The notes beneath the pieces were generated by a model, which saw only the letters and a program-made list of their open reading frames with translations, was not told the DNA's origin and searched no databases. Positions 1 through 64,000 of a stretch of 64,000 bases of DNA are shown piece by piece (the first letter of the stretch is position 1; each line of letters begins with the position of its first letter). Where the stretch lies: the NCBI GenBank assembly GCA_949294555.1, contig CASFHP010000010.1, positions 34,191 to 98,190 of the forward strand. Reading direction: 5' to 3'. The stretch comes from an uncultured Eubacteriales bacterium. GTDB taxonomy: Bacteria > Bacillota > Clostridia > TANB77 > CAG-508. The translations under genes were made by a program, and so were the position numbers.

Positions 1-780
1 TCCAATTCTTTTTAACATTTCTCCATTTTTTCCAATAATAATTCCTTTATGAGATTCTCTTAAACAATAAATTGTTGCCTCAATATCATAAATTTCTTCC
101 TGTTGTTTATTTTTTCGTAATTTCATTTTTTCTACTTCTACATAAATTCCATGTGGTACTTCATCTTGTAATAATTTCAATGCTTTTTCCCTAATTGTTT
201 CTTCTGCTAATTGCCTCATTGTTTGGTCTGTATATTCTTCTACATTATAATATGCTGGTCCTTCTTTAAGGTTCTTTTCTATCTCTTCTAATATAATTTC
301 TTTATATTTCACATTTGTAGCAGATATAGGAATAACTGCTTCAAAATCATATTCTTTTCGATAAATATCAATTAACTGCAATAAACTGTCTCTTTTTACC
401 AAATCAATTTTATTAATGATTAATATGGTTTTCTTTTTGGTTTGCTTAATTTTTTCTAAAATTAACATATCTCCCTTTCCAATATCTTCACTTGTTGCTT
501 CTATTAAAAATAAAAGAAGGTCTGCGTCAGGTATACTGGCAAAAGAAGTTTCGTTCATTGTTTCATTTAATTTGTGTTTTGGTTTGTGAATTCCTGGTGT
601 ATCTGTAAATATAATTTGTGAATGTGGTCGATTGACAATTCCTTTTATTGCTGTTCTTGTGGTTTGTACTTTATTGGCAATCGCTGCCACTTTTTCTCCT
701 ACTAATAAATTTAATAGTGTTGATTTTCCTACATTTGTTCTTCCGACTAATGTTACAAATCCTGATTTGAATTCTGCCAT
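1..780 (-). CDS. era: GTPase Era (C-terminus runs off the window start)
   Basis: Absent from the ORF track because it is open at the window edge. Hand translation from ATG at 778-780 gives MAEFKSGFVTLVGRTNVGKSTLLN (G1), DTPGIH (G3), NKID (G4), then the KH motif GIIIGKNGEMLKRI. Confidence 0.9.
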   Translation of the reverse strand, partial: MAEFKSGFVTLVGRTNVGKSTLLNLLVGEKVAAIANKVQTTRTAIKGIVNRPHSQIIFTDTPGIHKPKHKLNETMNETSFASIPDADLLLFLIEATSEDIGKGDMLILEKIKQTKKKTILIINKIDLVKRDSLLQLIDIYRKEYDFEAVIPISATNVKYKEIILEEIEKNLKEGPAYYNVEEYTDQTMRQLAEETIREKALKLLQDEVPHGIYVEVEKMKLRKNKQQEEIYDIEATIYCLRESHKGIIIGKNGEMLKRIG

Positions 781-919
781 TTTTTCTTTTTCCTTTCTTT
801 AAAGTCTGTATCTAAATATAAATTCTGTTTTCTTTATTTTGATTTCTTTTATATTATACACCATTTTTTTGCTAAATTTGTAGAAATTGTGAAAATTCTT
901 TAAAATTTATTTTTTTAGA

Positions 920-974
920 GGAGATGATTTGGGGACGGAGGTAAAATCATCGTCTCCGTCCCCAAATCATCTCC
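920..974. repeat. GGGGAC-core repeat, family A: perfect 21-bp-stem hairpin
   Basis: ggagatgatttggggacggag (920-940) is the exact reverse complement of ctccgtccccaaatcatctcc (954-974), with a 13-nt loop. The same gatgatttggggacggag core recurs at 13606-13734 and 20430-20474. Confidence 0.85.
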
Positions 975-984
975 CAAGTTGTCA

Positions 985-1018
985 AACAAACACCACGTGC
1001 AAAAGCGTGGTGTTTGTT
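985..1018. terminator. 13-bp-stem hairpin between the ABC exporter operon and era (possible intrinsic terminator)
   Basis: aacaaacaccacg (985-997) pairs with cgtggtgtttgtt (1006-1018). The flanks are T-rich, and it lies downstream of the minus-strand exporter operon. Confidence 0.4.
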
Positions 1019-1049
1019 GAATTTTCTATTTTTGTATATCATTTTTCCA

Positions 1050-1085
1050 AAAATGTCTCAAAAGGAAACGTCCCCAATTGGACAC
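1050..1085 (+). repeat. GGGGAC-core repeat, family B copy 1 (36 nt, identical to 10608-10643)
   Basis: aaaatgtctcaaaaggaaacgtccccaattggacac. It lies 9 nt downstream of the stop of CDS 1095-2957 (minus). Confidence 0.9.
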
Positions 1086-1094
1086 AATTGAACA

Positions 1095-2957
1095 TTAGTC
1101 AATCTCAATTGCACCAGTATATAAGCCATAGTAAGTTCCTTTTTGTGCAATTAATTCATTATGATTTCCTCTTTCAATAATTCTTCCATGGTCTAATACC
1201 ATAATTAAATCAGAGTTTTTTATTGTAGAAAGTCTATGTGCAATAACAAACACGGTTCTTCCCTTCATTAATTTATCCATTCCTTCTTGAACAATTTTTT
1301 CTGTTCTTGTATCAATACTTGATGTTGCTTCATCTAAGATTAATACTGGCGGATTATTTAATGCGGCTCTTGCAATTGATAATAATTGTCTTTGTCCTTG
1401 TGATAAACCTTCTCCATTTCCAGTAATCATCGTATCATATCCCTGTGGCAAATGTTTAATAAATTTATCTGCATTTGATAATTTTGCTGCTGCCTCAACT
1501 TCTTCATCTGTTGCATCTAATTTTCCATAACGAATGTTATCCCTGATAGTTCCTGTAAACAAGCTGGTATCTTGAAGCACCATTCCTAATGATCTTCTTA
1601 AATCATCTTTCTTAATTTTTCTGATGTTAATTCTATCATAACGAATCTTTCCATCTTGAATATCATAAAATCTGTTGATTAGGTTTGTGATTGTGGTTTT
1701 TCCTGCTCCTGTTGCTCCAACAAATGATACTTTTTGACCTTCTTTTGCTACTAAGCTAATATCATGTAAAATTCGTTTTTTTGGTTCATATCCAAATTGT
1801 ACATTTTCAAATTCTACTTGACCACGAAGTCTTGTATAGGTAATTCTGCCATCTTTATGAGGATGTTTCCATGCCCACATTCCTGTTCTTTCTTCTGTTT
1901 CTACAATTTTTCCATTTTCCATTTTAGCATTAACCAATGTTACATATCCTTCGTCAACCTCTTCTTCTTGGTCAATTAAATCAAAGATTCTTTCAGCACC
2001 TGCTAATGCCATAATAATAGAGTTCATTTGTTGAGAAACTTGACCTAATGGATTTGTAAAAGCTTTTACATATTGTAAAAAGGCTGCAATACTGCCAATT
2101 GTCAAGATTCCATTAACAGATAAGATACCACCAATAACAGCAACTAATACATATCCTAAATTTCCTATATTCATGATACATGGCATTAAGATGTTTGCAT
2201 ACATATTGGCTTTTGTCATACTGTCACATAATTGTTCATTTAAGTCATCAAATTTTGCTTTTGAATCTTCTTCATAATTAAATACTTTGACAACTTTTTG
2301 TCCTTCCATCATTTCTTCAATATATCCATTAACTTTTCCGATATCTTCTTGTTGTTTAACAAAAAATCTTGAACTGTTTCCACCTAAATATCTTGATACA
2401 AATACCATTAATATGACCATTGCTAATACAACAAGTGTTAAATAAATGTTGGTTGCAAGCATAGCAATTAATACAGCTACCATAGAAACACAAGCTGAAA
2501 ATACTTGAGGAATACTTTGGCTAAGCATTTGTCTTAAGGTATCAACATCATTTGTATAGGTACTCATGATATCTCCATGTGTTCTGCTATCAAAATATCT
2601 GATTGGTAATTTTTGCATATGATTAAACATTTGCTTACGAATTTTGTTTAAAACACCTTGTGATATATTAACCATTAATCGGTTATATGTGAATGTACAA
2701 ACCACACCTACTAAATAGATAACTGCCATTATCATAATCACATTTAATAATCTTGTATAATCTGGAGACTGACTTCCTAAAAGTGGTGTGATGAAATCAT
2801 CGATTAAGTATTTGATAAATTGTGTTCCAATAACACCAACTAAAGCACTGATAATGATACTAACTAATACAACTGCTAATTGTAATTTATATCCTTCTGT
2901 TACATATTTTAATAATCTTTTAATTGTCTTTCTTTTCTTTCCTTTGGTTTTAGGCAT
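1095..2957 (-). CDS. ABC exporter, fused permease/ATPase subunit (ABCB-type multidrug/lipid exporter half)
   Basis: 620 aa with an N-terminal 6-TM region. Motifs: Walker A GATGAGKTT, signature LSQGQRQ, Walker B LILDEATS. Overlaps the upstream partner by 8 nt. Confidence 0.9.
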   Translation of the reverse strand: MPKTKGKKRKTIKRLLKYVTEGYKLQLAVVLVSIIISALVGVIGTQFIKYLIDDFITPLLGSQSPDYTRLLNVIMIMAVIYLVGVVCTFTYNRLMVNISQGVLNKIRKQMFNHMQKLPIRYFDSRTHGDIMSTYTNDVDTLRQMLSQSIPQVFSACVSMVAVLIAMLATNIYLTLVVLAMVILMVFVSRYLGGNSSRFFVKQQEDIGKVNGYIEEMMEGQKVVKVFNYEEDSKAKFDDLNEQLCDSMTKANMYANILMPCIMNIGNLGYVLVAVIGGILSVNGILTIGSIAAFLQYVKAFTNPLGQVSQQMNSIIMALAGAERIFDLIDQEEEVDEGYVTLVNAKMENGKIVETEERTGMWAWKHPHKDGRITYTRLRGQVEFENVQFGYEPKKRILHDISLVAKEGQKVSFVGATGAGKTTITNLINRFYDIQDGKIRYDRINIRKIKKDDLRRSLGMVLQDTSLFTGTIRDNIRYGKLDATDEEVEAAAKLSNADKFIKHLPQGYDTMITGNGEGLSQGQRQLLSIARAALNNPPVLILDEATSSIDTRTEKIVQEGMDKLMKGRTVFVIAHRLSTIKNSDLIMVLDHGRIIERGNHNELIAQKGTYYGLYTGAIEID

Positions 2958-4689
2958 CTTCGTCTCCTCCTTTCATCTGTGATTCATATACTTCTCTATA
3001 AATTGCATTTGTTTTTAACAATTCTTCTGATGTTCCAATTCCATCTATTTTTCCTTCATTTAAAACAATAATTTTATCTGCATCTTCTACTGAAGAAACT
3101 CTTTGTGCAATAATGATTTTCGTTGTATTTGGAATTTCTTCTCTAAAAGCTTTTCTAATTAATGCGTCTGTTTTTGTATCTACCGCACTTGTTGAATCAT
3201 CTAGAATTAATATTTTTGGTTTCTTTAACATTGCTCTTGCAATACAAATTCTTTGTTTTTGTCCACCTGAAACATTTGTACCACCTTGGTCTAGTACAGT
3301 TTCATATTTACTTGGGAATTCTTTAATAAATCCATCTGCTTGTGCTAATTTACATGCTTCTTCCAAATCTTCTTGGTCTGCTTCTTTATCTCCCCATCTT
3401 AAGTTTTCTGCAATGGTCCCAGAGAATAAGACATTTTTTTGTAATACCATGGCTACAGCATCTCTTAAGGCATGTATTTCATAGTCTTTAACATCAACAC
3501 CGCCTACTTTAATACTTCCTTTTGTCACATCATATAGCCTTGGAATTAATTGCACAAGTGTTGACTTTGAACTTCCTGTTCCACCAATAATTCCAATGGT
3601 TTCTCCGGCCTTAATATCCAAATTGATATTTTCCAGAGCAAACTTATCGTCTTTTTGTTCATCACTATATTGGAAACTTACATTTTCAAATTTGATAGAA
3701 CCATCCTTTACTTCTGTTACTGGATTTTCTTTATCCTTTATGGTTGGTTCCTCATCAATGACTTCAATAATTCTTTCTGCTGATGATTGTGCCATGATAA
3801 TCATAACAAATACAAAAGATAACATCATTAAGCTTGCAAGAATTTGCCATGCATATGTAATAATACTTGATAATTGTCCTGTTTGCATTTCTCCACCAAC
3901 AATTAATTGTGTACCAATCCATGAAATTAATAAAATACAGGTATAAATGGTAAATTGCATAACTGGTCCGTTAAATGCAACAATTTTTTCTGCTTTTTTG
4001 AAGTTTTCATATACTTCATCATTGACTTCTTTAAATTTCTTTTCTTCAAAAGATTCTCTGACATAGGCTTTTACAACTCTAATTGCTGATACATTTTCTT
4101 GAACCACTCTATTTAATTTATCATATTTTTTAAATACTCTTTCGAAGTTAGGATGTGCTTTTATCGCTATATAGAATAAAATAGCTCCTAAAACTGGTAT
4201 TGCCACAAAAAAGACGGCTGATAATTTCATACTGATAGACATAACCATTAATAAAGCAAATATCATCATAATTGGTCCTCTCACCAAAATCCTAATAATC
4301 ATTTGGAATGCCATTTGCACATTGGTAACATCTGTTGTCATACGTGTCACTAAACTTGATGTTGAAAATTTATCTATATTTTCAAAAGAATAGTCTTGCA
4401 CTTTATGAAACATGGCTTTTCTTAAATTTTTCGCATACCCTGCTGAGGCTTTTGCTGCAAATCTTCCAGATAACATTCCAAAGGTTAAAGATAATATGGC
4501 TGAAACAATCAATAAAATTCCCATTTCTAGAATATAGTGAATATCTCCATTTTGGATTCCCACATCTATAATTCTAGCCATTAATAGAGGAATAATAACC
4601 TCCATAACCACTTCTAAAACAACAAAAATTGGTGTTAATATGGTATCTTTTTTAAATTCCTTTATATAACTTGCTAATTTTTTTAACAT
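2950..4689 (-). CDS. ABC exporter, fused permease/ATPase subunit (heterodimer partner)
   Basis: 579 aa. Motifs: Walker A GGTGSSKST, signature VSGGQKQR, Walker B ILILDDSTS. Overlaps the MarR gene stop by 7 nt. Confidence 0.9.
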   Translation of the reverse strand: MLKKLASYIKEFKKDTILTPIFVVLEVVMEVIIPLLMARIIDVGIQNGDIHYILEMGILLIVSAILSLTFGMLSGRFAAKASAGYAKNLRKAMFHKVQDYSFENIDKFSTSSLVTRMTTDVTNVQMAFQMIIRILVRGPIMMIFALLMVMSISMKLSAVFFVAIPVLGAILFYIAIKAHPNFERVFKKYDKLNRVVQENVSAIRVVKAYVRESFEEKKFKEVNDEVYENFKKAEKIVAFNGPVMQFTIYTCILLISWIGTQLIVGGEMQTGQLSSIITYAWQILASLMMLSFVFVMIIMAQSSAERIIEVIDEEPTIKDKENPVTEVKDGSIKFENVSFQYSDEQKDDKFALENINLDIKAGETIGIIGGTGSSKSTLVQLIPRLYDVTKGSIKVGGVDVKDYEIHALRDAVAMVLQKNVLFSGTIAENLRWGDKEADQEDLEEACKLAQADGFIKEFPSKYETVLDQGGTNVSGGQKQRICIARAMLKKPKILILDDSTSAVDTKTDALIRKAFREEIPNTTKIIIAQRVSSVEDADKIIVLNEGKIDGIGTSEELLKTNAIYREVYESQMKGGDEDA

Positions 4690-5156
4690 ATTTCTCTCCT
4701 TTCTTTGTGATTGTATTTTTCTTTTTTACAATTTTCTAAATTGTTTGATGCTTTTTTTAATAGCTCTAAAAATTGCTTTTGTTCTTCTTTGGTCATTTCA
4801 CTTACAATATTTTTTTCTTCTATGTTTATTTGTCTTTTTACAACTGCTTTTATTTCTAATGCTTTTGGTGTTAATACAATGCTTTTCAATCGGCAATCAC
4901 CTTTTTTAGCTTTTCTTTCAATTAATCCATTTGTTTCCATTAATTGAATAATTCCAGCGACCGTTGCTTTTCTCATATCAAATTCCTCTTCAATATCTTT
5001 AGCAAATACTTCTCCTTTTTTGGATTTTTTATAAATATATCCTATGACCATAGATTGTACACCTGTGACATTATATTTGCTTAATGTTTCATCCATATTT
5101 CTTTTTAATTGTCTTGAAACAATTTGAATGTATTTTCCAATTTCATGTTTTTCCAT
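4683..5156 (-). CDS. MarR-family transcriptional regulator
   Basis: Winged-helix-like core (VTGVQSMVIGYIY...ATVAGIIQLMETNGLIERK). Start moved to the internal ATG at 5154-5156, which has an aaagaggtg SD. The track start at 5216 falls inside the promoter. Confidence 0.8.
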   Translation of the reverse strand: MEKHEIGKYIQIVSRQLKRNMDETLSKYNVTGVQSMVIGYIYKKSKKGEVFAKDIEEEFDMRKATVAGIIQLMETNGLIERKAKKGDCRLKSIVLTPKALEIKAVVKRQINIEEKNIVSEMTKEEQKQFLELLKKASNNLENCKKEKYNHKERREIC

Positions 5157-5169
5157 ATTTACACCTCTT

Positions 5170-5216
5170 TTAGTTCGTGACCTAACTATTTTAATACCAT
5201 ATATTTTATTTGTCAA
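5170..5216 (-). promoter_or_regulatory. Promoter of the marR-ABC operon with a palindromic candidate operator
   Basis: On the minus strand: TTGACA (5211-5216), 17-nt spacer, TAAAAT (5188-5193). Immediately downstream is an inverted repeat TAGTT-N9-AACTA (5170-5188). Confidence 0.5.
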
Positions 5217-5228
5217 GTGGTTTATTTC

Positions 5229-5256
5229 AAAAAAATTAGGGATTAAAATATCCCTT
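5229..5256 (-). terminator. Intrinsic terminator after the integrase gene
   Basis: Minus-sense AGGGAU-AUUUUA-AUCCCU hairpin followed by AAUUUUUUU. Confidence 0.5.
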
Positions 5257-5271
5257 CTTTTACTTACTTTT

Positions 5272-6204
5272 TTAAAGCTTCTCTAAAAATTTCTTTTTCA
5301 TCTCATAAGATGAATGAACATAACGATTTAATGTAACATCCACACTGGCATGCCCTAAAATTTCACTGAGTGATTTTATATCCATTCCTACTTTTATACA
5401 ATTGGTTGCAAATGTATGTCTTAACACATGAAAATTATATTCCTTTACTTTACTAGCTTTCAAAATTCTTTTAAACATATTTTGATAACTTCTTGGTTCA
5501 ATATATTGTTCTTTCGACCCTGTTAAAAAAAAAACTTCTTCGCCTTGTTTTTTATACAAATCTTTTAATATATGATAAATCTTATCTGACATGGGTATGG
5601 CTCTTATGGAAGATTCTGTTTTACTACTATCTATAATAACTTCTGTTTTCTTTTCGATTGTATATACTCTCTGTAAGGTTTTCTTTATATTAATTAATTT
5701 CTTTTCAAAGTCTATATTTCCCCACTTTAATGCACAAATTTCTCCTATTCGCAATCCTGTATTTAAACAAATCAGTATGCCTATACTTTTTAAACTATTT
5801 TCTTTTAAACAATATTTTTCTAATCTATTAATCTCCTTCTTTGATAACACACTAATTTCTTTTGCGTGCACTTTTGGCGAAATAATCAAATCCAAATGTA
5901 TATTCATGTCATATTTTTGATTGGCATATTTTAAAATTGATTTCAAAACATTCAGTATTTCTTTTACTGATTTTGGGGATAATTCTTTTGTTAAATCATT
6001 TGTCATTTGATTAAAATCGTATTTTTCTAAGTCTTTTTTTCTTAGTCTTCCTATTCTATCTTTTAAATATTTATCTATGCAATATGCATATTTATAATAT
6101 GTAGATTGTTTGATTGTTGTCTTCTTTAAAGCTAACCATTCTACTGAAAGTTCTTCAAATCGAATGGTATTGCTTCTACTTCTTAATTTATCTAATATCC
6201 ACAT
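5272..6204 (-). CDS. Tyrosine site-specific recombinase (phage-integrase family)
   Basis: 310 aa. C-terminal catalytic region GLRIGEICALKW ... HVLRHTFATNCI ... LGHASVDVTLNRYVH (R, HxxR, H/Y residues). Confidence 0.85.
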   Translation of the reverse strand: MWILDKLRSRSNTIRFEELSVEWLALKKTTIKQSTYYKYAYCIDKYLKDRIGRLRKKDLEKYDFNQMTNDLTKELSPKSVKEILNVLKSILKYANQKYDMNIHLDLIISPKVHAKEISVLSKKEINRLEKYCLKENSLKSIGILICLNTGLRIGEICALKWGNIDFEKKLINIKKTLQRVYTIEKKTEVIIDSSKTESSIRAIPMSDKIYHILKDLYKKQGEEVFFLTGSKEQYIEPRSYQNMFKRILKASKVKEYNFHVLRHTFATNCIKVGMDIKSLSEILGHASVDVTLNRYVHSSYEMKKKFLEKL

Positions 6205-6504
6205 ATCTCCTCCCTTCCTATCCCATAGTAAACTATATCACTTTTTTACCTTTTTTATCAATCTAACAGTTGGTTATACATAAATTTATGGAAATAACCG
6301 TAGTATTTATACATTGGAAAGGATGTTGGGAAATTTATTGTGTGGATTTTTAAAATTTCTCTTCTACATTTCACAAAGTGAAACTATGATATTTTGTATG
6401 TTTTCTTTGGTTTTGGGTTGTATTTTTTTATTTATATTTTTAAAAGATGGGAAAGTATATATTTTCAAATTACGAATTAGCAATAGCAATAGCAGTAGTT
6501 TATT

Positions 6505-6533
6505 TTGATTATTATGTTAATTTGTGGTATAAT
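6505..6533 (+). promoter_or_regulatory. Consensus sigma-A-type promoter for CDS 6580-7188
   Basis: TTGATT (6505-6510), 17-nt spacer ending in TGg, TATAAT (6528-6533). An aaaggagg SD precedes the ATG at 6580. Confidence 0.6.
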
Positions 6534-6579
6534 AAAGATGTAACTAAAATTGGTTTTTTTATAAAAAGGAGGAAAACAG

Positions 6580-7188
6580 ATGCAAAAATTATTCAAAACC
6601 AAAAAGGAACGGCTGTTATTATTGGGATTAATTCTTTTAATAATTGGCAGCACGATGTTGCTCGTGGCAACACTCTTAAACAAGAAAAATATTGAGCAGG
6701 AGCTCAAAAATGGAGATTTGTCTCCTGCGCAGGAAGCTTATGAGTACCTGCTCAAAAATGGAGACCTGTCTCCAGAACAGTCAGTTGGTATTGTTGCCAA
6801 TATTCGGCAACAGTCCAATTTTGACACATCTGTCCATGAGGGAGAGTTCCCCTCAACAGGACTAATGTGTTGGACAATGGCTCGTGAAGAGCAATTGTCC
6901 GAGTTCGCAAAGGAGCGTGGAGAAGAAGTCACAAACTTCTATCTCCAACTGGACTTTATTCTGGAAGAGTTAAAAGACTCTTCAGAATACGCCAATTTTC
7001 AGCTGGCTAACTATCATGGTTACACAGTTGAAGATTGGAATGAAGCCCAATCTTCTGAAGAGGCTGCCTTAGCCTTTGCATATTTATATGTACGGCCAGG
7101 GCACCTCAACGAGACAACTCTTAGGGACTTGGCAGCAGAACTTTCTGCTGAGGTCCCTCAATCCTCAAAAGGCAGTCAAGTTCTTTGA
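6580..7188 (+). CDS. Membrane-anchored/secreted protein with a lysozyme-like (phage-tail-lysozyme-type) domain; GC-richer than its surroundings
   Basis: 202 aa with an N-terminal TM helix (LLLLGLILLIIGSTMLLVATLL). Segment GIVANIRQQSNFD...GLMCWT...LDFILEEL resembles the GIxGNxxxESxF lysozyme-like motif (recalled, not searched). A 69-nt sample counted by hand is about 49% G+C. Contains an internal duplication LKNGDLSP(A/E)Q. Confidence 0.5.
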   Translation: MQKLFKTKKERLLLLGLILLIIGSTMLLVATLLNKKNIEQELKNGDLSPAQEAYEYLLKNGDLSPEQSVGIVANIRQQSNFDTSVHEGEFPSTGLMCWTMAREEQLSEFAKERGEEVTNFYLQLDFILEELKDSSEYANFQLANYHGYTVEDWNEAQSSEEAALAFAYLYVRPGHLNETTLRDLAAELSAEVPQSSKGSQVL

Positions 7189-7203
7189 CTGCCTTTTGTT
7201 TTC
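7167..7203 (+). terminator. Intrinsic terminator overlapping the stop codon of 6580-7188
   Basis: aaaaggcagtcaa / ttgactgcctttt stem followed by gttttc. Confidence 0.75.
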
Positions 7204-7222
7204 TTATGCATTAATAAAAATG

Positions 7223-7405
7223 TTCAGTGTTTAATTTCTGGAAGGTATATATATTATATTTTAAGCGGATTTCGGGGGGACCGACACGCTACATACTCTT
7301 ATTAAATCAGCGATAGTCCCATGGGAGCTGATTTAGTTAGAGTATGTAAAGTGTTGGGATAGCGAAAAATATAATATATATACCTTACAGAAATTAAATA
7401 CTGAA
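7223..7405. repeat. 183-bp imperfect palindrome (MITE-like or structured element) P1
   Basis: Outer arms of about 38 nt, ttcagtgtttaatttctggaaggtatatatattatatttt vs aaaatataatatatataccttacagaaattaaatactgaa, with 2 mismatches. Inner arms are ctacatactcttattaaatcagc / gctgatttagttagagtatgta. The apex is the palindrome tcccatggga. Confidence 0.8.
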
Positions 7406-7445
7406 TCGTAACAAAAAATCTTGTATTGTTCTAGCAATTATACAA

Positions 7446-7490
7446 AATTCGACATTTTTGAGACAATTCTCAACCTGTCCCCAATTGTCT
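7446..7490 (-). repeat. GGGGAC-core repeat, family C copy (overlaps the stop of 7489-8052)
   Basis: aattcgacatttttgagacaattctcaacctgtccccaattgtct. It is homologous to 41646-41691 and to the arms of 27844-27957. Confidence 0.8.
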
Positions 7491-8052
7491 ACATATGAAA
7501 TTTTCTGATAATTGCTTCTTTAACATCTCTTGCGGAAAGTATTATGGTTAAAATAAAATTTACAATCGATATTCCTATTGCCACATAACTTAAAACATAA
7601 TTGTCTATCATCCCTTTTTGCATAAAATAAATAGGAATTAAGCTGTATATGCAAATAACTAATTGATATATGGCATATCGCATATATTTTCTATGGCTAA
7701 CAATAGTTAATACAAGCATGGTGACATTGGCTATTATAATAATGATAGGAATTGAGATTTCCAAAGACCAGCCTCCAAATCCTAAGTTATAATCTATGTA
7801 AACCGTTAATAGTGAAATGGCAATGGCTTGTATCATGACATGTCCTGCAATATTGGTTCTTTTGTCTATAGAATATTTTGCTGTTATCCACGCATATAAT
7901 ATGCCACTATTGGCAAGTGCTGCCCAATGAATTTCTGGTGTGGTTAATTTGTTGATGATGGTTAATATAATGGCAATTCCTACAGATACACCTAACAAAA
8001 TTTTTATTAACAAATTCCTTTTTTTACTATTTAATTTTTTCGGATATAGCAT
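7489..8052 (-). CDS. Polytopic membrane protein of unknown function (DUF6320-like, recalled)
   Basis: 187 aa with about 5 hydrophobic helices. It lies downstream of the HxxxD acyltransferase, as I recall for DUF6320 proteins in Clostridia. Confidence 0.45.
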   Translation of the reverse strand: MLYPKKLNSKKRNLLIKILLGVSVGIAIILTIINKLTTPEIHWAALANSGILYAWITAKYSIDKRTNIAGHVMIQAIAISLLTVYIDYNLGFGGWSLEISIPIIIIIANVTMLVLTIVSHRKYMRYAIYQLVICIYSLIPIYFMQKGMIDNYVLSYVAIGISIVNFILTIILSARDVKEAIIRKFHM

Positions 8053-8200
8053 TTATTTTTCCTTTCCGATTTGTTATCTTTCTCTTTTTTTTTCTTTTTA
8101 TTTTTTTTATTCTTTTTTATTGCTTTTATTGTGTTGACATATATGTATTTTATTTCAAATGAAGTTCGCCACTGCGCAACGCCAAAATTGTAATTATTTT

Positions 8201-9490
8201 TCAACCTTTACTATCCATGTCTAAAATTTCATTACTTTCAATGGTTACCTTTATATTCTTTTCTGTTAAAAATTTATAAAATTCTTTTTCAATACTACAA
8301 TCATCTAAAATAGAAGTAAATGTAAAGACAATATGGTTTTCAAATGAACACGCTGAACATTTTATTTTTTCAACTGGTTCTGGTGCAATTAGCATTAAAA
8401 AGTCTTCTATGTATTTTTGATATTTACCAATAATACCTATTCTTCCTATGTTTGAAAATGTGGTCGTGGTATATTTTCTAATTTCCAAATAACTTAATCG
8501 AACAATTGGCTTTTTTAATACCAATGGAATTACCTTTATAAATGGATTAGTTCCTAACTTTACATTTCCAGACATTGTTTTTTGTATTTCTTCTGGTGTT
8601 AATTTTTTGGCAAAATCTTTTTTTACAAATTCTAATATCTTTTCAAATGTATCTAATGTATCTTTTTTCATGTCTGCTTCTACAGTTATATAAGAAAAGA
8701 AATTAGAAATTGTATTTGAAGGAAAGTATTTTTTTAAATTTACTGGTATACAAACTTTTATTGGTCTTTTTCCTTTATTTTTTAAATAATTTGCTTGATA
8801 AATTGCATAAATTAATACTGCTGTTAAGTATTGGGTAATGGTTGCTTCCTGTTTCTTTGCCTCTTCTTTTAATGCTGGTAAATCTATCATTTCATGTATA
8901 GCAGAAATCGCTCCAAATTTGATTTTTCTTCCCGCCAATTTATATGCTTTTCTATTAGAGTTATTACCTTTTGCTTTTTTGTTATAATTTTTGATATAAC
9001 TATCTTCTGCTGACAAGTCAAATTTTCTCTTAATTCTTAATTCTTCTTGAAATTCCTCTTTATGTGCCAATTCTATATAATTATATACAATCTCTCTAAA
9101 AAACATAACCCCGCTATTTCCATCTGTTAAAGAATGAAATATATCAATATTGATTTTTCTGTCAAAATAGGTAACTTTGAATAAATAATTGTTATTTTCT
9201 TTTGGTTCAATGTATTTACAAGGATAGTCTTTCTCCTCTTCTACAATTGGCTTTTTGGGATTATATTCTAAATAGTTCCAAAAAAATCCATTCTTTAATC
9301 TTACTCTAAAAAATTCATATTGCTCTAATGCTTTTTCTACTGCTACTGTTAAAATCTCAGGTTGAATGGTTTCTGTTAAGAGAGCAGATAATCGAAAAAC
9401 TGTACTATATTTTTTTCCAGCAGATATGGGAAATATTTTGGCAGAATTATCTAATCTTCTCCAATATATCTTTTCTTTTTTATCATTCAT
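8201..9490 (-). CDS. Condensation-domain-like / alcohol-acetyltransferase-like acyltransferase (HxxxD)
   Basis: 429 aa. Catalytic-type motif IFHSLTDGNSG (HxxxDG). Confidence 0.6.
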   Translation of the reverse strand: MNDKKEKIYWRRLDNSAKIFPISAGKKYSTVFRLSALLTETIQPEILTVAVEKALEQYEFFRVRLKNGFFWNYLEYNPKKPIVEEEKDYPCKYIEPKENNNYLFKVTYFDRKINIDIFHSLTDGNSGVMFFREIVYNYIELAHKEEFQEELRIKRKFDLSAEDSYIKNYNKKAKGNNSNRKAYKLAGRKIKFGAISAIHEMIDLPALKEEAKKQEATITQYLTAVLIYAIYQANYLKNKGKRPIKVCIPVNLKKYFPSNTISNFFSYITVEADMKKDTLDTFEKILEFVKKDFAKKLTPEEIQKTMSGNVKLGTNPFIKVIPLVLKKPIVRLSYLEIRKYTTTTFSNIGRIGIIGKYQKYIEDFLMLIAPEPVEKIKCSACSFENHIVFTFTSILDDCSIEKEFYKFLTEKNIKVTIESNEILDMDSKG

Positions 9491-9573
9491 AAAATGACAT
9501 TCCTTGTATAATATATTTAGGTTTTTAAAAGGTTACCCATAAACCTTTATAGTCAATTATATCTTGACCAAAT

Positions 9574-10464
9574 TTAGTTTTTTCTTAATTCTTCTAATAA
9601 ATCTTGATATGCTTCTTCTGTAATCGTATCATCGGAATTTTTATCAATCAACCAAATATGTTTTGCTTGCTCATATTCTTTAATTTCTACATCTCCACCA
9701 ACTTCTTGAGCTTTTTCTTGTAATAATTGGCAATCTGGCTCCAATATATCATATGTACCTATCCATATTTTGATATTTTTTAAAGTTGACAAATCGCCTT
9801 CTATCGGATTTACCAAATAACCATCTATCCCATCTGCTCCTGCATAGGCAATGCCAGCAATTCGCAAAGCTTCCTTATTTAAAACTGTATCATTTTTCTC
9901 AACCGCTTGGATATTTTCATTTTCTAATCTAACATCTAACCATGGCGAAATTAAAATGGTTTTAGCAGGAAGTCCCATATTTCCTTCTGCAATTTTTTCA
10001 TATAGTCCAAGTGCTAAGCCACCGCCTGCGGAATCTCCCATAAAGATGACATTATCATTTCCAACTTTTTCTATAATTTCTTTATATAATGGCTCTACCA
10101 TAGCATACACTTCTTTATATGTATTTTTAGGGGTTAATGGATAATCTGGCATAATCACTGTATATCCTGTATCTTTAACAAGCTGTTCCAAAAAATCCCA
10201 ATGATTTTGGGTTGCTTCTGCCATATATGAGCCTCCATGGAAATATACAATATATTTAGAATTTCCATTTTCTTCTGTGTTTTTTGGTGTAATGGTAAAT
10301 ACTTTTCTTTCCATGTATGTATATGTTTGTATTTCACATTCTTCTATGACCTGCTCTGGTTCGTTGGTTTCGATGTCTGTATTAAAAAAATAGGCTATGG
10401 TTAATGTTAAGATAATCATGCACAATGCTAGTATTACAATAATACTTCTTATAAATTCTTTCAT
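9574..10464 (-). CDS. Alpha/beta hydrolase (HSL/esterase-lipase type) with an N-terminal membrane anchor
   Basis: Oxyanion motif HGGSY and nucleophile elbow GDSAGG. I prefer the start at 10464 because the track ATG at 10476 sits directly on the SD (aaaggaATGag). Confidence 0.8.
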   Translation of the reverse strand: MKEFIRSIIVILALCMIILTLTIAYFFNTDIETNEPEQVIEECEIQTYTYMERKVFTITPKNTEENGNSKYIVYFHGGSYMAEATQNHWDFLEQLVKDTGYTVIMPDYPLTPKNTYKEVYAMVEPLYKEIIEKVGNDNVIFMGDSAGGGLALGLYEKIAEGNMGLPAKTILISPWLDVRLENENIQAVEKNDTVLNKEALRIAGIAYAGADGIDGYLVNPIEGDLSTLKNIKIWIGTYDILEPDCQLLQEKAQEVGGDVEIKEYEQAKHIWLIDKNSDDTITEEAYQDLLEELRKN

Positions 10465-10607
10465 TTTTACTCTCATTCCTTTTGCTTTCTATCATTTTTA
10501 TAAACAGTATTTTACCATATCTCCTTGACGAAATACAAGTTTTATTATACTAAAAAAGTAGCTACATAAATTATACTTTACATATAATCCTGTAACTACT
10601 TTTATGC

Positions 10608-10643
10608 AAAATGTCTCAAAAGGAAACGTCCCCAATTGGACAC
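10608..10643 (+). repeat. GGGGAC-core repeat, family B copy 2 (identical 36-mer)
   Basis: aaaatgtctcaaaaggaaacgtccccaattggacac. Its last base overlaps the xerD stop codon (cta, 10643-10645). Confidence 0.9.
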
Positions 10644-11524
10644 TATGCTCTTGGATGTGCTTTTTTATAAATATCTCTTAAGCCTTCATCTTGGAATTGC
10701 ATATATACTTGTGTTGATGATATGTCTGAATGTCCAAGCATTGTTTGAATTGCTCTTAAGTCTGCACCATTTTGTAATAAATGTGTTGCAAATGAATGTC
10801 TCAAAACATGTGGTGTGATATCTTTTGTGATATGTGCTTGTTCTTTGTAATATTTAATAATTTTCCAAAATCCTTGTCTTGTAAGTCTGCCACCATTTAT
10901 ATTGACAAATAATGCTTTTTCATCTTCGCTTTTGATTAATACACCTCTTGCTTCTTCTATATATGCTTTTAATGCTTTTAGTGACATAGAACCTAATGGA
11001 ATAATTCTTTGTTTATTTCCGTTTTTACAGATGACATAAGCTTCCTCTAAGTTAACATCATCTATGTCTAAAGATATAATTTCTGTTACTCTCATTCCTG
11101 TTGCATAAGCAAATTCTAGCATTGCTTTATCTCTTACACCTTTTAAATCAACCGTGTCTGGTTGTTTTAGTAGCAACTCTACTTCTTTAGAAGTTAATAC
11201 ATTTGGTGTTCTTTTTTCTATTTTTGGAGATTGTATATTGGCTGTTGGGTCTACTTTTATTTTCTTATTTTTTAAGATAAATTGGAAGAATGACCTAATA
11301 GATGCAATACATCTTGATATACTTGAAGGTTTTTTTCCTTTATCTTGTAATTCTTGTATATAGTTTTGTACATCTTCTTCTTTTACTCGATTATAGTGAA
11401 TTCCGTGCTCCTCTAAATATTCTCTAAATTGTTTTAAATCTCTCTTATATGATTCCAATGTGTTTTTTGATAATTTTTTGTCATTTTCTAAAAAGTTAAA
11501 AAAGAATTTTAATTGTCTATCCAT
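10643..11524 (-). CDS. xerD: Tyrosine recombinase XerD/XerC type
   Basis: 293 aa. Motifs ATGMRVTEI, HVLRHSFATHLL, LGHSDISSTQVYM. Housekeeping-like neighbourhood next to spoIIM. Confidence 0.8.
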   Translation of the reverse strand: MDRQLKFFFNFLENDKKLSKNTLESYKRDLKQFREYLEEHGIHYNRVKEEDVQNYIQELQDKGKKPSSISRCIASIRSFFQFILKNKKIKVDPTANIQSPKIEKRTPNVLTSKEVELLLKQPDTVDLKGVRDKAMLEFAYATGMRVTEIISLDIDDVNLEEAYVICKNGNKQRIIPLGSMSLKALKAYIEEARGVLIKSEDEKALFVNINGGRLTRQGFWKIIKYYKEQAHITKDITPHVLRHSFATHLLQNGADLRAIQTMLGHSDISSTQVYMQFQDEGLRDIYKKAHPRA

Positions 11525-11625
11525 GTTTTTTCCCCTACCTCTATATTTTTAAAATTGTATTTACATAAACTATATATGTTATATCAAACTATTAAAAAAA
11601 AGTAAATACATTTTTCGATATTTTT

Positions 11626-12264
11626 TTAAAAATATTTAATAACCATTTTCAATAGATTTGTAGATAAAAAGATTTCTATTACGGCTGAAATACATAAAAT
11701 AATCAACATAATCCCTGAAAATACTGTGTGTCTCAAGATTTCTAACTTTACATTTTCTTTTGTCTTATCTTTTACAATAGATTTATATAGTTTAATGCCA
11801 CTAACAGCAATTGCTAGCATTGCTGGGATAAATAACAAATTTTGTAATACCAATGTTACCAATACAAAGCTAATTCCTTTTCCTAGGCCCATAATGGTAA
11901 TACATAAAGAAATGGTATATCCTAGGCAAAATCCTCTATATATAATGATGGCAAATACGACTGGTATACCAATTACTGTTGTTCCAAAAAACCAAATAAC
12001 AATTGCTAGTAGTGCATTTTGTGTAATGGCATTTCGTAATAGTCCTATATAATCCATACTTTCTAAACTTTTAAATTTTTCTATAAATTGGTTTAAATAA
12101 TTGGTAATTTCTGTTTTGGGTTCTTCTTGTAAATGGTTTATGAAAAACACACCACTAAATATGCCTATCACAAATACAAAAAAGATAATCAGATATTCTT
12201 TTTTGTTGTGAATAACATGTTCTTTGATAATTTTTAATATTTTCAATTGTTTCTTTTCTTTCAT
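11626..12264 (-). CDS. spoIIM: Stage II sporulation protein M
   Basis: 212 aa polytopic membrane protein whose length and topology fit SpoIIM. Assigned by recalled similarity. Confidence 0.65.
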   Translation of the reverse strand: MKEKKQLKILKIIKEHVIHNKKEYLIIFFVFVIGIFSGVFFINHLQEEPKTEITNYLNQFIEKFKSLESMDYIGLLRNAITQNALLAIVIWFFGTTVIGIPVVFAIIIYRGFCLGYTISLCITIMGLGKGISFVLVTLVLQNLLFIPAMLAIAVSGIKLYKSIVKDKTKENVKLEILRHTVFSGIMLIILCISAVIEIFLSTNLLKMVIKYF

Positions 12265-12393
12265 AAAAAACTCCTTATCGCTTATACATAATGTGTATTC
12301 GATAAGAAGATTTATAGAACTATAATTTTTTATTTTAAAACATTCTCTATTTTGCTAAGCGTTATATTATATTTTTATAATATATAAAAATAT

Positions 12394-13581
12394 TTAAACT
12401 ACTTTTCCGTAGTTTCCGCCACCACCTGATTGTACTTTACATTCTCCCATTCTTGCTTTTTCTATGGTGTTTGCAATTTTTTCTCCTACAACTGCCTCTA
12501 TATCATCTTTTGATAATTTGTGAAGAATATTCATTTCTGTATCAAAGGTATCTAATAGTTTGGTAATTGTCTTTCCTCCAACCCCTGGAATAAATCCTAA
12601 TGGAATTTGATATACATATGGTGGTCGATTTTCTGGACTTTTTGATTCTTGTTTATCTCGAATTAATTCTATTCTATCAAAAACACCAAATGTCACATTT
12701 TTTCCACCACAATATGGACAAGTTTCAACTGGCTCTTTGGTCTCTATTGCTTTTTCACAATCATCACAATAGGTTCTATGATATTTTCCAAGTTTTGGGT
12801 CTAATCCATAATTGGCAACAACTTTTCTTCCATCTTCATTTTTTAATGCTTTTACAATTTCTTTAAACGATATATCTTCTACTTGCATTTTGTTGTATTC
12901 TCTTGCAATTTTAGGTAATGAATGGGCGTCTGAATTGGTAACAAATGTCTTGTTCTCTAATTCTGATATCATGTCTGCTAAGTAGGTATCTGAACTCAAG
13001 CCTAATTCTACTGCAAAAATTTTATCATATTTTTCTTTAAATATATATTGCAATCTATCTGTACAATTTCCATAATAGCTTTTATATGGTGTAAAAATAT
13101 GGGCTGGAATTAATATACCATTATATTTTTCTACCATATCAATTAAATCATATCCTGATAAATCAGACCTCTGTGTACTTAATGTTATATTTTTTAAATG
13201 ATGACTTAATTCATTAGAAAATCCTTTAATATCTGTTAAATGTGGAAAGAAACAAATATTATGGGCTGCCCCTTTCTTTCCATTTCTGCCTTCTTCTGAA
13301 GTTTCTACTTCACTTCCTAGCAATATACAAACTTTATCTTTATAGATAATACCGCCATCTTCTAGTTCATAGGCGTCTCCTGTTTGCAAAAAATTCTCGA
13401 TATCTTCTATAACATATGGAGAGGCACAATCAATAATTCCTACAACCTGAATTCCTTTTCTGTCTGCACATTCTTTGGCAATGTTTGCAAAATTCAAAGA
13501 CCTTGCCGCTGTAATTTTTATTGGCTTTCCATTTTCACTTCTTCCTATGTGTACATGTAAATCTGCAAATATTTCGTACAT
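12394..13581 (-). CDS. Endonuclease Q-like PHP-domain protein
   Basis: 395 aa. N-terminal ADLHVHIGRS (PHP metal site) and a C-terminal Cys cluster CDDC...CPYCGG. Confidence 0.7.
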   Translation of the reverse strand: MYEIFADLHVHIGRSENGKPIKITAARSLNFANIAKECADRKGIQVVGIIDCASPYVIEDIENFLQTGDAYELEDGGIIYKDKVCILLGSEVETSEEGRNGKKGAAHNICFFPHLTDIKGFSNELSHHLKNITLSTQRSDLSGYDLIDMVEKYNGILIPAHIFTPYKSYYGNCTDRLQYIFKEKYDKIFAVELGLSSDTYLADMISELENKTFVTNSDAHSLPKIAREYNKMQVEDISFKEIVKALKNEDGRKVVANYGLDPKLGKYHRTYCDDCEKAIETKEPVETCPYCGGKNVTFGVFDRIELIRDKQESKSPENRPPYVYQIPLGFIPGVGGKTITKLLDTFDTEMNILHKLSKDDIEAVVGEKIANTIEKARMGECKVQSGGGGNYGKVV

Positions 13582-13605
13582 TTTAATACCTCTTTTCTTG
13601 TTTCA

Positions 13606-13734
13606 AGTTGCCAAAAGGTGATGATTTGGGGACGGAGATAAAATCATCATTTCCTATGAATTATTTTGTTTGATTTTTTTGAATACGAAATGATGATTTT
13701 ATCTCCGTCCCCAAATCATCACCTTTTGGCAACT
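13606..13734. repeat. GGGGAC-core repeat, family A: 129-bp hairpin with perfect 48-bp arms
   Basis: agttgccaaaaggtgatgatttggggacggagataaaatcatcatttc (13606-13653) is the exact reverse complement of 13687-13734. The loop is 33 nt. Confidence 0.9.
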
Positions 13735-13748
13735 TTTGGCAATTTTAT

Positions 13749-14552
13749 TTAATTTTCATTTTTTAATTTTTCGCCTTGCATACTATTTTCTTCTGCAATA
13801 TGTGCTAATATTTTTTTCGTTGTTTCTTCACTAAATAATGGTCTATTGGCATCTTTAAACATTTCCGCTTTTACGTCTTTTCTGTATTCTTCTACTGCCT
13901 TATCTATTTTTGGTTCATATTCATAGCATACTTTTTTGATAAAATCTTTTACATCTTCTGTTTCATTATGTATTTTTACTAGTCGTCTTAAAGATTTCAT
14001 TGATGTTAAATCTGTTAACTCTATTTGTTCCATCATTTGCACAAATTCTCCAAATGTGTGTAAAAATCGGTTATATTGCCCTTTTAGATTTCTGTGTTCT
14101 AATAATACCATGGCTTCATCTGGTTGGAATCCGATTCTTTCTGGTCTGTCTAATAACATTCCTCCAAATTGGTCTACCAATTCTAGCACGTCACTTTCTC
14201 TTTCTCTTGGATTACTGTTACTATATCGATTAATTTCTTCACACATTTTACAAAATCTTTTGTCAAATCCTAATGTTAATAAATAATCTGCGCCTTCTTT
14301 TGCATATGAATGAACTTTTTCTATATCTTGTGCATTATCTACTTTTTTACAATTACATAATAGACAAGCTGTTAGGATTAAATTGATATCAACATCTACT
14401 TTCATATAGTTTACAAACATTCTTGCAATTTCTGTTTTGAATATAACAGATTTGTCAAAAAATATTTTTGTCTTTTTGGCTAAATAATAGGTTATTTCCA
14501 TTTTTGCCGCCAAGTTTTGTTCGTCTAAAATGTAATTCGCAAATGTATCCAT
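13749..14552 (-). CDS. Hypothetical protein
   Basis: 267-aa intact ORF in a syntenic operon-like position. I recognise no motif. Confidence 0.5.
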   Translation of the reverse strand: MDTFANYILDEQNLAAKMEITYYLAKKTKIFFDKSVIFKTEIARMFVNYMKVDVDINLILTACLLCNCKKVDNAQDIEKVHSYAKEGADYLLTLGFDKRFCKMCEEINRYSNSNPRERESDVLELVDQFGGMLLDRPERIGFQPDEAMVLLEHRNLKGQYNRFLHTFGEFVQMMEQIELTDLTSMKSLRRLVKIHNETEDVKDFIKKVCYEYEPKIDKAVEEYRKDVKAEMFKDANRPLFSEETTKKILAHIAEENSMQGEKLKNEN

Positions 14553-14729
14553 ATGCTTCCTCCTTTGTCAAATTCAAATTTTCATACAATTTTATTATAT
14601 ATGAAGCATGGATATTTTTCAACATTTTTTGCAAATGTCACAGAAATGTAATAAAAGCATGTTATATATTTGCTGTAACATGCTTTATCATTATATTTTT
14701 TCATCTTACGCTTAATTGTTCTTTTCTGT

Positions 14730-16250
14730 TCACTCAATAAATTGTGGTTTATGATTTTCTATTGTCCATTTTTTCCACCCAGAGGTTAATGTGCTGTTAT
14801 TCGTTATATATGTATTCAATTCATTAATTGTCTCATCTGTTAGCTCTTCTAACATTGTGGCATTTACTGTTATATTTTTCCCTGCGCTCTGTTGTACAAT
14901 ATTGCTTTTTAGAAAGTAGCAATTTTCAAATTTATTTGCTGAAACATTGTTCCACATTGCTGCCCCTACAATTCCTCCAATAGTTGATCCTGTTATATTT
15001 CCTGCACTATATACATTTATGCATCCTGCATGGTCATATACATATCCAATGATTCCTCCAACCGTAGCACCATTTATGTTTCCTAAATTATAACAATTAT
15101 ATATAAAAGGTGTAGCAGCTGCCGTTCTAGTTCCTCCTAAAATTCCTCCTGCCCAAATATCTCCCATAATTTTGGTTTCTTCGGAATTATAACAATTAAC
15201 AATTGTTAAACGTCCAGTACCCATGATTCCACAAATTCCTCCTGCCCATGATTTATCTCCTTCACTTATGATATTTGCTTTGTTATAGCAATTACTTATT
15301 GTTATTTCATTATATCCATTAGCAAAAATCCCACCACATTCTTCTGTTCCCATTACATTCCCACTAATGCCTAAATTTTGTATAATTCCATTATCTATTG
15401 TCTGAAATAATCCTGCTCTTCCTGTCTTATTTATATATATATTCTGTATCTCATTTGATTGTCCATCAAATGTACCTGAAAAATTCATGATTGGTGTAAA
15501 ACCACTTCCAGTAGTATTGGTTAGTAAATCTCGTAATTCTTCTATTGAATTACAATTCAAAATCTTTCCATTTGCATAAGATAATCTAGACTCAAAATTT
15601 AAAGTTCTTCCCAATTTTATATAAGCATCTTGATAAGCCTCATAATTTTGAGACCATTCTACCAAATCCTCTATACACCATATTTCATAAGGCTTTCCTC
15701 CCTCTTCTGTTTCTGCTTTTCCGTTTAATTCTTCTCCATCTATTCCAACGGTTATATCTCCTGGATATTTATCCTTTATAATTGGATACTCTCCTTCAAT
15801 ATTTCCATCTTTATCCACTATATAATATCGATCACTATCAATAAATATAACTTCAAAGTCATCTCCTACATCATTTACGTCTGTCTTTCCTTCTCCTGTT
15901 TCTTTATCTAGTTGCTCTTGTAGTTTATCCTCTTCGATATTTCCATATTTATTCTTTCCCATTGCTTGCACAATTGCTTCTTCCAAAACATCTTTCTCAT
16001 TGGCTATTTCTGCTTCTTCTTTAGCGCTTCCAGCATTTCCAATAATTCCATTATCTCCTGTTATAGCATTTATTGTAATTCCTGCTAAGATAAGTAAAAT
16101 AATAATTGTTATTACTAAGACTAATAAGGTAATTCCTGTTTGGTTTTGTATGTTAGTTTTAATTTGTGTTTTACAAAATTTGTTCTTAAAATTTGCTTTC
16201 ATTTTCTCTATTTCTCCTATGACTTTTGTTTTTTCTTCTTCTCTTCTCAT
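14730..16250 (-). CDS. Surface protein with a pilin-like hydrophobic N-terminus and C-terminal GLUG-like repeats (paralogue 1)
   Basis: 506 aa. N-terminal segment TGITLLVLVITIIILLILAGITINAITGDNGII. The C-terminal half is built of GG[IL]xG ... I.NCYN repeats (AGGICGIMG, AGGILGG, VGGIIGYVY, IGGIVGAAM). SD is aagagg. Confidence 0.65.
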   Translation of the reverse strand: MRREEEKTKVIGEIEKMKANFKNKFCKTQIKTNIQNQTGITLLVLVITIIILLILAGITINAITGDNGIIGNAGSAKEEAEIANEKDVLEEAIVQAMGKNKYGNIEEDKLQEQLDKETGEGKTDVNDVGDDFEVIFIDSDRYYIVDKDGNIEGEYPIIKDKYPGDITVGIDGEELNGKAETEEGGKPYEIWCIEDLVEWSQNYEAYQDAYIKLGRTLNFESRLSYANGKILNCNSIEELRDLLTNTTGSGFTPIMNFSGTFDGQSNEIQNIYINKTGRAGLFQTIDNGIIQNLGISGNVMGTEECGGIFANGYNEITISNCYNKANIISEGDKSWAGGICGIMGTGRLTIVNCYNSEETKIMGDIWAGGILGGTRTAAATPFIYNCYNLGNINGATVGGIIGYVYDHAGCINVYSAGNITGSTIGGIVGAAMWNNVSANKFENCYFLKSNIVQQSAGKNITVNATMLEELTDETINELNTYITNNSTLTSGWKKWTIENHKPQFIE

Positions 16251-16310
16251 TTTGATACCTCTTTTCTCGATTTTCTTTTGTTTTCAGGTATTTTTATTGA
16301 ATTTTATATT

Positions 16311-16337
16311 TTCTTTCAGTTCAATACTCTAAGAAAA
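16311..16337. repeat. Inverted repeat, left (IR-L1) of candidate inverton 1
   Basis: ttctttcagttcaatactctaagaaaa. Its reverse complement matches 16500-16525 through the 12-nt core TAGAGTATTGAA plus AAAGAA. Confidence 0.6.
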
Positions 16338-16340
16338 CAT

Positions 16341-16387
16341 AAAAAAACCTGAACCCTCTAATATATTTAGTGGTTCAGATTTTTTTA
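16341..16387. terminator. Bidirectional hairpin terminator inside candidate inverton 1
   Basis: An A7 run, then stem ctgaaccctctaa / ttagtgggttcag (1 mismatch), then a T7 run. In the present orientation it terminates the ABC-F transcript. Confidence 0.65.
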
Positions 16388-16456
16388 TTACTATAAATAC
16401 TTTTTAAAAATAAATTTTTTTCTAAAATCTTTCTTGAAATTTCTTTTATCATTTTA

Positions 16457-16485
16457 TTGACTTTACTATGTTTTATTGTTAAAAT
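16457..16485 (+). promoter_or_regulatory. Near-consensus promoter inside candidate inverton 1, pointing away from the GLUG gene
   Basis: TTGACT (16457-16462), 17-nt spacer ending in TGt, TAAAAT (16480-16485). There is no plus-strand gene downstream. Confidence 0.55.
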
Positions 16486-16499
16486 CAAATTGTAAAATT

Positions 16500-16525
16500 T
16501 TTTTTAGAGTATTGAAATCAAAGAA
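16500..16525. repeat. Inverted repeat, right (IR-R1) of candidate inverton 1
   Basis: ttttttagagtattgaaatcaaagaa. About 22 of 26 positions match the reverse complement of IR-L1 (hand alignment). Confidence 0.6.
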
Positions 16526-16615
16526 TAAAAAACTTTATTTTATAACAAAAAAGTAGAATTTTTTTCAAAATAAAAAATATATCTATATACAATTAAAAAC
16601 TTTAAGGACTAATCC

Positions 16616-18538
16616 CTAAAGTTCATTATTCAAATTTTCCCATTCTTGCATTTTTTCTTCTATTTCTTGATTGATTTTTTGGATTTCTTCTTGTAATTCA
16701 TTTAATTTTATATAGTCTGAGCAAATCTCTTCTTTTGTCATCTCATTTTCAATTTTTTGGATTTTGTTTTCTTTTTCCTCTATCTCTTTTTCAATTTTGT
16801 TCATTTTATTTTGTATTCGATTTCTTTCTTTTTCTATAAAATATGGATTGTTTTCCTTCTTTTTATCTTTTACGTTTTGAATGCTTTTTACACCTTCTAT
16901 GTTAGAATTATTTTGTTCTTCTATTATATTGTTCTGCTCTTTGTATTCCAAAAATTCTTGATAATTTTTATCATAAAAGGCCACATTCCCATTATCAAAT
17001 TCCAATATACAATCTGCTAGTTTATTGACAAAATATCTATCATGAGAAACAAAAATTAAAGTTCCTGTATAATCTTTTAATATATTCTCTAAGCTTTCTT
17101 TTCCTAAGATATCCATGTGATTTGTTGGCTCATCTAGTAACAAGACATTTGGTTCACTTTTTAGAATTTTGCACAATTGCAAACGTCCTCTTTCTCCTCC
17201 TGATAATACATTTATTTTTTTGAATACATCTTCTCCTGTAAAAAGAAAAGTTCCTAATAAGGTTCTTACTTGTGTCGTTGTTAATTCTGGAAACGTTTCT
17301 GCTATTTCTTCAAATACTGTATTTTCTGGATTTGAAAATTGCATCTGTTGATCAAAATATCCTGTTTGCACATGATATCCAAATTCAAATTCTCCATTAA
17401 TTTTAAGAATATCCCCATTTAATGTTTTTAACAAAGTAGATTTTCCTGTTCCATTTTCTCCAATAATGGCTAGTTTTTGCCCCTTATATAATTCAAAACA
17501 TACTTCTGCAATTGGCTTATCATACCCTATCTGTAATTTATCAACTTTTAATACAAGTTTTCCACTTTGTGTTTTGACATCAAAATTTGCATAAAATGTT
17601 TTTAAATCGTATTCTTCTGGCTTTTCGATAATTGTCATTTGCTCTATTTTCTTTAGTTTGGATAATGCCATTTTGGCTTTTGTTGGTTTATATCGAAATC
17701 TATCTGCAATGGCTTGTAATCTCTTGATTTCCGCTTGTTGATATTCATAATCTTTCAACTGTTTTTCATATCTTTCTCTTTTTTGTCTTTCAAAATCTGT
17801 ATAATTTCCCTTGTATTCCACCATGCTAGCATATTCTATTTCATATACTTTATTCACAATCTTATCTAAAAACATTCTATCATGAGATACAATTACAACA
17901 GCTTTAGGATAATTTTTTAAGTAATTTTCTAACCATTCAATGGCTGTAATGTCTAAATGGTTTGTTGGTTCATCTAATAATAAAATATCTGGCTTACTTA
18001 ACAACAATTTTAAGAAGGCAATTTTTGTTCTTTGCCCTCCAGAAAATTCACTTATTTTTTTACTTTTATCCTCTTCTTTAAAGCCAAATTTTTTAATCGC
18101 TGTTTCATATTCTTTTTTATACAGATATCCACCTTGTATTTCATATTGTTCTAAAGCATTGGTATATTCTTTGATTGTTTTTTCGTCTGTTTGGTCTTGT
18201 AACGCTTTTTCCTTTTCTTGTATCTTTTCTTCTAAATTCAATAAAGGAGCATACACTTCTAATATTTCCTCTAACATGGTTTTATTAGAATTTTCAAAAT
18301 TCATTTGCTTCAAATAGCCAATGACTGGATTTCCTTGTTTGTATACGTGAAACTTTTCTTCTCCAATTCCCTCTTCTAAAATGTCATTGTCTATAAGGGC
18401 ATTTAGAAATGTGGTTTTTCCTGCTCCATTTCTTCCAATAATCGCTATTTTGTCTTTTTCTTTTATTTCAAAATTGATTTCTTCTAATATGGTTTCTGCT
18501 CCATAAGATATAGAGCCATTTACAATTCTGTATTTCAT
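16616..18538 (-). CDS. ABC-F family ATPase (translation factor / ribosome-protection type)
   Basis: 640 aa with two NBDs and no TM region. Motifs GRNGAGKTT and GENGTGKST, signatures LSGGQRTK and LSGGERGR. The C-terminus is a Lys/Glu coiled coil. Confidence 0.9.
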   Translation of the reverse strand: MKYRIVNGSISYGAETILEEINFEIKEKDKIAIIGRNGAGKTTFLNALIDNDILEEGIGEEKFHVYKQGNPVIGYLKQMNFENSNKTMLEEILEVYAPLLNLEEKIQEKEKALQDQTDEKTIKEYTNALEQYEIQGGYLYKKEYETAIKKFGFKEEDKSKKISEFSGGQRTKIAFLKLLLSKPDILLLDEPTNHLDITAIEWLENYLKNYPKAVVIVSHDRMFLDKIVNKVYEIEYASMVEYKGNYTDFERQKRERYEKQLKDYEYQQAEIKRLQAIADRFRYKPTKAKMALSKLKKIEQMTIIEKPEEYDLKTFYANFDVKTQSGKLVLKVDKLQIGYDKPIAEVCFELYKGQKLAIIGENGTGKSTLLKTLNGDILKINGEFEFGYHVQTGYFDQQMQFSNPENTVFEEIAETFPELTTTQVRTLLGTFLFTGEDVFKKINVLSGGERGRLQLCKILKSEPNVLLLDEPTNHMDILGKESLENILKDYTGTLIFVSHDRYFVNKLADCILEFDNGNVAFYDKNYQEFLEYKEQNNIIEEQNNSNIEGVKSIQNVKDKKKENNPYFIEKERNRIQNKMNKIEKEIEEKENKIQKIENEMTKEEICSDYIKLNELQEEIQKINQEIEEKMQEWENLNNEL

Positions 18539-18762
18539 TTATATCATCCTTTATAATAATTTTTCTATACATATTACTGATTATTATTTTTTCCATCTAC
18601 ACTATATTATCATAAAATACTGTAAAAGCACAGCATTATTTTCTATTTAAACAATTTATATGTACTATCATTAAAGTGTGAGATTTGTCGATACGAAAAA
18701 TTGGACATTTTTGCTAATCTATAGTATACTATTAATTGAAATTACGAATTAAGAGGTAAATT

Positions 18763-19227
18763 ATGAATCGTTTAACATATATATCCCATAATGAAAAAGA
18801 AACTTTAGATTTTGGAAAAAAGTTAGCTAGTTTTTTAAAAAAGGGCGATACGCTTGTTTTATCAGGAGAATTAGGATCTGGTAAGACAAAATTAACGGAA
18901 GGTATTTTAACTTTTTTTGGATTAGAAAATGAAATTTCTAGTCCTACTTTTACAATTGTAAATGAATATATAAAAGATGATACAAAAATTTTCCATTTTG
19001 ATGTGTATCGTTTAGAAGATTCTTCTGAGTTTTATGCAATTGGTGGAGAAGAATATTTTGAAAATGGAATTTGCATTATTGAATGGGGTGAAATTATTCA
19101 AGACGCCCTTCCAAAAGAGTATATTCATATCCAGTTTGAAAGAAATGATGTTGATGAAAATACTAGAATTTTAAATATTACTTCTTATGGTGAAAAATAT
19201 GATGAATTATTAAATAAACTGATATAA
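18763..19227 (+). CDS. tsaE: tRNA t6A37 biosynthesis ATPase TsaE
   Basis: 154 aa. P-loop GELGSGKT and motif FDVYRL. Confidence 0.85.
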   Translation: MNRLTYISHNEKETLDFGKKLASFLKKGDTLVLSGELGSGKTKLTEGILTFFGLENEISSPTFTIVNEYIKDDTKIFHFDVYRLEDSSEFYAIGGEEYFENGICIIEWGEIIQDALPKEYIHIQFERNDVDENTRILNITSYGEKYDELLNKLI

Positions 19228-19281
19228 GTATATATTTTGTTGACTATTTTTAAAATAAATATATCAAAAAGGAGAACTAGA

Positions 19282-20439
19282 TTGAAAGTATTAAGTATTG
19301 AAACTTCTAGTAAAATATGTAGTGTAGCTATATTAGAAGATAAAAATTTAGTAAAAAAAATGGAATTAAATAATGGATTAACACATTCTGAAAGCTTAAT
19401 GCCACTTATAAAGAGAATATTAGAAGAAACCAATTTAACTTTATCTCAAATGGATTTATTTGTTTGTGATATTGGCCCTGGTTCTTTTACTGGTATTCGT
19501 ATCGGTGTCGCAACTGTTAAAGCATTTTCAGATAGCTTACAAATTCCTGCCGTTGGTATTTCTTCTCTTGAAGGGTTGGCATATGCAATCCCAAAAGATG
19601 GTATCATTTGTAGCTTGATTGATTGTAAAAATGATAATTGCTATTATGCTGTATACCAATTAGAAAATGGTCATTATTCTTTGCTAGAAAGTCCTAAAGC
19701 TGACAGTGTTGAAAATTGTTTAAATTTTCTGATTTATAAATATGGTGATTCTGCTATTACTTTTATAGGAGATGCTTGTTTAAGTTATAAAGATTTAATA
19801 AAGTCTTTTTCTTCTCAATTCTGTTTAGCAAATGAGGATTCCTCTATTTGTCTAAATCATCATATTCCTGAAAGTGATATAAATACTATTGATGTTTATT
19901 TTTTAGGACTTGCTGGATTAAAAAAATATATAAAATCTGGCGAAGATAAAGCTTTACTTCCTCTTTATTTAAAAAAGCCTCAAGCACAAAGGCAATTAGA
20001 AGGAAAAAATCTAATAATTGAAGATATGAAACTTTCTGATTTAGAAAATTTAGACATTTCTAAATTCGATGATTTTTGGAATATTCATATTTTAAAAGAG
20101 GAATTAACAAGTGAAACATCGCATTTTATTTGTGCAAAATTGGAAAATACGATAGTTGGTTTTGCTGGAATTAAGATTATCGTAGATGAAGCTGATATTA
20201 TGAATATTGCCGTAAAAGAAGATTATAGAAGACAAGGAATTGCTACTTTATTACTAAACCATATTCTTAGTCTTTGTAAACAAAAAAGCTTGAAAGCCAT
20301 TAATCTTGAAGTTAATGAAGATAATTTTTCTGCAATTTCTTTATATCAGAAATTTGGTTTTAAAGAATGTGGCAGAAGAAAACAATATTATGATAACAAA
20401 TATGATGCCATTCTTATGTCAATGGGGATGGAGAGATGA
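19282..20439 (+). CDS. tsaB: TsaB (YeaZ) fused in frame to the RimI N-acetyltransferase
   Basis: TTG start at 19282 after an aaggag SD. The N-terminal part is LKVLSIETSS...GPGSFTGIRIG (TsaB). The C-terminal part is a GNAT domain (IAVKEDYRRQGIATLLL). No stop codon separates them. Confidence 0.8.
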   Translation: MKVLSIETSSKICSVAILEDKNLVKKMELNNGLTHSESLMPLIKRILEETNLTLSQMDLFVCDIGPGSFTGIRIGVATVKAFSDSLQIPAVGISSLEGLAYAIPKDGIICSLIDCKNDNCYYAVYQLENGHYSLLESPKADSVENCLNFLIYKYGDSAITFIGDACLSYKDLIKSFSSQFCLANEDSSICLNHHIPESDINTIDVYFLGLAGLKKYIKSGEDKALLPLYLKKPQAQRQLEGKNLIIEDMKLSDLENLDISKFDDFWNIHILKEELTSETSHFICAKLENTIVGFAGIKIIVDEADIMNIAVKEDYRRQGIATLLLNHILSLCKQKSLKAINLEVNEDNFSAISLYQKFGFKECGRRKQYYDNKYDAILMSMGMER

Positions 20440-20474
20440 TTTGGGGACGGAGAAAAAATCATCTCTCCGTCCCT
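20430..20474. repeat. GGGGAC-core repeat, family A copy containing the tsaB-rimI stop codon
   Basis: ggagagatgatttggggacggagaaaaaatcatctctccgtccc. Two pairings are possible: ggagagatgatt/aatcatctctcc, or ggacggaga/tctccgtcc. Confidence 0.8.
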
Positions 20475-20479
20475 AATGT

Positions 20480-21283
20480 TCACACATATTTTTCTACTAA
20501 AACAACTGTCCTTCCACTTCTTGTGGTCCCTGTGAATTCTTTAATTACAAATCGACCTTTCCCTCTAATGGTTATGATATCTCCACATTTTACTGTTTTT
20601 GAGTTTTTTGTTTCATTTTGCCCATTTACAAATACTCTTTCTTGTGCAATGATTTCTGAGGCTTTACTTCTAGAGGTTCTGGCTAAATCTGATACAATAT
20701 TATCTAGTCGTAATGAAGGAACAATGATACTAATTTCTTCTATTTTTATCTCGGGTTTTCTTACCTTTTGTATGGCTTCTATTTCTATTTTCGCATTTTC
20801 AAATCTTGTAAGAGATAGCAATTGTGTTTTTAATACTTCTGCAAAATCACTGACAGTGATAATGTCTGCTCCTTCTTCTCCTACAAGAATATCTCCTACT
20901 TTTTCTCTTTTTAATCCTAATTTTACAATTCCGCCTAAATAGTTTCTATGTGAGTATTTTCCTTTTTCTTCTTCTGGTAATTGAACTCGTACTACTTTTA
21001 AGATTTTGTCATAATTTTTTTCTAACATGGTATCATTAAATTTTTCTGGAAATGTAATCAATACTTTTCTTTCTGCTTCTTCATATCCACCATATAATTT
21101 AAAATTTTGAAATTGATTTTTCCTTAAAAAATTTTCTACCAAAGATACTTGATACATATCTAAAAAGTCTGTATATTCAATTTTTTCTCTTTTTGATGAT
21201 ATTTCCATTTTGTCTAATACTTGTGATAAGCATAATTTATCTTCTTGCTTTTTATAGTCTTTTAATAATTCTTGTTTATTCAT
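20480..21283 (-). CDS. ylmH: YlmH-like S4-domain RNA-binding protein
   Basis: 267 aa. C-terminal S4 motif LRLDNIVSDLARTSRSKASEIIAQERVFVNG. Confidence 0.65.
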   Translation of the reverse strand: MNKQELLKDYKKQEDKLCLSQVLDKMEISSKREKIEYTDFLDMYQVSLVENFLRKNQFQNFKLYGGYEEAERKVLITFPEKFNDTMLEKNYDKILKVVRVQLPEEEKGKYSHRNYLGGIVKLGLKREKVGDILVGEEGADIITVSDFAEVLKTQLLSLTRFENAKIEIEAIQKVRKPEIKIEEISIIVPSLRLDNIVSDLARTSRSKASEIIAQERVFVNGQNETKNSKTVKCGDIITIRGKGRFVIKEFTGTTRSGRTVVLVEKYV

Positions 21284-21288
21284 GTATG

Positions 21289-23133
21289 TTACATCTCTCC
21301 TTCCACGATATCGTCTACATCTAAATGATATATCTTTTCTAATTCTTCCACACTTCCATGTTGAATAAACATATCTGGATAGGCATAGGCTTTTATTTCT
21401 ATATCTTCCATATGATTATCCATTATTAATTCTTTGATGGCTGTTCCTAGTCCATTAATAATCGTTCCATCTTCTATGGTAATTACTTTTTTAGTTTTTT
21501 TTATGGATTTTTTTATCGTTTGCTCATCTAATGGTTTCAAAAATCTGGCATTAATCACTTCTGCGTTTATTCCCTTATCTTGTAGTTTTTTAGCAATTTT
21601 CATGCCTTTTGCAACCATTTTTCCAATTGTTACAATAGATAGGTCATTTCCTTCTTTTAGTATTTCTGCTTTTCCTTTTTCTATTGTTTCATGTTTTTCA
21701 AATGGTTCCTTATCTTCTCCGCCTCTTGGATAACGGATAACCACAGGCTTTTTCAAATCCACTGCAAATGCTAACATATCTTCTAATTCTCGAAAGTCTT
21801 TTGGTGCTAAGATGGTTACATTAGGTACCAATCTAAAAAATGCCATATCTAAAATTCCTTGATGGGTTTCCCCATCTGCTCCAACAATACCTGCTCTGTC
21901 TACACACATGACTACTGGTAAATTTTGAAGAGCAATGTCGTGTATCACTTGGTCATATGCTCTTTGATAAAAAGAAGAATAGATAGGTACAACAGGTATC
22001 ATTCCATCTATCGCCATACCTGCTGCTAATCCTAAAGCATGTTGTTCTGCAATTCCAATGTCAAAAAATCTCTCAGGAAACTTTTTACTAAATTCTGTAA
22101 GTCCTGTTCCATCTTTCATTGAAGCAGTGATTGCAACAATCTTATCATTTTTTTCTGCAAGTTCGATTAATTTGTCTCCAAATACTTTAGAATAATCTTT
22201 TCCTTTTGCTTTTTTGGCATTTCCTGTTTGTATGTCAAATGGACCTGTTGCATGAAATTTGTCTGGATTCTTTTCTGCGATTTCATAACCTTTCCCCTTT
22301 TTGGTTAATACATGGATTAATACAGGATTGTCAATTTGTTTACTTAATGTCAATATACTTTGCAATTCTTCTATATTATGCCCATCTACTGGTCCTAAAT
22401 ATGTAAAGCCAATATCTTCAAAAAACATTTTTGGAATAATTAATTGTTTAATACTTCGTTTAATGGTTTGTACGATTTTAACAATAGGTTTACCAATCAC
22501 AGGTATTTCGTTAATTCTTTTTTTCATAATGACATTGGTTCTAGTATACATTCTTTTTGTTCTCAACTTGCTAAGTAACATATTGAGTCCACCGATATTA
22601 GGCGATATACTCATTTCATTGTCATTAAGAATAATTGTCATTTTTGTTTTACTATATCCCACATCGTTTAAAGCTTCTAATGCCATTCCACCAGTCATGG
22701 CACCATCACCAATAACCGCTAATACAGAATAGTTTTCTTTTTTCAAATCCCTTGCTCTAGCCATTCCCAAAGCTGCTGATATAGATGTGCTACTATGTCC
22801 TGTGTTAAAAAAATCATATTTTGATTCATTTGTTTTTGGGAAGCCTGCTATTCCATTCAATTTTCTTAATGTTTTTAAAGCTTCTCTTCTTCCTGTTAAA
22901 ATTTTATGTACATAGGTTTGATGCCCTACATCCCATACAATTTTATCTTTTTCAAAATCAAATACGGTATGTAGTGCTAATGTTAATTCTACTACTCCTA
23001 AATTTGAAGCTAGATGTCCTCCATTTTCTGATACAATTTCTAATATATATTTTCGGATTTCTTCTGCTAATTTTTGCTTTTCCAAAATACTTAATTTCTT
23101 CAAATCTTTTGGAGAGTTTATATTTTCTAACAT
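21289..23133 (-). CDS. dxs: 1-deoxy-D-xylulose-5-phosphate synthase
   Basis: Motifs GGHLASNLG and GDGAMTGGMALEALN, with a transketolase-like C-terminus. I prefer the start at MLENINSPKDLKKL (23133), because the track ATG at 23145 lies within the SD context gaaaggaATGag. Confidence 0.95.
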   Translation of the reverse strand: MLENINSPKDLKKLSILEKQKLAEEIRKYILEIVSENGGHLASNLGVVELTLALHTVFDFEKDKIVWDVGHQTYVHKILTGRREALKTLRKLNGIAGFPKTNESKYDFFNTGHSSTSISAALGMARARDLKKENYSVLAVIGDGAMTGGMALEALNDVGYSKTKMTIILNDNEMSISPNIGGLNMLLSKLRTKRMYTRTNVIMKKRINEIPVIGKPIVKIVQTIKRSIKQLIIPKMFFEDIGFTYLGPVDGHNIEELQSILTLSKQIDNPVLIHVLTKKGKGYEIAEKNPDKFHATGPFDIQTGNAKKAKGKDYSKVFGDKLIELAEKNDKIVAITASMKDGTGLTEFSKKFPERFFDIGIAEQHALGLAAGMAIDGMIPVVPIYSSFYQRAYDQVIHDIALQNLPVVMCVDRAGIVGADGETHQGILDMAFFRLVPNVTILAPKDFRELEDMLAFAVDLKKPVVIRYPRGGEDKEPFEKHETIEKGKAEILKEGNDLSIVTIGKMVAKGMKIAKKLQDKGINAEVINARFLKPLDEQTIKKSIKKTKKVITIEDGTIINGLGTAIKELIMDNHMEDIEIKAYAYPDMFIQHGSVEELEKIYHLDVDDIVEGEM

Positions 23134-23329
23134 ATTAAAACTCATTCCTTTCTTGCCTTGTTCACAGGTGTCTCTAACTATTCATAACAATTTAATTTAT
23201 ATGATTACCTTATTATGTAATTCGCATTTTTTATTGTATCACATTTTTGTATTTTTTTCTACAAATTTGTTGTAATTTTTATTTATTGTGTTAAAATAAT
23301 AGTAAATAAAATTATGGGAGGAATTACTT

Positions 23330-24682
23330 ATGAAAAAACGTGTTTTTATAACATTATTTTTAATTTTAATTTTAGTAGCAAATTTGTCTTTTGCTTCTTA
23401 TGAAACTGTTACTATGACGGTTGTCGAAGAACCTGTATGTACAATCGAGATTGGAGAAAATTCTAGTTTTGAGAAAAGATTAATTGAAAAAAATCTAAAT
23501 GATAAAGAAGTTACTCTTCAATTACAGGTAACCAATGAAGAGACCTCAATTCAACCAACTGGAGAAATTATGTTAGTTATTGACAACTCTTTGAGTATGG
23601 AAGAAACAGTTGATGATGGAACAACTACTCGAGAAGAATTGGTTATTGAATCTGCTAATACATTGGTCAATACCATTTTAGAGGGAAATGATAATTTACA
23701 AGTTGGTGTTGTTAGTTTCTCAACAAATGAAGATGTTTCTTTAGAAGGAACCATTAATGACGCTAGTTTAGTTTCTGATTTATCTTCTGACCCTCAAGCT
23801 TTAGTATCTGCAATTTCTAATATTCAATACACTGGACCTAGAACAGACTTAGAAGCAGGACTAAATTTAGCTAGCCAATATTTTACAGAAGAAGATAACA
23901 ACAAATATATCATTGTTTTAACAGATGGTATACCAAATGTTGCCTTAAATTATGATGGTATGTATTATTCTGATGATGTAATTAATAAGACAAAAGCACA
24001 ATTACAAGCTCTAGATACTGCTGGATATGATGTTATCACAATGCTTACAGGCATTACAGAAACAGACAGTGTTCCTGCAACTAGACAAGATGATAAAACT
24101 TATGGAGATATCATCGAAGAAATCTTTGGTACTGAAGAAAATCCAACAGTTGGAAAATTCTATAATATACAAGATAATGAAATTGAACAAACCATTACCA
24201 ATGATATTTATAATGACCTATTACCAATTGAACAAGTCTTAACAGATATTACTGTTACAGATTATTTCCCTCAAGAAATCATTGACAATTTTGAATTTGC
24301 TTATGTGTCTGAGCCAAATATCGGAACAGTATCTGCTGAAGTCAACACAGAAAACAATTCTATTACATGGACCATTTCTGAACTACAACCAGGAGAAACA
24401 GCAACTGTACAATATACTTTAAGTTTAAAAGAAGATTTTGATGAAAGTATTGTTGGTCCTATCTTAGATACAAACGAAAGAGTGGATATTACGTATACAA
24501 GTCTTAATGGAGAAACTGTTGAAGATACCTCTGATGTTACACCTAAATTAAAACTTACAGAACCACCTGTTGTATTACCAGCAGCTGGTAGACCAATTAT
24601 GATAGCTTTATTTGTAGTTGGTATTGGAATTCTTGTTTATTCATTCTCAAGATTCACCTTTCTTAACAAAAATATGAAATAG
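23330..24682 (+). CDS. Secreted von Willebrand factor A domain protein with a C-terminal LPxxG-like anchor
   Basis: 450 aa with a signal peptide. MIDAS motifs DNSLSM and LTDGIPN. The C-terminus reads LPAAG, then a hydrophobic helix, then a basic tail. Confidence 0.75.
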   Translation: MKKRVFITLFLILILVANLSFASYETVTMTVVEEPVCTIEIGENSSFEKRLIEKNLNDKEVTLQLQVTNEETSIQPTGEIMLVIDNSLSMEETVDDGTTTREELVIESANTLVNTILEGNDNLQVGVVSFSTNEDVSLEGTINDASLVSDLSSDPQALVSAISNIQYTGPRTDLEAGLNLASQYFTEEDNNKYIIVLTDGIPNVALNYDGMYYSDDVINKTKAQLQALDTAGYDVITMLTGITETDSVPATRQDDKTYGDIIEEIFGTEENPTVGKFYNIQDNEIEQTITNDIYNDLLPIEQVLTDITVTDYFPQEIIDNFEFAYVSEPNIGTVSAEVNTENNSITWTISELQPGETATVQYTLSLKEDFDESIVGPILDTNERVDITYTSLNGETVEDTSDVTPKLKLTEPPVVLPAAGRPIMIALFVVGIGILVYSFSRFTFLNKNMK

Positions 24683-25180
24683 GACAATTTGGGACAGGTT
24701 GGGTTTTGTGGGACATTTTTGGTTTAAAAAAAAATAAAAAAAGTATGCATTTTTTGTGAAAAGTTTGTACAAAAACAAACTGGACCAACATGTAATCATA
24801 CTGGTTTGTTGTTCTTCTCTTGTTTTTTCATTTGTTTGATATGTTTTCTTTTTAACAAGGAAATCTGGATTATATTTTTCTCTTAATTTATTTTGATAAG
24901 TTTCCTCATTTTTTCTTAAATTGCTTTGTATTTCTTGTTTTTGTTTTTCATTACACAAATATTTTACAGATATCATAGCAATAATTGCTTTTGTTTTATC
25001 TTTTAAATTCATTTCGTTAAGAGGTTTATCATGGTCTAAATTTGGTTTATAGGACGTGGATTGATTTTCCCTCCAAAACGCTATTAATTTCTGCGGAATT
25101 TTATTTTTTAATTTCTCATCTGTATGGTCTAAAATATCTAGTATTTCTACCATTGCTTCCCTATATTCCACACTTAGCAT
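24647..25180 (-). CDS. Hypothetical protein (third gene of the amidoligase cassette)
   Basis: 177-aa ORF, 10 nt downstream of the amidoligase gene. Its last ~50 codons read through the 27-bp repeat and into the 3' end of the convergent VWA gene, so the true C-terminus is uncertain. Confidence 0.5.
   Translation of the reverse strand: MLSVEYREAMVEILDILDHTDEKLKNKIPQKLIAFWRENQSTSYKPNLDHDKPLNEMNLKDKTKAIIAMISVKYLCNEKQKQEIQSNLRKNEETYQNKLREKYNPDFLVKKKTYQTNEKTREEQQTSMITCWSSLFLYKLFTKNAYFFYFFLNQKCPTKPNLSQIVLFHIFVKKGES
24683..24709 (+). repeat. 27-bp direct repeat, copy 1 (family C), starting one base after the VWA stop
   Basis: gacaatttgggacaggttgggttttgt, identical to 27844-27870. Confidence 0.95.
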
Positions 25181-25190
25181 TTGTATCCTC

Positions 25191-27284
25191 CTATCCTCGA
25201 ATTCCTTCTTGTTGCTCTCGTATTCCGTTTATTCCTCTTATTGTTTCTTGTTCAATATTACCAACAGTTTCGTAACGTTCTTGATTTGCTACGTCGACAA
25301 ATTCTTCTAGTTTATGAGATTTTTTTAGACCTAATTTTCCTACAAAATTTATTTCTCTTAATGGATTATCTTCTTCACGCATATTTTCTAATATTTTTAC
25401 ATTTTCTATATATCTTGTTCTATAAACTTCTTTTTCATCTTCAAAAAATAGTAAATCTAGTAATAATTCCATTTTTTCTTTTTCTGGTAAATCTTCTTTC
25501 AATTTTTCTTTTAATTCTAAGTTTGTCTTTTCCTCTTCTGTTATTTGTTCTTTCTTTTCGATTTCTACTAATTCCTGCGATACTTGTACAATTCTTCCAA
25601 ATAGTCGTATATTTTCAATCCATGTGTCTGGATTTTTTGTTCCATTTGCTACTCTAAATTCGATTGTATTTTTACCATTATTAACATTTAGTAGATTCAT
25701 TCCAAAGAATTTTTCTCCATCTTGTACAGATTGTATTCCTGATATCAATTCTTCTAGGTCTTCTTCTCCATCAATTTGAATACTACCTTTTTTAATTGCC
25801 TCCTCGATTATTGATGTAAATGATGCTGCATTCTGATCAACTTCACTTCTAGGTATATTCCCAGGCTCATTACTCATTAAATACATAATTCTTTCTGTAT
25901 TTCCCCAGATTTCAAATAAATTTAAATAAGATTCTTTACTAGTTAAATAATCTGCACCTATGTGAACATGTCCACCACAGTTATCTGTTGCTTCTTGCCC
26001 TATTTGTTCTAACATTTGGCAAACCATGTAAATTTCTTCTACATTATCTGGTGTATCTCGTAAAATAGGAGAAATTGTTTCTGCACCTTTATTCGGTTCT
26101 AAACTGCCATCATATTCTATTTTCCAATGTCTTTTTATTTCAAAGAAGTCATCTCTTCTTTCGATAATTTTTTCTAATTGGCATAACTTTCTTCCTTTTG
26201 GTCCTTCTGTTTCAATTTCTATACCAATTGTCATTTCTGGTCCTAAATCGATTTCTTGATATTTTCTATTTTGCTTTAGGAAAAGTTCTTTTAATGTTTC
26301 TCTATCTTTTAAAGACATTTGAATAAGCACCTGATTTGCTTTTTCTTTCATCGTTTTAGCTAATGATAATTTTTGTTCATCATTTTGAAGTGTAGCAAAA
26401 ACCATTGATTGATTAGTTTCATCTTTTAGTTTTGTTTGTGCATACTGTAACTTAAAATCCTCATCCTCTATACTCATTAATATTTGTGTAATATCTTCTT
26501 CGGTTTTAGCATAAGATAATGATTGCTTTTTTAATTTATCTTCTTTCAATGAATTAATAATTTCATCTTTATATTTTTCTTCTATAACAGGTATATATTG
26601 TAATCTATCTTCTTCTGGTAATGTTATAATAATCTTTAATTTATTTATATCTGATTTTAAATTTGTAATTGCCTTTTCTTTATTTTTTATATCATTTATT
26701 TGTTCTATTAATGACATTTTTTCATAATCTGTGTGTAATACTGTTACTGCTTGCAATAATTGTTCATCATTTTCAAATGAAATGCTTTCTATTACCTTTT
26801 TTCTTTCATAATCGTCATCAATAATATAGTACAAACCATCAATTTTGTTTTCTGTATTTATAAATGTAGTAATAATTTCTCTACGATTACTCATATTTGT
26901 TATGTAGTAAAACATAGCCTCCATTTTATTTTTATCTAATTGCATTGTCTTAATAATTTCAGTTCTTGCATATTCATCTTGAAACATTGCTAAACTTTCT
27001 GATTTTTCATGATCTGATGTTATACTTTTAGCAACATTTACCGCTCTTATACTATCTTGTGGTAAATTTCTTATATAGTCCAACTTTAAATCATCTGACT
27101 GTAAACTGCAAATCAATTCATCTACATCATTTTCATACAATAAATGCATCATTTTTAATTTATTTTCATCTTTTAGTAAATGCATAACTAAAAATTTGAT
27201 ATAAGCATAATTGGTTTCTTCTTTTAGCCTCTCTAGCTTTTGCTCTTCTGTTAAATTAATTAATCTTTCTTCTCTTTTATCCAT
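25191..27284 (-). CDS. Repeat-domain protein with a C-terminal amidoligase (glutamine-synthetase-like COOH-NH2 ligase, Amidoligase_2-type) domain
   Basis: 697 aa. C-terminal motifs IGIEIETEG, KIEYDGS, AETISPIL, CGGHVHIG, NTIEFRVANG. The N-terminal ~340 aa consist of about 12 helical repeats. Confidence 0.65.
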   Translation of the reverse strand: MDKREERLINLTEEQKLERLKEETNYAYIKFLVMHLLKDENKLKMMHLLYENDVDELICSLQSDDLKLDYIRNLPQDSIRAVNVAKSITSDHEKSESLAMFQDEYARTEIIKTMQLDKNKMEAMFYYITNMSNRREIITTFINTENKIDGLYYIIDDDYERKKVIESISFENDEQLLQAVTVLHTDYEKMSLIEQINDIKNKEKAITNLKSDINKLKIIITLPEEDRLQYIPVIEEKYKDEIINSLKEDKLKKQSLSYAKTEEDITQILMSIEDEDFKLQYAQTKLKDETNQSMVFATLQNDEQKLSLAKTMKEKANQVLIQMSLKDRETLKELFLKQNRKYQEIDLGPEMTIGIEIETEGPKGRKLCQLEKIIERRDDFFEIKRHWKIEYDGSLEPNKGAETISPILRDTPDNVEEIYMVCQMLEQIGQEATDNCGGHVHIGADYLTSKESYLNLFEIWGNTERIMYLMSNEPGNIPRSEVDQNAASFTSIIEEAIKKGSIQIDGEEDLEELISGIQSVQDGEKFFGMNLLNVNNGKNTIEFRVANGTKNPDTWIENIRLFGRIVQVSQELVEIEKKEQITEEEKTNLELKEKLKEDLPEKEKMELLLDLLFFEDEKEVYRTRYIENVKILENMREEDNPLREINFVGKLGLKKSHKLEEFVDVANQERYETVGNIEQETIRGINGIREQQEGIRG

Positions 27285-27301
27285 TGTATCCTCAATTCCT
27301 T

Positions 27302-27703
27302 TTATTTATCTTCTAAATATTTTTGCATAATTTGATTTGCGAATGAATTAACAATAATATAATTGTCTTTTATATCATTTTGGTTAATATATTTTCCAAA
27401 TATATTTGCTTCTTTTGCTTCTAATAAATAAAATTTCTGAAGTTGTAGCATAGAAAGTATATATGTAAATTCATCATATAAAATCATGGCATTTGATATA
27501 TCTTTTATTACATTTCTATCTTTCCATTTTATAATAGGAATATTATCCAGTGTTGTATTTGCCACCGCCTTTTTCTCTAATTCTTCTTCTCTTTGCTCAG
27601 TTGTCACCTCATAATAATTTGGATGTATAAAGTTTTTCACTAAACTTTCTATGTCATTATATTTGTATGTATTCTTTCCTTCAATAACAATCAGTTTTTC
27701 CAT
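27302..27703 (-). CDS. Hypothetical protein (first gene of the amidoligase cassette)
   Basis: 133-aa ORF, 17 nt upstream of the amidoligase gene. SD is caggagaa. No motif recognised. Confidence 0.5.
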   Translation of the reverse strand: MEKLIVIEGKNTYKYNDIESLVKNFIHPNYYEVTTEQREEELEKKAVANTTLDNIPIIKWKDRNVIKDISNAMILYDEFTYILSMLQLQKFYLLEAKEANIFGKYINQNDIKDNYIIVNSFANQIMQKYLEDK

Positions 27704-27780
27704 TACTATTTTCTCCTGTTCATTATTTTTATTACTTTTGTATAAAAACTATGTTTTTAAATTATATATTCTTACTATGA

Positions 27781-27809
27781 ATTCTATACTAATCGTAAGA
27801 AAAAATCAA
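27781..27809 (-). promoter_or_regulatory. Promoter of the amidoligase cassette
   Basis: On the minus strand: TTGATT (27804-27809), 17-nt spacer, TAGAAT (27781-27786). It lies inside the repeat-bounded segment. Confidence 0.5.
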
Positions 27810-27843
27810 TAGAAGAAACAATTCTAGCTCGGTTAAATTTTGA

Positions 27844-27957
27844 GACAATTTGGGACAGGTTGGGTTTTGTAGCACTTTTGTCGAATATTGTCGTTTAAAA
27901 TTATTTTATCTTTAAACGACAATATTCGACAAAAATCCCAACCTGTCCCAAATTGTC
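27844..27957. repeat. 114-bp long hairpin (family C) whose left arm is 27-bp direct repeat copy 2; the right arm abuts the eno stop
   Basis: Outer arms 27844-27870 / 27930-27957. The inner stem is a perfect 24 bp, ttttgtcgaatattgtcgtttaaa / tttaaacgacaatattcgacaaaa. Confidence 0.9.
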
Positions 27958-29217
27958 CTATTCACTTTCAATTTTTAATAATCGGTTATATTTTGCAACT
28001 CTATCTGTTCTACAAGGTGCACCTGTTTTGATTTGCATACTATTAACACCTACTGCAATATCTGCAATTGTTGTATCTTCTGTTTCTCCAGATCTATGAG
28101 AAATAATTGTTTTATAGCCATTTTCTTTTGCCATTTGAATTGTATCCAAGGTTTCTGTTAATGTTCCTATTTGATTTGGTTTTATTAGAATAGCATTTGC
28201 TACTTTTTTGTCTATTCCTCTTCTTAATCTAGACATATTGGTTACAAACAAATCATCTCCTACCAATTGAATTTTCTTTCCTAATTTTTCTGTTAGAATT
28301 TGCCAATTGTCCCAATCCTCTTCTGCTAACCCATCTTCTATTGATACAATTGGATATTTGTTACATAAATTTACTAAATAGTCTATCATTTCTTCATTTG
28401 TTTTTAAGACATCTGTTTTCCAGAAATAGTAACCATCTTTTCCAATCTTTTTGGCTTCTTCTTTCATTTCTGTACTTGCAACATCTAAGGCTAATACAAT
28501 GTCTTTTCCTGGTTCATATCCTGCTTTTTTGATTGCTTCTATGATAACATCTAAAGCCATTTCTTCATTTTCTAGATTTGGTGCAAAACCGCCTTCGTCT
28601 CCTACACCAACTGCAAATCCTTTTTCTTTTAATACATTTTTTAAGGTATGATAAATTTCTGCACCTCTACGTAATCTTTCTGCAAATGTAATATCTCCTA
28701 TTGGCATTATCATAAATTCTTGAATACTAATATTATTTTCTGAATGTTTACCTCCGTTTAATATGTTCATCATTGGAACAGGCAGTTTTTTTGCGTTAAT
28801 TCCACCTATATATCTGTATAGTTCAATTCCTAATGTATTACTTGCTGCTTTTGCTACTGCTAATGAAACACCTAAAATCGCATTTGCTCCCAAATTAGAT
28901 TTGTTTAATGTGTCGTCTAGTCGTATCATTTCTTCATCTATTTTTCTTTGCTCAAATACATTCATGCCAATGATTTTTTTACTAATTTTTTTATTAACAT
29001 TTTCGACTGCTTTTAAGACCCCTTTTCCATTATATCGATTTTTCTCCCCATCACGTAATTCTACTGCTTCAAAACTTCCTGTTGAAGCACCTGATGGCAC
29101 TGCTGCCACACCACATATTCCCTCTTCTGTTACTACCTCTACTTGTAAAGTAGGATTTCCTCTTGAGTCCAATATTTCTATTGCCTCTACATTTTTAATT
29201 AATGAACTCTTTTTCAT
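27958..29217 (-). CDS. eno: Enolase
   Basis: Motifs [32 protein letters not shown]. Start at 29217 ([10 protein letters not shown]) after an aaaggagg SD. Confidence 0.97.
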
Positions 29218-29306
29218 AAAACCTCCTTTTTGAGCAACACTGCTCTTCAAAAAATATTCTATTTACATATATATACAGTTTTTACAATTTCATGAAATCT
29301 ATACAT

Positions 29307-30941
29307 TTAACTTGCTTTTTTATTTCTTAGTTCATATGCATATTGTAGAGTTACTTCATTAATTTCTCCTGATGAAATTCTGGCAATTTCTTCTATGACT
29401 TCATTTTCTTTTAATAATCTAATTTGTGTTTTGGTTCTTTCTTCTTTCACGTTTTTACTAATAAAATAGTTGTAATCTGCCATAGCTGCAATATTTGGCA
29501 AATGTGATATGCACATTACTTGATGTTTTTTAGCAATTGCTTTTAATTTTACAGCTACTGCATTTGCTGCCTTTCCACTAATTCCTGTATCGATTTCGTC
29601 AAATACCAATACAGGTATACTGTCTGTGTCTGCTAATACCTTTTTGATAGCCAACATCGTCCTTGACATTTCTCCACCAGATGCAATTTTTGATAATTCT
29701 TTTTCATCTTCTCCTAAGTTTGTTGTAATATAAAATTTAACAATGTCTTTTCCTGTTTTGAAAAATTCATTTTCTATATAATCTACCTTGACATTTATTT
29801 TTGCATTTTTCATTTCTAAATCAACTAATTCTTGATTAATATTTTCACTTAATTTTTTTGCATATTCTGTTCTTATCATATTCATTTTCTTAGCAATTGT
29901 ATTCATATTTTTCTTTATTTTTTCTAACTCTTTTTTTAATTGATTATTATGTTCTTCTAAATTTTCTATATGATAAATCTCTTCTTTTACCTGTTCATTA
30001 TATGCTAAAATTTCTTGTATGCTATTACCATATTTTCTTTTTAAAGAATAAATGATATCTAGTCTTTCTTCTATAGCATTTCTTTCATCAGCGTCAAAGT
30101 AAACATCTTCTTTGTAACTACTAATATCTCTGGCTAATTCTTGTAATTCATAATAAGAGCTTTTTAAACTAGTTGTTACAGTTTCATATTTTTTATCGAT
30201 GTTTTCAATTTTTTCTAATGCACGAATTGCCATGCTTAAACTATCTATTGTGCTTTCAGACAATAGACTATCTGCTTCATTTAAATTATCTGCTATTTTT
30301 TCTGAGTTTAAAAATATATTTCTTTTTTCTTCTAATGTTTCTTCTTCATTTTCTTTTAATTTTGCCTGTTCGATTTCTTCTGTTTGATATCTTAACAAGT
30401 CTAACTTTCTTTGTCTTTCTTTATCATCTCCATAATTTTGTTTTAATTCTTCTTTAATTTCTAAATAACGTCTATATAATTCTTTATATTTTGCTTTATC
30501 TTCTCCTAATATTGATTTTCCAATAAATCCATCTAAATATTTTAAATGTAATTTATTGTCTAATAAATTTTGGTTGTCATTTTGTCCATGAATTTCTATA
30601 AATTGCTTCATAAAATCTCTCAATTCATTAACTGTTGCCATTCTTCCATTAATTTTGCACATATTTTTACCATTTGCATTAATTTCTCTTGAAACGATGA
30701 TGTTTCCTTCTATTGCATGTTCATTTTCTGGACAATATAAGCAAAGTTCAACAAAGGCATTTGTTTCTCCCTTTCTTAGCATATCTTTGGAAAATCTGCC
30801 TCCTGATATAATTTGAAGTGAATCTATAATTAGTGTTTTTCCTGCTCCAGTTTCTCCTGTTAATACATTTAGTCCCTTATTAAAATCAATATTTAGATCT
30901 TCTATAATTCCTATGTTTTTAATATGTAAAGATGATATCAT
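29307..30941 (-). CDS. recN: DNA repair protein RecN
   Basis: N-terminal LHIKNIGIIEDL...LTGETGAGKT, a long coiled coil, and C-terminal ASGGEMSRTMLA...VFDEIDTGISG. Start taken at MISSLHIKN. Confidence 0.93.
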   Translation of the reverse strand: MISSLHIKNIGIIEDLNIDFNKGLNVLTGETGAGKTLIIDSLQIISGGRFSKDMLRKGETNAFVELCLYCPENEHAIEGNIIVSREINANGKNMCKINGRMATVNELRDFMKQFIEIHGQNDNQNLLDNKLHLKYLDGFIGKSILGEDKAKYKELYRRYLEIKEELKQNYGDDKERQRKLDLLRYQTEEIEQAKLKENEEETLEEKRNIFLNSEKIADNLNEADSLLSESTIDSLSMAIRALEKIENIDKKYETVTTSLKSSYYELQELARDISSYKEDVYFDADERNAIEERLDIIYSLKRKYGNSIQEILAYNEQVKEEIYHIENLEEHNNQLKKELEKIKKNMNTIAKKMNMIRTEYAKKLSENINQELVDLEMKNAKINVKVDYIENEFFKTGKDIVKFYITTNLGEDEKELSKIASGGEMSRTMLAIKKVLADTDSIPVLVFDEIDTGISGKAANAVAVKLKAIAKKHQVMCISHLPNIAAMADYNYFISKNVKEERTKTQIRLLKENEVIEEIARISSGEINEVTLQYAYELRNKKAS

Positions 30942-31195
30942 AACACATTCCTCGACTTTCATTTATTTTACAAAATAGTCTGTGCTATTTTGCTAGTATT
31001 AGCATTTTTTGTACAATATTATATTTATATATTAAAACAAATCTATATTCACTAGACCTTTTCTATAATTTTTAACATTTACTATATTAATGTAAGATCT
31101 AGCAAGAAGCATATAAGATTTGTTGTGCAAAAAATTGTTTTACAATTGTCTGTACAATTTTTTTAGATTATAGGAAATTGTATTTGCTATAACCT

Positions 31196-31264
31196 AAAAA
31201 AAATGTTCGCCTTTATTGTATCCACAATTTTAAAAATTGTCAATACTTTTTGCGAACATTTTTT
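31196..31264 (-). terminator. Long-loop hairpin downstream of GLUG gene 2 (candidate terminator)
   Basis: aaaatgttcgc / gcgaacatttt stem flanked by A8 and T6 runs. The 41-nt loop contains a promoter-like element. Confidence 0.4.
31215..31243 (-). promoter_or_regulatory. Candidate promoter upstream of recN, embedded in the hairpin loop
   Basis: On the minus strand: TTGACA (31238-31243), 17-nt spacer, TACAAT (31215-31220). It is about 270 nt upstream of the recN start. Confidence 0.35.
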
Positions 31265-31316
31265 CTTTTTATATAAGTCTTACTGCTAAGCACTATGTAC
31301 ACAAGTGCAGATTATT

Positions 31317-31377
31317 AATAAATTATTTTATTACGAATGTGATTGGAAATATTTTAGAATTTGTTGGATAATTTATT
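31317..31377 (+). repeat. Half-copy of palindromic element P2 (matches 58222-58282)
   Basis: ataaattattttattacgaatgtgattggaaatattttagaatttgttggataatttatt vs ataaattatttaattacgaatgtgattggagatgttttagaatttattacataatttatt, about 6 mismatches in 59 by hand. It abuts or overlaps the stop of CDS 31373-33400. Confidence 0.8.
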
Positions 31378-33400
31378 CAAATGCAGGATATCCTTCTTCT
31401 CCCAATTTCCATTTGTTCCAATCTGTTGGATATGTTTGTTCTCCTTCTTTTCTATAAGAATTTAATAAATCTACAAATTCTTGTGTCTTAATATCATTTT
31501 CTGTTTTTTGTATTGCATTGTCAACAATATTTTCATCATCTACTTTGCTCATATTTCCAATTGATTTTCCACTAGTATAATATGAATAATTAATTTCCAC
31601 TTTCATTTCTATATTGATAATATCATTATTAATTGTTCCTATCATACTTCCATAATCAGTATTTTTTCCCACAGTCCAACAATTTTCAATATAAATATAA
31701 TTCTTTGCACATATCTTTCCTTGATTTCCAACAATTCCTCCTACAATACTATTTTCATGTATTACCTCTCCAGTATTAAAAGAATTATAAATACTTAATA
31801 TTAATTCACTATCATTAGCACTTCCTTTACTTGCTCCCACAATTCCTCCTGAACCCGCTAAAGTTCCGTTTCCTAATATACTTCCTTGATTGTATGTATT
31901 CTTTATTTCAACTTTTTGTGTATTATAACCTAGAATACCTCCTACTGCACTCTGATTACTTGTTCCATTTAAAGTAACATTTCCATAATTTCCACAATTA
32001 TCAATTTTGCAGTCACTTGAATTGTTATATCCTATAATACCTCCTACTGTTACATTTCCAGATATATCTCCTTTATTTATACAATTTTTTACATTATCAC
32101 CATTTCCAATGATACCTCCTGCTCCGCCATATCCCCATCTTCTTCCTGTTATTACTATGTCTCCTGTATTTGTACAATTTGTTATCTGTGCACTATATCC
32201 AATAATGCCTCCCACCATATTATATCCTGTTACATTAGCATGATTAGTACAATTTTCTATTAAATTGGCATACTGCCCTATTATTCCACCTGTATGTCCA
32301 GCACCTTTAATTTCTCCAGAAATTTCTAGATTTTTTATTATCGTATATTGTATATGTCCTGTTCCGAATAATCCAATACTTCTTCCAAATCCATAATTAT
32401 TTAATTGTGTGTCATTCTCATAATTAATATATAGATTACTTATTTTATAAATTTCCTCTGTTTCTTTATCTTTTCCATCAAAATTTCCATAAAAAATATT
32501 ATTAAGTCCAATTGGTTTAAAACCTGTTCCTGTCGTCATCTCATTCATTAATGTGTTTCCATCATCTGCATTTCCATTTATATCTCCAAAGTCTGTTCTT
32601 TCACTATTTTGATAAGATAATTTTGATTTAAAATTCAAATTGGTTTTTAATGCTATATATTTTCCACTAAAACTATTTCTATTAGCCGTTGTTACTTGTA
32701 CTGGCTCTCCATTTTCTAATTTTATACCGCTTCCATTTACTATATTAGAAAAAGCTACTAAATCTTCTATGCACCAAATTTCATATGGTTCTGCCTCTGT
32801 TCCTGCTAATGTTTTTCCATCTGTTCCAACTGTAATATCTCCTGGATATTTATCTTCTATGATATCTTGTGCTTCTCCTACATTTCCATCTTTATCAATA
32901 GTATAATATCTTCTACTTTCTTTGAATACTACTTCAAATTCTTCTCCTATATCTGTTGCTTCTGTTTTTCCTTCTCCTGTTTCTTTATCTAGTTGTTCTT
33001 GCAATTCTGCTTCTTCGATATTTCCATATTTATTGTTTCCCATTGCTTGTACTGTTGCTTTTTCTAGTATCTCTTTTTCATTGGCAATTTCTGCTTCTTC
33101 TTTGGCTCTTCCTGCATTTCTAATTAGTCCATTATCTCCTGTTATAGCATTTATCGTAATTCCTGCTAAGATTAGTAAAACAATAATTGTTATGACTAAT
33201 GCCAGCAAAGTAATTCCCTTCTGGCACTTTACTTTGTTTTCTATTTGTTGCTTTACTACTTTTTGAATCTGTTTTTCTACATGATTTTTTTGATTTTTTT
33301 CTTCACACTTTATATTTATATATTTTTGATTTATTATTCTTTTTGTTTGTTCATTTTTATGACTTTCTTTTTGTTGTTTTCTCTCTTTCATTTTTTCCAT
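31373..33400 (-). CDS. Surface protein with a pilin-like hydrophobic N-terminus and C-terminal GLUG-like repeats (paralogue 2)
   Basis: 675 aa. N-terminal KGITLLALVITIIVLLILAGITINAITGDNGLI. The next ~150 aa are nearly identical to paralogue 1. The C-terminal repeats include TGGIIGQY, VGGIIGYSA, AGGIIGNG, VGGIIGYNN, VGGILGYN, SGGIVGAS, VGGIVGNQ. Confidence 0.65.
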   Translation of the reverse strand: MEKMKERKQQKESHKNEQTKRIINQKYINIKCEEKNQKNHVEKQIQKVVKQQIENKVKCQKGITLLALVITIIVLLILAGITINAITGDNGLIRNAGRAKEEAEIANEKEILEKATVQAMGNNKYGNIEEAELQEQLDKETGEGKTEATDIGEEFEVVFKESRRYYTIDKDGNVGEAQDIIEDKYPGDITVGTDGKTLAGTEAEPYEIWCIEDLVAFSNIVNGSGIKLENGEPVQVTTANRNSFSGKYIALKTNLNFKSKLSYQNSERTDFGDINGNADDGNTLMNEMTTGTGFKPIGLNNIFYGNFDGKDKETEEIYKISNLYINYENDTQLNNYGFGRSIGLFGTGHIQYTIIKNLEISGEIKGAGHTGGIIGQYANLIENCTNHANVTGYNMVGGIIGYSAQITNCTNTGDIVITGRRWGYGGAGGIIGNGDNVKNCINKGDISGNVTVGGIIGYNNSSDCKIDNCGNYGNVTLNGTSNQSAVGGILGYNTQKVEIKNTYNQGSILGNGTLAGSGGIVGASKGSANDSELILSIYNSFNTGEVIHENSIVGGIVGNQGKICAKNYIYIENCWTVGKNTDYGSMIGTINNDIINIEMKVEINYSYYTSGKSIGNMSKVDDENIVDNAIQKTENDIKTQEFVDLLNSYRKEGEQTYPTDWNKWKLGEEGYPAFE

Positions 33401-33469
33401 TTTCTACCTCTTTTCTTTTATTTTCCTTTGTAATTACTTAATTTGTAGCTTCTTGTCACTTACAATTTT

Positions 33470-33496
33470 TTCTTTCAGTCAAATACTCTAGGAAAA
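33470..33496. repeat. Inverted repeat, left (IR-L2) of candidate inverton 2
   Basis: ttctttcagtcaaatactctaggaaaa, nearly identical to IR-L1. Confidence 0.55.
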
Positions 33497-33500
33497 AATA

Positions 33501-33550
33501 AAAAGCAGAAATCACTTGTTATTCTTTATTTACAAGCGATTTCTGCTTTT
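33501..33550. terminator. Bidirectional hairpin terminator inside candidate inverton 2
   Basis: aaagcagaaatcacttgt / acaagcgatttctgcttt stem with A-rich and T-rich flanks. Confidence 0.65.
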
Positions 33551-33603
33551 CATTTTTTATTATTTTCATCATTTAAAATTTATATTTTTATCTTCTCTTT
33601 CTA

Positions 33604-33632
33604 TTGACTTTCCTACATTTTATTGCTATTAT
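33604..33632 (+). promoter_or_regulatory. Near-consensus promoter inside candidate inverton 2, pointing away from GLUG gene 2
   Basis: TTGACT (33604-33609), 17-nt spacer, TATTAT (33627-33632). It matches the inverton 1 promoter region at 24 of 31 positions by hand. Confidence 0.5.
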
Positions 33633-33648
33633 ATCTTTAGTTTTAGTA

Positions 33649-33674
33649 TCCTTAAGTATTTGATTCTAGGAAAA
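33649..33674. repeat. Inverted repeat, right (IR-R2) of candidate inverton 2 (more degenerate)
   Basis: tccttaagtatttgattctaggaaaa. The core AGTATTTGA plus flanks match the reverse complement of IR-L2 at about 19 of 26 positions by hand. Confidence 0.4.
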
Positions 33675-33692
33675 TTATATACATTTTTTAGT

Positions 33693-34136
33693 TTATTTAT
33701 GTTGCTTTAACATCCATATAATTTTACTATATTCTAAGATATATTCATCAATTAAACTAGATGTTGCATAAATATGATTTTCATCAGCTAATTTTTTTAT
33801 TGTCATTGCCTTTTGCAATAAGTTTTCAAAATCTTTTAGTATTTTATCTAATACAATTTCTCCTTCAATTTTTGCATTTTTTGCTTCTTCAATACATGTT
33901 TTCTCTAGATAATCTTTCATTGTACCTAGAGGTTGTTTATCCAAAGTCAATATATGTTCTGCAATTTCATCAATTTCTTCATTGATTTTGTCATAATATT
34001 CTTCTAATTTTTCATGCAAAACAAAAAAGTTTTTTCCTTTCACATTCCAATGATAATTTTGTAATTTTCTATAAAATACATTCAAATCCGCAAGAAATTC
34101 ATTTAATGTATTTACCATTTCTTCCATTTTCTTCAC
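33693..34136 (-). CDS. dps: Dps-family DNA-protection/ferritin-like protein
   Basis: 147 aa. Motif YRKLQNYHWNVKGKNFFVLHEKLEEYY. Confidence 0.85.
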   Translation of the reverse strand: MKKMEEMVNTLNEFLADLNVFYRKLQNYHWNVKGKNFFVLHEKLEEYYDKINEEIDEIAEHILTLDKQPLGTMKDYLEKTCIEEAKNAKIEGEIVLDKILKDFENLLQKAMTIKKLADENHIYATSSLIDEYILEYSKIIWMLKQHK

Positions 34137-34326
34137 TCCAATCTTTTATTTTATATATAAATTTTTTCCCTTTTTTTATTTTTTTATTCACTTAAAATTT
34201 ATATTTATATTTTTCATTTATTTGTACATAATAATATAAGAAAAACATTAAAAAATAAAAATTCTCTATCCTTTATAAAATTAATTGTTTTTCATAATAA
34301 AATTTATCATATCAAGGAGGTTAAAA

Positions 34327-34755
34327 ATGAATCGACCAGAATATATTTTAAATGAAATAAATAAAGGAATTAAGATGGGAATGGATTCTATTTCTTCTAT
34401 TGCTGAGAAAGTAACTGATGACCAATTAAAAGATGATTTACAATCTGAATATAATCAATATAATGAAATTTTAAATGATGTAAATGCCGAACTTGGTAAA
34501 TATGAAGAATTTCCAAAAGAATTAAATCCTGCACAAAAAATGATGGGATGGTTTGATATTCAAATGAGTACATTAACAGACAATTCCGATTCTAAAATTG
34601 CTGAAATGCTAATTAAAGGTACCAATATGGGAATTATTGAGGGTGTGAAATTATTGAATAATAATCCTGAAACAACTAAAGAGATAAAAAATATTTTAAC
34701 AAATTTTATCCAATTTCAAGAAAATAATGTGGAGAGATTAAAAAAATATTTATAA
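34327..34755 (+). CDS. Hypothetical helical-bundle protein
   Basis: Start at the ATG at 34327 after an aaggagg SD (the track start at 34285 is less likely). 142 aa, no firm motif. Confidence 0.5.
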   Translation: MNRPEYILNEINKGIKMGMDSISSIAEKVTDDQLKDDLQSEYNQYNEILNDVNAELGKYEEFPKELNPAQKMMGWFDIQMSTLTDNSDSKIAEMLIKGTNMGIIEGVKLLNNNPETTKEIKNILTNFIQFQENNVERLKKYL

Positions 34756-34796
34756 TGTCCAATTGGGGACGTTTCTTTTTGAGACATCCCCAATTG
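34756..34796 (-). repeat. GGGGAC-core repeat, family B copy 3 (inverted) forming a hairpin between convergent genes
   Basis: tgtccaattggggacgtttctttttgagacat is the reverse complement of the family B unit with 1-2 changes. caattgggga (34760-34769) pairs with tccccaattg (34787-34796). It starts one base after the stop at 34753-34755. Confidence 0.85.
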
Positions 34797-34804
34797 AACA
34801 GAAT

Positions 34805-36325
34805 TTATTTCAAAATTTCTTTTATAACTTTCCAAATTCTATCAATAGAGCAAATAGATACTCTTTCTTTTGGAGAGTGAACATCGTAACTATTCGGTCC
34901 TATACATACATATTCGCAATCTGGCATTTTATCAGCAAAAAATCCGCCCTCTACAACACCTTGTGAGACAATTTCTTCCATCTTTTTATTAAATACCTGT
35001 AAATATGCTTTTTGACATTTTTCTAATAGTTTGTTATTTTCCTTTTTTTCTACACCTTTTAGTTCTTGATGCCATGTTATGTTTATGCCATATTTTGTTA
35101 TCAATTGTTGTAATTCTTGCAAATATTCTTTTTCTAATTCTTTTTTATTGCTTCTTTCTGAAAATTCGATTTGCATTCCATTTTTACATTCTGTTAAAAC
35201 TGCTAAGTTTGCAGATAATATGACATTTTGATTTTCTTCTCTTTTTAATGCTCCATTTTTATATTCATTTACAAAATCGATGATTTCTCTACTCTTGTTT
35301 TTAGAATATGCTTTTATTATTTCTTGATTTTGTTTATTTTCTTCTAATTTTTCTAGTACTATCGTTTCATTTTGAAATTTTTCTTTTTGCTTTTGGATTT
35401 TTGCTTGTATTTTTTGAATTACTTCTTCTGAATTTGCCTCAATATTTTTAATTTTATTTTCTCCTTCTAGTTCACCGTTACTAATTACTTTATTTGTCTT
35501 ATCCTCTTTATCTAAAACACAAAATTCTATCATAAATTCTCTTGGTATTACATTTACTCTGCTACCACCTTTTAATTTTATAATTTGAACATTGCTAGTA
35601 TTTTCTAATGCTTCCATTGCTAATTTTATTGGATTGCCTCTTTTTTCATCTCCAATATTTCCACCAGAATGTCCTCCTAAAAAGTTTTCATAGCTTAATC
35701 TATAGATTTCATTTTTTTCATTAACCATTTCTTTTTCAGCTTCCATTATCCCTACCCATTCATTGCAATTGGCCGAACTAATTAAAATCTTTCCTTCTTT
35801 TCCATTATCTAATGAAATAATTTTTCTTGCTCGAATATTTTTGGCATCTATTTTTATTGCACCAATCATGGTTGTTTCTTCTTGTACTGTAAAAATACAT
35901 TCTAGGTTTGGAATGGAGATATCACTATCTAATATAGCCAGCATGTAGGCAACACCAATACCATTGTCTGCTCCTAAGGTTGTTCCTTTTGCTGTTATAT
36001 AGTCTCCTTCTTTGTATAAATTAATAGGGTCTTTTGAAAAGTCATGTTGAATTCCGATATCTTTTTCACATATCATATCTGTATGTGCTTGAAAAGCTAA
36101 GCTTTCTTCTGTTTCTCTTCCTTTGCTTGCTTTTTTATAAATAATGATATTTTCATATTCATCTTTTACATATTCTAAATTTCTATTCTTAGCAAATTTT
36201 TCAAGATATTCTCTAATTTGTTTTTCTTCTCCAGACCTTCTTGGAATTTTACTAATTTCCGCAAAATAGTCAATGACTTTTTTGGCTTCTAAATTTTGAT
36301 AGTCTTCTAATTTTAATAATTCCAT
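34805..36325 (-). CDS. pepD: Aminoacyl-histidine (Xaa-His) dipeptidase, M20C family
   Basis: 506 aa. N-terminal FAEISKIPRRSGEE and metal-ligand segments AHTDMICEKD and GADNGIGVAY. Confidence 0.8.
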   Translation of the reverse strand: MELLKLEDYQNLEAKKVIDYFAEISKIPRRSGEEKQIREYLEKFAKNRNLEYVKDEYENIIIYKKASKGRETEESLAFQAHTDMICEKDIGIQHDFSKDPINLYKEGDYITAKGTTLGADNGIGVAYMLAILDSDISIPNLECIFTVQEETTMIGAIKIDAKNIRARKIISLDNGKEGKILISSANCNEWVGIMEAEKEMVNEKNEIYRLSYENFLGGHSGGNIGDEKRGNPIKLAMEALENTSNVQIIKLKGGSRVNVIPREFMIEFCVLDKEDKTNKVISNGELEGENKIKNIEANSEEVIQKIQAKIQKQKEKFQNETIVLEKLEENKQNQEIIKAYSKNKSREIIDFVNEYKNGALKREENQNVILSANLAVLTECKNGMQIEFSERSNKKELEKEYLQELQQLITKYGINITWHQELKGVEKKENNKLLEKCQKAYLQVFNKKMEEIVSQGVVEGGFFADKMPDCEYVCIGPNSYDVHSPKERVSICSIDRIWKVIKEILK

Positions 36326-36400
36326 ACGCTTTTTTCTCCTTACATCATATTCAACTTTTTAAAAATTTTTTGCCTACAACCTTTTAATACTATTGTTTAT

Positions 36401-37171
36401 TTATGTCCTTTCTAAGTATCTACTTAAAAATTGTTTTGTTCTTTCTTCTTTTGGCTCTTCGATGACTTCTTTAGGGGTTCCCATTTCCACAATAGAACCA
36501 TTATCCATAAAGATAATTCTATCAGCCACTTGTTTTGCAAATTGAATTTCGTGTGTAACAATTACCATTGTCTTTTTTTCTTCTGCTAGTTTTTTGATAA
36601 CCTTTAACACCTCTCCTATCAATTCAGGGTCTAGGGCACTTGTTGGTTCATCCATAAATAGGATTTCTGGTTCAATTGCCAAAGCCCTAGCAATCGATAC
36701 TCTTTGCTGTTGACCACCTGATAAATTACATGGATATACATCTTTTTTATCTTTGATTCCCATTTTGTCTAATAATCGTAAAGCCTTTTCTTCTGCCTCT
36801 TTTTTATCCATCTTTAACACGACTATCATTGCTTCTGTCACATTTTCTAATATTGATTTATGTGGGAATAAATTAAAATTTTGAAATACCATTCCACATT
36901 TTAAATTCATCTTTTTTAGGATTTCTTTAGAATTATAGACTGGCTTTCCATTTTTATATTCTTTTACCATTTTGTCTTCATCAATTTTTATATTTCCGCC
37001 ATCAATCTTCTCTAATTGATTCATACAACGTAAAACAGTTGATTTTCCTGAACCAGATGAACCGATAATGGCTAAAACTTCTCCCTCATTTACTGTAAAC
37101 GAAACCCCTTTTACAGCTACATTATCTTTATACTTTTTTACCAAATTTTCTACTTTTACAATTTCTTTCAT
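36401..37171 (-). CDS. Polar amino acid ABC transporter, ATP-binding protein
   Basis: Motifs GSSGSGKST, LSGGQQQRVSIARAL, LFMDEPTSALD. Confidence 0.92.
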   Translation of the reverse strand: MKEIVKVENLVKKYKDNVAVKGVSFTVNEGEVLAIIGSSGSGKSTVLRCMNQLEKIDGGNIKIDEDKMVKEYKNGKPVYNSKEILKKMNLKCGMVFQNFNLFPHKSILENVTEAMIVVLKMDKKEAEEKALRLLDKMGIKDKKDVYPCNLSGGQQQRVSIARALAIEPEILFMDEPTSALDPELIGEVLKVIKKLAEEKKTMVIVTHEIQFAKQVADRIIFMDNGSIVEMGTPKEVIEEPKEERTKQFLSRYLERT

Positions 37172-37189
37172 CTTTATCTCATTCCTTTC

Positions 37190-37846
37190 TTATGTGATTG
37201 TATAATAATCCAACTTCTTCTCTGCCCTGTTAAATACAAAAGATATGATTGCACACAAGCATAGATAAATAACACCTGCTACACAAAGTGGAACAATTGA
37301 AAATTGATAACTTGCTTGTTTTTGTGCCAACGCAAAAATCTCTGTAATCCCTATAATTTGTGCCAATGATGTTGTCTTAATTAGTGATATTACCTCATTT
37401 GATAGTGCTGGTAAAATTCGTTTGATAATTTGTGGTAATGATATTTTAAAAAATGTTTGCGTTTTTGTCATTCCCAATGTAAATGCTGCTTCCTTTTGTC
37501 CTTTTGGCACACTTAACATTCCACTTCTAAAGATTTCTGCAAAATATGCTGCATAGTTGATAACAAAAGCAATAATCACTGCTACAAATCTATCATATGA
37601 AATATTAAACAAATAATATGGTGCAAAATATACAAAGATAATTTGTAACATCATTGGTGTCCCTCTAATGATAAGAATATATATTTTCATTATCCATGCA
37701 ATGATTTTACATTTTGCATTTTTGGCAATTGCCACTAGAATTCCCGCTGGAATTCCAATGACCAATGTTAATATAAAAATTGATAATGTTGTTCCTAATC
37801 CTTCTAATAAAATTTTTGTTAAATTCATTATATTTGACATATCCAT
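37190..37846 (-). CDS. Polar amino acid ABC transporter, permease (HisM/GlnP type)
   Basis: 218 aa with 5 TM helices. EAA-like loop GQKEAAFTLGMTKTQTFFKISLPQ. Confidence 0.9.
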   Translation of the reverse strand: MDMSNIMNLTKILLEGLGTTLSIFILTLVIGIPAGILVAIAKNAKCKIIAWIMKIYILIIRGTPMMLQIIFVYFAPYYLFNISYDRFVAVIIAFVINYAAYFAEIFRSGMLSVPKGQKEAAFTLGMTKTQTFFKISLPQIIKRILPALSNEVISLIKTTSLAQIIGITEIFALAQKQASYQFSIVPLCVAGVIYLCLCAIISFVFNRAEKKLDYYTIT

Positions 37847-37919
37847 GTTTCATTTCTCCTATTTCTGTATTTTCTTAAATTCCTATTCAGTCGAAAATCT
37901 GCTTTTATCTTGCCCTATT

Positions 37920-38720
37920 TTATAAAAGAACTTCTTTTCCAGCTTCTCCAAACCATTTTTCTGCTATTTCGTCTACCTTTCCTTCTGCTTTTAATTCTGC
38001 AATAGCATTTTCTACTTTATCTTTTAATTCTGTATTTCCCTTTTTAAAAGCAATTACCATTCCTTTTGATTCTTCTCCTATTCCTTCTGCATCAAATGTT
38101 CTAAAATCTTTATTTTGTGAATTCATAACATAGTTTCCTGTAATTCTACTCATATATACAGCATCTACATTTCCTGTTTCTAAATCCATTAAAGCTGTTA
38201 AATAATCGGTATACCCTATTATTTCATCTATTTCTTGCCCAAATTCATCATCATTTAATCTTCTCTCTTGTACTGAACCACTTTGTACACCAATTTTTTT
38301 ACCTTTTAAATCTTCTTGTGAAGTATATTCAGAATCACTTCTTACAAAAAAGATAGATGCATCTTTTATATATGGTTCACTTAATGTCATTGCTTCATTT
38401 CTTTCCTCTGTATAACCAAATCCATTCCATATACAATCAATATTTCCAGAATCTAATTCTTGCTCTTTTGCTGCCCATGAAATGGTTTGTACCTTTAATT
38501 CCATTCCTAATTTGTTACATACTTCTCTAGCTAAGTCGACATCAAAGCCAACTAATTCGTTATTTTCATTTCTAAAACCCATTGGTGGGAAACTATCATC
38601 CATTCCTAAAACAAATGTATTTTCATTATTTTCTTCTCCTTGTACACTAAAAATAATTACCCCTATTACTGCAATTATCACAATTGCTGCTATCAGTCCT
38701 ATTAAAATTTTACTTTTCAT
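37920..38720 (-). CDS. Polar amino acid ABC transporter, substrate-binding protein (family 3), membrane-anchored
   Basis: 266 aa with an N-terminal TM helix. Motifs GFDVDLAREV and the G(V)QSGS segment. Confidence 0.88.
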   Translation of the reverse strand: MKSKILIGLIAAIVIIAVIGVIIFSVQGEENNENTFVLGMDDSFPPMGFRNENNELVGFDVDLAREVCNKLGMELKVQTISWAAKEQELDSGNIDCIWNGFGYTEERNEAMTLSEPYIKDASIFFVRSDSEYTSQEDLKGKKIGVQSGSVQERRLNDDEFGQEIDEIIGYTDYLTALMDLETGNVDAVYMSRITGNYVMNSQNKDFRTFDAEGIGEESKGMVIAFKKGNTELKDKVENAIAELKAEGKVDEIAEKWFGEAGKEVLL

Positions 38721-38820
38721 TTTTAAATTCCTCCTTAAATTTTCTTTTATTTTTGTTTTTAAGAGATTTGCTTGTTATATATCCTAAAATTTGGCGCCTT
38801 TTTTTGGATATACATATTCA

Positions 38821-38862
38821 ACAAAAAGACCTTAAAAGTACTTTTTTGTACCTTTAAGGTCT
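38821..38862 (-). terminator. Leader terminator (attenuator) upstream of the amino-acid importer operon
   Basis: Minus-sense GACCUUAAAGGUAC-AAAAAA-GUACUUUUAAGGUC followed by UUUUUGUU. Confidence 0.7.
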
Positions 38863-38878
38863 CTGTAAGAAAACTAAA

Positions 38879-38924
38879 GGCACAAGCATCTAAAGCTTGT
38901 GCCAATCAATTTCAGACACAAGCT
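38879..38924 (-). promoter_or_regulatory. Mutually exclusive hairpin segments of the leader
   Basis: In RNA sense, AGCUUGUG (38924-38917, overlapping the leader stop codon), CACAAGC (38901-38895) and GCUUGUG (38887-38881). The middle segment can pair with either neighbour. GCCUUUAG just 3' of the third segment can pair with the 5' arm of the terminator. Confidence 0.55.
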
Positions 38925-38973
38925 ATTTTTTATGATGATGGTTGTTACCTTTTATTGTATTTATATTTCTCAT
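38923..38973 (-). CDS. 16-codon leader peptide MRNINTIKGNNHHHKK with three consecutive His codons
   Basis: aagggagag SD 6 nt upstream of the ATG. Sequence atg aga aat ata aat aca ata aaa ggt aac aac cat cat cat aaa aaa tag. Too short for the ORF track. Confidence 0.55.
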   Translation of the reverse strand: MRNINTIKGNNHHHKK

Positions 38974-39004
38974 AAAATTCTCTCCCTTAAACTTATTGAT
39001 TAAA

Positions 39005-39034
39005 ATTCTATCATGCTTATTTAAGATTTGTCAA
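39005..39034 (-). promoter_or_regulatory. Promoter of the leader and amino-acid importer operon
   Basis: On the minus strand: TTGACA (39029-39034), 18-nt spacer ending in TGa, TAGAAT (39005-39010). Confidence 0.6.
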
Positions 39035-39142
39035 TACTTTTTCTAAAATTTTTTATTTTTATGTTAAGTGTTGGTTACTGCCACCCCTCTGTACATAAAG
39101 TGGAAAGCATTATTACTATTCTATGTGTTTTATCTAAAAAAG

Positions 39143-39682
39143 TTACTCTTCATGGACATCTAGCAAAGAAAATACATCTGTTGCGTCATTCAATTCTTTT
39201 ATATTCATAATGACCCCTTGTCCTAGAACAATTCCGCCAGCTTCTTCTATTGCACTTTTTATCGCCTTCATCGTATTTCCTGTTGCATAGATATCATCTA
39301 AAATATAAATTCTTTTTCCCGCATAGCTTTCATTAACTAACTTTGGTAATTCTAGCTCATCTTTTCCATATTCTTTTTCATATTCAAATTGTTTCTCCAC
39401 TGTAATTGGTGGCAATTTTCCTGCTTTTCTAACAGGAATAAAGCCTATATTTAGTTTACTAGCAACTGCCGCTCCTACAATCAGTCCCCTTGCTTCTGGT
39501 CCAACAATATAGTCTATTTCCTTTTTTGCTAATTCTTCTACAAACTTGTCCACAATTTCTTTAAATGTTTCCTTTTGGATGATTAAAGGCATAATATCAA
39601 TAAATTCAATGCCTTCTTTTGGAAAATCTTTTTGTGTTCTGATATGTAATTCATTTTTTAATTCATTTCTTATTATTTTCAT
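39143..39682 (-). CDS. apt: Adenine phosphoribosyltransferase
   Basis: 179 aa. PRPP-binding motif RIYILDDIYATGNT and segment GPEARGL. Confidence 0.88.
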   Translation of the reverse strand: MKIIRNELKNELHIRTQKDFPKEGIEFIDIMPLIIQKETFKEIVDKFVEELAKKEIDYIVGPEARGLIVGAAVASKLNIGFIPVRKAGKLPPITVEKQFEYEKEYGKDELELPKLVNESYAGKRIYILDDIYATGNTMKAIKSAIEEAGGIVLGQGVIMNIKELNDATDVFSLLDVHEE

Positions 39683-39734
39683 ATTTTATATCATTCCTTT
39701 CTCAAGGTCTAAATCTGATTGAAAAAAATATCAC

Positions 39735-40802
39735 TTATTTTACAAATCCACTTTGTACAATCTGACGATTTGGTTGTTGCTCACCCTTTTCCAACACATT
39801 TTTAATTCTATCAATTGATTCTTCAAATTGACTTAGTGCATTTACTTGCACCTGTTGATATATTGGTTTTTGATAATATTCTCTATCCATAATCTCTGTC
39901 TTTATTCTCTCTGTATCTTTTCGATAATATTCTATTTGCTTTCTTTTAAATAACTTCTTTTCTCCCTTGACTGCTGGAAGATTGCCAGTTGGTTTCATTT
40001 GTGCTTGCTCAGCTAAGATTTGTTCATCTGGCAAATTGTTAAAATTTCGTCTAAGAGCAAATATCATTTCCTTCATTTCTGGGGAAAATTCTCCATTCAA
40101 ATCTTGTGCACAACAATCATATAAATTTGCCATCATAACCTCAATTGTATTTTCAGGATTTCTCACGTCTGCTTGTTTTCTTTCCCATTGCATTTTTATC
40201 TCGATGTTCCTTATTTTTTCCCCTTTTAATGACGTTCCGTATAAAAACTTTTGGAACTTAGAATCTTTTTCTTGTAAGGCTTGTTCTTTCTCTTTTTGTA
40301 ACTGTTGTAATTTTGTACCTGTAATCATGTTTTGCACTTTTTGGTTAACATTTGCTGTTATTTCTTGAAACGATTGGGCGTCATGCTCTCTTATATATTT
40401 TGGTATTTCCTTCATGATTTGCTGTATGCCAATCAATTGTTGCTTTTCTTGTAATAATTGTTGGTATTGCTTTTCTAACTCTTCTTTACTTGGTTCATTT
40501 TCGTCTTTTTCTTCTGTTTCATTTGCTTTTTGCTTTTTTATAGCGTCTTCCTCTAATTTTCTTTTGATTTTTTGTATATTTTCTAAATTTTTAAAATGTG
40601 GATACTTTGAATAATATACCCCTAAATCATCTGCCATCGCTTGGTATCTTGTCGCATTTGCTTCTATTTGTCTCATGTATTGTTCCAATGTTTCTGTGAT
40701 ATCTGTTTTAGCATATTCCATTTCATTTTCTAAACTTCTAATTTCTGTTTCTAATTGTTTTCTTTCCTCTTCTGTTAATTCTAAATTATATGATTTTCTC
40801 AT
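39735..40802 (-). CDS. Hypothetical coiled-coil protein
   Basis: 355 aa, Glu/Lys/Gln-rich. Its start codon directly abuts the murI stop (TAA at 40803-40805, ATG at 40800-40802). Confidence 0.5.
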   Translation of the reverse strand: MRKSYNLELTEEERKQLETEIRSLENEMEYAKTDITETLEQYMRQIEANATRYQAMADDLGVYYSKYPHFKNLENIQKIKRKLEEDAIKKQKANETEEKDENEPSKEELEKQYQQLLQEKQQLIGIQQIMKEIPKYIREHDAQSFQEITANVNQKVQNMITGTKLQQLQKEKEQALQEKDSKFQKFLYGTSLKGEKIRNIEIKMQWERKQADVRNPENTIEVMMANLYDCCAQDLNGEFSPEMKEMIFALRRNFNNLPDEQILAEQAQMKPTGNLPAVKGEKKLFKRKQIEYYRKDTERIKTEIMDREYYQKPIYQQVQVNALSQFEESIDRIKNVLEKGEQQPNRQIVQSGFVK

Positions 40803-41561
40803 TTACTTCTCCTTGATTAATTCAAAAAATCTATTTTTCTTTTGTTCACTGTTTGATGAGTCTATAAATTGTATGGTCGTATCTTGTTTTTCGTTGTTTA
40901 TCAAATCTTTTTCTTGTAAAACTTCTTTCAAATGATTAGCTAAATATGGTGCTCCATTAAAAAATTGAACATCGCCTAAAACTTCTTTAATTTCTTCTAT
41001 AATGAGAGGATAATGCGTACAACCTAAAACCACATTTTTTACTTTCCCTGTATACAGTTCTAAATGATGTTTTACATATTGCTTTATCTTTTCTTTGTTT
41101 CCCTCTTCTATGACATCTGCTAGTCCAACACATGGAAGCAATATGGTTTTATGGTTATCATAGGTGTGGTATAAAAGATTAAATTTTTCACTTTCAATCG
41201 TTCCTTTAGTCGCCAGTACCAAAGTTGATTCATTATATGCATAATCATATACCATTTTATATGCTGGTTCTATGGCGATAAATGGTATATGATAATATCG
41301 CTTTCTTAAATATTGCACAGCTTTTGCACTTGCTGTATTACAAGCAATTACAATGGCTTTGCAATTTTCTTTTATAAAAAATTCCACTATATTTTCACAT
41401 AATGCAACAATTTCTTGGTCTGTTTTATCTCCATATGGATTATTTTTAGAATCACTATAATATATGTATGTTTCATTTGGCAATATTTTTATGATTTCTT
41501 TTAAGACTGTAGCGCCTCCAATTCCAGAATCAAATATGCCAATTGGTCCGTTTTTGTTCAT
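40803..41561 (-). CDS. murI: Glutamate racemase
   Basis: Motifs IGIFDSGIGG, IACNTASA, LGCTHYP. Confidence 0.95.
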   Translation of the reverse strand: MNKNGPIGIFDSGIGGATVLKEIIKILPNETYIYYSDSKNNPYGDKTDQEIVALCENIVEFFIKENCKAIVIACNTASAKAVQYLRKRYYHIPFIAIEPAYKMVYDYAYNESTLVLATKGTIESEKFNLLYHTYDNHKTILLPCVGLADVIEEGNKEKIKQYVKHHLELYTGKVKNVVLGCTHYPLIIEEIKEVLGDVQFFNGAPYLANHLKEVLQEKDLINNEKQDTTIQFIDSSNSEQKKNRFFELIKEK

Positions 41562-41645
41562 TTTTTGTTCCTCTTGCTTTCATGATTTGTTATTATCCTT
41601 ATTTTTTTCTAACCTCATAACTTTCCTTTTTATTTTTTTCGTCAT

Positions 41646-41691
41646 AATTCGACATTTTTGAATCAAAATGCAACCTGGCCCGAATTGTCTC
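41646..41691 (-). repeat. GGGGAC-core repeat, family C degenerate copy overlapping the stop of 41690-42310
   Basis: aattcgacatttttgaatcaaaatgcaacctggcccgaattgtctc. It aligns with 7446-7490. Confidence 0.7.
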
Positions 41692-42310
41692 ATCTTATAT
41701 AATTTGTTTTGATTGGTTGTTCTTTTTCTGGTATGCTAATTCCTGCTTTTTTTCCTTGCTCGATACATTTTAGTAGCCATGCCATGTTGTTTCCTAATGT
41801 TCTCATAGTTTGCAAACCTTCTTCATCTTGCATAACTTCTTCTGGTGTATTTCCATGTACCATATTCCAATATTGTGATGATACAATTGGCATGTTATTG
41901 ATTGTGAAATATTTATTTAATTGATCAAATGTTGATGTTGCTCCACCTCTTCTACAACTAACTACACAAGCTCCTAATTTATTTTGAAATACTGCTTTTC
42001 CTGCATAAAAAACTCTATCCATAAATGAGGTAATTGCTCCTGTTGCTGAAGCAAAATGTACTGGTGTTCCAAATACAAATCCATCTGCTTCTTTTGCTTT
42101 TTCGATAAATTCGTTCACTTTATCATCTATAAAACATTTTCCTGTCGACTTACAACTACCACATGCAATACAACCTGATATTGGTTTTACACCTAACCAA
42201 ATGATTTCTGTTTCGATGTCATTTTTATTTAATTGTTTTTCTACTTCTTTTAATGCCGTATATGTACAACCTTCTTTATGTGGCCCTCCATTGACTAATA
42301 ATACTTTCAT
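41690..42310 (-). CDS. Flavodoxin-fold NAD(P)H-dependent FMN reductase / iron-sulfur flavoprotein-like
   Basis: MKVLLVNGGPHKEGCT start with an aaaggaaag SD, and a Cys cluster CIACGSCKSTGKC. Confidence 0.7.
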   Translation of the reverse strand: MKVLLVNGGPHKEGCTYTALKEVEKQLNKNDIETEIIWLGVKPISGCIACGSCKSTGKCFIDDKVNEFIEKAKEADGFVFGTPVHFASATGAITSFMDRVFYAGKAVFQNKLGACVVSCRRGGATSTFDQLNKYFTINNMPIVSSQYWNMVHGNTPEEVMQDEEGLQTMRTLGNNMAWLLKCIEQGKKAGISIPEKEQPIKTNYIR

Positions 42311-42430
42311 CGTAATCACTTTCCTTTCTGTTTCAAACAAAATTTATAATTAATGTCTCGTCTTTGTTTCATTATATCAAAAGTTCTTTACATGTTTCCA
42401 CTATTATAGTATTTTTTTATAATTTTTTTG

Positions 42431-43525
42431 TTACTTTTGGTATGTTTTTACCATTCCTTTTCCATTTTGTGATGTAATCTCTAGTATTGCTCCATTTACC
42501 ATTGCAAATTGAGGAGCAACATGACCGATATCTGCATCACAAATAATTGGAATGTTTAAATCTCTTAAAACGTCTTTTACTGTTTGATTAAAGTCTGTAT
42601 CATAATCATTTCTAATAAATAATGGTCTACCAAAAATAATGCCACGACAATTCTCAAAATAGCCTGCTTCCTTCATTTGCCATAAAGTTAAATACAATGT
42701 AGGTGTACTCATTTCAAACACTTCTAAAAACCATATGATACCATCTTGTTTATATTTTTCAATATAATTTTTTACATTATCATATTTTGTTCCAATAAAG
42801 GTTTTTATACAATCTAAACATCCGCCAATGGCTCTTCCTGTAAACTCTATTTTCTCTTCATTGTTTAAATTTATCCATTTTGTTTCTTCTGTTAATTCAT
42901 AGCCTTTTTCTAATTCTTGTTGTTCTAGTTCTTTACTTTCCTTACTAAATTCTTCTATACTCTCTTGGTTTTCAAGTGTTTCCTCTGGTTCTTCTATTCT
43001 AAAATCGATAATTGCTTCATGCTTTTCAAAAGAGGTTTGCACAATTTCTTCCCCACTTGCAATTTTTAATGCATCTGTTAAATTTCTAAATAATGGTCTC
43101 ATTGCATAGTCTTTTATTGTTTGACAATAAATGGTTGGAATTTCTAACATGGTATTCCACAAATAATTAATGCCTGTTATGTCTGAAAATCCTTGCATCC
43201 ATTTTGGTTTTAATGTTTTGATTTTTTCAAAGTCTAAATATGGTAACATTTCTACCAAAAAATCGCCACCTGTTGCAAATATAATTAGTTTTACATCATC
43301 ATTTTCAAGTAATTCCATTAATTCTTTTGCTCTTTGTTCTCCTGAGGCACTTCTACCTTTCTCTTCTTTTCTAACACTTTCTGTTTCTAGTATTTTATAT
43401 CCCATTTCTTGCAATTGTTTTTCTGCTAATTCTAGTTTTTTGATACTTAATTCTTTGGTTATACCTCCTGATGGTGCACATATTCCTATAGTGTCTCCTT
43501 TTTTTAAGTTTTCTGGATAATTCAT
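42431..43525 (-). CDS. LD-carboxypeptidase (peptidase S66) with an acidic insertion
   Basis: Motifs GDTIGICAPSGG, GFSDIT (nucleophile) and C-terminal DIGHV. Start at 43525 after an aaaggagcg SD. Confidence 0.8.
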   Translation of the reverse strand: MNYPENLKKGDTIGICAPSGGITKELSIKKLELAEKQLQEMGYKILETESVRKEEKGRSASGEQRAKELMELLENDDVKLIIFATGGDFLVEMLPYLDFEKIKTLKPKWMQGFSDITGINYLWNTMLEIPTIYCQTIKDYAMRPLFRNLTDALKIASGEEIVQTSFEKHEAIIDFRIEEPEETLENQESIEEFSKESKELEQQELEKGYELTEETKWINLNNEEKIEFTGRAIGGCLDCIKTFIGTKYDNVKNYIEKYKQDGIIWFLEVFEMSTPTLYLTLWQMKEAGYFENCRGIIFGRPLFIRNDYDTDFNQTVKDVLRDLNIPIICDADIGHVAPQFAMVNGAILEITSQNGKGMVKTYQK

Positions 43526-43727
43526 AAAACACGCTCCTTTAACTTTTTTCATTATAACTATATACCATTTTTTAGGATTTTACAATAAAATGTATTAAGG
43601 ATGTTTAAAATTATTGGCTAATCATTCAATCAATGTAATTGTTAGCATAAGGTAATCTTTTTTAACAAGAAAAAAGTCCTCAATCGAGAACTTTTTCCTT
43701 GTTTATATTTACATAATTTTTGCAATT

Positions 43728-45197
43728 CTAGATATTTTTAATATTTCTCTTCTTAAACACAATAAATGTTGGTATCATCATGATTAAGAAATATGCCACG
43801 CAAATCAAGATAGACAATAACATACTCATACCTTCCATATATGGTAAACCACCATATAGATACATGCTTAAATCCCAATTCATGGTAACAAAATATTTTA
43901 AGAACTGTAAATCATATCCAATTGCTAATTGATTAATAATACTTGATGACATATATCCTAATAAAGAAATGGTTATAGCAAGTGTACTATTTGAGAATAT
44001 GGTACTAATAGCAAATGCAAGTGTTGCTAATAAGATAATCATTGGTAATTGTGTTAATGTTTGTAATCCTAAATTTGCAAATATATTCATTTCTTGAATT
44101 GTATTTGTATTAAAGTTATAGGCGACAGCTGGTTCTGATAAACTATCAAATCCAAATATAACACCACCTATTAGAATTTCCATTAGTAATGTCACAATAA
44201 TAACAAAGATAATCATAATTAATGTTGTAATCGCTTTTGCCATTAAGATTTTGCTTCTTGTGTATGGTTTTACCAATAGCAATTTTATTGTGCCTTTATT
44301 AAATTCTTCACTTACAATGGTTCCTGCTATCATAACAACCACTACAATTAGGAAAATTCCAAATTGTGAATAGAAACTTTGTAAAATTCCTTTTAGACTA
44401 TCAGAATTGTTAATATCATTTCCCGTATCTAATATATATCGGCTTTCTGCTTGGACTTCTAAGTAACTATTATACTCTAATTTTTCTTGATATGTTAATT
44501 CGTCTGTATTTTCAAAACTTGCTAAATTAGAATTTGCCATTTGTAAATTTGAAATCGCTCTATTTAGATAATCGTTCCCATATGGAATTTCTTTGTTTAA
44601 TCTGTATTCTGCAATTTCTTTTTCCGTTTTGGCTGTTTGTATTTGGCTATCTATATTTTTTATGACGGCTGTATCTTCTGTTTGTTCTTTTTGACGATTT
44701 AATTCTTCTATTTGTTGTTCAGCTTGTGCTAAATCTTCTTTTGCAAAATATTTCCAATCATTTTCATCCAATTTTGCAAGCAATTCATCAATTTCTTGAT
44801 TGATGATTTCTACTTGTTCCTCATTCTTTTCTGCTCCATATTGATACGTATTTCTTTCTGATATATATGGTGCAATTCTTTCATTAATAATTGCTAATTT
44901 CCATTCTGCGTCTTTGTGTTGCTCCATAATTTCACTTAATTGTATATCTGATAAGATGTTGATATATGTGGTTACATCACTTGGTTTATCTGGATTTAAT
45001 GTTTCTAATTCACTTTTTAAAGATTGAATATAGTTTTCACTATATAAATAATAGTTTATTGTATTCCCATTATTTGCATACTTAAACATACAGTTCATAA
45101 AGATTAATAATAGAAAAATAACCCCCATTGTAATATAAATGGTTTTCTTTTTAAATATTTTGATTAACTCATTTTTTACTAAACTACTCAATGACAT
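43728..45197 (-). CDS. ABC-2-type exporter permease with a large extracytoplasmic coiled-coil loop
   Basis: One N-terminal TM helix, a ~250-aa helical loop, then 5 C-terminal TM helices. Start at 45197 after a caggggggaa SD. Overlaps the ATPase gene. Confidence 0.75.
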   Translation of the reverse strand: MSLSSLVKNELIKIFKKKTIYITMGVIFLLLIFMNCMFKYANNGNTINYYLYSENYIQSLKSELETLNPDKPSDVTTYINILSDIQLSEIMEQHKDAEWKLAIINERIAPYISERNTYQYGAEKNEEQVEIINQEIDELLAKLDENDWKYFAKEDLAQAEQQIEELNRQKEQTEDTAVIKNIDSQIQTAKTEKEIAEYRLNKEIPYGNDYLNRAISNLQMANSNLASFENTDELTYQEKLEYNSYLEVQAESRYILDTGNDINNSDSLKGILQSFYSQFGIFLIVVVVMIAGTIVSEEFNKGTIKLLLVKPYTRSKILMAKAITTLIMIIFVIIVTLLMEILIGGVIFGFDSLSEPAVAYNFNTNTIQEMNIFANLGLQTLTQLPMIILLATLAFAISTIFSNSTLAITISLLGYMSSSIINQLAIGYDLQFLKYFVTMNWDLSMYLYGGLPYMEGMSMLLSILICVAYFLIMMIPTFIVFKKRNIKNI

Positions 45198-46095
45198 TCC
45201 CCCCTGTCTTTTCAAAAAATGCATCTTCTAATGTTTTTTCTTCTTGTTTTACTTCATAAATTTTTACATTGTTTTGTACTAATTCTGTAATTAAATTTGG
45301 TACCTCTTCTTTTGGTAAATTGATTTTAAATCTATTTTTATCTATTATAACTATTTCTTTTACTATATTTTTTACACGATTTGCGTCATCTACTTCAAAT
45401 AGTTTTAAGTCTTGACTGGCTTCTTTCTTAATTGCAGAAATTTCGCTTGTTTCAATTACTTCTCCATTTTTGATAATACATACTTTTGTACAGAAATTGT
45501 CTAACTCTGCTAAATTGTGGCTAGAAATTAAAATTGCCATTTTCTCTTTTGTTGCCAATTCTACCAACAATTCTCTCATTTCTTTTATGCCTTCTGGGTC
45601 TAATCCATTTGTTGGCTCATCTAATATTAATAGATTTGGATTGTGTAAAATTGCTTGTGCAATTCCTAGTCTTTGTCTCATTCCCAATGAATATTTTGAT
45701 ACTTTATCATGAATTCTGTTTTCTAATTTTACCAATTTTACAACTTTATCAATTCTTTCTGTTGTAATCCCTTTATATAAATTGGCAACTAGTTTTAAAT
45801 TTTGATATCCTGATAAATACATATACATATCTGGATTTTCAACAATGGCTCCTACTCTTTTAATTGCATGTGTAAATTCTTTTTCAATGTCATAACCATT
45901 AATGGTAACTTTTCCACTGGTTATGTTTTGTAAGCCTAGAATTAGTTTTATGGTTGTTGTTTTTCCTGCACCATTTGGTCCAATAAATCCTAAAATGTCG
46001 CCTTCTTTTATTTCTAAGGAAACATTTTTTAGGATATTTCTTTTTCCAAAGGTTTTGCATAAATTTTCACACTTTAATATGGTTTCCATATTCAT
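45184..46095 (-). CDS. ABC-2-type exporter ATP-binding protein
   Basis: Motifs GPNGAGKTT, YSLGMRQRLGIA, LILDEPTNGLD. Confidence 0.92.
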   Translation of the reverse strand: MNMETILKCENLCKTFGKRNILKNVSLEIKEGDILGFIGPNGAGKTTTIKLILGLQNITSGKVTINGYDIEKEFTHAIKRVGAIVENPDMYMYLSGYQNLKLVANLYKGITTERIDKVVKLVKLENRIHDKVSKYSLGMRQRLGIAQAILHNPNLLILDEPTNGLDPEGIKEMRELLVELATKEKMAILISSHNLAELDNFCTKVCIIKNGEVIETSEISAIKKEASQDLKLFEVDDANRVKNIVKEIVIIDKNRFKINLPKEEVPNLITELVQNNVKIYEVKQEEKTLEDAFFEKTGGNVIE

Positions 46096-46254
46096 CCTCC
46101 TTTTGTTTTTTCTTCATTCTAGCATATATGTATTGCAATTACTATTGATTTTTTCTTAATACTTTATGAATATTTTTTAATTTTTCTTAAGAATTTCTTA
46201 TCCATACATGCTAAAAGGGACATGTCTAATGTCCCTTTTGTAATTTATTCTAAT

Positions 46255-46722
46255 TTATTGTTTTTGTTTCAATTCTTTATATACAATATCTTCTATATAT
46301 TGTTTATTTTCATTTACATTTTTTCTGATTTTCGTTCCACTAATGGCATATTTTTCTCGATGCCTATCAACTTGTACCTCTTCTATCTGTAAATCTCTTG
46401 CAACAAATTTTCCATATGGCTCACTGTTATAAAAATGCGTAACAGGAATATCTTTTATAATCTTTTTTAGATAATCCATCTGAATTTTTATGCTCTCTTC
46501 ATCTAATCCATATTGTGATGGCGGATTTTTTGCCAATAAAATATGTACATTTGGATAAAGTTCTCTAATCCAGTTTGCTCTTTGCTCTACAGGTATATCC
46601 ATGACGCTTGTCTCATATACAATCACATAAAATTCGTCCATTTCTTTTAAGCCTTTTTCAATTAAATACTGATGTCCTTTATGTAATGGAGCAAATTTTC
46701 CAATGGTAAATCCAATTTCCAT
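46255..46722 (-). CDS. Cytidylyltransferase-fold nucleotidyltransferase (NMN/NaMN adenylyltransferase-like)
   Basis: 155 aa. N-terminal GKFAPLHKGHQYLI (HxGH motif). Confidence 0.6.
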   Translation of the reverse strand: MEIGFTIGKFAPLHKGHQYLIEKGLKEMDEFYVIVYETSVMDIPVEQRANWIRELYPNVHILLAKNPPSQYGLDEESIKIQMDYLKKIIKDIPVTHFYNSEPYGKFVARDLQIEEVQVDRHREKYAISGTKIRKNVNENKQYIEDIVYKELKQKQ

Positions 46723-46909
46723 TTTTTATCTCATTCCTTTCACAAGGCACAAATCTGGTTGAAAAAGATTTAACTTTTGACACTATTTTTCAACCTTTAC
46801 TTCCTTTTTTGCTTCTATTATACCATACTTTTAAATATGTAATTTCATCTTTTCGTTTTTCATAACATTTTTATTCATGTTCTCATATAATTCTATATGA
46901 GGTGTTATT

Positions 46910-47059
46910 ATGAATTCATGTGCTTTTGTTAATTTTATTTCTCTACTTGCTTGCGAAATTGCCAAAGATAAGTCTCAAGATGAACTTGCTATTTTGTCTG
47001 CTTTTTTTACACAGCTCGGAGATACCCTAGCAACACTTGCTGCCTTAAACCTGGATTAA
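46910..47059 (+). CDS. Small 49-aa protein MNSCAFVNFISLLACEIAKDKSQDELAILSAFFTQLGDTLATLAALNLD
   Basis: aggtg SD 7 nt upstream. It resembles a small clostridial protein family with the LGDTLATI motif (DUF6774 as I recall). Too short for the ORF track. Confidence 0.5.
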   Translation: MNSCAFVNFISLLACEIAKDKSQDELAILSAFFTQLGDTLATLAALNLD

Positions 47060-47142
47060 ATCGCCTTTGTTTAACTATTTTACATTAAGTCCTGATTTAA
47101 TGGCTTGCTTACGTCAATCGATTCTTTATATTCTTTTTATTT

Positions 47143-48181
47143 TTATGTTTCTTTTGTTAATAATTTTTTAAAAGCTGTCGGTAATGGATATTCTTTTTCC
47201 ATCTGTTTCTTTGTTACCCATATCCATTCTTCTGATTTATTTTTTACTTCTATTTCATAAACCACCATATCCCATTCTATATGGGTAAATATATGTTTTG
47301 CATGTTTTTTTACAAGTATATTCTTAAATTGTATATTCCATTGTTCTAATATTTTTGGAATTTCTTCTTCTGTCACTTCTCCGAATTACATTTGGAAATT
47401 CATATAACTTTGCTAATATTCCCGTTTTTTCACGTTTTCTAATCGCCATTTGATTTTGATACTCTAAAATAAATACCGTTCTTTTTTCTATTTTTCGTTT
47501 TTGCTTTTTTATTCTAACAGGAATTTCTTTTGTTAGATTTTCTTTGTGAGCTCTGCAAAATTCTTGGATTGGACATTTGTCACACATAGGAACCGTATTG
47601 GGTAGACAAATTTTTTCTCCTAATTCCATTAATCCCTCATTAAAATCTCCTGGCTCATTAGGCATGATTTCAAATAATGCTTTTGTAATTTTTCTCTTCG
47701 TTTCTGGTAGCAACACATCTTCTTTACTTGCCAGCACGCGAGATACTACCCTTAATACATTGCCATCTACTGCTGGTACTTTTTCTTTATAACTAATAGA
47801 CGCAATTGCACCAGCTGTATATTCTCCAATTCCTGCTAATTTTAATAAATCTGCATAATTTGTAGGCATTTTTCCTTCATATTCTTTTTCAATTTGTATG
47901 GCTGCCTTTTTTAAGTTTCTTGCTCTACTATAATAGCCTAGTCCTTCCCAAAGTTTTAACAATTTCTCCTCTGGTACTACTGCTAAATCCTGTATAGTTG
48001 GCAATTCTTCCATAAATCTTGTATAATATTTTTTAACTGCTTCTATCCTTGTTTGCTGTAGCATAATTTCTGATACCCATATATGATATGGCTCTTTATC
48101 TTGTTTCCATGGCAGTGTTTTTTCCTGATTTTGATACCATTCTATGATTGGTTCTATTATTTTTCTTAAATCTTGCTTCAT
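47143..48181 (-). pseudogene. mutY: A/G-specific adenine DNA glycosylase MutY, split by a 1-nt frameshift
   Basis: ORF 47324-48181 carries the HhH-GPD domain and the 4Fe-4S Cys cluster (CLPNTVPMCDKCPIQEFC). ORF 47143-47376 carries the NUDIX-like C-terminal domain in another frame. The frames must join within 47377-47388. Confidence 0.8.
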
Positions 48182-48206
48182 TTATTTCTCCAAAATTAAA
48201 ATTCCA

Positions 48207-49508
48207 TTATTGTTCTCTTCCCATATATTGATCTAATTCTTCTTCATCTTTTCTTCTTAATTGTGCTGAAATACCTTTTATTGTTTTTTCTGATGCATTT
48301 GTATTTTCTGGATTTTCTTCTAATTCATCTCTTTTTAACTGCATTTTTTGCTTTTCTTGTTTCTGTCTTACTTTCCTAGCTTTTTCCTTTTCTTCATGAA
48401 TAAAGTCTTCTTTCTGCTCTTCTTTCAAATCACTTCTGTCTAATCTAAATTTTATTAAATCATATATAAATTGATCATCTGTTCCTGTTTGTTCTATATA
48501 TTTATCTAATTCTAACAATTCCTCTTCTGTACTAACACCTTTTTTACTATAAAAAAATTTTTGATTCAATATTATTTCGTATAATTCATCTATATCTTTT
48601 TTCGGATTATTCTGTATAAGTTTTTCTCTTTCTTGTAGCATTTGCAGAACAGCTTTTTTCTTTCCTTCTTCATTATATCTTACTTTTAAAATAGGATATC
48701 GTTTTAAAATTTCTGGATGGGCATTGATATATATTTCAGACCAAGTATCTAATGATTTTATCGCTTTTCCTTTTTTTCCTTTAATCTTAAATTCTGCTTT
48801 ATAAAATTCTTTATCATATTTTCGTATTAATTTTTTCATATTTTTATTATTATATATTGCATGTAATTTTGGATTTGCTTCTTTTATTGCTTCTAAAGCC
48901 ATTCGCAATCCAAACTTGTTTGCATTGTTTTCTTCCAATAAATATCCATAATTTTCCTTATAAAATTTTGAACTCATTTTTCTCATAATTATTTCAAGTG
49001 CAATTAAATAAAACTCTTTTTTATATACTTTTTCGCTATCTTGTGCTATTATAACATTTTGTAAAACATGTCCTATTTCATGAAAAATTGTCTTTAAGCC
49101 AAAAAGAAATTTATTTTGATTGTCACTTGTTAATGCTTCTGCTATTTTGGAAAGATTATATGCAACTGTATATGTACCATCATCATGTGAAATGCAAATT
49201 CCTTTTGCATTATTCTTGTCACGTTTACAATACGCTTCTTCTTCTAATACTTCAATACTAACTTTTTTGTCTAAATATAAATCCTTTACAGTCTTTTTTG
49301 CAAAAAAATGCGTATATATACTAGCTTCTTCTTTATTTAGTTGTCCAATTCTTTTCTTCATAGAGAATTTTATTAAAGCATTATATAGTCGACTTTCATA
49401 AGGATCTTCTAAATCCATTTGCTCTTTATTTTTATTACACCAATCTAATAATTCTTCATATGATCCTTTTCCACTTTTTATTTTTTCATATATTTCTTTT
49501 GGTTCCAT
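48207..49508 (-). CDS. Hypothetical protein with an HExxH zinc-metallopeptidase motif
   Basis: 433 aa. Motif TIFHEIGHVLQ near residue 150, and a Lys/Glu-rich C-terminal tail. Confidence 0.5.
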   Translation of the reverse strand: MEPKEIYEKIKSGKGSYEELLDWCNKNKEQMDLEDPYESRLYNALIKFSMKKRIGQLNKEEASIYTHFFAKKTVKDLYLDKKVSIEVLEEEAYCKRDKNNAKGICISHDDGTYTVAYNLSKIAEALTSDNQNKFLFGLKTIFHEIGHVLQNVIIAQDSEKVYKKEFYLIALEIIMRKMSSKFYKENYGYLLEENNANKFGLRMALEAIKEANPKLHAIYNNKNMKKLIRKYDKEFYKAEFKIKGKKGKAIKSLDTWSEIYINAHPEILKRYPILKVRYNEEGKKKAVLQMLQEREKLIQNNPKKDIDELYEIILNQKFFYSKKGVSTEEELLELDKYIEQTGTDDQFIYDLIKFRLDRSDLKEEQKEDFIHEEKEKARKVRQKQEKQKMQLKRDELEENPENTNASEKTIKGISAQLRRKDEEELDQYMGREQ

Positions 49509-49634
49509 TTTTTCTTCCTATTTAATATTTAATTTATTTATAGTTTTATTATTTCATAGTTTTTATTTTCTTTCAATAGTTTAATAGTTAAAATCAGGGA
49601 AATTTTGCAACATCAGTTGCAAAATTTTAATAAT

Positions 49635-49922
49635 TTATGCTACTTTTATTCCTGTATCTACAACTTCTCTTACAAAAAGATTTGAAATCTTTTTATAATC
49701 TTCTATTGTTATTGGGTGTGGTTCAATTCTCGTATCTATTTTCCAAGTCAATCCGATTAGTTTTGCAACATCTTCAATAATGTCACTAAAATTGCTTGAA
49801 ATAATTGCTATATCTATGTCACTATCTTCATTTTCCGTTCCTTTTGCATAAGAACCAAATAATATTATTTGTAATTTTTCAACTTGCTCATCTGTTAAAT
49901 CTAAATTACATTTTTCAGCCAA
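49635..49922 (-). CDS. Minimal nucleotidyltransferase (MNT-type, toxin-antitoxin-like), apparently orphan
   Basis: 95 aa with a TTG start. Motif LFGSYAKGTENEDSDIDIAI (GS...DxD). No HEPN partner ORF on either side. Confidence 0.65.
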   Translation of the reverse strand: MAEKCNLDLTDEQVEKLQIILFGSYAKGTENEDSDIDIAIISSNFSDIIEDVAKLIGLTWKIDTRIEPHPITIEDYKKISNLFVREVVDTGIKVA

Positions 49923-50171
49923 TGCTAATTATCACCCTTTCGAAAAAGCTATTATTATTATAACATTGTTTTTTGATTTTACTACAAATTATGAATATTA
50001 TTTTCCATCATCCAATTTTTCTTTACAAGTTTTACCCTTTTCATCTGGAAATTCACAATAAATTTCATCTTGTCTTGATGTTGGTATAAAGTTGTAGAAA
50101 CTATGTTAGACATTTTGTTAGACAGACAAAAAAATAACAACTCTCAATTTCTTGAAAGTTGCTTGTTTTAT

Positions 50172-50246
50172 TGGCTGGGCTGGCTAGATTCGAACTAGCG
50201 CATGCCAGAGTCAAAGTCTGGTGCCTTACCGCTTGGCTACAGCCCA
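50172..50246 (-). tRNA. tRNA-Gln: tRNA-Gln (UUG), CCA encoded
   Basis: Reverse complement TGGGCTGTAGCCAAGCGGTAAGGCACCAGACTTTGACTCTGGCATGCGCTAGTTCGAATCTAGCCAGCCCAGCCA. Folded by hand into a cloverleaf with anticodon loop CU-UUG-AC. Confidence 0.93.
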
Positions 50247-50253
50247 ATATATA

Positions 50254-50331
50254 TGGGGTGGAAGATGGGACTCGAACCCACGGTCTCCAGTGCCACAAAC
50301 TGGCGCGTTAACCAACTACGCTACATCCACC
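50254..50331 (-). tRNA. tRNA-His: tRNA-His (GUG) with G-1:C73, CCA encoded
   Basis: Reverse complement GGTGGATGTAGCGTAGTTGGTTAACGCGCCAGTTTGTGGCACTGGAGACCGTGGGTTCGAGTCCCATCTTCCACCCCA. Anticodon loop UU-GUG-GC, with one U-U mismatch in the acceptor stem. Confidence 0.9.
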
Positions 50332-50539
50332 ATAGTTTACGTGCACCTTTTGATTAGCACATTTTCTATTTTAACCTATTTCACCCCATTTTGTCAACTG
50401 TTTTATAAATTTTATTTTATTTTTTTCTCAAATTTTGTCACAATTCACAGTTTCAATTAACTCACTCAATCTGCCAATCAGTAATATATGAATTAGCTTT
50501 GAATTGAATTACTATCATTATTTACAAAAAAATCAATTA

Positions 50540-51343
50540 TTATTCAACTGTTGTAAAAGCACTTGGGTCTATTCCATATTGTTGATATAACCATGTTGTA
50601 TAATCAAATGGTGTTAAGGTTTCTGGTAATCCATAGTCAATTCCATTTGTTTCTACTCTAATTGATGTAATCACTGGTGGATTTACTGGCGTACTTACTT
50701 CTGTATTTCCTGTCGTGTCTGCATCATCAGCTGCTTTTACTTCTACTTCTTCTATTTGATGTACAATATCCATTCCTTCTATTACTTTTCCAAATGATGT
50801 GTATTGTCCGTTTAAGCTTGTATTTTTTGCGGTCATAATAAAGAATTGTGAACTTCCTGAATTATAAGATTCTTCTGTTAACGATGATGAATAGCTAGTG
50901 TAATCTGATCTTGCCATTGCTACAACACCTTCTTCAAATTGTAGCTTATTATCTACACCGTTTGCTATAAATTCTCCTTTTATTGTATATTCTGTATCAT
51001 CTCCATCATCTCTTAAATCACTTGTTGTGGCTATACCTGTTCCGTCTCCATTTTTATCTCCACCTTGTATCATAAAGTCTTTTACAATTCTGTGGAATGT
51101 TAATCCATCATAAAATCCTCTATTTGCTAAGGCTATAAAGTTTGCTACTGTTTCTGGTGCATATTCTGGATATAATTCAAATTTAATTGTTCCAAAATTT
51201 TCTACTTCCATAGTTGCTACAGGTCTTGTAACTTCCATCGTTGCATTTCTATAATATCCATAACTAATAACCCCAATCAATACAATTAATATGATTAAAG
51301 CAATTATCCATATAATATTTTTAAATTTTCCCATTTTCTTCAC
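50540..51343 (-). CDS. Cyclophilin-type peptidyl-prolyl isomerase, membrane-anchored
   Basis: N-terminal TM helix. Motifs FHRIVKDFMIQGGD and SSQFFI. Confidence 0.9.
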   Translation of the reverse strand: MKKMGKFKNIIWIIALIILIVLIGVISYGYYRNATMEVTRPVATMEVENFGTIKFELYPEYAPETVANFIALANRGFYDGLTFHRIVKDFMIQGGDKNGDGTGIATTSDLRDDGDDTEYTIKGEFIANGVDNKLQFEEGVVAMARSDYTSYSSSLTEESYNSGSSQFFIMTAKNTSLNGQYTSFGKVIEGMDIVHQIEEVEVKAADDADTTGNTEVSTPVNPPVITSIRVETNGIDYGLPETLTPFDYTTWLYQQYGIDPSAFTTVE

Positions 51344-51496
51344 TTTTCCTTTCTATTTTATTTTTTAGAACATTCCCATATTCAATCATTCAGAATATTT
51401 TTTTACATTATAGTGAATGCAATCTCCTATAATATAAAAAAGTCTGTTCCTTTCGTTTCATTTTAAAATGTTTTGAAACGTCCCTAGCCTTCAAAT

Positions 51497-52570
51497 TCAG
51501 AGGATGTTATCAAAAACAAATTGTTCTTGCATTCTTTTTAGCGATTGTTTAATGGTTCTGGCTCTTACTTCTCCAATGCCATCTACTTCGTCTAAGCTTT
51601 CTATATCTGCTGCCAATATATGTTGAAACGATTTAAAACTATCTACTAAGTTTTCTACAATATTTGTTGGCATTCTTGGAACTTTACTTAATATTCGATA
51701 TCCTTTAGGATATACTGCCACTTCATCATAATTGTCAAAATTTTCATATCCTAATAATTTTGCAATTGATGATTCTTTTAAGATTTCTTCATATTCTAAA
51801 TCTTTTAATTCTTCTAAGATATCCTCTGGCTCTGTTTTCTTTCTTACCATGTAATCTTTGATGATAAGACTTTCTTCTTTTTCTAATCCACCAATTAATT
51901 CGTCTAATTGCATTTTTACTAGTCTACCATCATCGCCTAATTCATAAATCTGCCTTTGGATTTCTTCTACAATTCGCATAACCATTTCTGCTCTTTGTAT
52001 AGCAAGTACAACATTTTGCAATGTTACTATATCATTAAATTCATATTCATTCAAGATGTTTAATTTATTATCAAATACTTTTTTATATTTTTCTAGTGTT
52101 TGAATTGCTTGATTTGCTTTATTTAACACAACATCTGTGTCTTCTAAAACATATCTATCATTTCCTTTGAAAACTGTGATAATATTTCTTCTTTGTGAAA
52201 TACTGATGACCAATTCTCCTGTTTGTTTTGCTGTTCTTTCTGCTGTCCTATGTCTTGTTCCTGTTTCTGATGTTTGAATTTCATGTTCTGGGATTAGTTG
52301 TGCATTGGCATACAATATTTTTTTCATATCGCCACTTAATACAATTGCCCCATCCATTTTGGCTAATTCATACAGTTTTGATGATGTATAGTCTTCATTA
52401 ATAATAAATCCACCATCAACAATTTCTTTGATGACTTCGTTATTGTCTGTTATTAACAATAATGCCCCTGTTTTTGCTCTTAATATATTTTCTAATCCAT
52501 CTCTAATTGGTGTTCCTGGAGCTATTAATTTTAAAACTGATGTGATATTATCTTCTTTTAGTTTTTTCAA
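51497..52570 (-). CDS. disA: DNA integrity scanning protein DisA (diadenylate cyclase)
   Basis: DAC-domain motifs DGAIVLS and GTRHRTAER, with a C-terminal HhH (IDGIGEVRARTI). Downstream of radA, as is usual in Firmicutes. Confidence 0.93.
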   Translation of the reverse strand: MKKLKEDNITSVLKLIAPGTPIRDGLENILRAKTGALLLITDNNEVIKEIVDGGFIINEDYTSSKLYELAKMDGAIVLSGDMKKILYANAQLIPEHEIQTSETGTRHRTAERTAKQTGELVISISQRRNIITVFKGNDRYVLEDTDVVLNKANQAIQTLEKYKKVFDNKLNILNEYEFNDIVTLQNVVLAIQRAEMVMRIVEEIQRQIYELGDDGRLVKMQLDELIGGLEKEESLIIKDYMVRKKTEPEDILEELKDLEYEEILKESSIAKLLGYENFDNYDEVAVYPKGYRILSKVPRMPTNIVENLVDSFKSFQHILAADIESLDEVDGIGEVRARTIKQSLKRMQEQFVFDNIL

Positions 52571-52610
52571 AATTAATCTCCTTTCTTTTCGTTATTTGGC
52601 TAAATATAAA

Positions 52611-53975
52611 TTATTTTAACCCAATTTTCTTCATTGCTTCATTAATATTGCTGACACCTATTATATCTAATTTATATTTTTCTTTCAAGTCTTTTTTGTT
52701 AGATTCTGGAATTATGCAACTCTTAAATCCCAATTTTTCGGCTTCTTTCAACCTTTTATCAATTAAATTAATTCTTCTTACTTCTCCAGTTAATCCTACT
52801 TCTCCTATAATGACCATGTCTTTCGGAATTGGTACATTTTTAAAGCTAGACGCAACTGCCATTATCATTCCCAAGTCAATAGATGGTTCATTTACTTTAA
52901 TACCACCTACTAAGTTCAAGTAAATGTCTTGACTTCCTAACATCATTCCTGCTCTTTTCTCTAAAACAGCAATCAATAGTGCAAGCCTGTTGTAATCTGT
53001 TCCATTTGCTGTTCTTCTGGGAAATCCAAAAATACTTTGTGTCGTTAATGCCTGTAATTCAATTAAAATTGCCCTTGTTCCTTCAATACTAGACACAATA
53101 CATGAACCTGCTGGATTATCTTCTCTTTCTGAAATCAATATATCAGAAGGATTGGTAATTTCACACATACCTTCTTCATTCATTTCAAACATACCAATTT
53201 CATTTGTTGAGCCAAATCTATTTTTTACACCTCTTAATACTCGATAAGAAAAATATCTTTCTCCTTCCAAATATAATACAGTATCTACCATATGTTCCAA
53301 AACTCTTGGTCCTGCAATGTTTCCTTCTTTTGTTACATGACCAATAATAATGGTTGTAATGGCTCTAGATTTACAAACTCTCATCACTTGTGAAGTAATC
53401 TCTCTTACCTGGCTAACACTTCCAGCAGCAGCAGAAATTTCTTCTGAATACATGGTTTGGATAGAATCAATAATCACAAGTTTTGGATTAATTTCTAAAA
53501 TTGCTTGATTAACAACATCAATATCTGTTTCTCCTAAAAATAGGATGTCGTCGTTATTGATGCCTAATCTATCTGCTCTCATTTTAATTTGTTCTGCTGA
53601 CTCTTCTCCAGAAACATATAAAACCTTGCCCTCGCCTTTCACTTTATCACAAATTTGCAAAATCAGCGTAGACTTTCCAATTCCAGGTTCTCCTCCTAAC
53701 AACACAAGTGAACCTTTTACAAGTCCACCGCCTAAAACTCTATCTAATTCTCCAAAGCCTGTGGAAGTTCTTAACGTTTCTTTTGCTTCATATGAATTTA
53801 ATTTTTGTGGTTTATTTTCACTTTTCGCTAAATCTTTATGACCGCCAGCTTTCGTTTCCACTACCTTTTGCTCATAAAAGGTATTCCAACTATTGCAGGC
53901 AGGGCATTTTCCTAACCATTTACTAGATTCATTTCCACATTCACTACACACAAAAATTGTTTTACTCTTTGCCAT
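52611..53975 (-). CDS. radA: DNA repair protein RadA/Sms
   Basis: Zinc finger CSECGNESSKWLGKCPAC, Walker A GGEPGIGKST, motif KNRFG, and a Lon-like C-terminus. Confidence 0.95.
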   Translation of the reverse strand: MAKSKTIFVCSECGNESSKWLGKCPACNSWNTFYEQKVVETKAGGHKDLAKSENKPQKLNSYEAKETLRTSTGFGELDRVLGGGLVKGSLVLLGGEPGIGKSTLILQICDKVKGEGKVLYVSGEESAEQIKMRADRLGINNDDILFLGETDIDVVNQAILEINPKLVIIDSIQTMYSEEISAAAGSVSQVREITSQVMRVCKSRAITTIIIGHVTKEGNIAGPRVLEHMVDTVLYLEGERYFSYRVLRGVKNRFGSTNEIGMFEMNEEGMCEITNPSDILISEREDNPAGSCIVSSIEGTRAILIELQALTTQSIFGFPRRTANGTDYNRLALLIAVLEKRAGMMLGSQDIYLNLVGGIKVNEPSIDLGMIMAVASSFKNVPIPKDMVIIGEVGLTGEVRRINLIDKRLKEAEKLGFKSCIIPESNKKDLKEKYKLDIIGVSNINEAMKKIGLK

Positions 53976-54073
53976 AACTTCTCCTTTTGTTCTGCACCAA
54001 TTTTACTTAGAGTAAAATTGTGTGCATCAGCTTTTATCTATTAGAAAATCAGTATGACTTTCCTAATAGATAA

Positions 54074-54113
54074 CAAAAAAAGTATAGCACATTTTCTTTT
54101 GCTTTGCTATACT
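54074..54113 (-). terminator. Intrinsic terminator after CDS 54132-54476
   Basis: agtatagca / tgctatact 9-bp stem followed (minus sense) by a U7 run. Confidence 0.65.
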
Positions 54114-54131
54114 TTTAAAAAATAAATTTCA

Positions 54132-54476
54132 TTATACATTTGCTTTCTTTTTTCCAAAACTAACTTCTTGGAACAAGAAATCATGCACTTTCTCCCAAGT
54201 AATATCTTGATGTAAAAATTCATTTATTTCATTTTCCACTTTTTGTTGATATGGAGTTAATTCTACTTTTATTTCTTTATTCCAATCAATTTCTTGGAAC
54301 CAGAATGCTTTGAATTTTGACCAGAATCCTTGTTTTACAAGTGATGTTTTTTTGTTTCCAGCTAATTGTTGTCCATTATTGACATTATTGTTTTCGCCTT
54401 CAAAATTAGTATTGCCATTTCCATTTTCAAATTGTACTCCACCAAATACATTATTTTCTTCTCTGATATCTGCCAT
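54132..54476 (-). CDS. Hypothetical Asn/Gly-rich small protein
   Basis: 114-aa ORF. The N-terminal half is low complexity (NGNGNTNFEGENNNVNNGQ) and the C-terminal half is Trp/Phe-rich. Confidence 0.4.
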   Translation of the reverse strand: MADIREENNVFGGVQFENGNGNTNFEGENNNVNNGQQLAGNKKTSLVKQGFWSKFKAFWFQEIDWNKEIKVELTPYQQKVENEINEFLHQDITWEKVHDFLFQEVSFGKKKANV

Positions 54477-54660
54477 TTATTTTTCCTCCTTTGTAGGTTT
54501 ATACACTTTACTATATTATTTATACTATATATTTGCTTATTTAGCAAGACTTTTTTTATTGTTTTTTATTAAATATTCGTTACAAACATATTACATTTTT
54601 GTTACATTTTACCAATAACTCTATTCTTCATCTCTTTAATTTTTAGAAAAATACTATTTT

Positions 54661-55957
54661 TTATGAAGTAAAAACAGTTATATATTCTTCTTCTGCTTCT
54701 ATACATTTTAATGTTACTATCTTATTTTCCATATTTTCATCTGTTTTGTAATGTGCTAATATGTAGTTTTTGGTATGTCCTTGCCACACACCATTTTTTT
54801 CTTCTTCAAATAGGACTTCTACTTCTTTTCCAATATATGTTTCATTATATGTTTTTTCATTTTGATTAGATAATTCAATTAATCTTCTGCTTCTTTCTTC
54901 TTTTTTGTTTCCATCTATTTGATTTGGCATAACAGCTGCCTTTGTTCCCTTTCTTGGCGAATATTTGAATACATGCATTTTATAAAATTTGATATCTTTT
55001 AAAAATGTATATGTTTTTTCAAATTCTTCTTCGCTTTCTCCTGGAAATCCTACTATAATATCTGTTGTTAAAATAGCATCTTCAAATGTTTTTCTTAATA
55101 ATTTTGTTATCTCTTTAAATTGTTCTGTTGTATATCTTCTATTCATTCTTTTTAAGGTCTCATCACATCCACTTTGTAATGATAAATGAAATTGATGACA
55201 TACTTTAGATAATTTTTCTAATCTTTTCACAAATTCTTCTGTTATTAACAATGGTTCTATAGAACCTAATCGAATTCTTTCAATTCCTTCTATGCTATTG
55301 ATTTCTTCTAATAAATCAATTAGTCGATATTCTTGTTTAAAATCTTTGCCATAAGAAGCAATATGAATTCCTGTAATAACAACTTCTTTTATCCCTTCTT
55401 TAGCAATTTTGGCAATTTCAGATAAAACATTTTTTGGCTGTCTACTTCTTACCCTTCCTCTTGCATAAGGAATGATACAGTATGAACAAAAACGGTCACA
55501 GCCATCTTGAATTTTGATAACAGCTCTTGTTTTTTCTGTAAATGTGATATCTCCAAATTCTACAAATTCTTTTTGTCCGCATAACATCTTCTGCTTGTGT
55601 TTCAGGAATTTTACTATCTATATATTTTTCTACATGTTCTACTATCGTTTTTTTCTCATTATTTCCTAATACTATATCAATTTCTTCTATTTTTTCTAAT
55701 TCTTCTTTGGCTACTTGTGCATAACAACCACAGGCCACAACTATGGCATTTGCATTTAATTCTTTTACTCTTCTTAACATTTGCCTAGATTTTCTGTCTG
55801 ACATATTGGTTACTGTACAAGTATTTACAATATAAATGTCTGCTTTTTCTGTATGTTCAACTATTTTGTAACCTTTTTCTATAAATTGCTGTGTCATTGC
55901 ATTTGTTTCATATTGATTTACTTTACAGCCCAATGTTATAAATGCTACTGTTTTCAT
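54661..55957 (-). pseudogene. mtaB: tRNA methylthiotransferase (MtaB-like radical SAM), split by a 1-nt frameshift in an A5 run
   Basis: ORF 55496-55957 carries the N-terminal MTTase domain (MKTVAFITLGCKVNQYE). ORF 54661-55587 carries the radical-SAM motif CDRFCSYC and a TRAM domain. Removing one A from caaaaag (T5 on the plus strand, 55570-55574) restores ...[18 protein letters not shown]... Confidence 0.8.
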
Positions 55958-55960
55958 TAT

Positions 55961-56977
55961 TTAATTCCTTGCTTTCCCTTCTAACACATCTAAATTATCT
56001 AAAGCTTTTCCTGTTCCTAAAGCCACACATGATACCGTATCTTGTGCAATCATGACATTAATGCCTGTTTTTTCTTGCAATAGTTTGTCCAATCCATCTA
56101 CTAGGCAACCTCCACCTGTCATATAAATTCCTCTATCACTAATATCTGCTGAAAGTTCAGGTGGTGTTCTTTCTAATACAGAATGAACAGCGTCTACAAT
56201 CATCATGGCTGGCTCTATTAAAGCCTCTAGCATTTCACTTGAATGAACAGTTAATGTTTTAGGAAGTCCTGTAACTAAGTCTCTTCCACGTATATCCATT
56301 TCTGTATCTTGGATTTTTGGATATACACAACCAATATTGACTTTCAAATCTTCTGCGGTTCTTTCTCCTATCATAATATTGTGTTTTTTCTTAATATATT
56401 TCACAATATATTCGTCAAATTTATCTCCTGCAACTTTTAAAGAAGTATTAACAACAGAGCCACCTAGTGAAATAACGGCAATATCAGTTGTTCCTCCTCC
56501 GATATCAACTACCATATTTCCACATGGTTTTGATATATCTATTCCAGCTCCAATAGCAGCTGCTATTGGTTCTTCTATTAAATATACTTTTCTTGCTCCT
56601 GCTTGTGTAGCCGCGTCAATAACTGCTTTTTTCTCTACCTCTGTAACTTGTGAAGGTATACAAATCATAATTCGTGGTGCAAAAATAAATTTTCCACAAA
56701 CTTTATTTATGAAATGTTTTAACATTTTCTCTGTAACGGTGTAATCTGAAATAACACCATCTCTTAATGGTCTTGTTGCGACAATATTGCCTGGTGTTCT
56801 TCCTAGCATTCTTCTAGCTTCTTGTCCTACTGCTAAAACTTCCCCTGTTATATTGTCAACAGCTACCACAGAAGGTTCTCTTAATACAATTCCCTTTCCT
56901 TTTACATATACGATAACTGTTGCTGTTCCTAAATCTATTCCTACATCTTGTCCAAAACCAAATTTAAACATTTGCAT
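55961..56977 (-). CDS. mreB: Rod-shape-determining actin homologue MreB
   Basis: Motifs GIDLGTATV, DIGGGTTD, YMTGGG. Confidence 0.93.
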   Translation of the reverse strand: MQMFKFGFGQDVGIDLGTATVIVYVKGKGIVLREPSVVAVDNITGEVLAVGQEARRMLGRTPGNIVATRPLRDGVISDYTVTEKMLKHFINKVCGKFIFAPRIMICIPSQVTEVEKKAVIDAATQAGARKVYLIEEPIAAAIGAGIDISKPCGNMVVDIGGGTTDIAVISLGGSVVNTSLKVAGDKFDEYIVKYIKKKHNIMIGERTAEDLKVNIGCVYPKIQDTEMDIRGRDLVTGLPKTLTVHSSEMLEALIEPAMMIVDAVHSVLERTPPELSADISDRGIYMTGGGCLVDGLDKLLQEKTGINVMIAQDTVSCVALGTGKALDNLDVLEGKARN

Positions 56978-57033
56978 ATCTTCCCTTCTTTTATTTTTTG
57001 TTACAATTTCGTTACAATTATATTACAATATGA

Positions 57034-57525
57034 TTATTTTTTCAACCATTTTTTAAAAAAAGATTTATGTCCCAAAAAGAAACGTCCCCAAATGGACACC
57101 AAAACAAACAATACAATAATCAGTACTATTCCGATTTTCCATGCATTAAGATTTGAGATTTTATGTACCACTTTTCCTATAACCATATCAATTGTGATTG
57201 GCTCATCTTGTGTGTTATTGGCATCTCCTTGTGTTATTAACTGTCCCTCCTCTTTTGAAATCAGTCTATGTGTAATTAATTGCCCATTTTTTTCATATAC
57301 AATAATATCATTTTCGGCAACATCATCTGTTAATTTAACAATAACACCATCGCCGATTTCTATTGTTCCAGACATACTTCCTGTTACAACTTCAAGAAGT
57401 GTATATCCCAATATATTTGTATATGGTTCTCCAGATACTCTGCTTTGAACCGCAGAATATATCACTATCATTATCACAATTACAATGACAATTGTTAAAA
57501 ATATATTTAAAAATTTTTTTATCAT
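57034..57525 (-). CDS. Signal peptidase I, SipW (ER/archaeal) type
   Basis: N-terminal TM helix, motifs VVTGSMSGTIEIGD and ITHRL, and a C-terminal TM helix. The last ~20 codons are encoded by a family B repeat copy. Confidence 0.7.
   Translation of the reverse strand: MIKKFLNIFLTIVIVIVIMIVIYSAVQSRVSGEPYTNILGYTLLEVVTGSMSGTIEIGDGVIVKLTDDVAENDIIVYEKNGQLITHRLISKEEGQLITQGDANNTQDEPITIDMVIGKVVHKISNLNAWKIGIVLIIVLFVLVSIWGRFFLGHKSFFKKWLKK
57067..57099 (+). repeat. GGGGAC-core repeat, family B copy 4, inside the 3' end of the signal peptidase ORF
   Basis: atgtcccaaaaagaaacgtccccaaatggacac, 3-4 differences from the 36-mer. Confidence 0.8.
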
Positions 57526-57538
57526 CTATTCTCCTTTT

Positions 57539-58108
57539 TTATCCATATAGTTCATTGTAAACACGATAATCTCTTAAGATTTTTCTTACATAATTATTGG
57601 TTTCTTTATATGGTATATTTTCGATATCTGAGCCGTCTGCTTGTATAACTTGCTTCTCAATCCAGTTATTGACTGTTCCAATCCCTGCATTATATGCCGC
57701 AAGAGCAATTTCCATATTGCCATATTGTGTTAATAGTATTGATAGATATTTTGTTCCTATATTAATATTATTATCTATATCTAACAATTCTTCTGTAATA
57801 TTTTCTGTATCAACATCTATCTTATTTTGATTTGCAACATCAATTGCAGTTTCTTCTACAATTTGCATTAATCCTATAGCTTCCCTGTTAGAAACTGCAT
57901 TGCTGTCAAAATTGCTTTCCGCTTTTATGACTGCATATATTAAATTTTCTTCTACATTATATTCTTCTGCATATGTGGATACTATTTCACTATATGTTTT
58001 GGGGTACATTATTTTCAATAATTTATCTTTAAACAGAATAATGAGTATGGTTACTACAAGTATCATAATAACCATGCCTATTATGATTTTATATTTGCTT
58101 TTTAACAA
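57539..58108 (-). CDS. Lytic transglycosylase (SLT domain), membrane-anchored
   Basis: Motifs AVIKAESNFDSNAVSNREAIGLMQI and AAYNAG. Confidence 0.85.
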   Translation of the reverse strand: MLKSKYKIIIGMVIMILVVTILIILFKDKLLKIMYPKTYSEIVSTYAEEYNVEENLIYAVIKAESNFDSNAVSNREAIGLMQIVEETAIDVANQNKIDVDTENITEELLDIDNNINIGTKYLSILLTQYGNMEIALAAYNAGIGTVNNWIEKQVIQADGSDIENIPYKETNNYVRKILRDYRVYNELYG

Positions 58109-58183
58109 AATTTTCTCTCCTTTTTGATTTTATGTTTCGCTTCACAGTCAAAAATTCTTTAACTAAACTTAAAATATTTTATA

Positions 58184-58432
58184 TGTTAATGTTCATCTGT
58201 ACGTATACGAGTGGGAAGTATTTATAAATTATTTAATTACGAATGTGATTGGAGATGTTTTAGAATTTATTACATAATTTATTGAGGAATGTTCACGGTA
58301 CTCACGTAGTGAGGGTCTGAGTGAAAGAGGCTCAAATAAATTATGTTACAAATTCTTAAATATCGTATTGAGCTGAGTAATAAATAATTTATAAATACTT
58401 CCCACTCGTATACGTACAGATGAACATTAACA
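58184..58432. repeat. 249-bp imperfect palindrome (MITE-like or structured element) P2
   Basis: Perfect outer arms of about 52 nt, tgttaatgttcatctgtacgtatacgagtgggaagtatttataaattattta / its reverse complement. Inner arms are agaatttattacataatttatt / aaataaattatgttacaaattct. The central mini-hairpin is ctcacgtagtgag. Confidence 0.9.
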
Positions 58433-58464
58433 ATATTATAATACTTAAAATTCCCCACTTATTC

Positions 58465-61170
58465 TTATTTACAATCATACCAATTATTTGCTTCTGAAAT
58501 TTCTGCTACTAGTGGTATTTTTAACTGTATAGCTGATTCCATTTCCTTTTTCATAATGTCTTTTACTTCTTCTTTTTCATTTTCAGGTGCCTCTATCATC
58601 ATTTCGTCATGCACTTGTAAAACGATTTCTGCTTTTAATCCCCTTTTCTTTATTTCTTTATTAACATTTATCATAGCTATTTTCATAATATCTGCTGCCG
58701 TTCCTTGAATTGGTGTATTCATAGCCACTCTATTTCCAAATTGTCTTACCATATAGTTTTTTGAATTTAATTCTGGTACATATCTTCTTCTGTGGAACAA
58801 TGTTTCCACATATCCTTTTTCTTTTGTCTTTTCAATAATATTCTCCATAAATGCTTTTATTCCTGCATATTCTGTTAAATATTCATCAATGTATTGTTTC
58901 GCTTTTTTTCTTGAAATACCTAGTTGTTCTGCTAGTCCAAAGTCACTAATTCCATAGACAATTCCAAAGTTAACAGCTTTTGCATTGCTTCTTTGTTCTT
59001 TGGTAACTTCGTTAATTGGTGTTTTAAATACTTTTGAAGCTGCTTGTTTGTGGATATCCTCATTATGTTGAAAAGCTTCTATCATATGCTTGTCTTCTGA
59101 AATATGTGCCAATACTCTTAATTCGATTTGAGAATAATCGGCGTCAATATAGACTTTTCCTTCTGCTGGCTTAAATACTTTTCTTACACGTTTTCCTAGT
59201 TCAAATCTTGTTGGAATGTTTTGCAAATTTGGTTCTGTTGAGCTAATTCTTCCTGTTGCTGTTATTGTTTGATGAAAGAATGAATGAATTCTTTTTGTCT
59301 TTGGATTAATATATGGTTTTAAACCTTCTACATATGTAGAGTTTAATTTCATTAATTGTCTATATTCCAATATTTTTCCGATAATTGGGTCTTCTCTTTT
59401 TAATTTTTCTAAAACATCTACATCTGTAGAATATCCATTTTTAGTCTTTTTAATAACTGGTAATTGCATTTTTTCAAAAAGGATTTCTCCCAATTGTTTT
59501 GTAGAATTAATGTTAAATTCTTCTCCTGCCATTTCATGTATTTCTTTTGTTAATACTTCGATTTGGGCTGTTAATTCTTCCCCAAAGGCTGTTAGTTCTT
59601 TTTCATCTACATACATACCATTCCATTGCATGCTAGACAATACCTCTACTGTTGGCATATCAATATTGGTATATAGTTCAAAACTGTTTGTTTCTTTTAA
59701 TTTTTCTATCACAATATTATTGATTTTTTCAATGATATAGGCATACAATGTATATTTTTCAGATGTTTTTTGTATATCTTCTGCTTTTGTTTCTTCAAAT
59801 AACGTCATTTGTTTTTGATTATCCTCTTCTGTACCTGTATATTCATCCAAATCCAATTCTAAATATTGCATAGCCAAACTTTTTAAGTCTAATTTATTAT
59901 TGGTAGGATTTAAAATATAGGCACCTATGGATATATCATTTTCAATTCCGTCTAGTGTAATTCCTACTTGTTTTAGTAAAATATACTCCTTTGTTAAGTT
60001 GATACTTGTCTTTTTGATTTCTGGATTTTCAAATACATCTTTGAATGTTTTTATTTCGTCTTCTTGTAGCTTTAAATAATATGCTTCTTGCCTATCTTTT
60101 TGATATACACTAATCCCTGTTATATTTTCTTTTATGATATTTTCTGGATTTTCATTTTTTTCTGTTTGTAAATAAAATATCATGTATTTGTCAGTATTAA
60201 TTTGTTCAATAACTTCTTTGATGGATTTTTGGACAGTTGTATAGTCTATTGTATATTTTGCTTCTTCTTCACTATTTTTTTCGCCAGTTAAATGGAAACG
60301 TTCTATATATCTATTAAAATTTAATTCTTTAAACAATTGTAAAACCTTTTGTTTGTCCCATTCTTCTACTTTAAATTGTTCTAAGGTGTTTTCGATTGGT
60401 ACTTCTAAATTAATGGTTCCCAATGTTTTTGACAATTCTGCTAATTCCTTATTATCTTTTATTTTTTCTCTTTGTTTTCCTTTTAAATCATCTTCATTTT
60501 TTTCGATTTTGTCATATAAATTTTCAATAGAACCATATTTTTGAATTAATGATAATGCTGTTTTTTCGCCAATTCCTGGAACCCCTGGAATATTATCAGA
60601 ACTATCGCCTTGTAATCCTTTAACTTCAATTAATTGCTTTGGCTCTATTCCATAAGTTTCTATAATTTTATTTCTATCAAATAAATCGGTTTCTGTTTTT
60701 CCACCTTTTGTTCTAGGAATTCTGATTGTCACATTATCTGTTGCTAATTGAAAGGTATCTCTATCTCCAGATAATATTGTCACATGAAGTCCTTGTTTTT
60801 CGCCATATCTAGAAAGTGTACCTAATACATCATCTGCTTCATACCCTTCTTTTTCCACTATATCAATGTTCATTGCTTTTAATATTTCTTTAATTACGGG
60901 CATTTGTTCTGCAAGTTCGTCTGGCATTCCCTTTCTGTTGGCTTTATAGCCTTCATATAATTTATGTCTTGCAGTTGGTGCCTTTAGGTCAAAAGCTACT
61001 GCCATATATTTTGGATTTGTATCTTCGATTAGTTTAAATAAAATGGCTAAAAAACCATATACGGCATTTGTGTATTTTCCGTCTTTAGTTGTTAGCATTT
61101 TACTTCCCATAATTCCATAAAATGCTCGATTCATGATACTGTTTCCATCTACTAAAACAAAATTATCCAT
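58465..61170 (-). CDS. polA: DNA polymerase I
   Basis: 901 aa. A 5'-nuclease domain (GIPGVPGIGEKTA), a 3'-5' exo-like middle region, and polymerase motifs DYSQIELRVLAH, RSNAKAVNFGIVYG, QVHDE. Confidence 0.97.
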   Translation of the reverse strand: MDNFVLVDGNSIMNRAFYGIMGSKMLTTKDGKYTNAVYGFLAILFKLIEDTNPKYMAVAFDLKAPTARHKLYEGYKANRKGMPDELAEQMPVIKEILKAMNIDIVEKEGYEADDVLGTLSRYGEKQGLHVTILSGDRDTFQLATDNVTIRIPRTKGGKTETDLFDRNKIIETYGIEPKQLIEVKGLQGDSSDNIPGVPGIGEKTALSLIQKYGSIENLYDKIEKNEDDLKGKQREKIKDNKELAELSKTLGTINLEVPIENTLEQFKVEEWDKQKVLQLFKELNFNRYIERFHLTGEKNSEEEAKYTIDYTTVQKSIKEVIEQINTDKYMIFYLQTEKNENPENIIKENITGISVYQKDRQEAYYLKLQEDEIKTFKDVFENPEIKKTSINLTKEYILLKQVGITLDGIENDISIGAYILNPTNNKLDLKSLAMQYLELDLDEYTGTEEDNQKQMTLFEETKAEDIQKTSEKYTLYAYIIEKINNIVIEKLKETNSFELYTNIDMPTVEVLSSMQWNGMYVDEKELTAFGEELTAQIEVLTKEIHEMAGEEFNINSTKQLGEILFEKMQLPVIKKTKNGYSTDVDVLEKLKREDPIIGKILEYRQLMKLNSTYVEGLKPYINPKTKRIHSFFHQTITATGRISSTEPNLQNIPTRFELGKRVRKVFKPAEGKVYIDADYSQIELRVLAHISEDKHMIEAFQHNEDIHKQAASKVFKTPINEVTKEQRSNAKAVNFGIVYGISDFGLAEQLGISRKKAKQYIDEYLTEYAGIKAFMENIIEKTKEKGYVETLFHRRRYVPELNSKNYMVRQFGNRVAMNTPIQGTAADIMKIAMINVNKEIKKRGLKAEIVLQVHDEMMIEAPENEKEEVKDIMKKEMESAIQLKIPLVAEISEANNWYDCK

Positions 61171-61243
61171 CTTTTTTTCTCCTTTAAGTTTTTATTTTTT
61201 GGATTTTAAAAGTTGTTTAACTTTTAAACAAATATATACCAAT

Positions 61244-62558
61244 CTACTTATTAACTTCTTTATTATTAATTATTTTTTGAGCTACTTCATATCCCATTTT
61301 TATCGCATAATTTATGCCTCTATCTTCTGGATATATTTGAGCCATATTGGCCATGTATATTCCCTTCTCCTCTAATTGTACATCCAATACTTTATTTGAG
61401 TAATTTGTAGTAATTATCGGTTGTGCATATTCTTCTTCAAAACACTGTACTTGCAATATATCTTCTTTTTCTAAATGATTATTCATTTTTTTCAAATCTT
61501 TATAGTAAACATCAAAAAGTTGCTCAGCATCCAATTGATACAATTTATCACTTTTGTCCATATAATTAGATATATATATTATATGTGTTCCATTATATTT
61601 TTCACTATTTATCATATTTGTGTGTTCAATAATCCCTCCAAAAGGAATTTGTGTATCCCCTATATTTATCCAATAAAAAGGGGTTAATTGCTTTTTGGAA
61701 TACATCAATAAAGTTTTTGCAGAAGTATATTTTAAGGCTTTCATTTTTCTACTTTCTTCATCTGTTAGTACTTCTTTCAAAATTTTTCTAGAAATATCAT
61801 ATGAAACTGTACTAATCACAAAATCATATTTCTCTTCATTACTATCTGTTTTTACAATATATTTTTCTCCTTCTTTAAGAACTTGTGTCACATTTGTATG
61901 CATTTTAAATTTACAATTATTTTCTACTAAAAACGTTTCTATTTTTTTGGTTAATACTTCAAAGCTTCCATCTAAATATCCCAATTTTTCTCCATTTGCT
62001 GTTGATGATGAACTTCTTAAATTTATTTTTCCCCATAACCATGCCATTGAAACTTCATTTTTTTGATTTCCAAATTTCGTTATTAGCAATGGCTCCCAAA
62101 TTTTTTCATATACTGCTTCTCCACAATTTTTCTTAATCCATTCTTCTGCCGTAATTTTTTCTAGTTTTTTATAATTTTTTATTAATTTTATTTTTATAAT
62201 ACTTATCCCAAATCTAATTTTTTCAATAAATGTTAATGGCTTATATTTTAATAATGATATTGGTGTTCCAAATTCATATAGTCCTTTATTTTTTGAGTAG
62301 TATGCCATTTTGGTTTCATTCCATTGCATTTTATCTGCTAAGTTAAATTCCTCTAGTAATTCCATTACATACTTGTCACTTTTAAATATGTGTCTATAAT
62401 GTTTTTCTATTTTTGTATTGTTATATTTTATGCATTTTGCCATCCCACCGAACTTCATTGGATTTTTCATATATCGTAACATCAAATCCATTTTCAATTA
62501 ATTTTTTTGCACTACTTAATCCTGTATATCCTCCACCTATAATTGCAACTTTTTTCAT
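61244..62558 (-). pseudogene. FAD/NAD(P)-binding oxidoreductase (amine-oxidase / phytoene-desaturase-like), N-terminus displaced by a 1-nt frameshift
   Basis: ATG at 62556-62558 gives MKKVAIIGGGYTGLSSAKKLIENGFDVTIYEKSNEV and then runs out of frame to a stop at 62421-62423. The main ORF 61244-62497 continues with GGMAKCIKYNN. The frames join if one base near 62449-62452 is removed. Confidence 0.7.
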
Positions 62559-62586
62559 TATATTTTTCCCTTTCTATACAATAAAT

Positions 62587-64000
62587 TTATTTTTTCACAT
62601 AGATTATTTTGCCTTTAGTCGTATAATTTTGATTCAATATTGCTTTTATTTCTCGTTCAAAATTTGTAAGATCTTGTCGTCCTTCTTCGTTTAGCTTAGA
62701 TATAGTATTAACTATAACATTTGGTAAATCATTTCTTATTTCTTCTATTACTTCTTTAGCAATATCTTCATTTTCATTGGCAATAGGGGTTTGATATAAA
62801 TATTTACCTTTATATTCTCTATCTGCTATTAAATATATAGTTGCATTATTACCCAATACCAATACATTGTCATCTTTTTTTGTCAATGCTTGCACCTCTT
62901 TTGAAATATTTTCATATAAATAATTAAAATGACGATTATTTTGCATGTTATATATTGATATTAATAAATACACTATTAAAAATATTTCTACTAATGTTAT
63001 TTTTATTTCCTTATTAATTTTTATATATTTCATACATATTATTAATGGCATTATAAATGTTGGTAACATAGGTAATAAATAGTGTATATATGCCCTTTGT
63101 GGCATGATGGTTAAACTAAATGAAAATATGAAGTATATAAAACTCACAAGGATCAATTCATTTTCTATTTTACTTAGCTTTTTTCTTGCACTTATTAATC
63201 CTATATAACATGCTGCTATAGAAGGAATTATATATTTACTTGTTCTAAAAAAGAGCACTATAATAGTAAAGAGATTTTTATCTTTATGATTTGCATATTT
63301 TAAGTTAAATAATAAATATGTATTCATAAAATCTGTAAATGCCCCATTTTTAATTAAATAGAATATTGTTGGTAATAATACAATTATTACGCCTAAAATA
63401 CTAAATCCTATTATCTGGTATAAATGTTTTTTATCTTTTTCTTTTAATAATTTAATAAATATGTAGATATAATATACTACCCAAAGTGCTGCTATATTGG
63501 GTCTTAATAGTAAAACTATGCCAAAACATATTCCTGTGCATAAACTTTCTTTTTTATTAAACTTTTTTGCATCAAGCATAAATTTAACAAATTGATATAA
63601 TGCTATTAAAATACATGGCAAAGATATACTTTCTGTACATGGATTTTCTGTACATAACCCAGACATAAAACACATACATATGATAGTTATAATTAATGAT
63701 TTTTCTTTATTTTTTAATATTAAATTTGAAATCTTATATATCATTAATACATTTACGATATTACATAAAAAATCTATAAACCATATTCCTAAAATTTTCC
63801 CTAATGTGTATCCAATATAATAAATAAAATATAGTATTGGTCCTTTATGGTCAAAGAAATCTCTATACATTATTTCTCCTTGGGCCATTTTCTTTGCTAC
63901 ACTGATCCACACCGATACATCTGTTGCAATATACCCGGTTGTATTTGTTGGTGAAACATAATTTTCTAGCGAAATTAAAAATGCAAGCATAATTAATACT
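62587..64000 (-). CDS. Polytopic membrane glycosyltransferase (GT39/ArnT/PMT_2-like); N-terminus may lie beyond the window
   Basis: At least 467 aa with more than 10 TM helices. Motif YRDFFDHKGPILY near the N-terminus. There is no in-frame stop between the track ATG (63990) and the window end. Confidence 0.55.
   Translation of the reverse strand, partial: VLIMLAFLISLENYVSPTNTTGYIATDVSVWISVAKKMAQGEIMYRDFFDHKGPILYFIYYIGYTLGKILGIWFIDFLCNIVNVLMIYKISNLILKNKEKSLIITIICMCFMSGLCTENPCTESISLPCILIALYQFVKFMLDAKKFNKKESLCTGICFGIVLLLRPNIAALWVVYYIYIFIKLLKEKDKKHLYQIIGFSILGVIIVLLPTIFYLIKNGAFTDFMNTYLLFNLKYANHKDKNLFTIIVLFFRTSKYIIPSIAACYIGLISARKKLSKIENELILVSFIYFIFSFSLTIMPQRAYIHYLLPMLPTFIMPLIICMKYIKINKEIKITLVEIFLIVYLLISIYNMQNNRHFNYLYENISKEVQALTKKDDNVLVLGNNATIYLIADREYKGKYLYQTPIANENEDIAKEVIEEIRNDLPNVIVNTISKLNEEGRQDLTNFEREIKAILNQNYTTKGKIIYVKK

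Follow-up and report, generated by a model that had tools for sequence, protein, structure and literature searches.

We propose that a leader on the minus strand of the window, as we call the whole stretch of 64,000 nucleotides that was analysed, is a ribosome-mediated leader-peptide transcription attenuator, which would sense charged tRNA-His and control the genes of a polar-amino-acid ABC importer together with that of the dipeptidase PepD; the probability of this reading is estimated at about 85%. The sequence elements that underlie it, their conservation, their pairing potential and their gene associations are seen directly. The mechanism is classic, and His leaders are known as predictions in other Firmicutes; what is new is a cis-regulatory RNA family that is unlisted in Rfam and widespread in uncultured gut Clostridia, where the leader peptide would fill the role which His T-boxes or the HisR repressor have in other Firmicutes.

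Architecture of the leader

All features of the leader and of the operon are given here on the minus strand. Transcription would start about 30 nt 5' of a short leader open reading frame (ORF), from a sigma-70-type promoter with an extended -10 element at 39005..39034 (TTGACA 39034-39029, an 18-nt spacer, TAGAAT 39010-39005, and TG at 39013-39012), which is the top minus-strand promoter match within 34000-40000, with 11 of 12 positions matched and the TG present. Of 86 unique homologous leaders, 79 have a comparable promoter 5' of them, in 65 with the TG extension, and the median distance from the end of the -10 element to the leader ATG is 31 nt among the unique leaders. The ORF, MRNINTIKGNNHHHKK followed by a stop, occupies 38923..38973 and consists of 16 codons plus the stop codon (ATG 38973-38971, TAG 38925-38923). 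It is preceded by the Shine-Dalgarno (SD) sequence AAGGGAGAG at 38980..38988, and an SD core is found 5-13 nt 5' of the ATG in 88 of the 89 unique leaders. The regulatory His codons, read from the window as CAT CAT CAT, lie at 38932..38940.

Downstream of the His run three segments with alternative pairings were recognized. Segment 1, AGCTTGTGTC (RNA AGCUUGUGUC), at 38915..38924, overlaps the stop codon and can pair with segment 2, thereby freeing segment 3. Segment 2, GGCACAAGCT (RNA GGCACAAGCU), at 38894..38903, has either segment 1 or segment 3 as its partner. Segment 3, GCTTGTGCC (RNA GCUUGUGCC), at 38887-38879, continues into the extension TTTAG (UUUAG, 38878-38874), and both belong to a hub strand at 38867..38890 that comprises the 2-3 loop GAUG, segment 3, the extension and a U-rich spacer. 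The hub strand has three alternative partners: segment 2 (helix 2:3), the 5' arm of the terminator (the antiterminator) and the ORF (helix P0). The antiterminator joins GUGCCUUUAG (38883-38874, from segment 3 and its extension) to UUAAAGGUAC (38857-38848), which is the upper 5' arm of an intrinsic terminator at 38823..38861. This terminator, which separates the leader ORF from the first structural gene, has a 14-bp stem, a 6-nt loop and U5 (5' arm GACCTTAAAGGTAC, 38861-38848; 3' arm GTACTTTTAAGGTC, 38841-38828, then T5 at 38827-38823) with an energy of -18.7 kcal/mol in the window. By their pairing potential helices 1:2 and 2:3 are mutually exclusive, and so are antiterminator and terminator.

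When the untranslated transcript is folded at a length that still lacks the terminator, the minimum-energy structure contains P0, in which the ORF with its His codons is paired with the hub strand from the 2-3 loop through segment 3 to the extension. Its 5' strand (38937..38984) is discontinuous and is made up of the SD-proximal GAGAGAAUU (38984-38976), AAAGGUA (38952-38946), CAA (38944-38942) and CAUC (38940-38937). The predicted probability of P0 is 0.57 in the window, and values above 0.5 were obtained for 89% of the type A leaders and for 92% of those of type C (the types are defined below). A preliminary description of this DNA had lacked P0; the other elements it had named, that is the TTGACA-18-TAGAAT promoter, the SD-led 16-codon ORF with three His codons, the overlap of its stop codon with segment 1, and the competing pairings 1:2 and 2:3, are all present in the sequence, and the pairings are conserved. 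The strong terminator hairpin with U5 is also there, but the span of 38821-38862 assigned to it was off by 1-2 nt.

Between the terminator and the SD of the binding-protein gene an AT-rich inverted repeat at 38778..38812 is centred on GGCGCC (38798-38793). Among the type A leaders 44 of 55, and among those of type C 10 of 11, have a GC-rich 6-nt palindrome within 120 nt 3' of the terminator, where a fraction of about 0.04-0.13 would be expected; the repeat may not belong to the attenuator.

Conservation in homologous leaders

Homologues were searched with patterns that contained no His codons. The searches yielded 154 AT-rich instances, which represent 89 unique leaders and 61 distinct peptides; GC-rich matches of the DNA patterns, in Blastocatellia and elsewhere, turned out to be unrelated repeats or coding sequence. 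Every complete AT-rich instance has an SD-led ORF of 12-19 codons, the reading frame of which is kept across indels. HH or HHH is present in 59 of the 61 peptides, the last His codon is 5-8 nt from segment 1, and the His codons are overwhelmingly CAT (238, with 9 CAC). The carriers are all uncultured metagenome-assembled genomes (MAGs), of which there are many, or metagenome contigs, and the family is widespread in gut Clostridia sampled from human, chicken, rabbit, mouse and ruminant hosts.

The leaders fall into three sequence types, A, B and C, with differing antiterminator and terminator sequences and the same wiring. In type C the His run is just two codons long, and the antiterminator is weak, with a median of -5.7 kcal/mol and a z of -1.9. 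Among 27 type A representatives the four helices are 91-100% paired; segment 1, with a nearly invariant sequence, is paired in 100% of the cells. Covariation supports the terminator, where 5 pairs show compensatory changes (28 cells) and 0 of 500 shuffles scored as high. Type A leaders do not vary in the sequence of helices 1:2, 2:3 and the antiterminator and so offer no compensatory changes there; covariation in these helices was judged from the comparison between types, by eye and by per-sequence folds. Segments 1-3 have an entropy of 0-0.10 bits (0.00 for segment 3), the terminator 5' arm 0.27 and the 3' arm 0.63. This pattern fits a constraint by multiple partners, the 5' arm of the terminator having a second one, and segments 1-3 are invariant even across operons whose binding proteins share only 56-84% identity.

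An alignment of related leaders had been suggested in the preliminary description, with attention to the His run, to compensatory changes in the stems and to orthologues devoid of the ORF or of the His run. The outcome was an ORF in all complete instances, the His run in all distinct peptides but two, and compensatory changes within type A in the terminator only. Judged by its conservation in 89 unique leaders, the leader anatomy is not a matter of chance.

Proposed mechanism and folding predictions

In the model the position of the ribosome would determine which helices are formed. Without a ribosome P0 would form with hairpin 1:2 nested within it, the 5' arm of the terminator would stay free, and the terminator would fold, keeping the operon OFF; P0, predicted in most untranslated leaders, would thus cause termination when there is no translation. 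If the ribosome stalls with the first or second CAU in its A site, the 5' strand of P0 would be occupied and segment 1 free, 1:2 would hold segment 2, and GUGCCUUUAG would pair with UUAAAGGUAC before the 3' arm of the terminator is made, resulting in read-through (ON). When His-tRNA is plentiful the ribosome would reach the stop codon overlapping segment 1, segment 2 would be released, 2:3 would form in the place of 1:2, and with no antiterminator the terminator would fold (OFF). We infer that ribosome stalling and the kinetic competition of these helices might give the operon its response to histidine in vivo.

The 196-nt leader folds with -54.8 kcal/mol, compared with -32.4 +/- 3.9 for dinucleotide shuffles (z = -5.7; 0 of 200 as good). 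Ribosome-mask folding was carried out on transcripts that ended before the 3' arm of the terminator. With the first His codon in the A site the probability of the antiterminator exceeded 0.5 in 96, 100 and 83% of type A, B and C leaders, respectively; with the second His codon the corresponding values were 84, 90 and 8%, and with the ribosome at the stop codon 9, 14 and 0%. For the leader of the window the predicted probabilities were 0.81, 0.79 and 0.04 at these three positions, and the boundary between ON and OFF remained at the His run for ribosome footprints from A+9 to A+15. The complementarity of the segment 3 extension to the 5' arm of the terminator, which had been pointed out before, exceeds that to shuffled terminator arms (median z -2.8 in type A and -2.9 in type B; p = 0.005 in the window). 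Comparison and folding therefore both support the ribosome-mediated His attenuation, with 1:2, 2:3, antiterminator and terminator, that the preliminary description had put forward, and the ribosome-mask folding gave ON at the His codons and OFF at the stop.

The antiterminator is weaker than the terminator (-12 vs -20 kcal/mol), and the equilibrium fold of the full-length leader contains the terminator in every ribosome-mask state of types A and B, with no discrimination between them. Since the terminator always wins at equilibrium, the switch must be kinetic, that is co-transcriptional, and the model presupposes co-transcriptional kinetics and a ribosome that is coupled to RNA polymerase; in B. 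subtilis, at least, such coupling is weak. The earlier ON/OFF scheme, supported for the stalled ribosome and for the ribosome at the stop, needs this kinetic control and had left out P0. In the window the untranslated default is ambiguous, as the antiterminator has a predicted probability of 0.69 as soon as the transcript includes the 5' arm of the terminator. Stalls upstream of the His run are also predicted by the mask model to be ON, so it is the codon run and the regulon, not the structure, from which the specificity for histidine derives.

The downstream operon and the proposed histidine regulon

The first regulated gene (37920..38720) encodes a substrate-binding lipoprotein of the polar amino acid family (SBP_bac_3). 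It is followed by an ABC permease of the HEQRo 3-TM family (37190..37846), an ABC ATPase of the polar amino acid type (36401..37171) and pepD (34805..36325), an M20 aminoacyl-histidine dipeptidase that scores 358.9 bits with TIGR01893, above the cut-off of 343.75. The gap of 75 nt between the ATPase gene and pepD is without a terminator, in agreement with the preliminary description, which had the same genes in the same order. A GC-rich hairpin just 3' of the pepD stop (34760..34796), flagged on the plus strand by the terminator scan, is the probable end of the operon. The gene order binding protein, permease, ATPase, pepD is kept in type A and type B loci.

We infer from the context that the importer takes up histidine; its binding protein is by sequence a generic polar-amino-acid binder. 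The NCBIfam matches of this protein are all below equivalog cut-offs, its nearest PDB structures are Gln, Arg and generic polar-amino-acid binders, and a search for T-boxes upstream of 20 more distant homologues, done to infer the substrate, returned none. The earlier statement that the genes fit a His signal is strengthened by the aminoacyl-histidine cut-off passed by PepD and by sister leaders at his genes, but the His-type assignment of the transporter comes from context.

Type B leaders with the same core were found 5' of hisS, hisZ-hisG and hisG-hisIE, and also 5' of a His-racemase-like gene with an M20 gene, of a GNAT gene with an M20 gene, and of the transporter-pepD operon; several MAGs hold two such leader loci. 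From these associations it follows that the family marks a histidine regulon. It would provide a histidine-responsive label for otherwise generic genes, such as those of the polar-amino-acid importer and pepD, and in sister lineages the same label would apply to the His-racemase-like gene with the M20 deacylase and to the GNAT gene with the M20 deacylase, which are candidates for histidine salvage routes. A second ORF of 506 aa in the window (14730-16250) is not a paralogue of pepD, and upstream of it no such leader is visible.

Alternative explanations

A simpler wiring can be drawn from the same segments, in which 2:3 with UUUAGUUUUC is the regulated terminator, 1:2 the antiterminator, and the large downstream hairpin a back-up terminator. 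In the terminator scan the 2:3 hairpin and its U-rich tail did come out as terminator-like, and a U-rich stretch follows segment 3 in most type A leaders; however, a U tract directly after 2:3 is missing in type B (CCUACGAUAG...) and in type C (CCUAAGAU or CCGAAAAGG). Moreover, an unregulated 14-bp terminator with U5-8 further downstream would stop expression, and the 5' arm of this terminator matches the segment 3 extension beyond shuffled arms and is better conserved than the 3' arm. We consider this wiring unlikely as a replacement for the segment 3 extension relay, but in type A the two could act together.

Very little probability is given to a trans-acting factor, be it an RNA-binding protein or tRNA-His acting much as at a T-box, that would set 1:2 against 2:3 and make the ORF secondary. 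It could draw on the CAC of segment 2, a His codon, and the matching GUG of segments 1 and 3, and on a conservation of segments 1-3 that is stronger than pairing alone usually yields, but two or three alternative partners per segment explain this invariance as well. A model with such a factor only needs neither the SD-led ORF, nor its frame, nor the distance of the His run, all of which are conserved in the three types. Specifier-loop and T-box-bulge features were not seen, and no Rfam family, including His_leader (covariance model RF00514) and T-box (RF00230), matched between 34000 and 42000 at E <= 10; at gathering thresholds the whole window gave no match to these two models and none to any family at the attenuator. 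An equally slight chance is left for a hybrid sensor, where the frozen core of segments 1-3 is also contacted by tRNA-His or an RNA-binding protein and the palindrome hairpin (38812-38778) is a further control point. If true, it would combine the response to a stalled ribosome with a second histidine signal that does not depend on translation.

Arrest by the nascent peptide in the manner of TnaC or Erm, with free histidine or another small molecule as the signal instead of uncharged tRNA-His, is highly improbable. Parts of the peptide are conserved within the types (KGNKHHHKK; IFLNQLHHHRRSL), but the conserved non-His codons take part in P0, where AAAGGUAAC pairs with GCCUUU and AUAUUUUUAAAC with GUUUAAAAAUAU, and the residues flanking the His run are wholly different between types. 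In addition, an arrest caused by abundant histidine would turn on hisS and the uptake genes, a response of the wrong sign. Finally, a chance ORF beside ordinary hairpins or the terminator of the upstream apt gene, with no regulation at all, has a practically negligible probability: AT-rich genomes abound in short ORFs and in Lys and Asn codons, but a strong promoter separates apt from the leader, the fold has a z-score of -5.7, and ORF, His run, helices and terminator are kept in 89 unique leaders, always before the same operon or other His genes.

Comparison with known attenuators

The attenuator proposed here resembles hisL, the leader of the enterobacterial his operon (RF00514), in that a ribosome stalled at consecutive His codons would choose between helices, termination is expected both after full translation and without translation, and the His codons lie in a strand that pairs downstream. 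We take P0 to correspond to the A:B pairing of hisL. It differs from hisL in having 2-3 His codons instead of 7, another set of helices, and uptake and peptidase genes as its target in place of biosynthesis. With the four-segment attenuator of the E. coli trpL leader it shares 2-3 regulatory codons near the stop, a stop codon adjoining the decisive segment, and a terminator stronger than the antiterminator, hence the kinetic control. Compared to trpL there is an extra layer, a relay 1:2 / 2:3 / 3:T5' / T5':T3' (T5' and T3' being the terminator arms) through which the stop codon would act via two strand exchanges, and a separate long-range helix, P0, would supply the default without translation. 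The coupling of transcription and translation is debated in Gram-positive bacteria, and the layered relay of P0, 1:2, 2:3, antiterminator and terminator, together with its natural tandem duplications, might serve as a compact model of kinetic attenuation in this group.

His-specific T-box riboswitches are placed 5' of hisS and of hisXYZ transporters in Firmicutes (PMC9413887). They have the same regulatory slot, tRNA-His charging signal and terminator/antiterminator output as the leader of the window; however, a His T-box binds uncharged tRNA directly, without translation, and the leader would need the ribosome. HutP sites consist of UAG repeats at a regular spacing of 4 nt. The three UAGs of the leader are separated by about 30 and 14 nt, which does not fit a HutP-like site.

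The preliminary description called such attenuation unusual in Firmicutes, which is overstated: Naville and Gautheret (2010, PMC2965389) had already predicted His leader peptides in Bacilli, 5' of hisZ and of a hisS paralogue, and Ashniev et al. (2022, PMC9413887) did so 5' of his operons of the B. cereus group, Peptostreptococcaceae, Lutispora and Erysipelotrichales. These published attenuators and that of the window alike have an SD-led ORF with consecutive His codons (3-5 in the published ones), an attenuator hairpin, an antiterminator and a terminator, and both stand in Gram-positive bacteria at genes without a His T-box. The published predictions concern his biosynthesis operons or hisS-like genes of cultured species, whereas the window has an ABC importer with pepD in uncultured gut Clostridia; the type B leaders, at hisS, hisZ-hisG and hisG-hisIE, are like the published ones in their target genes. 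The leaders of Lutispora and Terrisporobacter (PMC9413887, Additional file 6) are alike in having HHH, few codons and the stop inside a UUGUA segment; then follows cauagGUACAa, and downstream there is cuaugaug, which is able to pair with the His codons. In local alignments of these PDF-derived sequences, where errors are possible, the scores of T. glycolicus and A. sticklandii were inside the shuffled range, and Lutispora against type B scored 34, with shuffled maxima of mean 22.8, sd 2.5 and 30 at the highest. The similarity of the Lutispora leader to type B may be taken as a weak hint of homology.

Leader and downstream operon

On the minus strand, in the interval that separates apt (39143-39682) from the transporter genes, all elements of the leader named in the preliminary description were recovered, their positions being right to within 1-2 nt. 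The promoter, TTGACA (39034-39029) and TG-n-TAGAAT (39013-39005) with 18 nt spacing, was the top minus-strand match in a scan of 34000-40000. It is followed by the Shine-Dalgarno (SD) sequence AAGGGAGAG (38988-38980) and an ORF running from ATG at 38973 to TAG at 38923, whose product MRNINTIKGNNHHHKK includes the regulatory His codons CAT CAT CAT (38940-38932). Then come segment 1 (AGCUUGUGUC, 38924-38915), overlapping the ORF stop codon, segment 2 (GGCACAAGCU, 38903-38894), segment 3 (GCUUGUGCC, 38887-38879) with its extension UUUAG (38878-38874), and a 14-bp terminator (38861-38828) with U5 at 38827-38823. The 196-nt leader folds much more strongly than its shuffles (z = -5.7).

The operon genes, all on the minus strand, were identified with Pfam and NCBIfam as an SBP_bac_3 binding protein (37920-38720), a polar-amino-acid permease (37190-37846), an ATPase (36401-37171) and a PepD-type dipeptidase (34805-36325), the last passing the curated cut-off of TIGR01893 'beta-Ala-His dipeptidase' (358.9 bits, cut-off 343.75). 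The 75-nt gap between the ATPase gene and pepD was scanned for a terminator and none was found; a GC-rich hairpin stands 3' of the pepD stop codon. Against the equivalogs HisJ, ArtJ, GlnH and cystine the binding protein scored far under every cut-off, the solved structures closest to it are Gln, Arg and generic binders, and the sequence does not point to any one substrate.

One compared locus (L131, CALWZZ010000022.1, MAG BRZ_BI__bin48) has a leader peptide identical to that of the window, and its apt, binding protein, permease, ATPase, pepD and ferritin-like gene share 94-99% protein identity with those of the window. On this evidence the genome of the window is very closely related to this uncultured Clostridia MAG. 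Upstream of apt, a 355-aa ORF (39735-40802, minus strand) matched neither Pfam nor NCBIfam; it is kept beside apt in several related MAGs at 52-58% identity.

Conservation of the leader

At the loci found through the binding protein, an ORF of 12-17 codons with HH or HHH was present 170-400 nt upstream in all relatives of about 50% identity or more, wherever the contig extends far enough; more distant binding-protein homologues (Spirochaetes, Oscillospiraceae) had neither such an ORF nor a T-box. Circularity was avoided by search patterns built from segments 1-3 only, without the His codons. With one genome per species, all of the ~62 Clostridia MAG matches had a His ORF directly upstream and the binding-protein gene downstream, and the remaining matches were unrelated GC-rich repeats only. 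A relaxed segment pattern yielded many additional leaders from metagenomes, and the AT-rich instances then numbered 154, comprising 89 unique leaders that encode 61 distinct peptides. All but two of these peptides (59) contain HH or HHH, the exceptions reading HYH and HQH, and a run of any one other residue was seen in 19 of the 61 at most. From the end of the final His codon to segment 1 there are 5-8 nt, and a TTGACA / TAnnnT promoter lies upstream of 79/86 unique leaders. The leader element and its conservation are real.

The homologous leaders fall into three sequence types: A, that of the window (peptide ...GNKHHHKK), B (...IFLNQLHHHRRSL, with the stop codon within segment 1) and C (...FRNEHHKN). 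Segments 1-3 are invariant in type A, therefore no compensatory changes are found there; the type A terminator contains five covarying pairs, a level reached in 0/500 shuffles. Entropy is 0-0.10 bits in the hub segments and 0.8-1.3 bits in the loops, and 0.27 bits in the upper 5' arm of the terminator versus 0.63 in its 3' partner, a profile that fits a multi-partner constraint. The pepD gene is syntenic in types A and B and is missing from type C, whose operons (L032, L034, L081, L084, L088 and others; leader with two His codons) lack it after the ATPase gene.

A GC-rich GGCACAAGCTGGACAGCTTGTGCC-like palindromic repeat gave matches to the segment pattern in either orientation and was rejected as unrelated to the attenuator. 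It occurs on at least 7 contigs of one Blastocatellia MAG (L091, L098, L105, L109, L123, L124, L129), where it resembles a family of dispersed repeats.

Ribosome position and the antiterminator

At equilibrium the full leader always folded into helix 2:3 and the terminator (RNAalifold consensus), and no ribosome mask placed on full leaders of types A and B changed this outcome. Median energies in type A were -19.9 kcal/mol for the terminator, -12.2 for the antiterminator (formed when segment 3 and the extension bind the 5' arm of the terminator), -15.0 for 1:2 and -16.8 for 2:3. Since the terminator wins at equilibrium, the switch must be kinetic, as it is in trpL. The decision point was modelled by folding transcripts that end at the terminator loop, with the ribosome as an unpaired block from -15 to +12 of the A site, and a leader was scored ON at P(antiterminator) > 0.5. 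With His1 in the A site the antiterminator was predicted in 96% of type A, 100% of type B and 83% of type C leaders, with His2 in 84%, 90% and 8%, and with the stop codon in 9%, 14% and 0%, respectively. In the window the probabilities were 0.81 (His1), 0.79 (His2), 0.01 (His3) and 0.04 (stop). With a footprint reaching downstream to +9 or +15 instead, the ON/OFF boundary shifted by one codon, still inside the His run. The model also gave ON when the ribosome stalled farther upstream than this run, therefore specificity would come from a run of rare codons at the last permissive positions, likewise a property of classical attenuators.

The antiterminator beats shuffled terminator arms (window p = 0.005; median z -2.8 in type A, -2.9 in type B), and its sequence is type-specific (GUGCCUUUAG:UUAAAGGUAC in A, CCUACGAUAGU:ACUAUUUGUAGG in B, UGCCUAAG:CUUAuGGUA in C) within a wiring common to all types. 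In helix 1:2, type B has A for G in segment 1 and, correspondingly, U for C in segment 2, and this U pairs with G or A of segment 3. The shuffled-arm test, the type-specific antiterminators, the type B change and the terminator covariation support the wiring. The steps of the mechanism that go past sequence, pairing potential and gene association are those we infer.

This wiring was already in the preliminary description; a further helix, P0, had been overlooked. Before the terminator emerges, the ORF of the untranslated RNA, His codons included, forms this helix with the 2-3 loop, segment 3 and the extension, and so encloses hairpin 1:2. The probability of P0 exceeded 0.5 in 89% of the type A leaders and 92% of those of type C, and type B minimum-energy folds have the same architecture. 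This pairing accounts for the conserved codons outside the His run: AAA GGU AAC is bound by GCCUUU, in one subtype CAUCAUCAU by AUGAUGAUG, and in type B AUAUUUUUAAAC by GUUUAAAAAUAU, and the L006 subtype has a perfect 14-mer complement. An untranslated leader would thus terminate, since P0 would keep segment 3 off the terminator arm. In the window itself P0 has a probability of 0.57, and the antiterminator 0.69 once the terminator arm is available, so that a default OFF state through P0 is not clear-cut in the model.

The 2:3 hairpin (38879-38903) together with UUUAGUUUUC (38869-38878) scored as terminator-like, and might be an earlier, weaker termination point of the same logic in type A.

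A probable histidine regulon

The type B leaders have in common an HHH ORF and the core AGCUUGUA...UAGGUACARGCU. They precede hisS, hisZ-hisG, hisG-hisIE, hisS fused to a histidine-racemase-like domain, a His-racemase-like gene with an M20 ArgE/DapE-like deacylase gene, a GNAT gene with the same kind of M20 gene, and the same binding protein, permease, ATPase and pepD operon. With one genome per species, the first downstream gene, assigned by BLASTP against proteins annotated at other type B loci, was racemase-like at 20 loci, GNAT at 19, hisS at 18, the transporter binding protein at 7 and pepD at 1. Several MAGs have two type B-led operons; types A and C were seen upstream of the transporter operon only. 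Since the leader precedes genes of histidyl-tRNA synthetase and ATP phosphoribosyltransferase, it is read as a histidine sensor, and this regulon supports histidine as the signal independently.

The racemase-like and GNAT pairs are frequent behind type B leaders (L238, L248, L208, L150, L201, L210, L267-L345), and both, each with its M20 gene, are candidates for histidine salvage. The racemase-like protein is DapF/CntK-like, its matches to the NCBIfam 'histidine racemase' being weak and far under cut-off. In L170 and L193 the first ORF after the leader is hisS with a C-terminal histidine-racemase-like domain, 695 aa long in L193 and truncated by the contig edge in L170.

Relation to known systems

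The mechanism is that of the classical leader-peptide attenuators trpL and hisL and is in itself unsurprising; the leader family is solid and useful for the annotation of gut Clostridia. The Rfam His_leader and T-box models did not match the window leader, and no T-box or riboswitch was found by Rfam over the 64-kb window, where the sole gathering-level matches were two adjacent tRNA genes (50175-50330, minus strand). Two earlier studies predicted His leader peptides in Firmicutes: Naville and Gautheret (2010, PMC2965389) before hisZ and before a hisS paralogue of Bacilli, and Ashniev et al. (2022, PMC9413887) before the his operons of the B. cereus group, Peptostreptococcaceae, Lutispora and Erysipelotrichales. 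The latter study places the histidine transporters (hisXYZ) under T-box or HisR control. Its Lutispora and Terrisporobacter leaders have a type B-like layout with marginal sequence similarity. A limited literature search found no report of the present family, and no His leader peptide over a transporter-pepD operon. The reading of the element as a His attenuator, proposed earlier as unusual in Firmicutes, was essentially right, and has to be supplemented with P0, kinetic control and these published precedents.

Variant leaders and a 3' palindrome

Two full leaders stand in tandem before one transporter operon in L020 (2450-2782) and L025 (2459-2777), and also in L086, L104, L120, L137 and L140; each copy has its SD, HHH ORF, segments 1-3 and terminator, and no promoter is visible for the second, which in L137 reads HYH (CAT TAT CAT). 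A type B leader upstream of hisS (L180) has the degenerate run CAT CAA CAT (HQH) and is otherwise intact.

An AT-rich inverted repeat (38778-38812, minus strand) is placed between the terminator of the attenuator and the SD of the binding-protein gene. Its centre is a GC-rich palindrome of 6 nt, which reads GGCGCC in the window and GCGCGC, TCGCGA, TGCGCA, GTCGAC or TGGCCA in relatives (L001-L034 and others), with covarying arms. The palindrome is absent from type B and occurs in 44/55 type A and 10/11 type C leaders versus ~0.04-0.13 expected; the repeat could form an RNA hairpin whose tip is self-complementary, or could serve as an operator.
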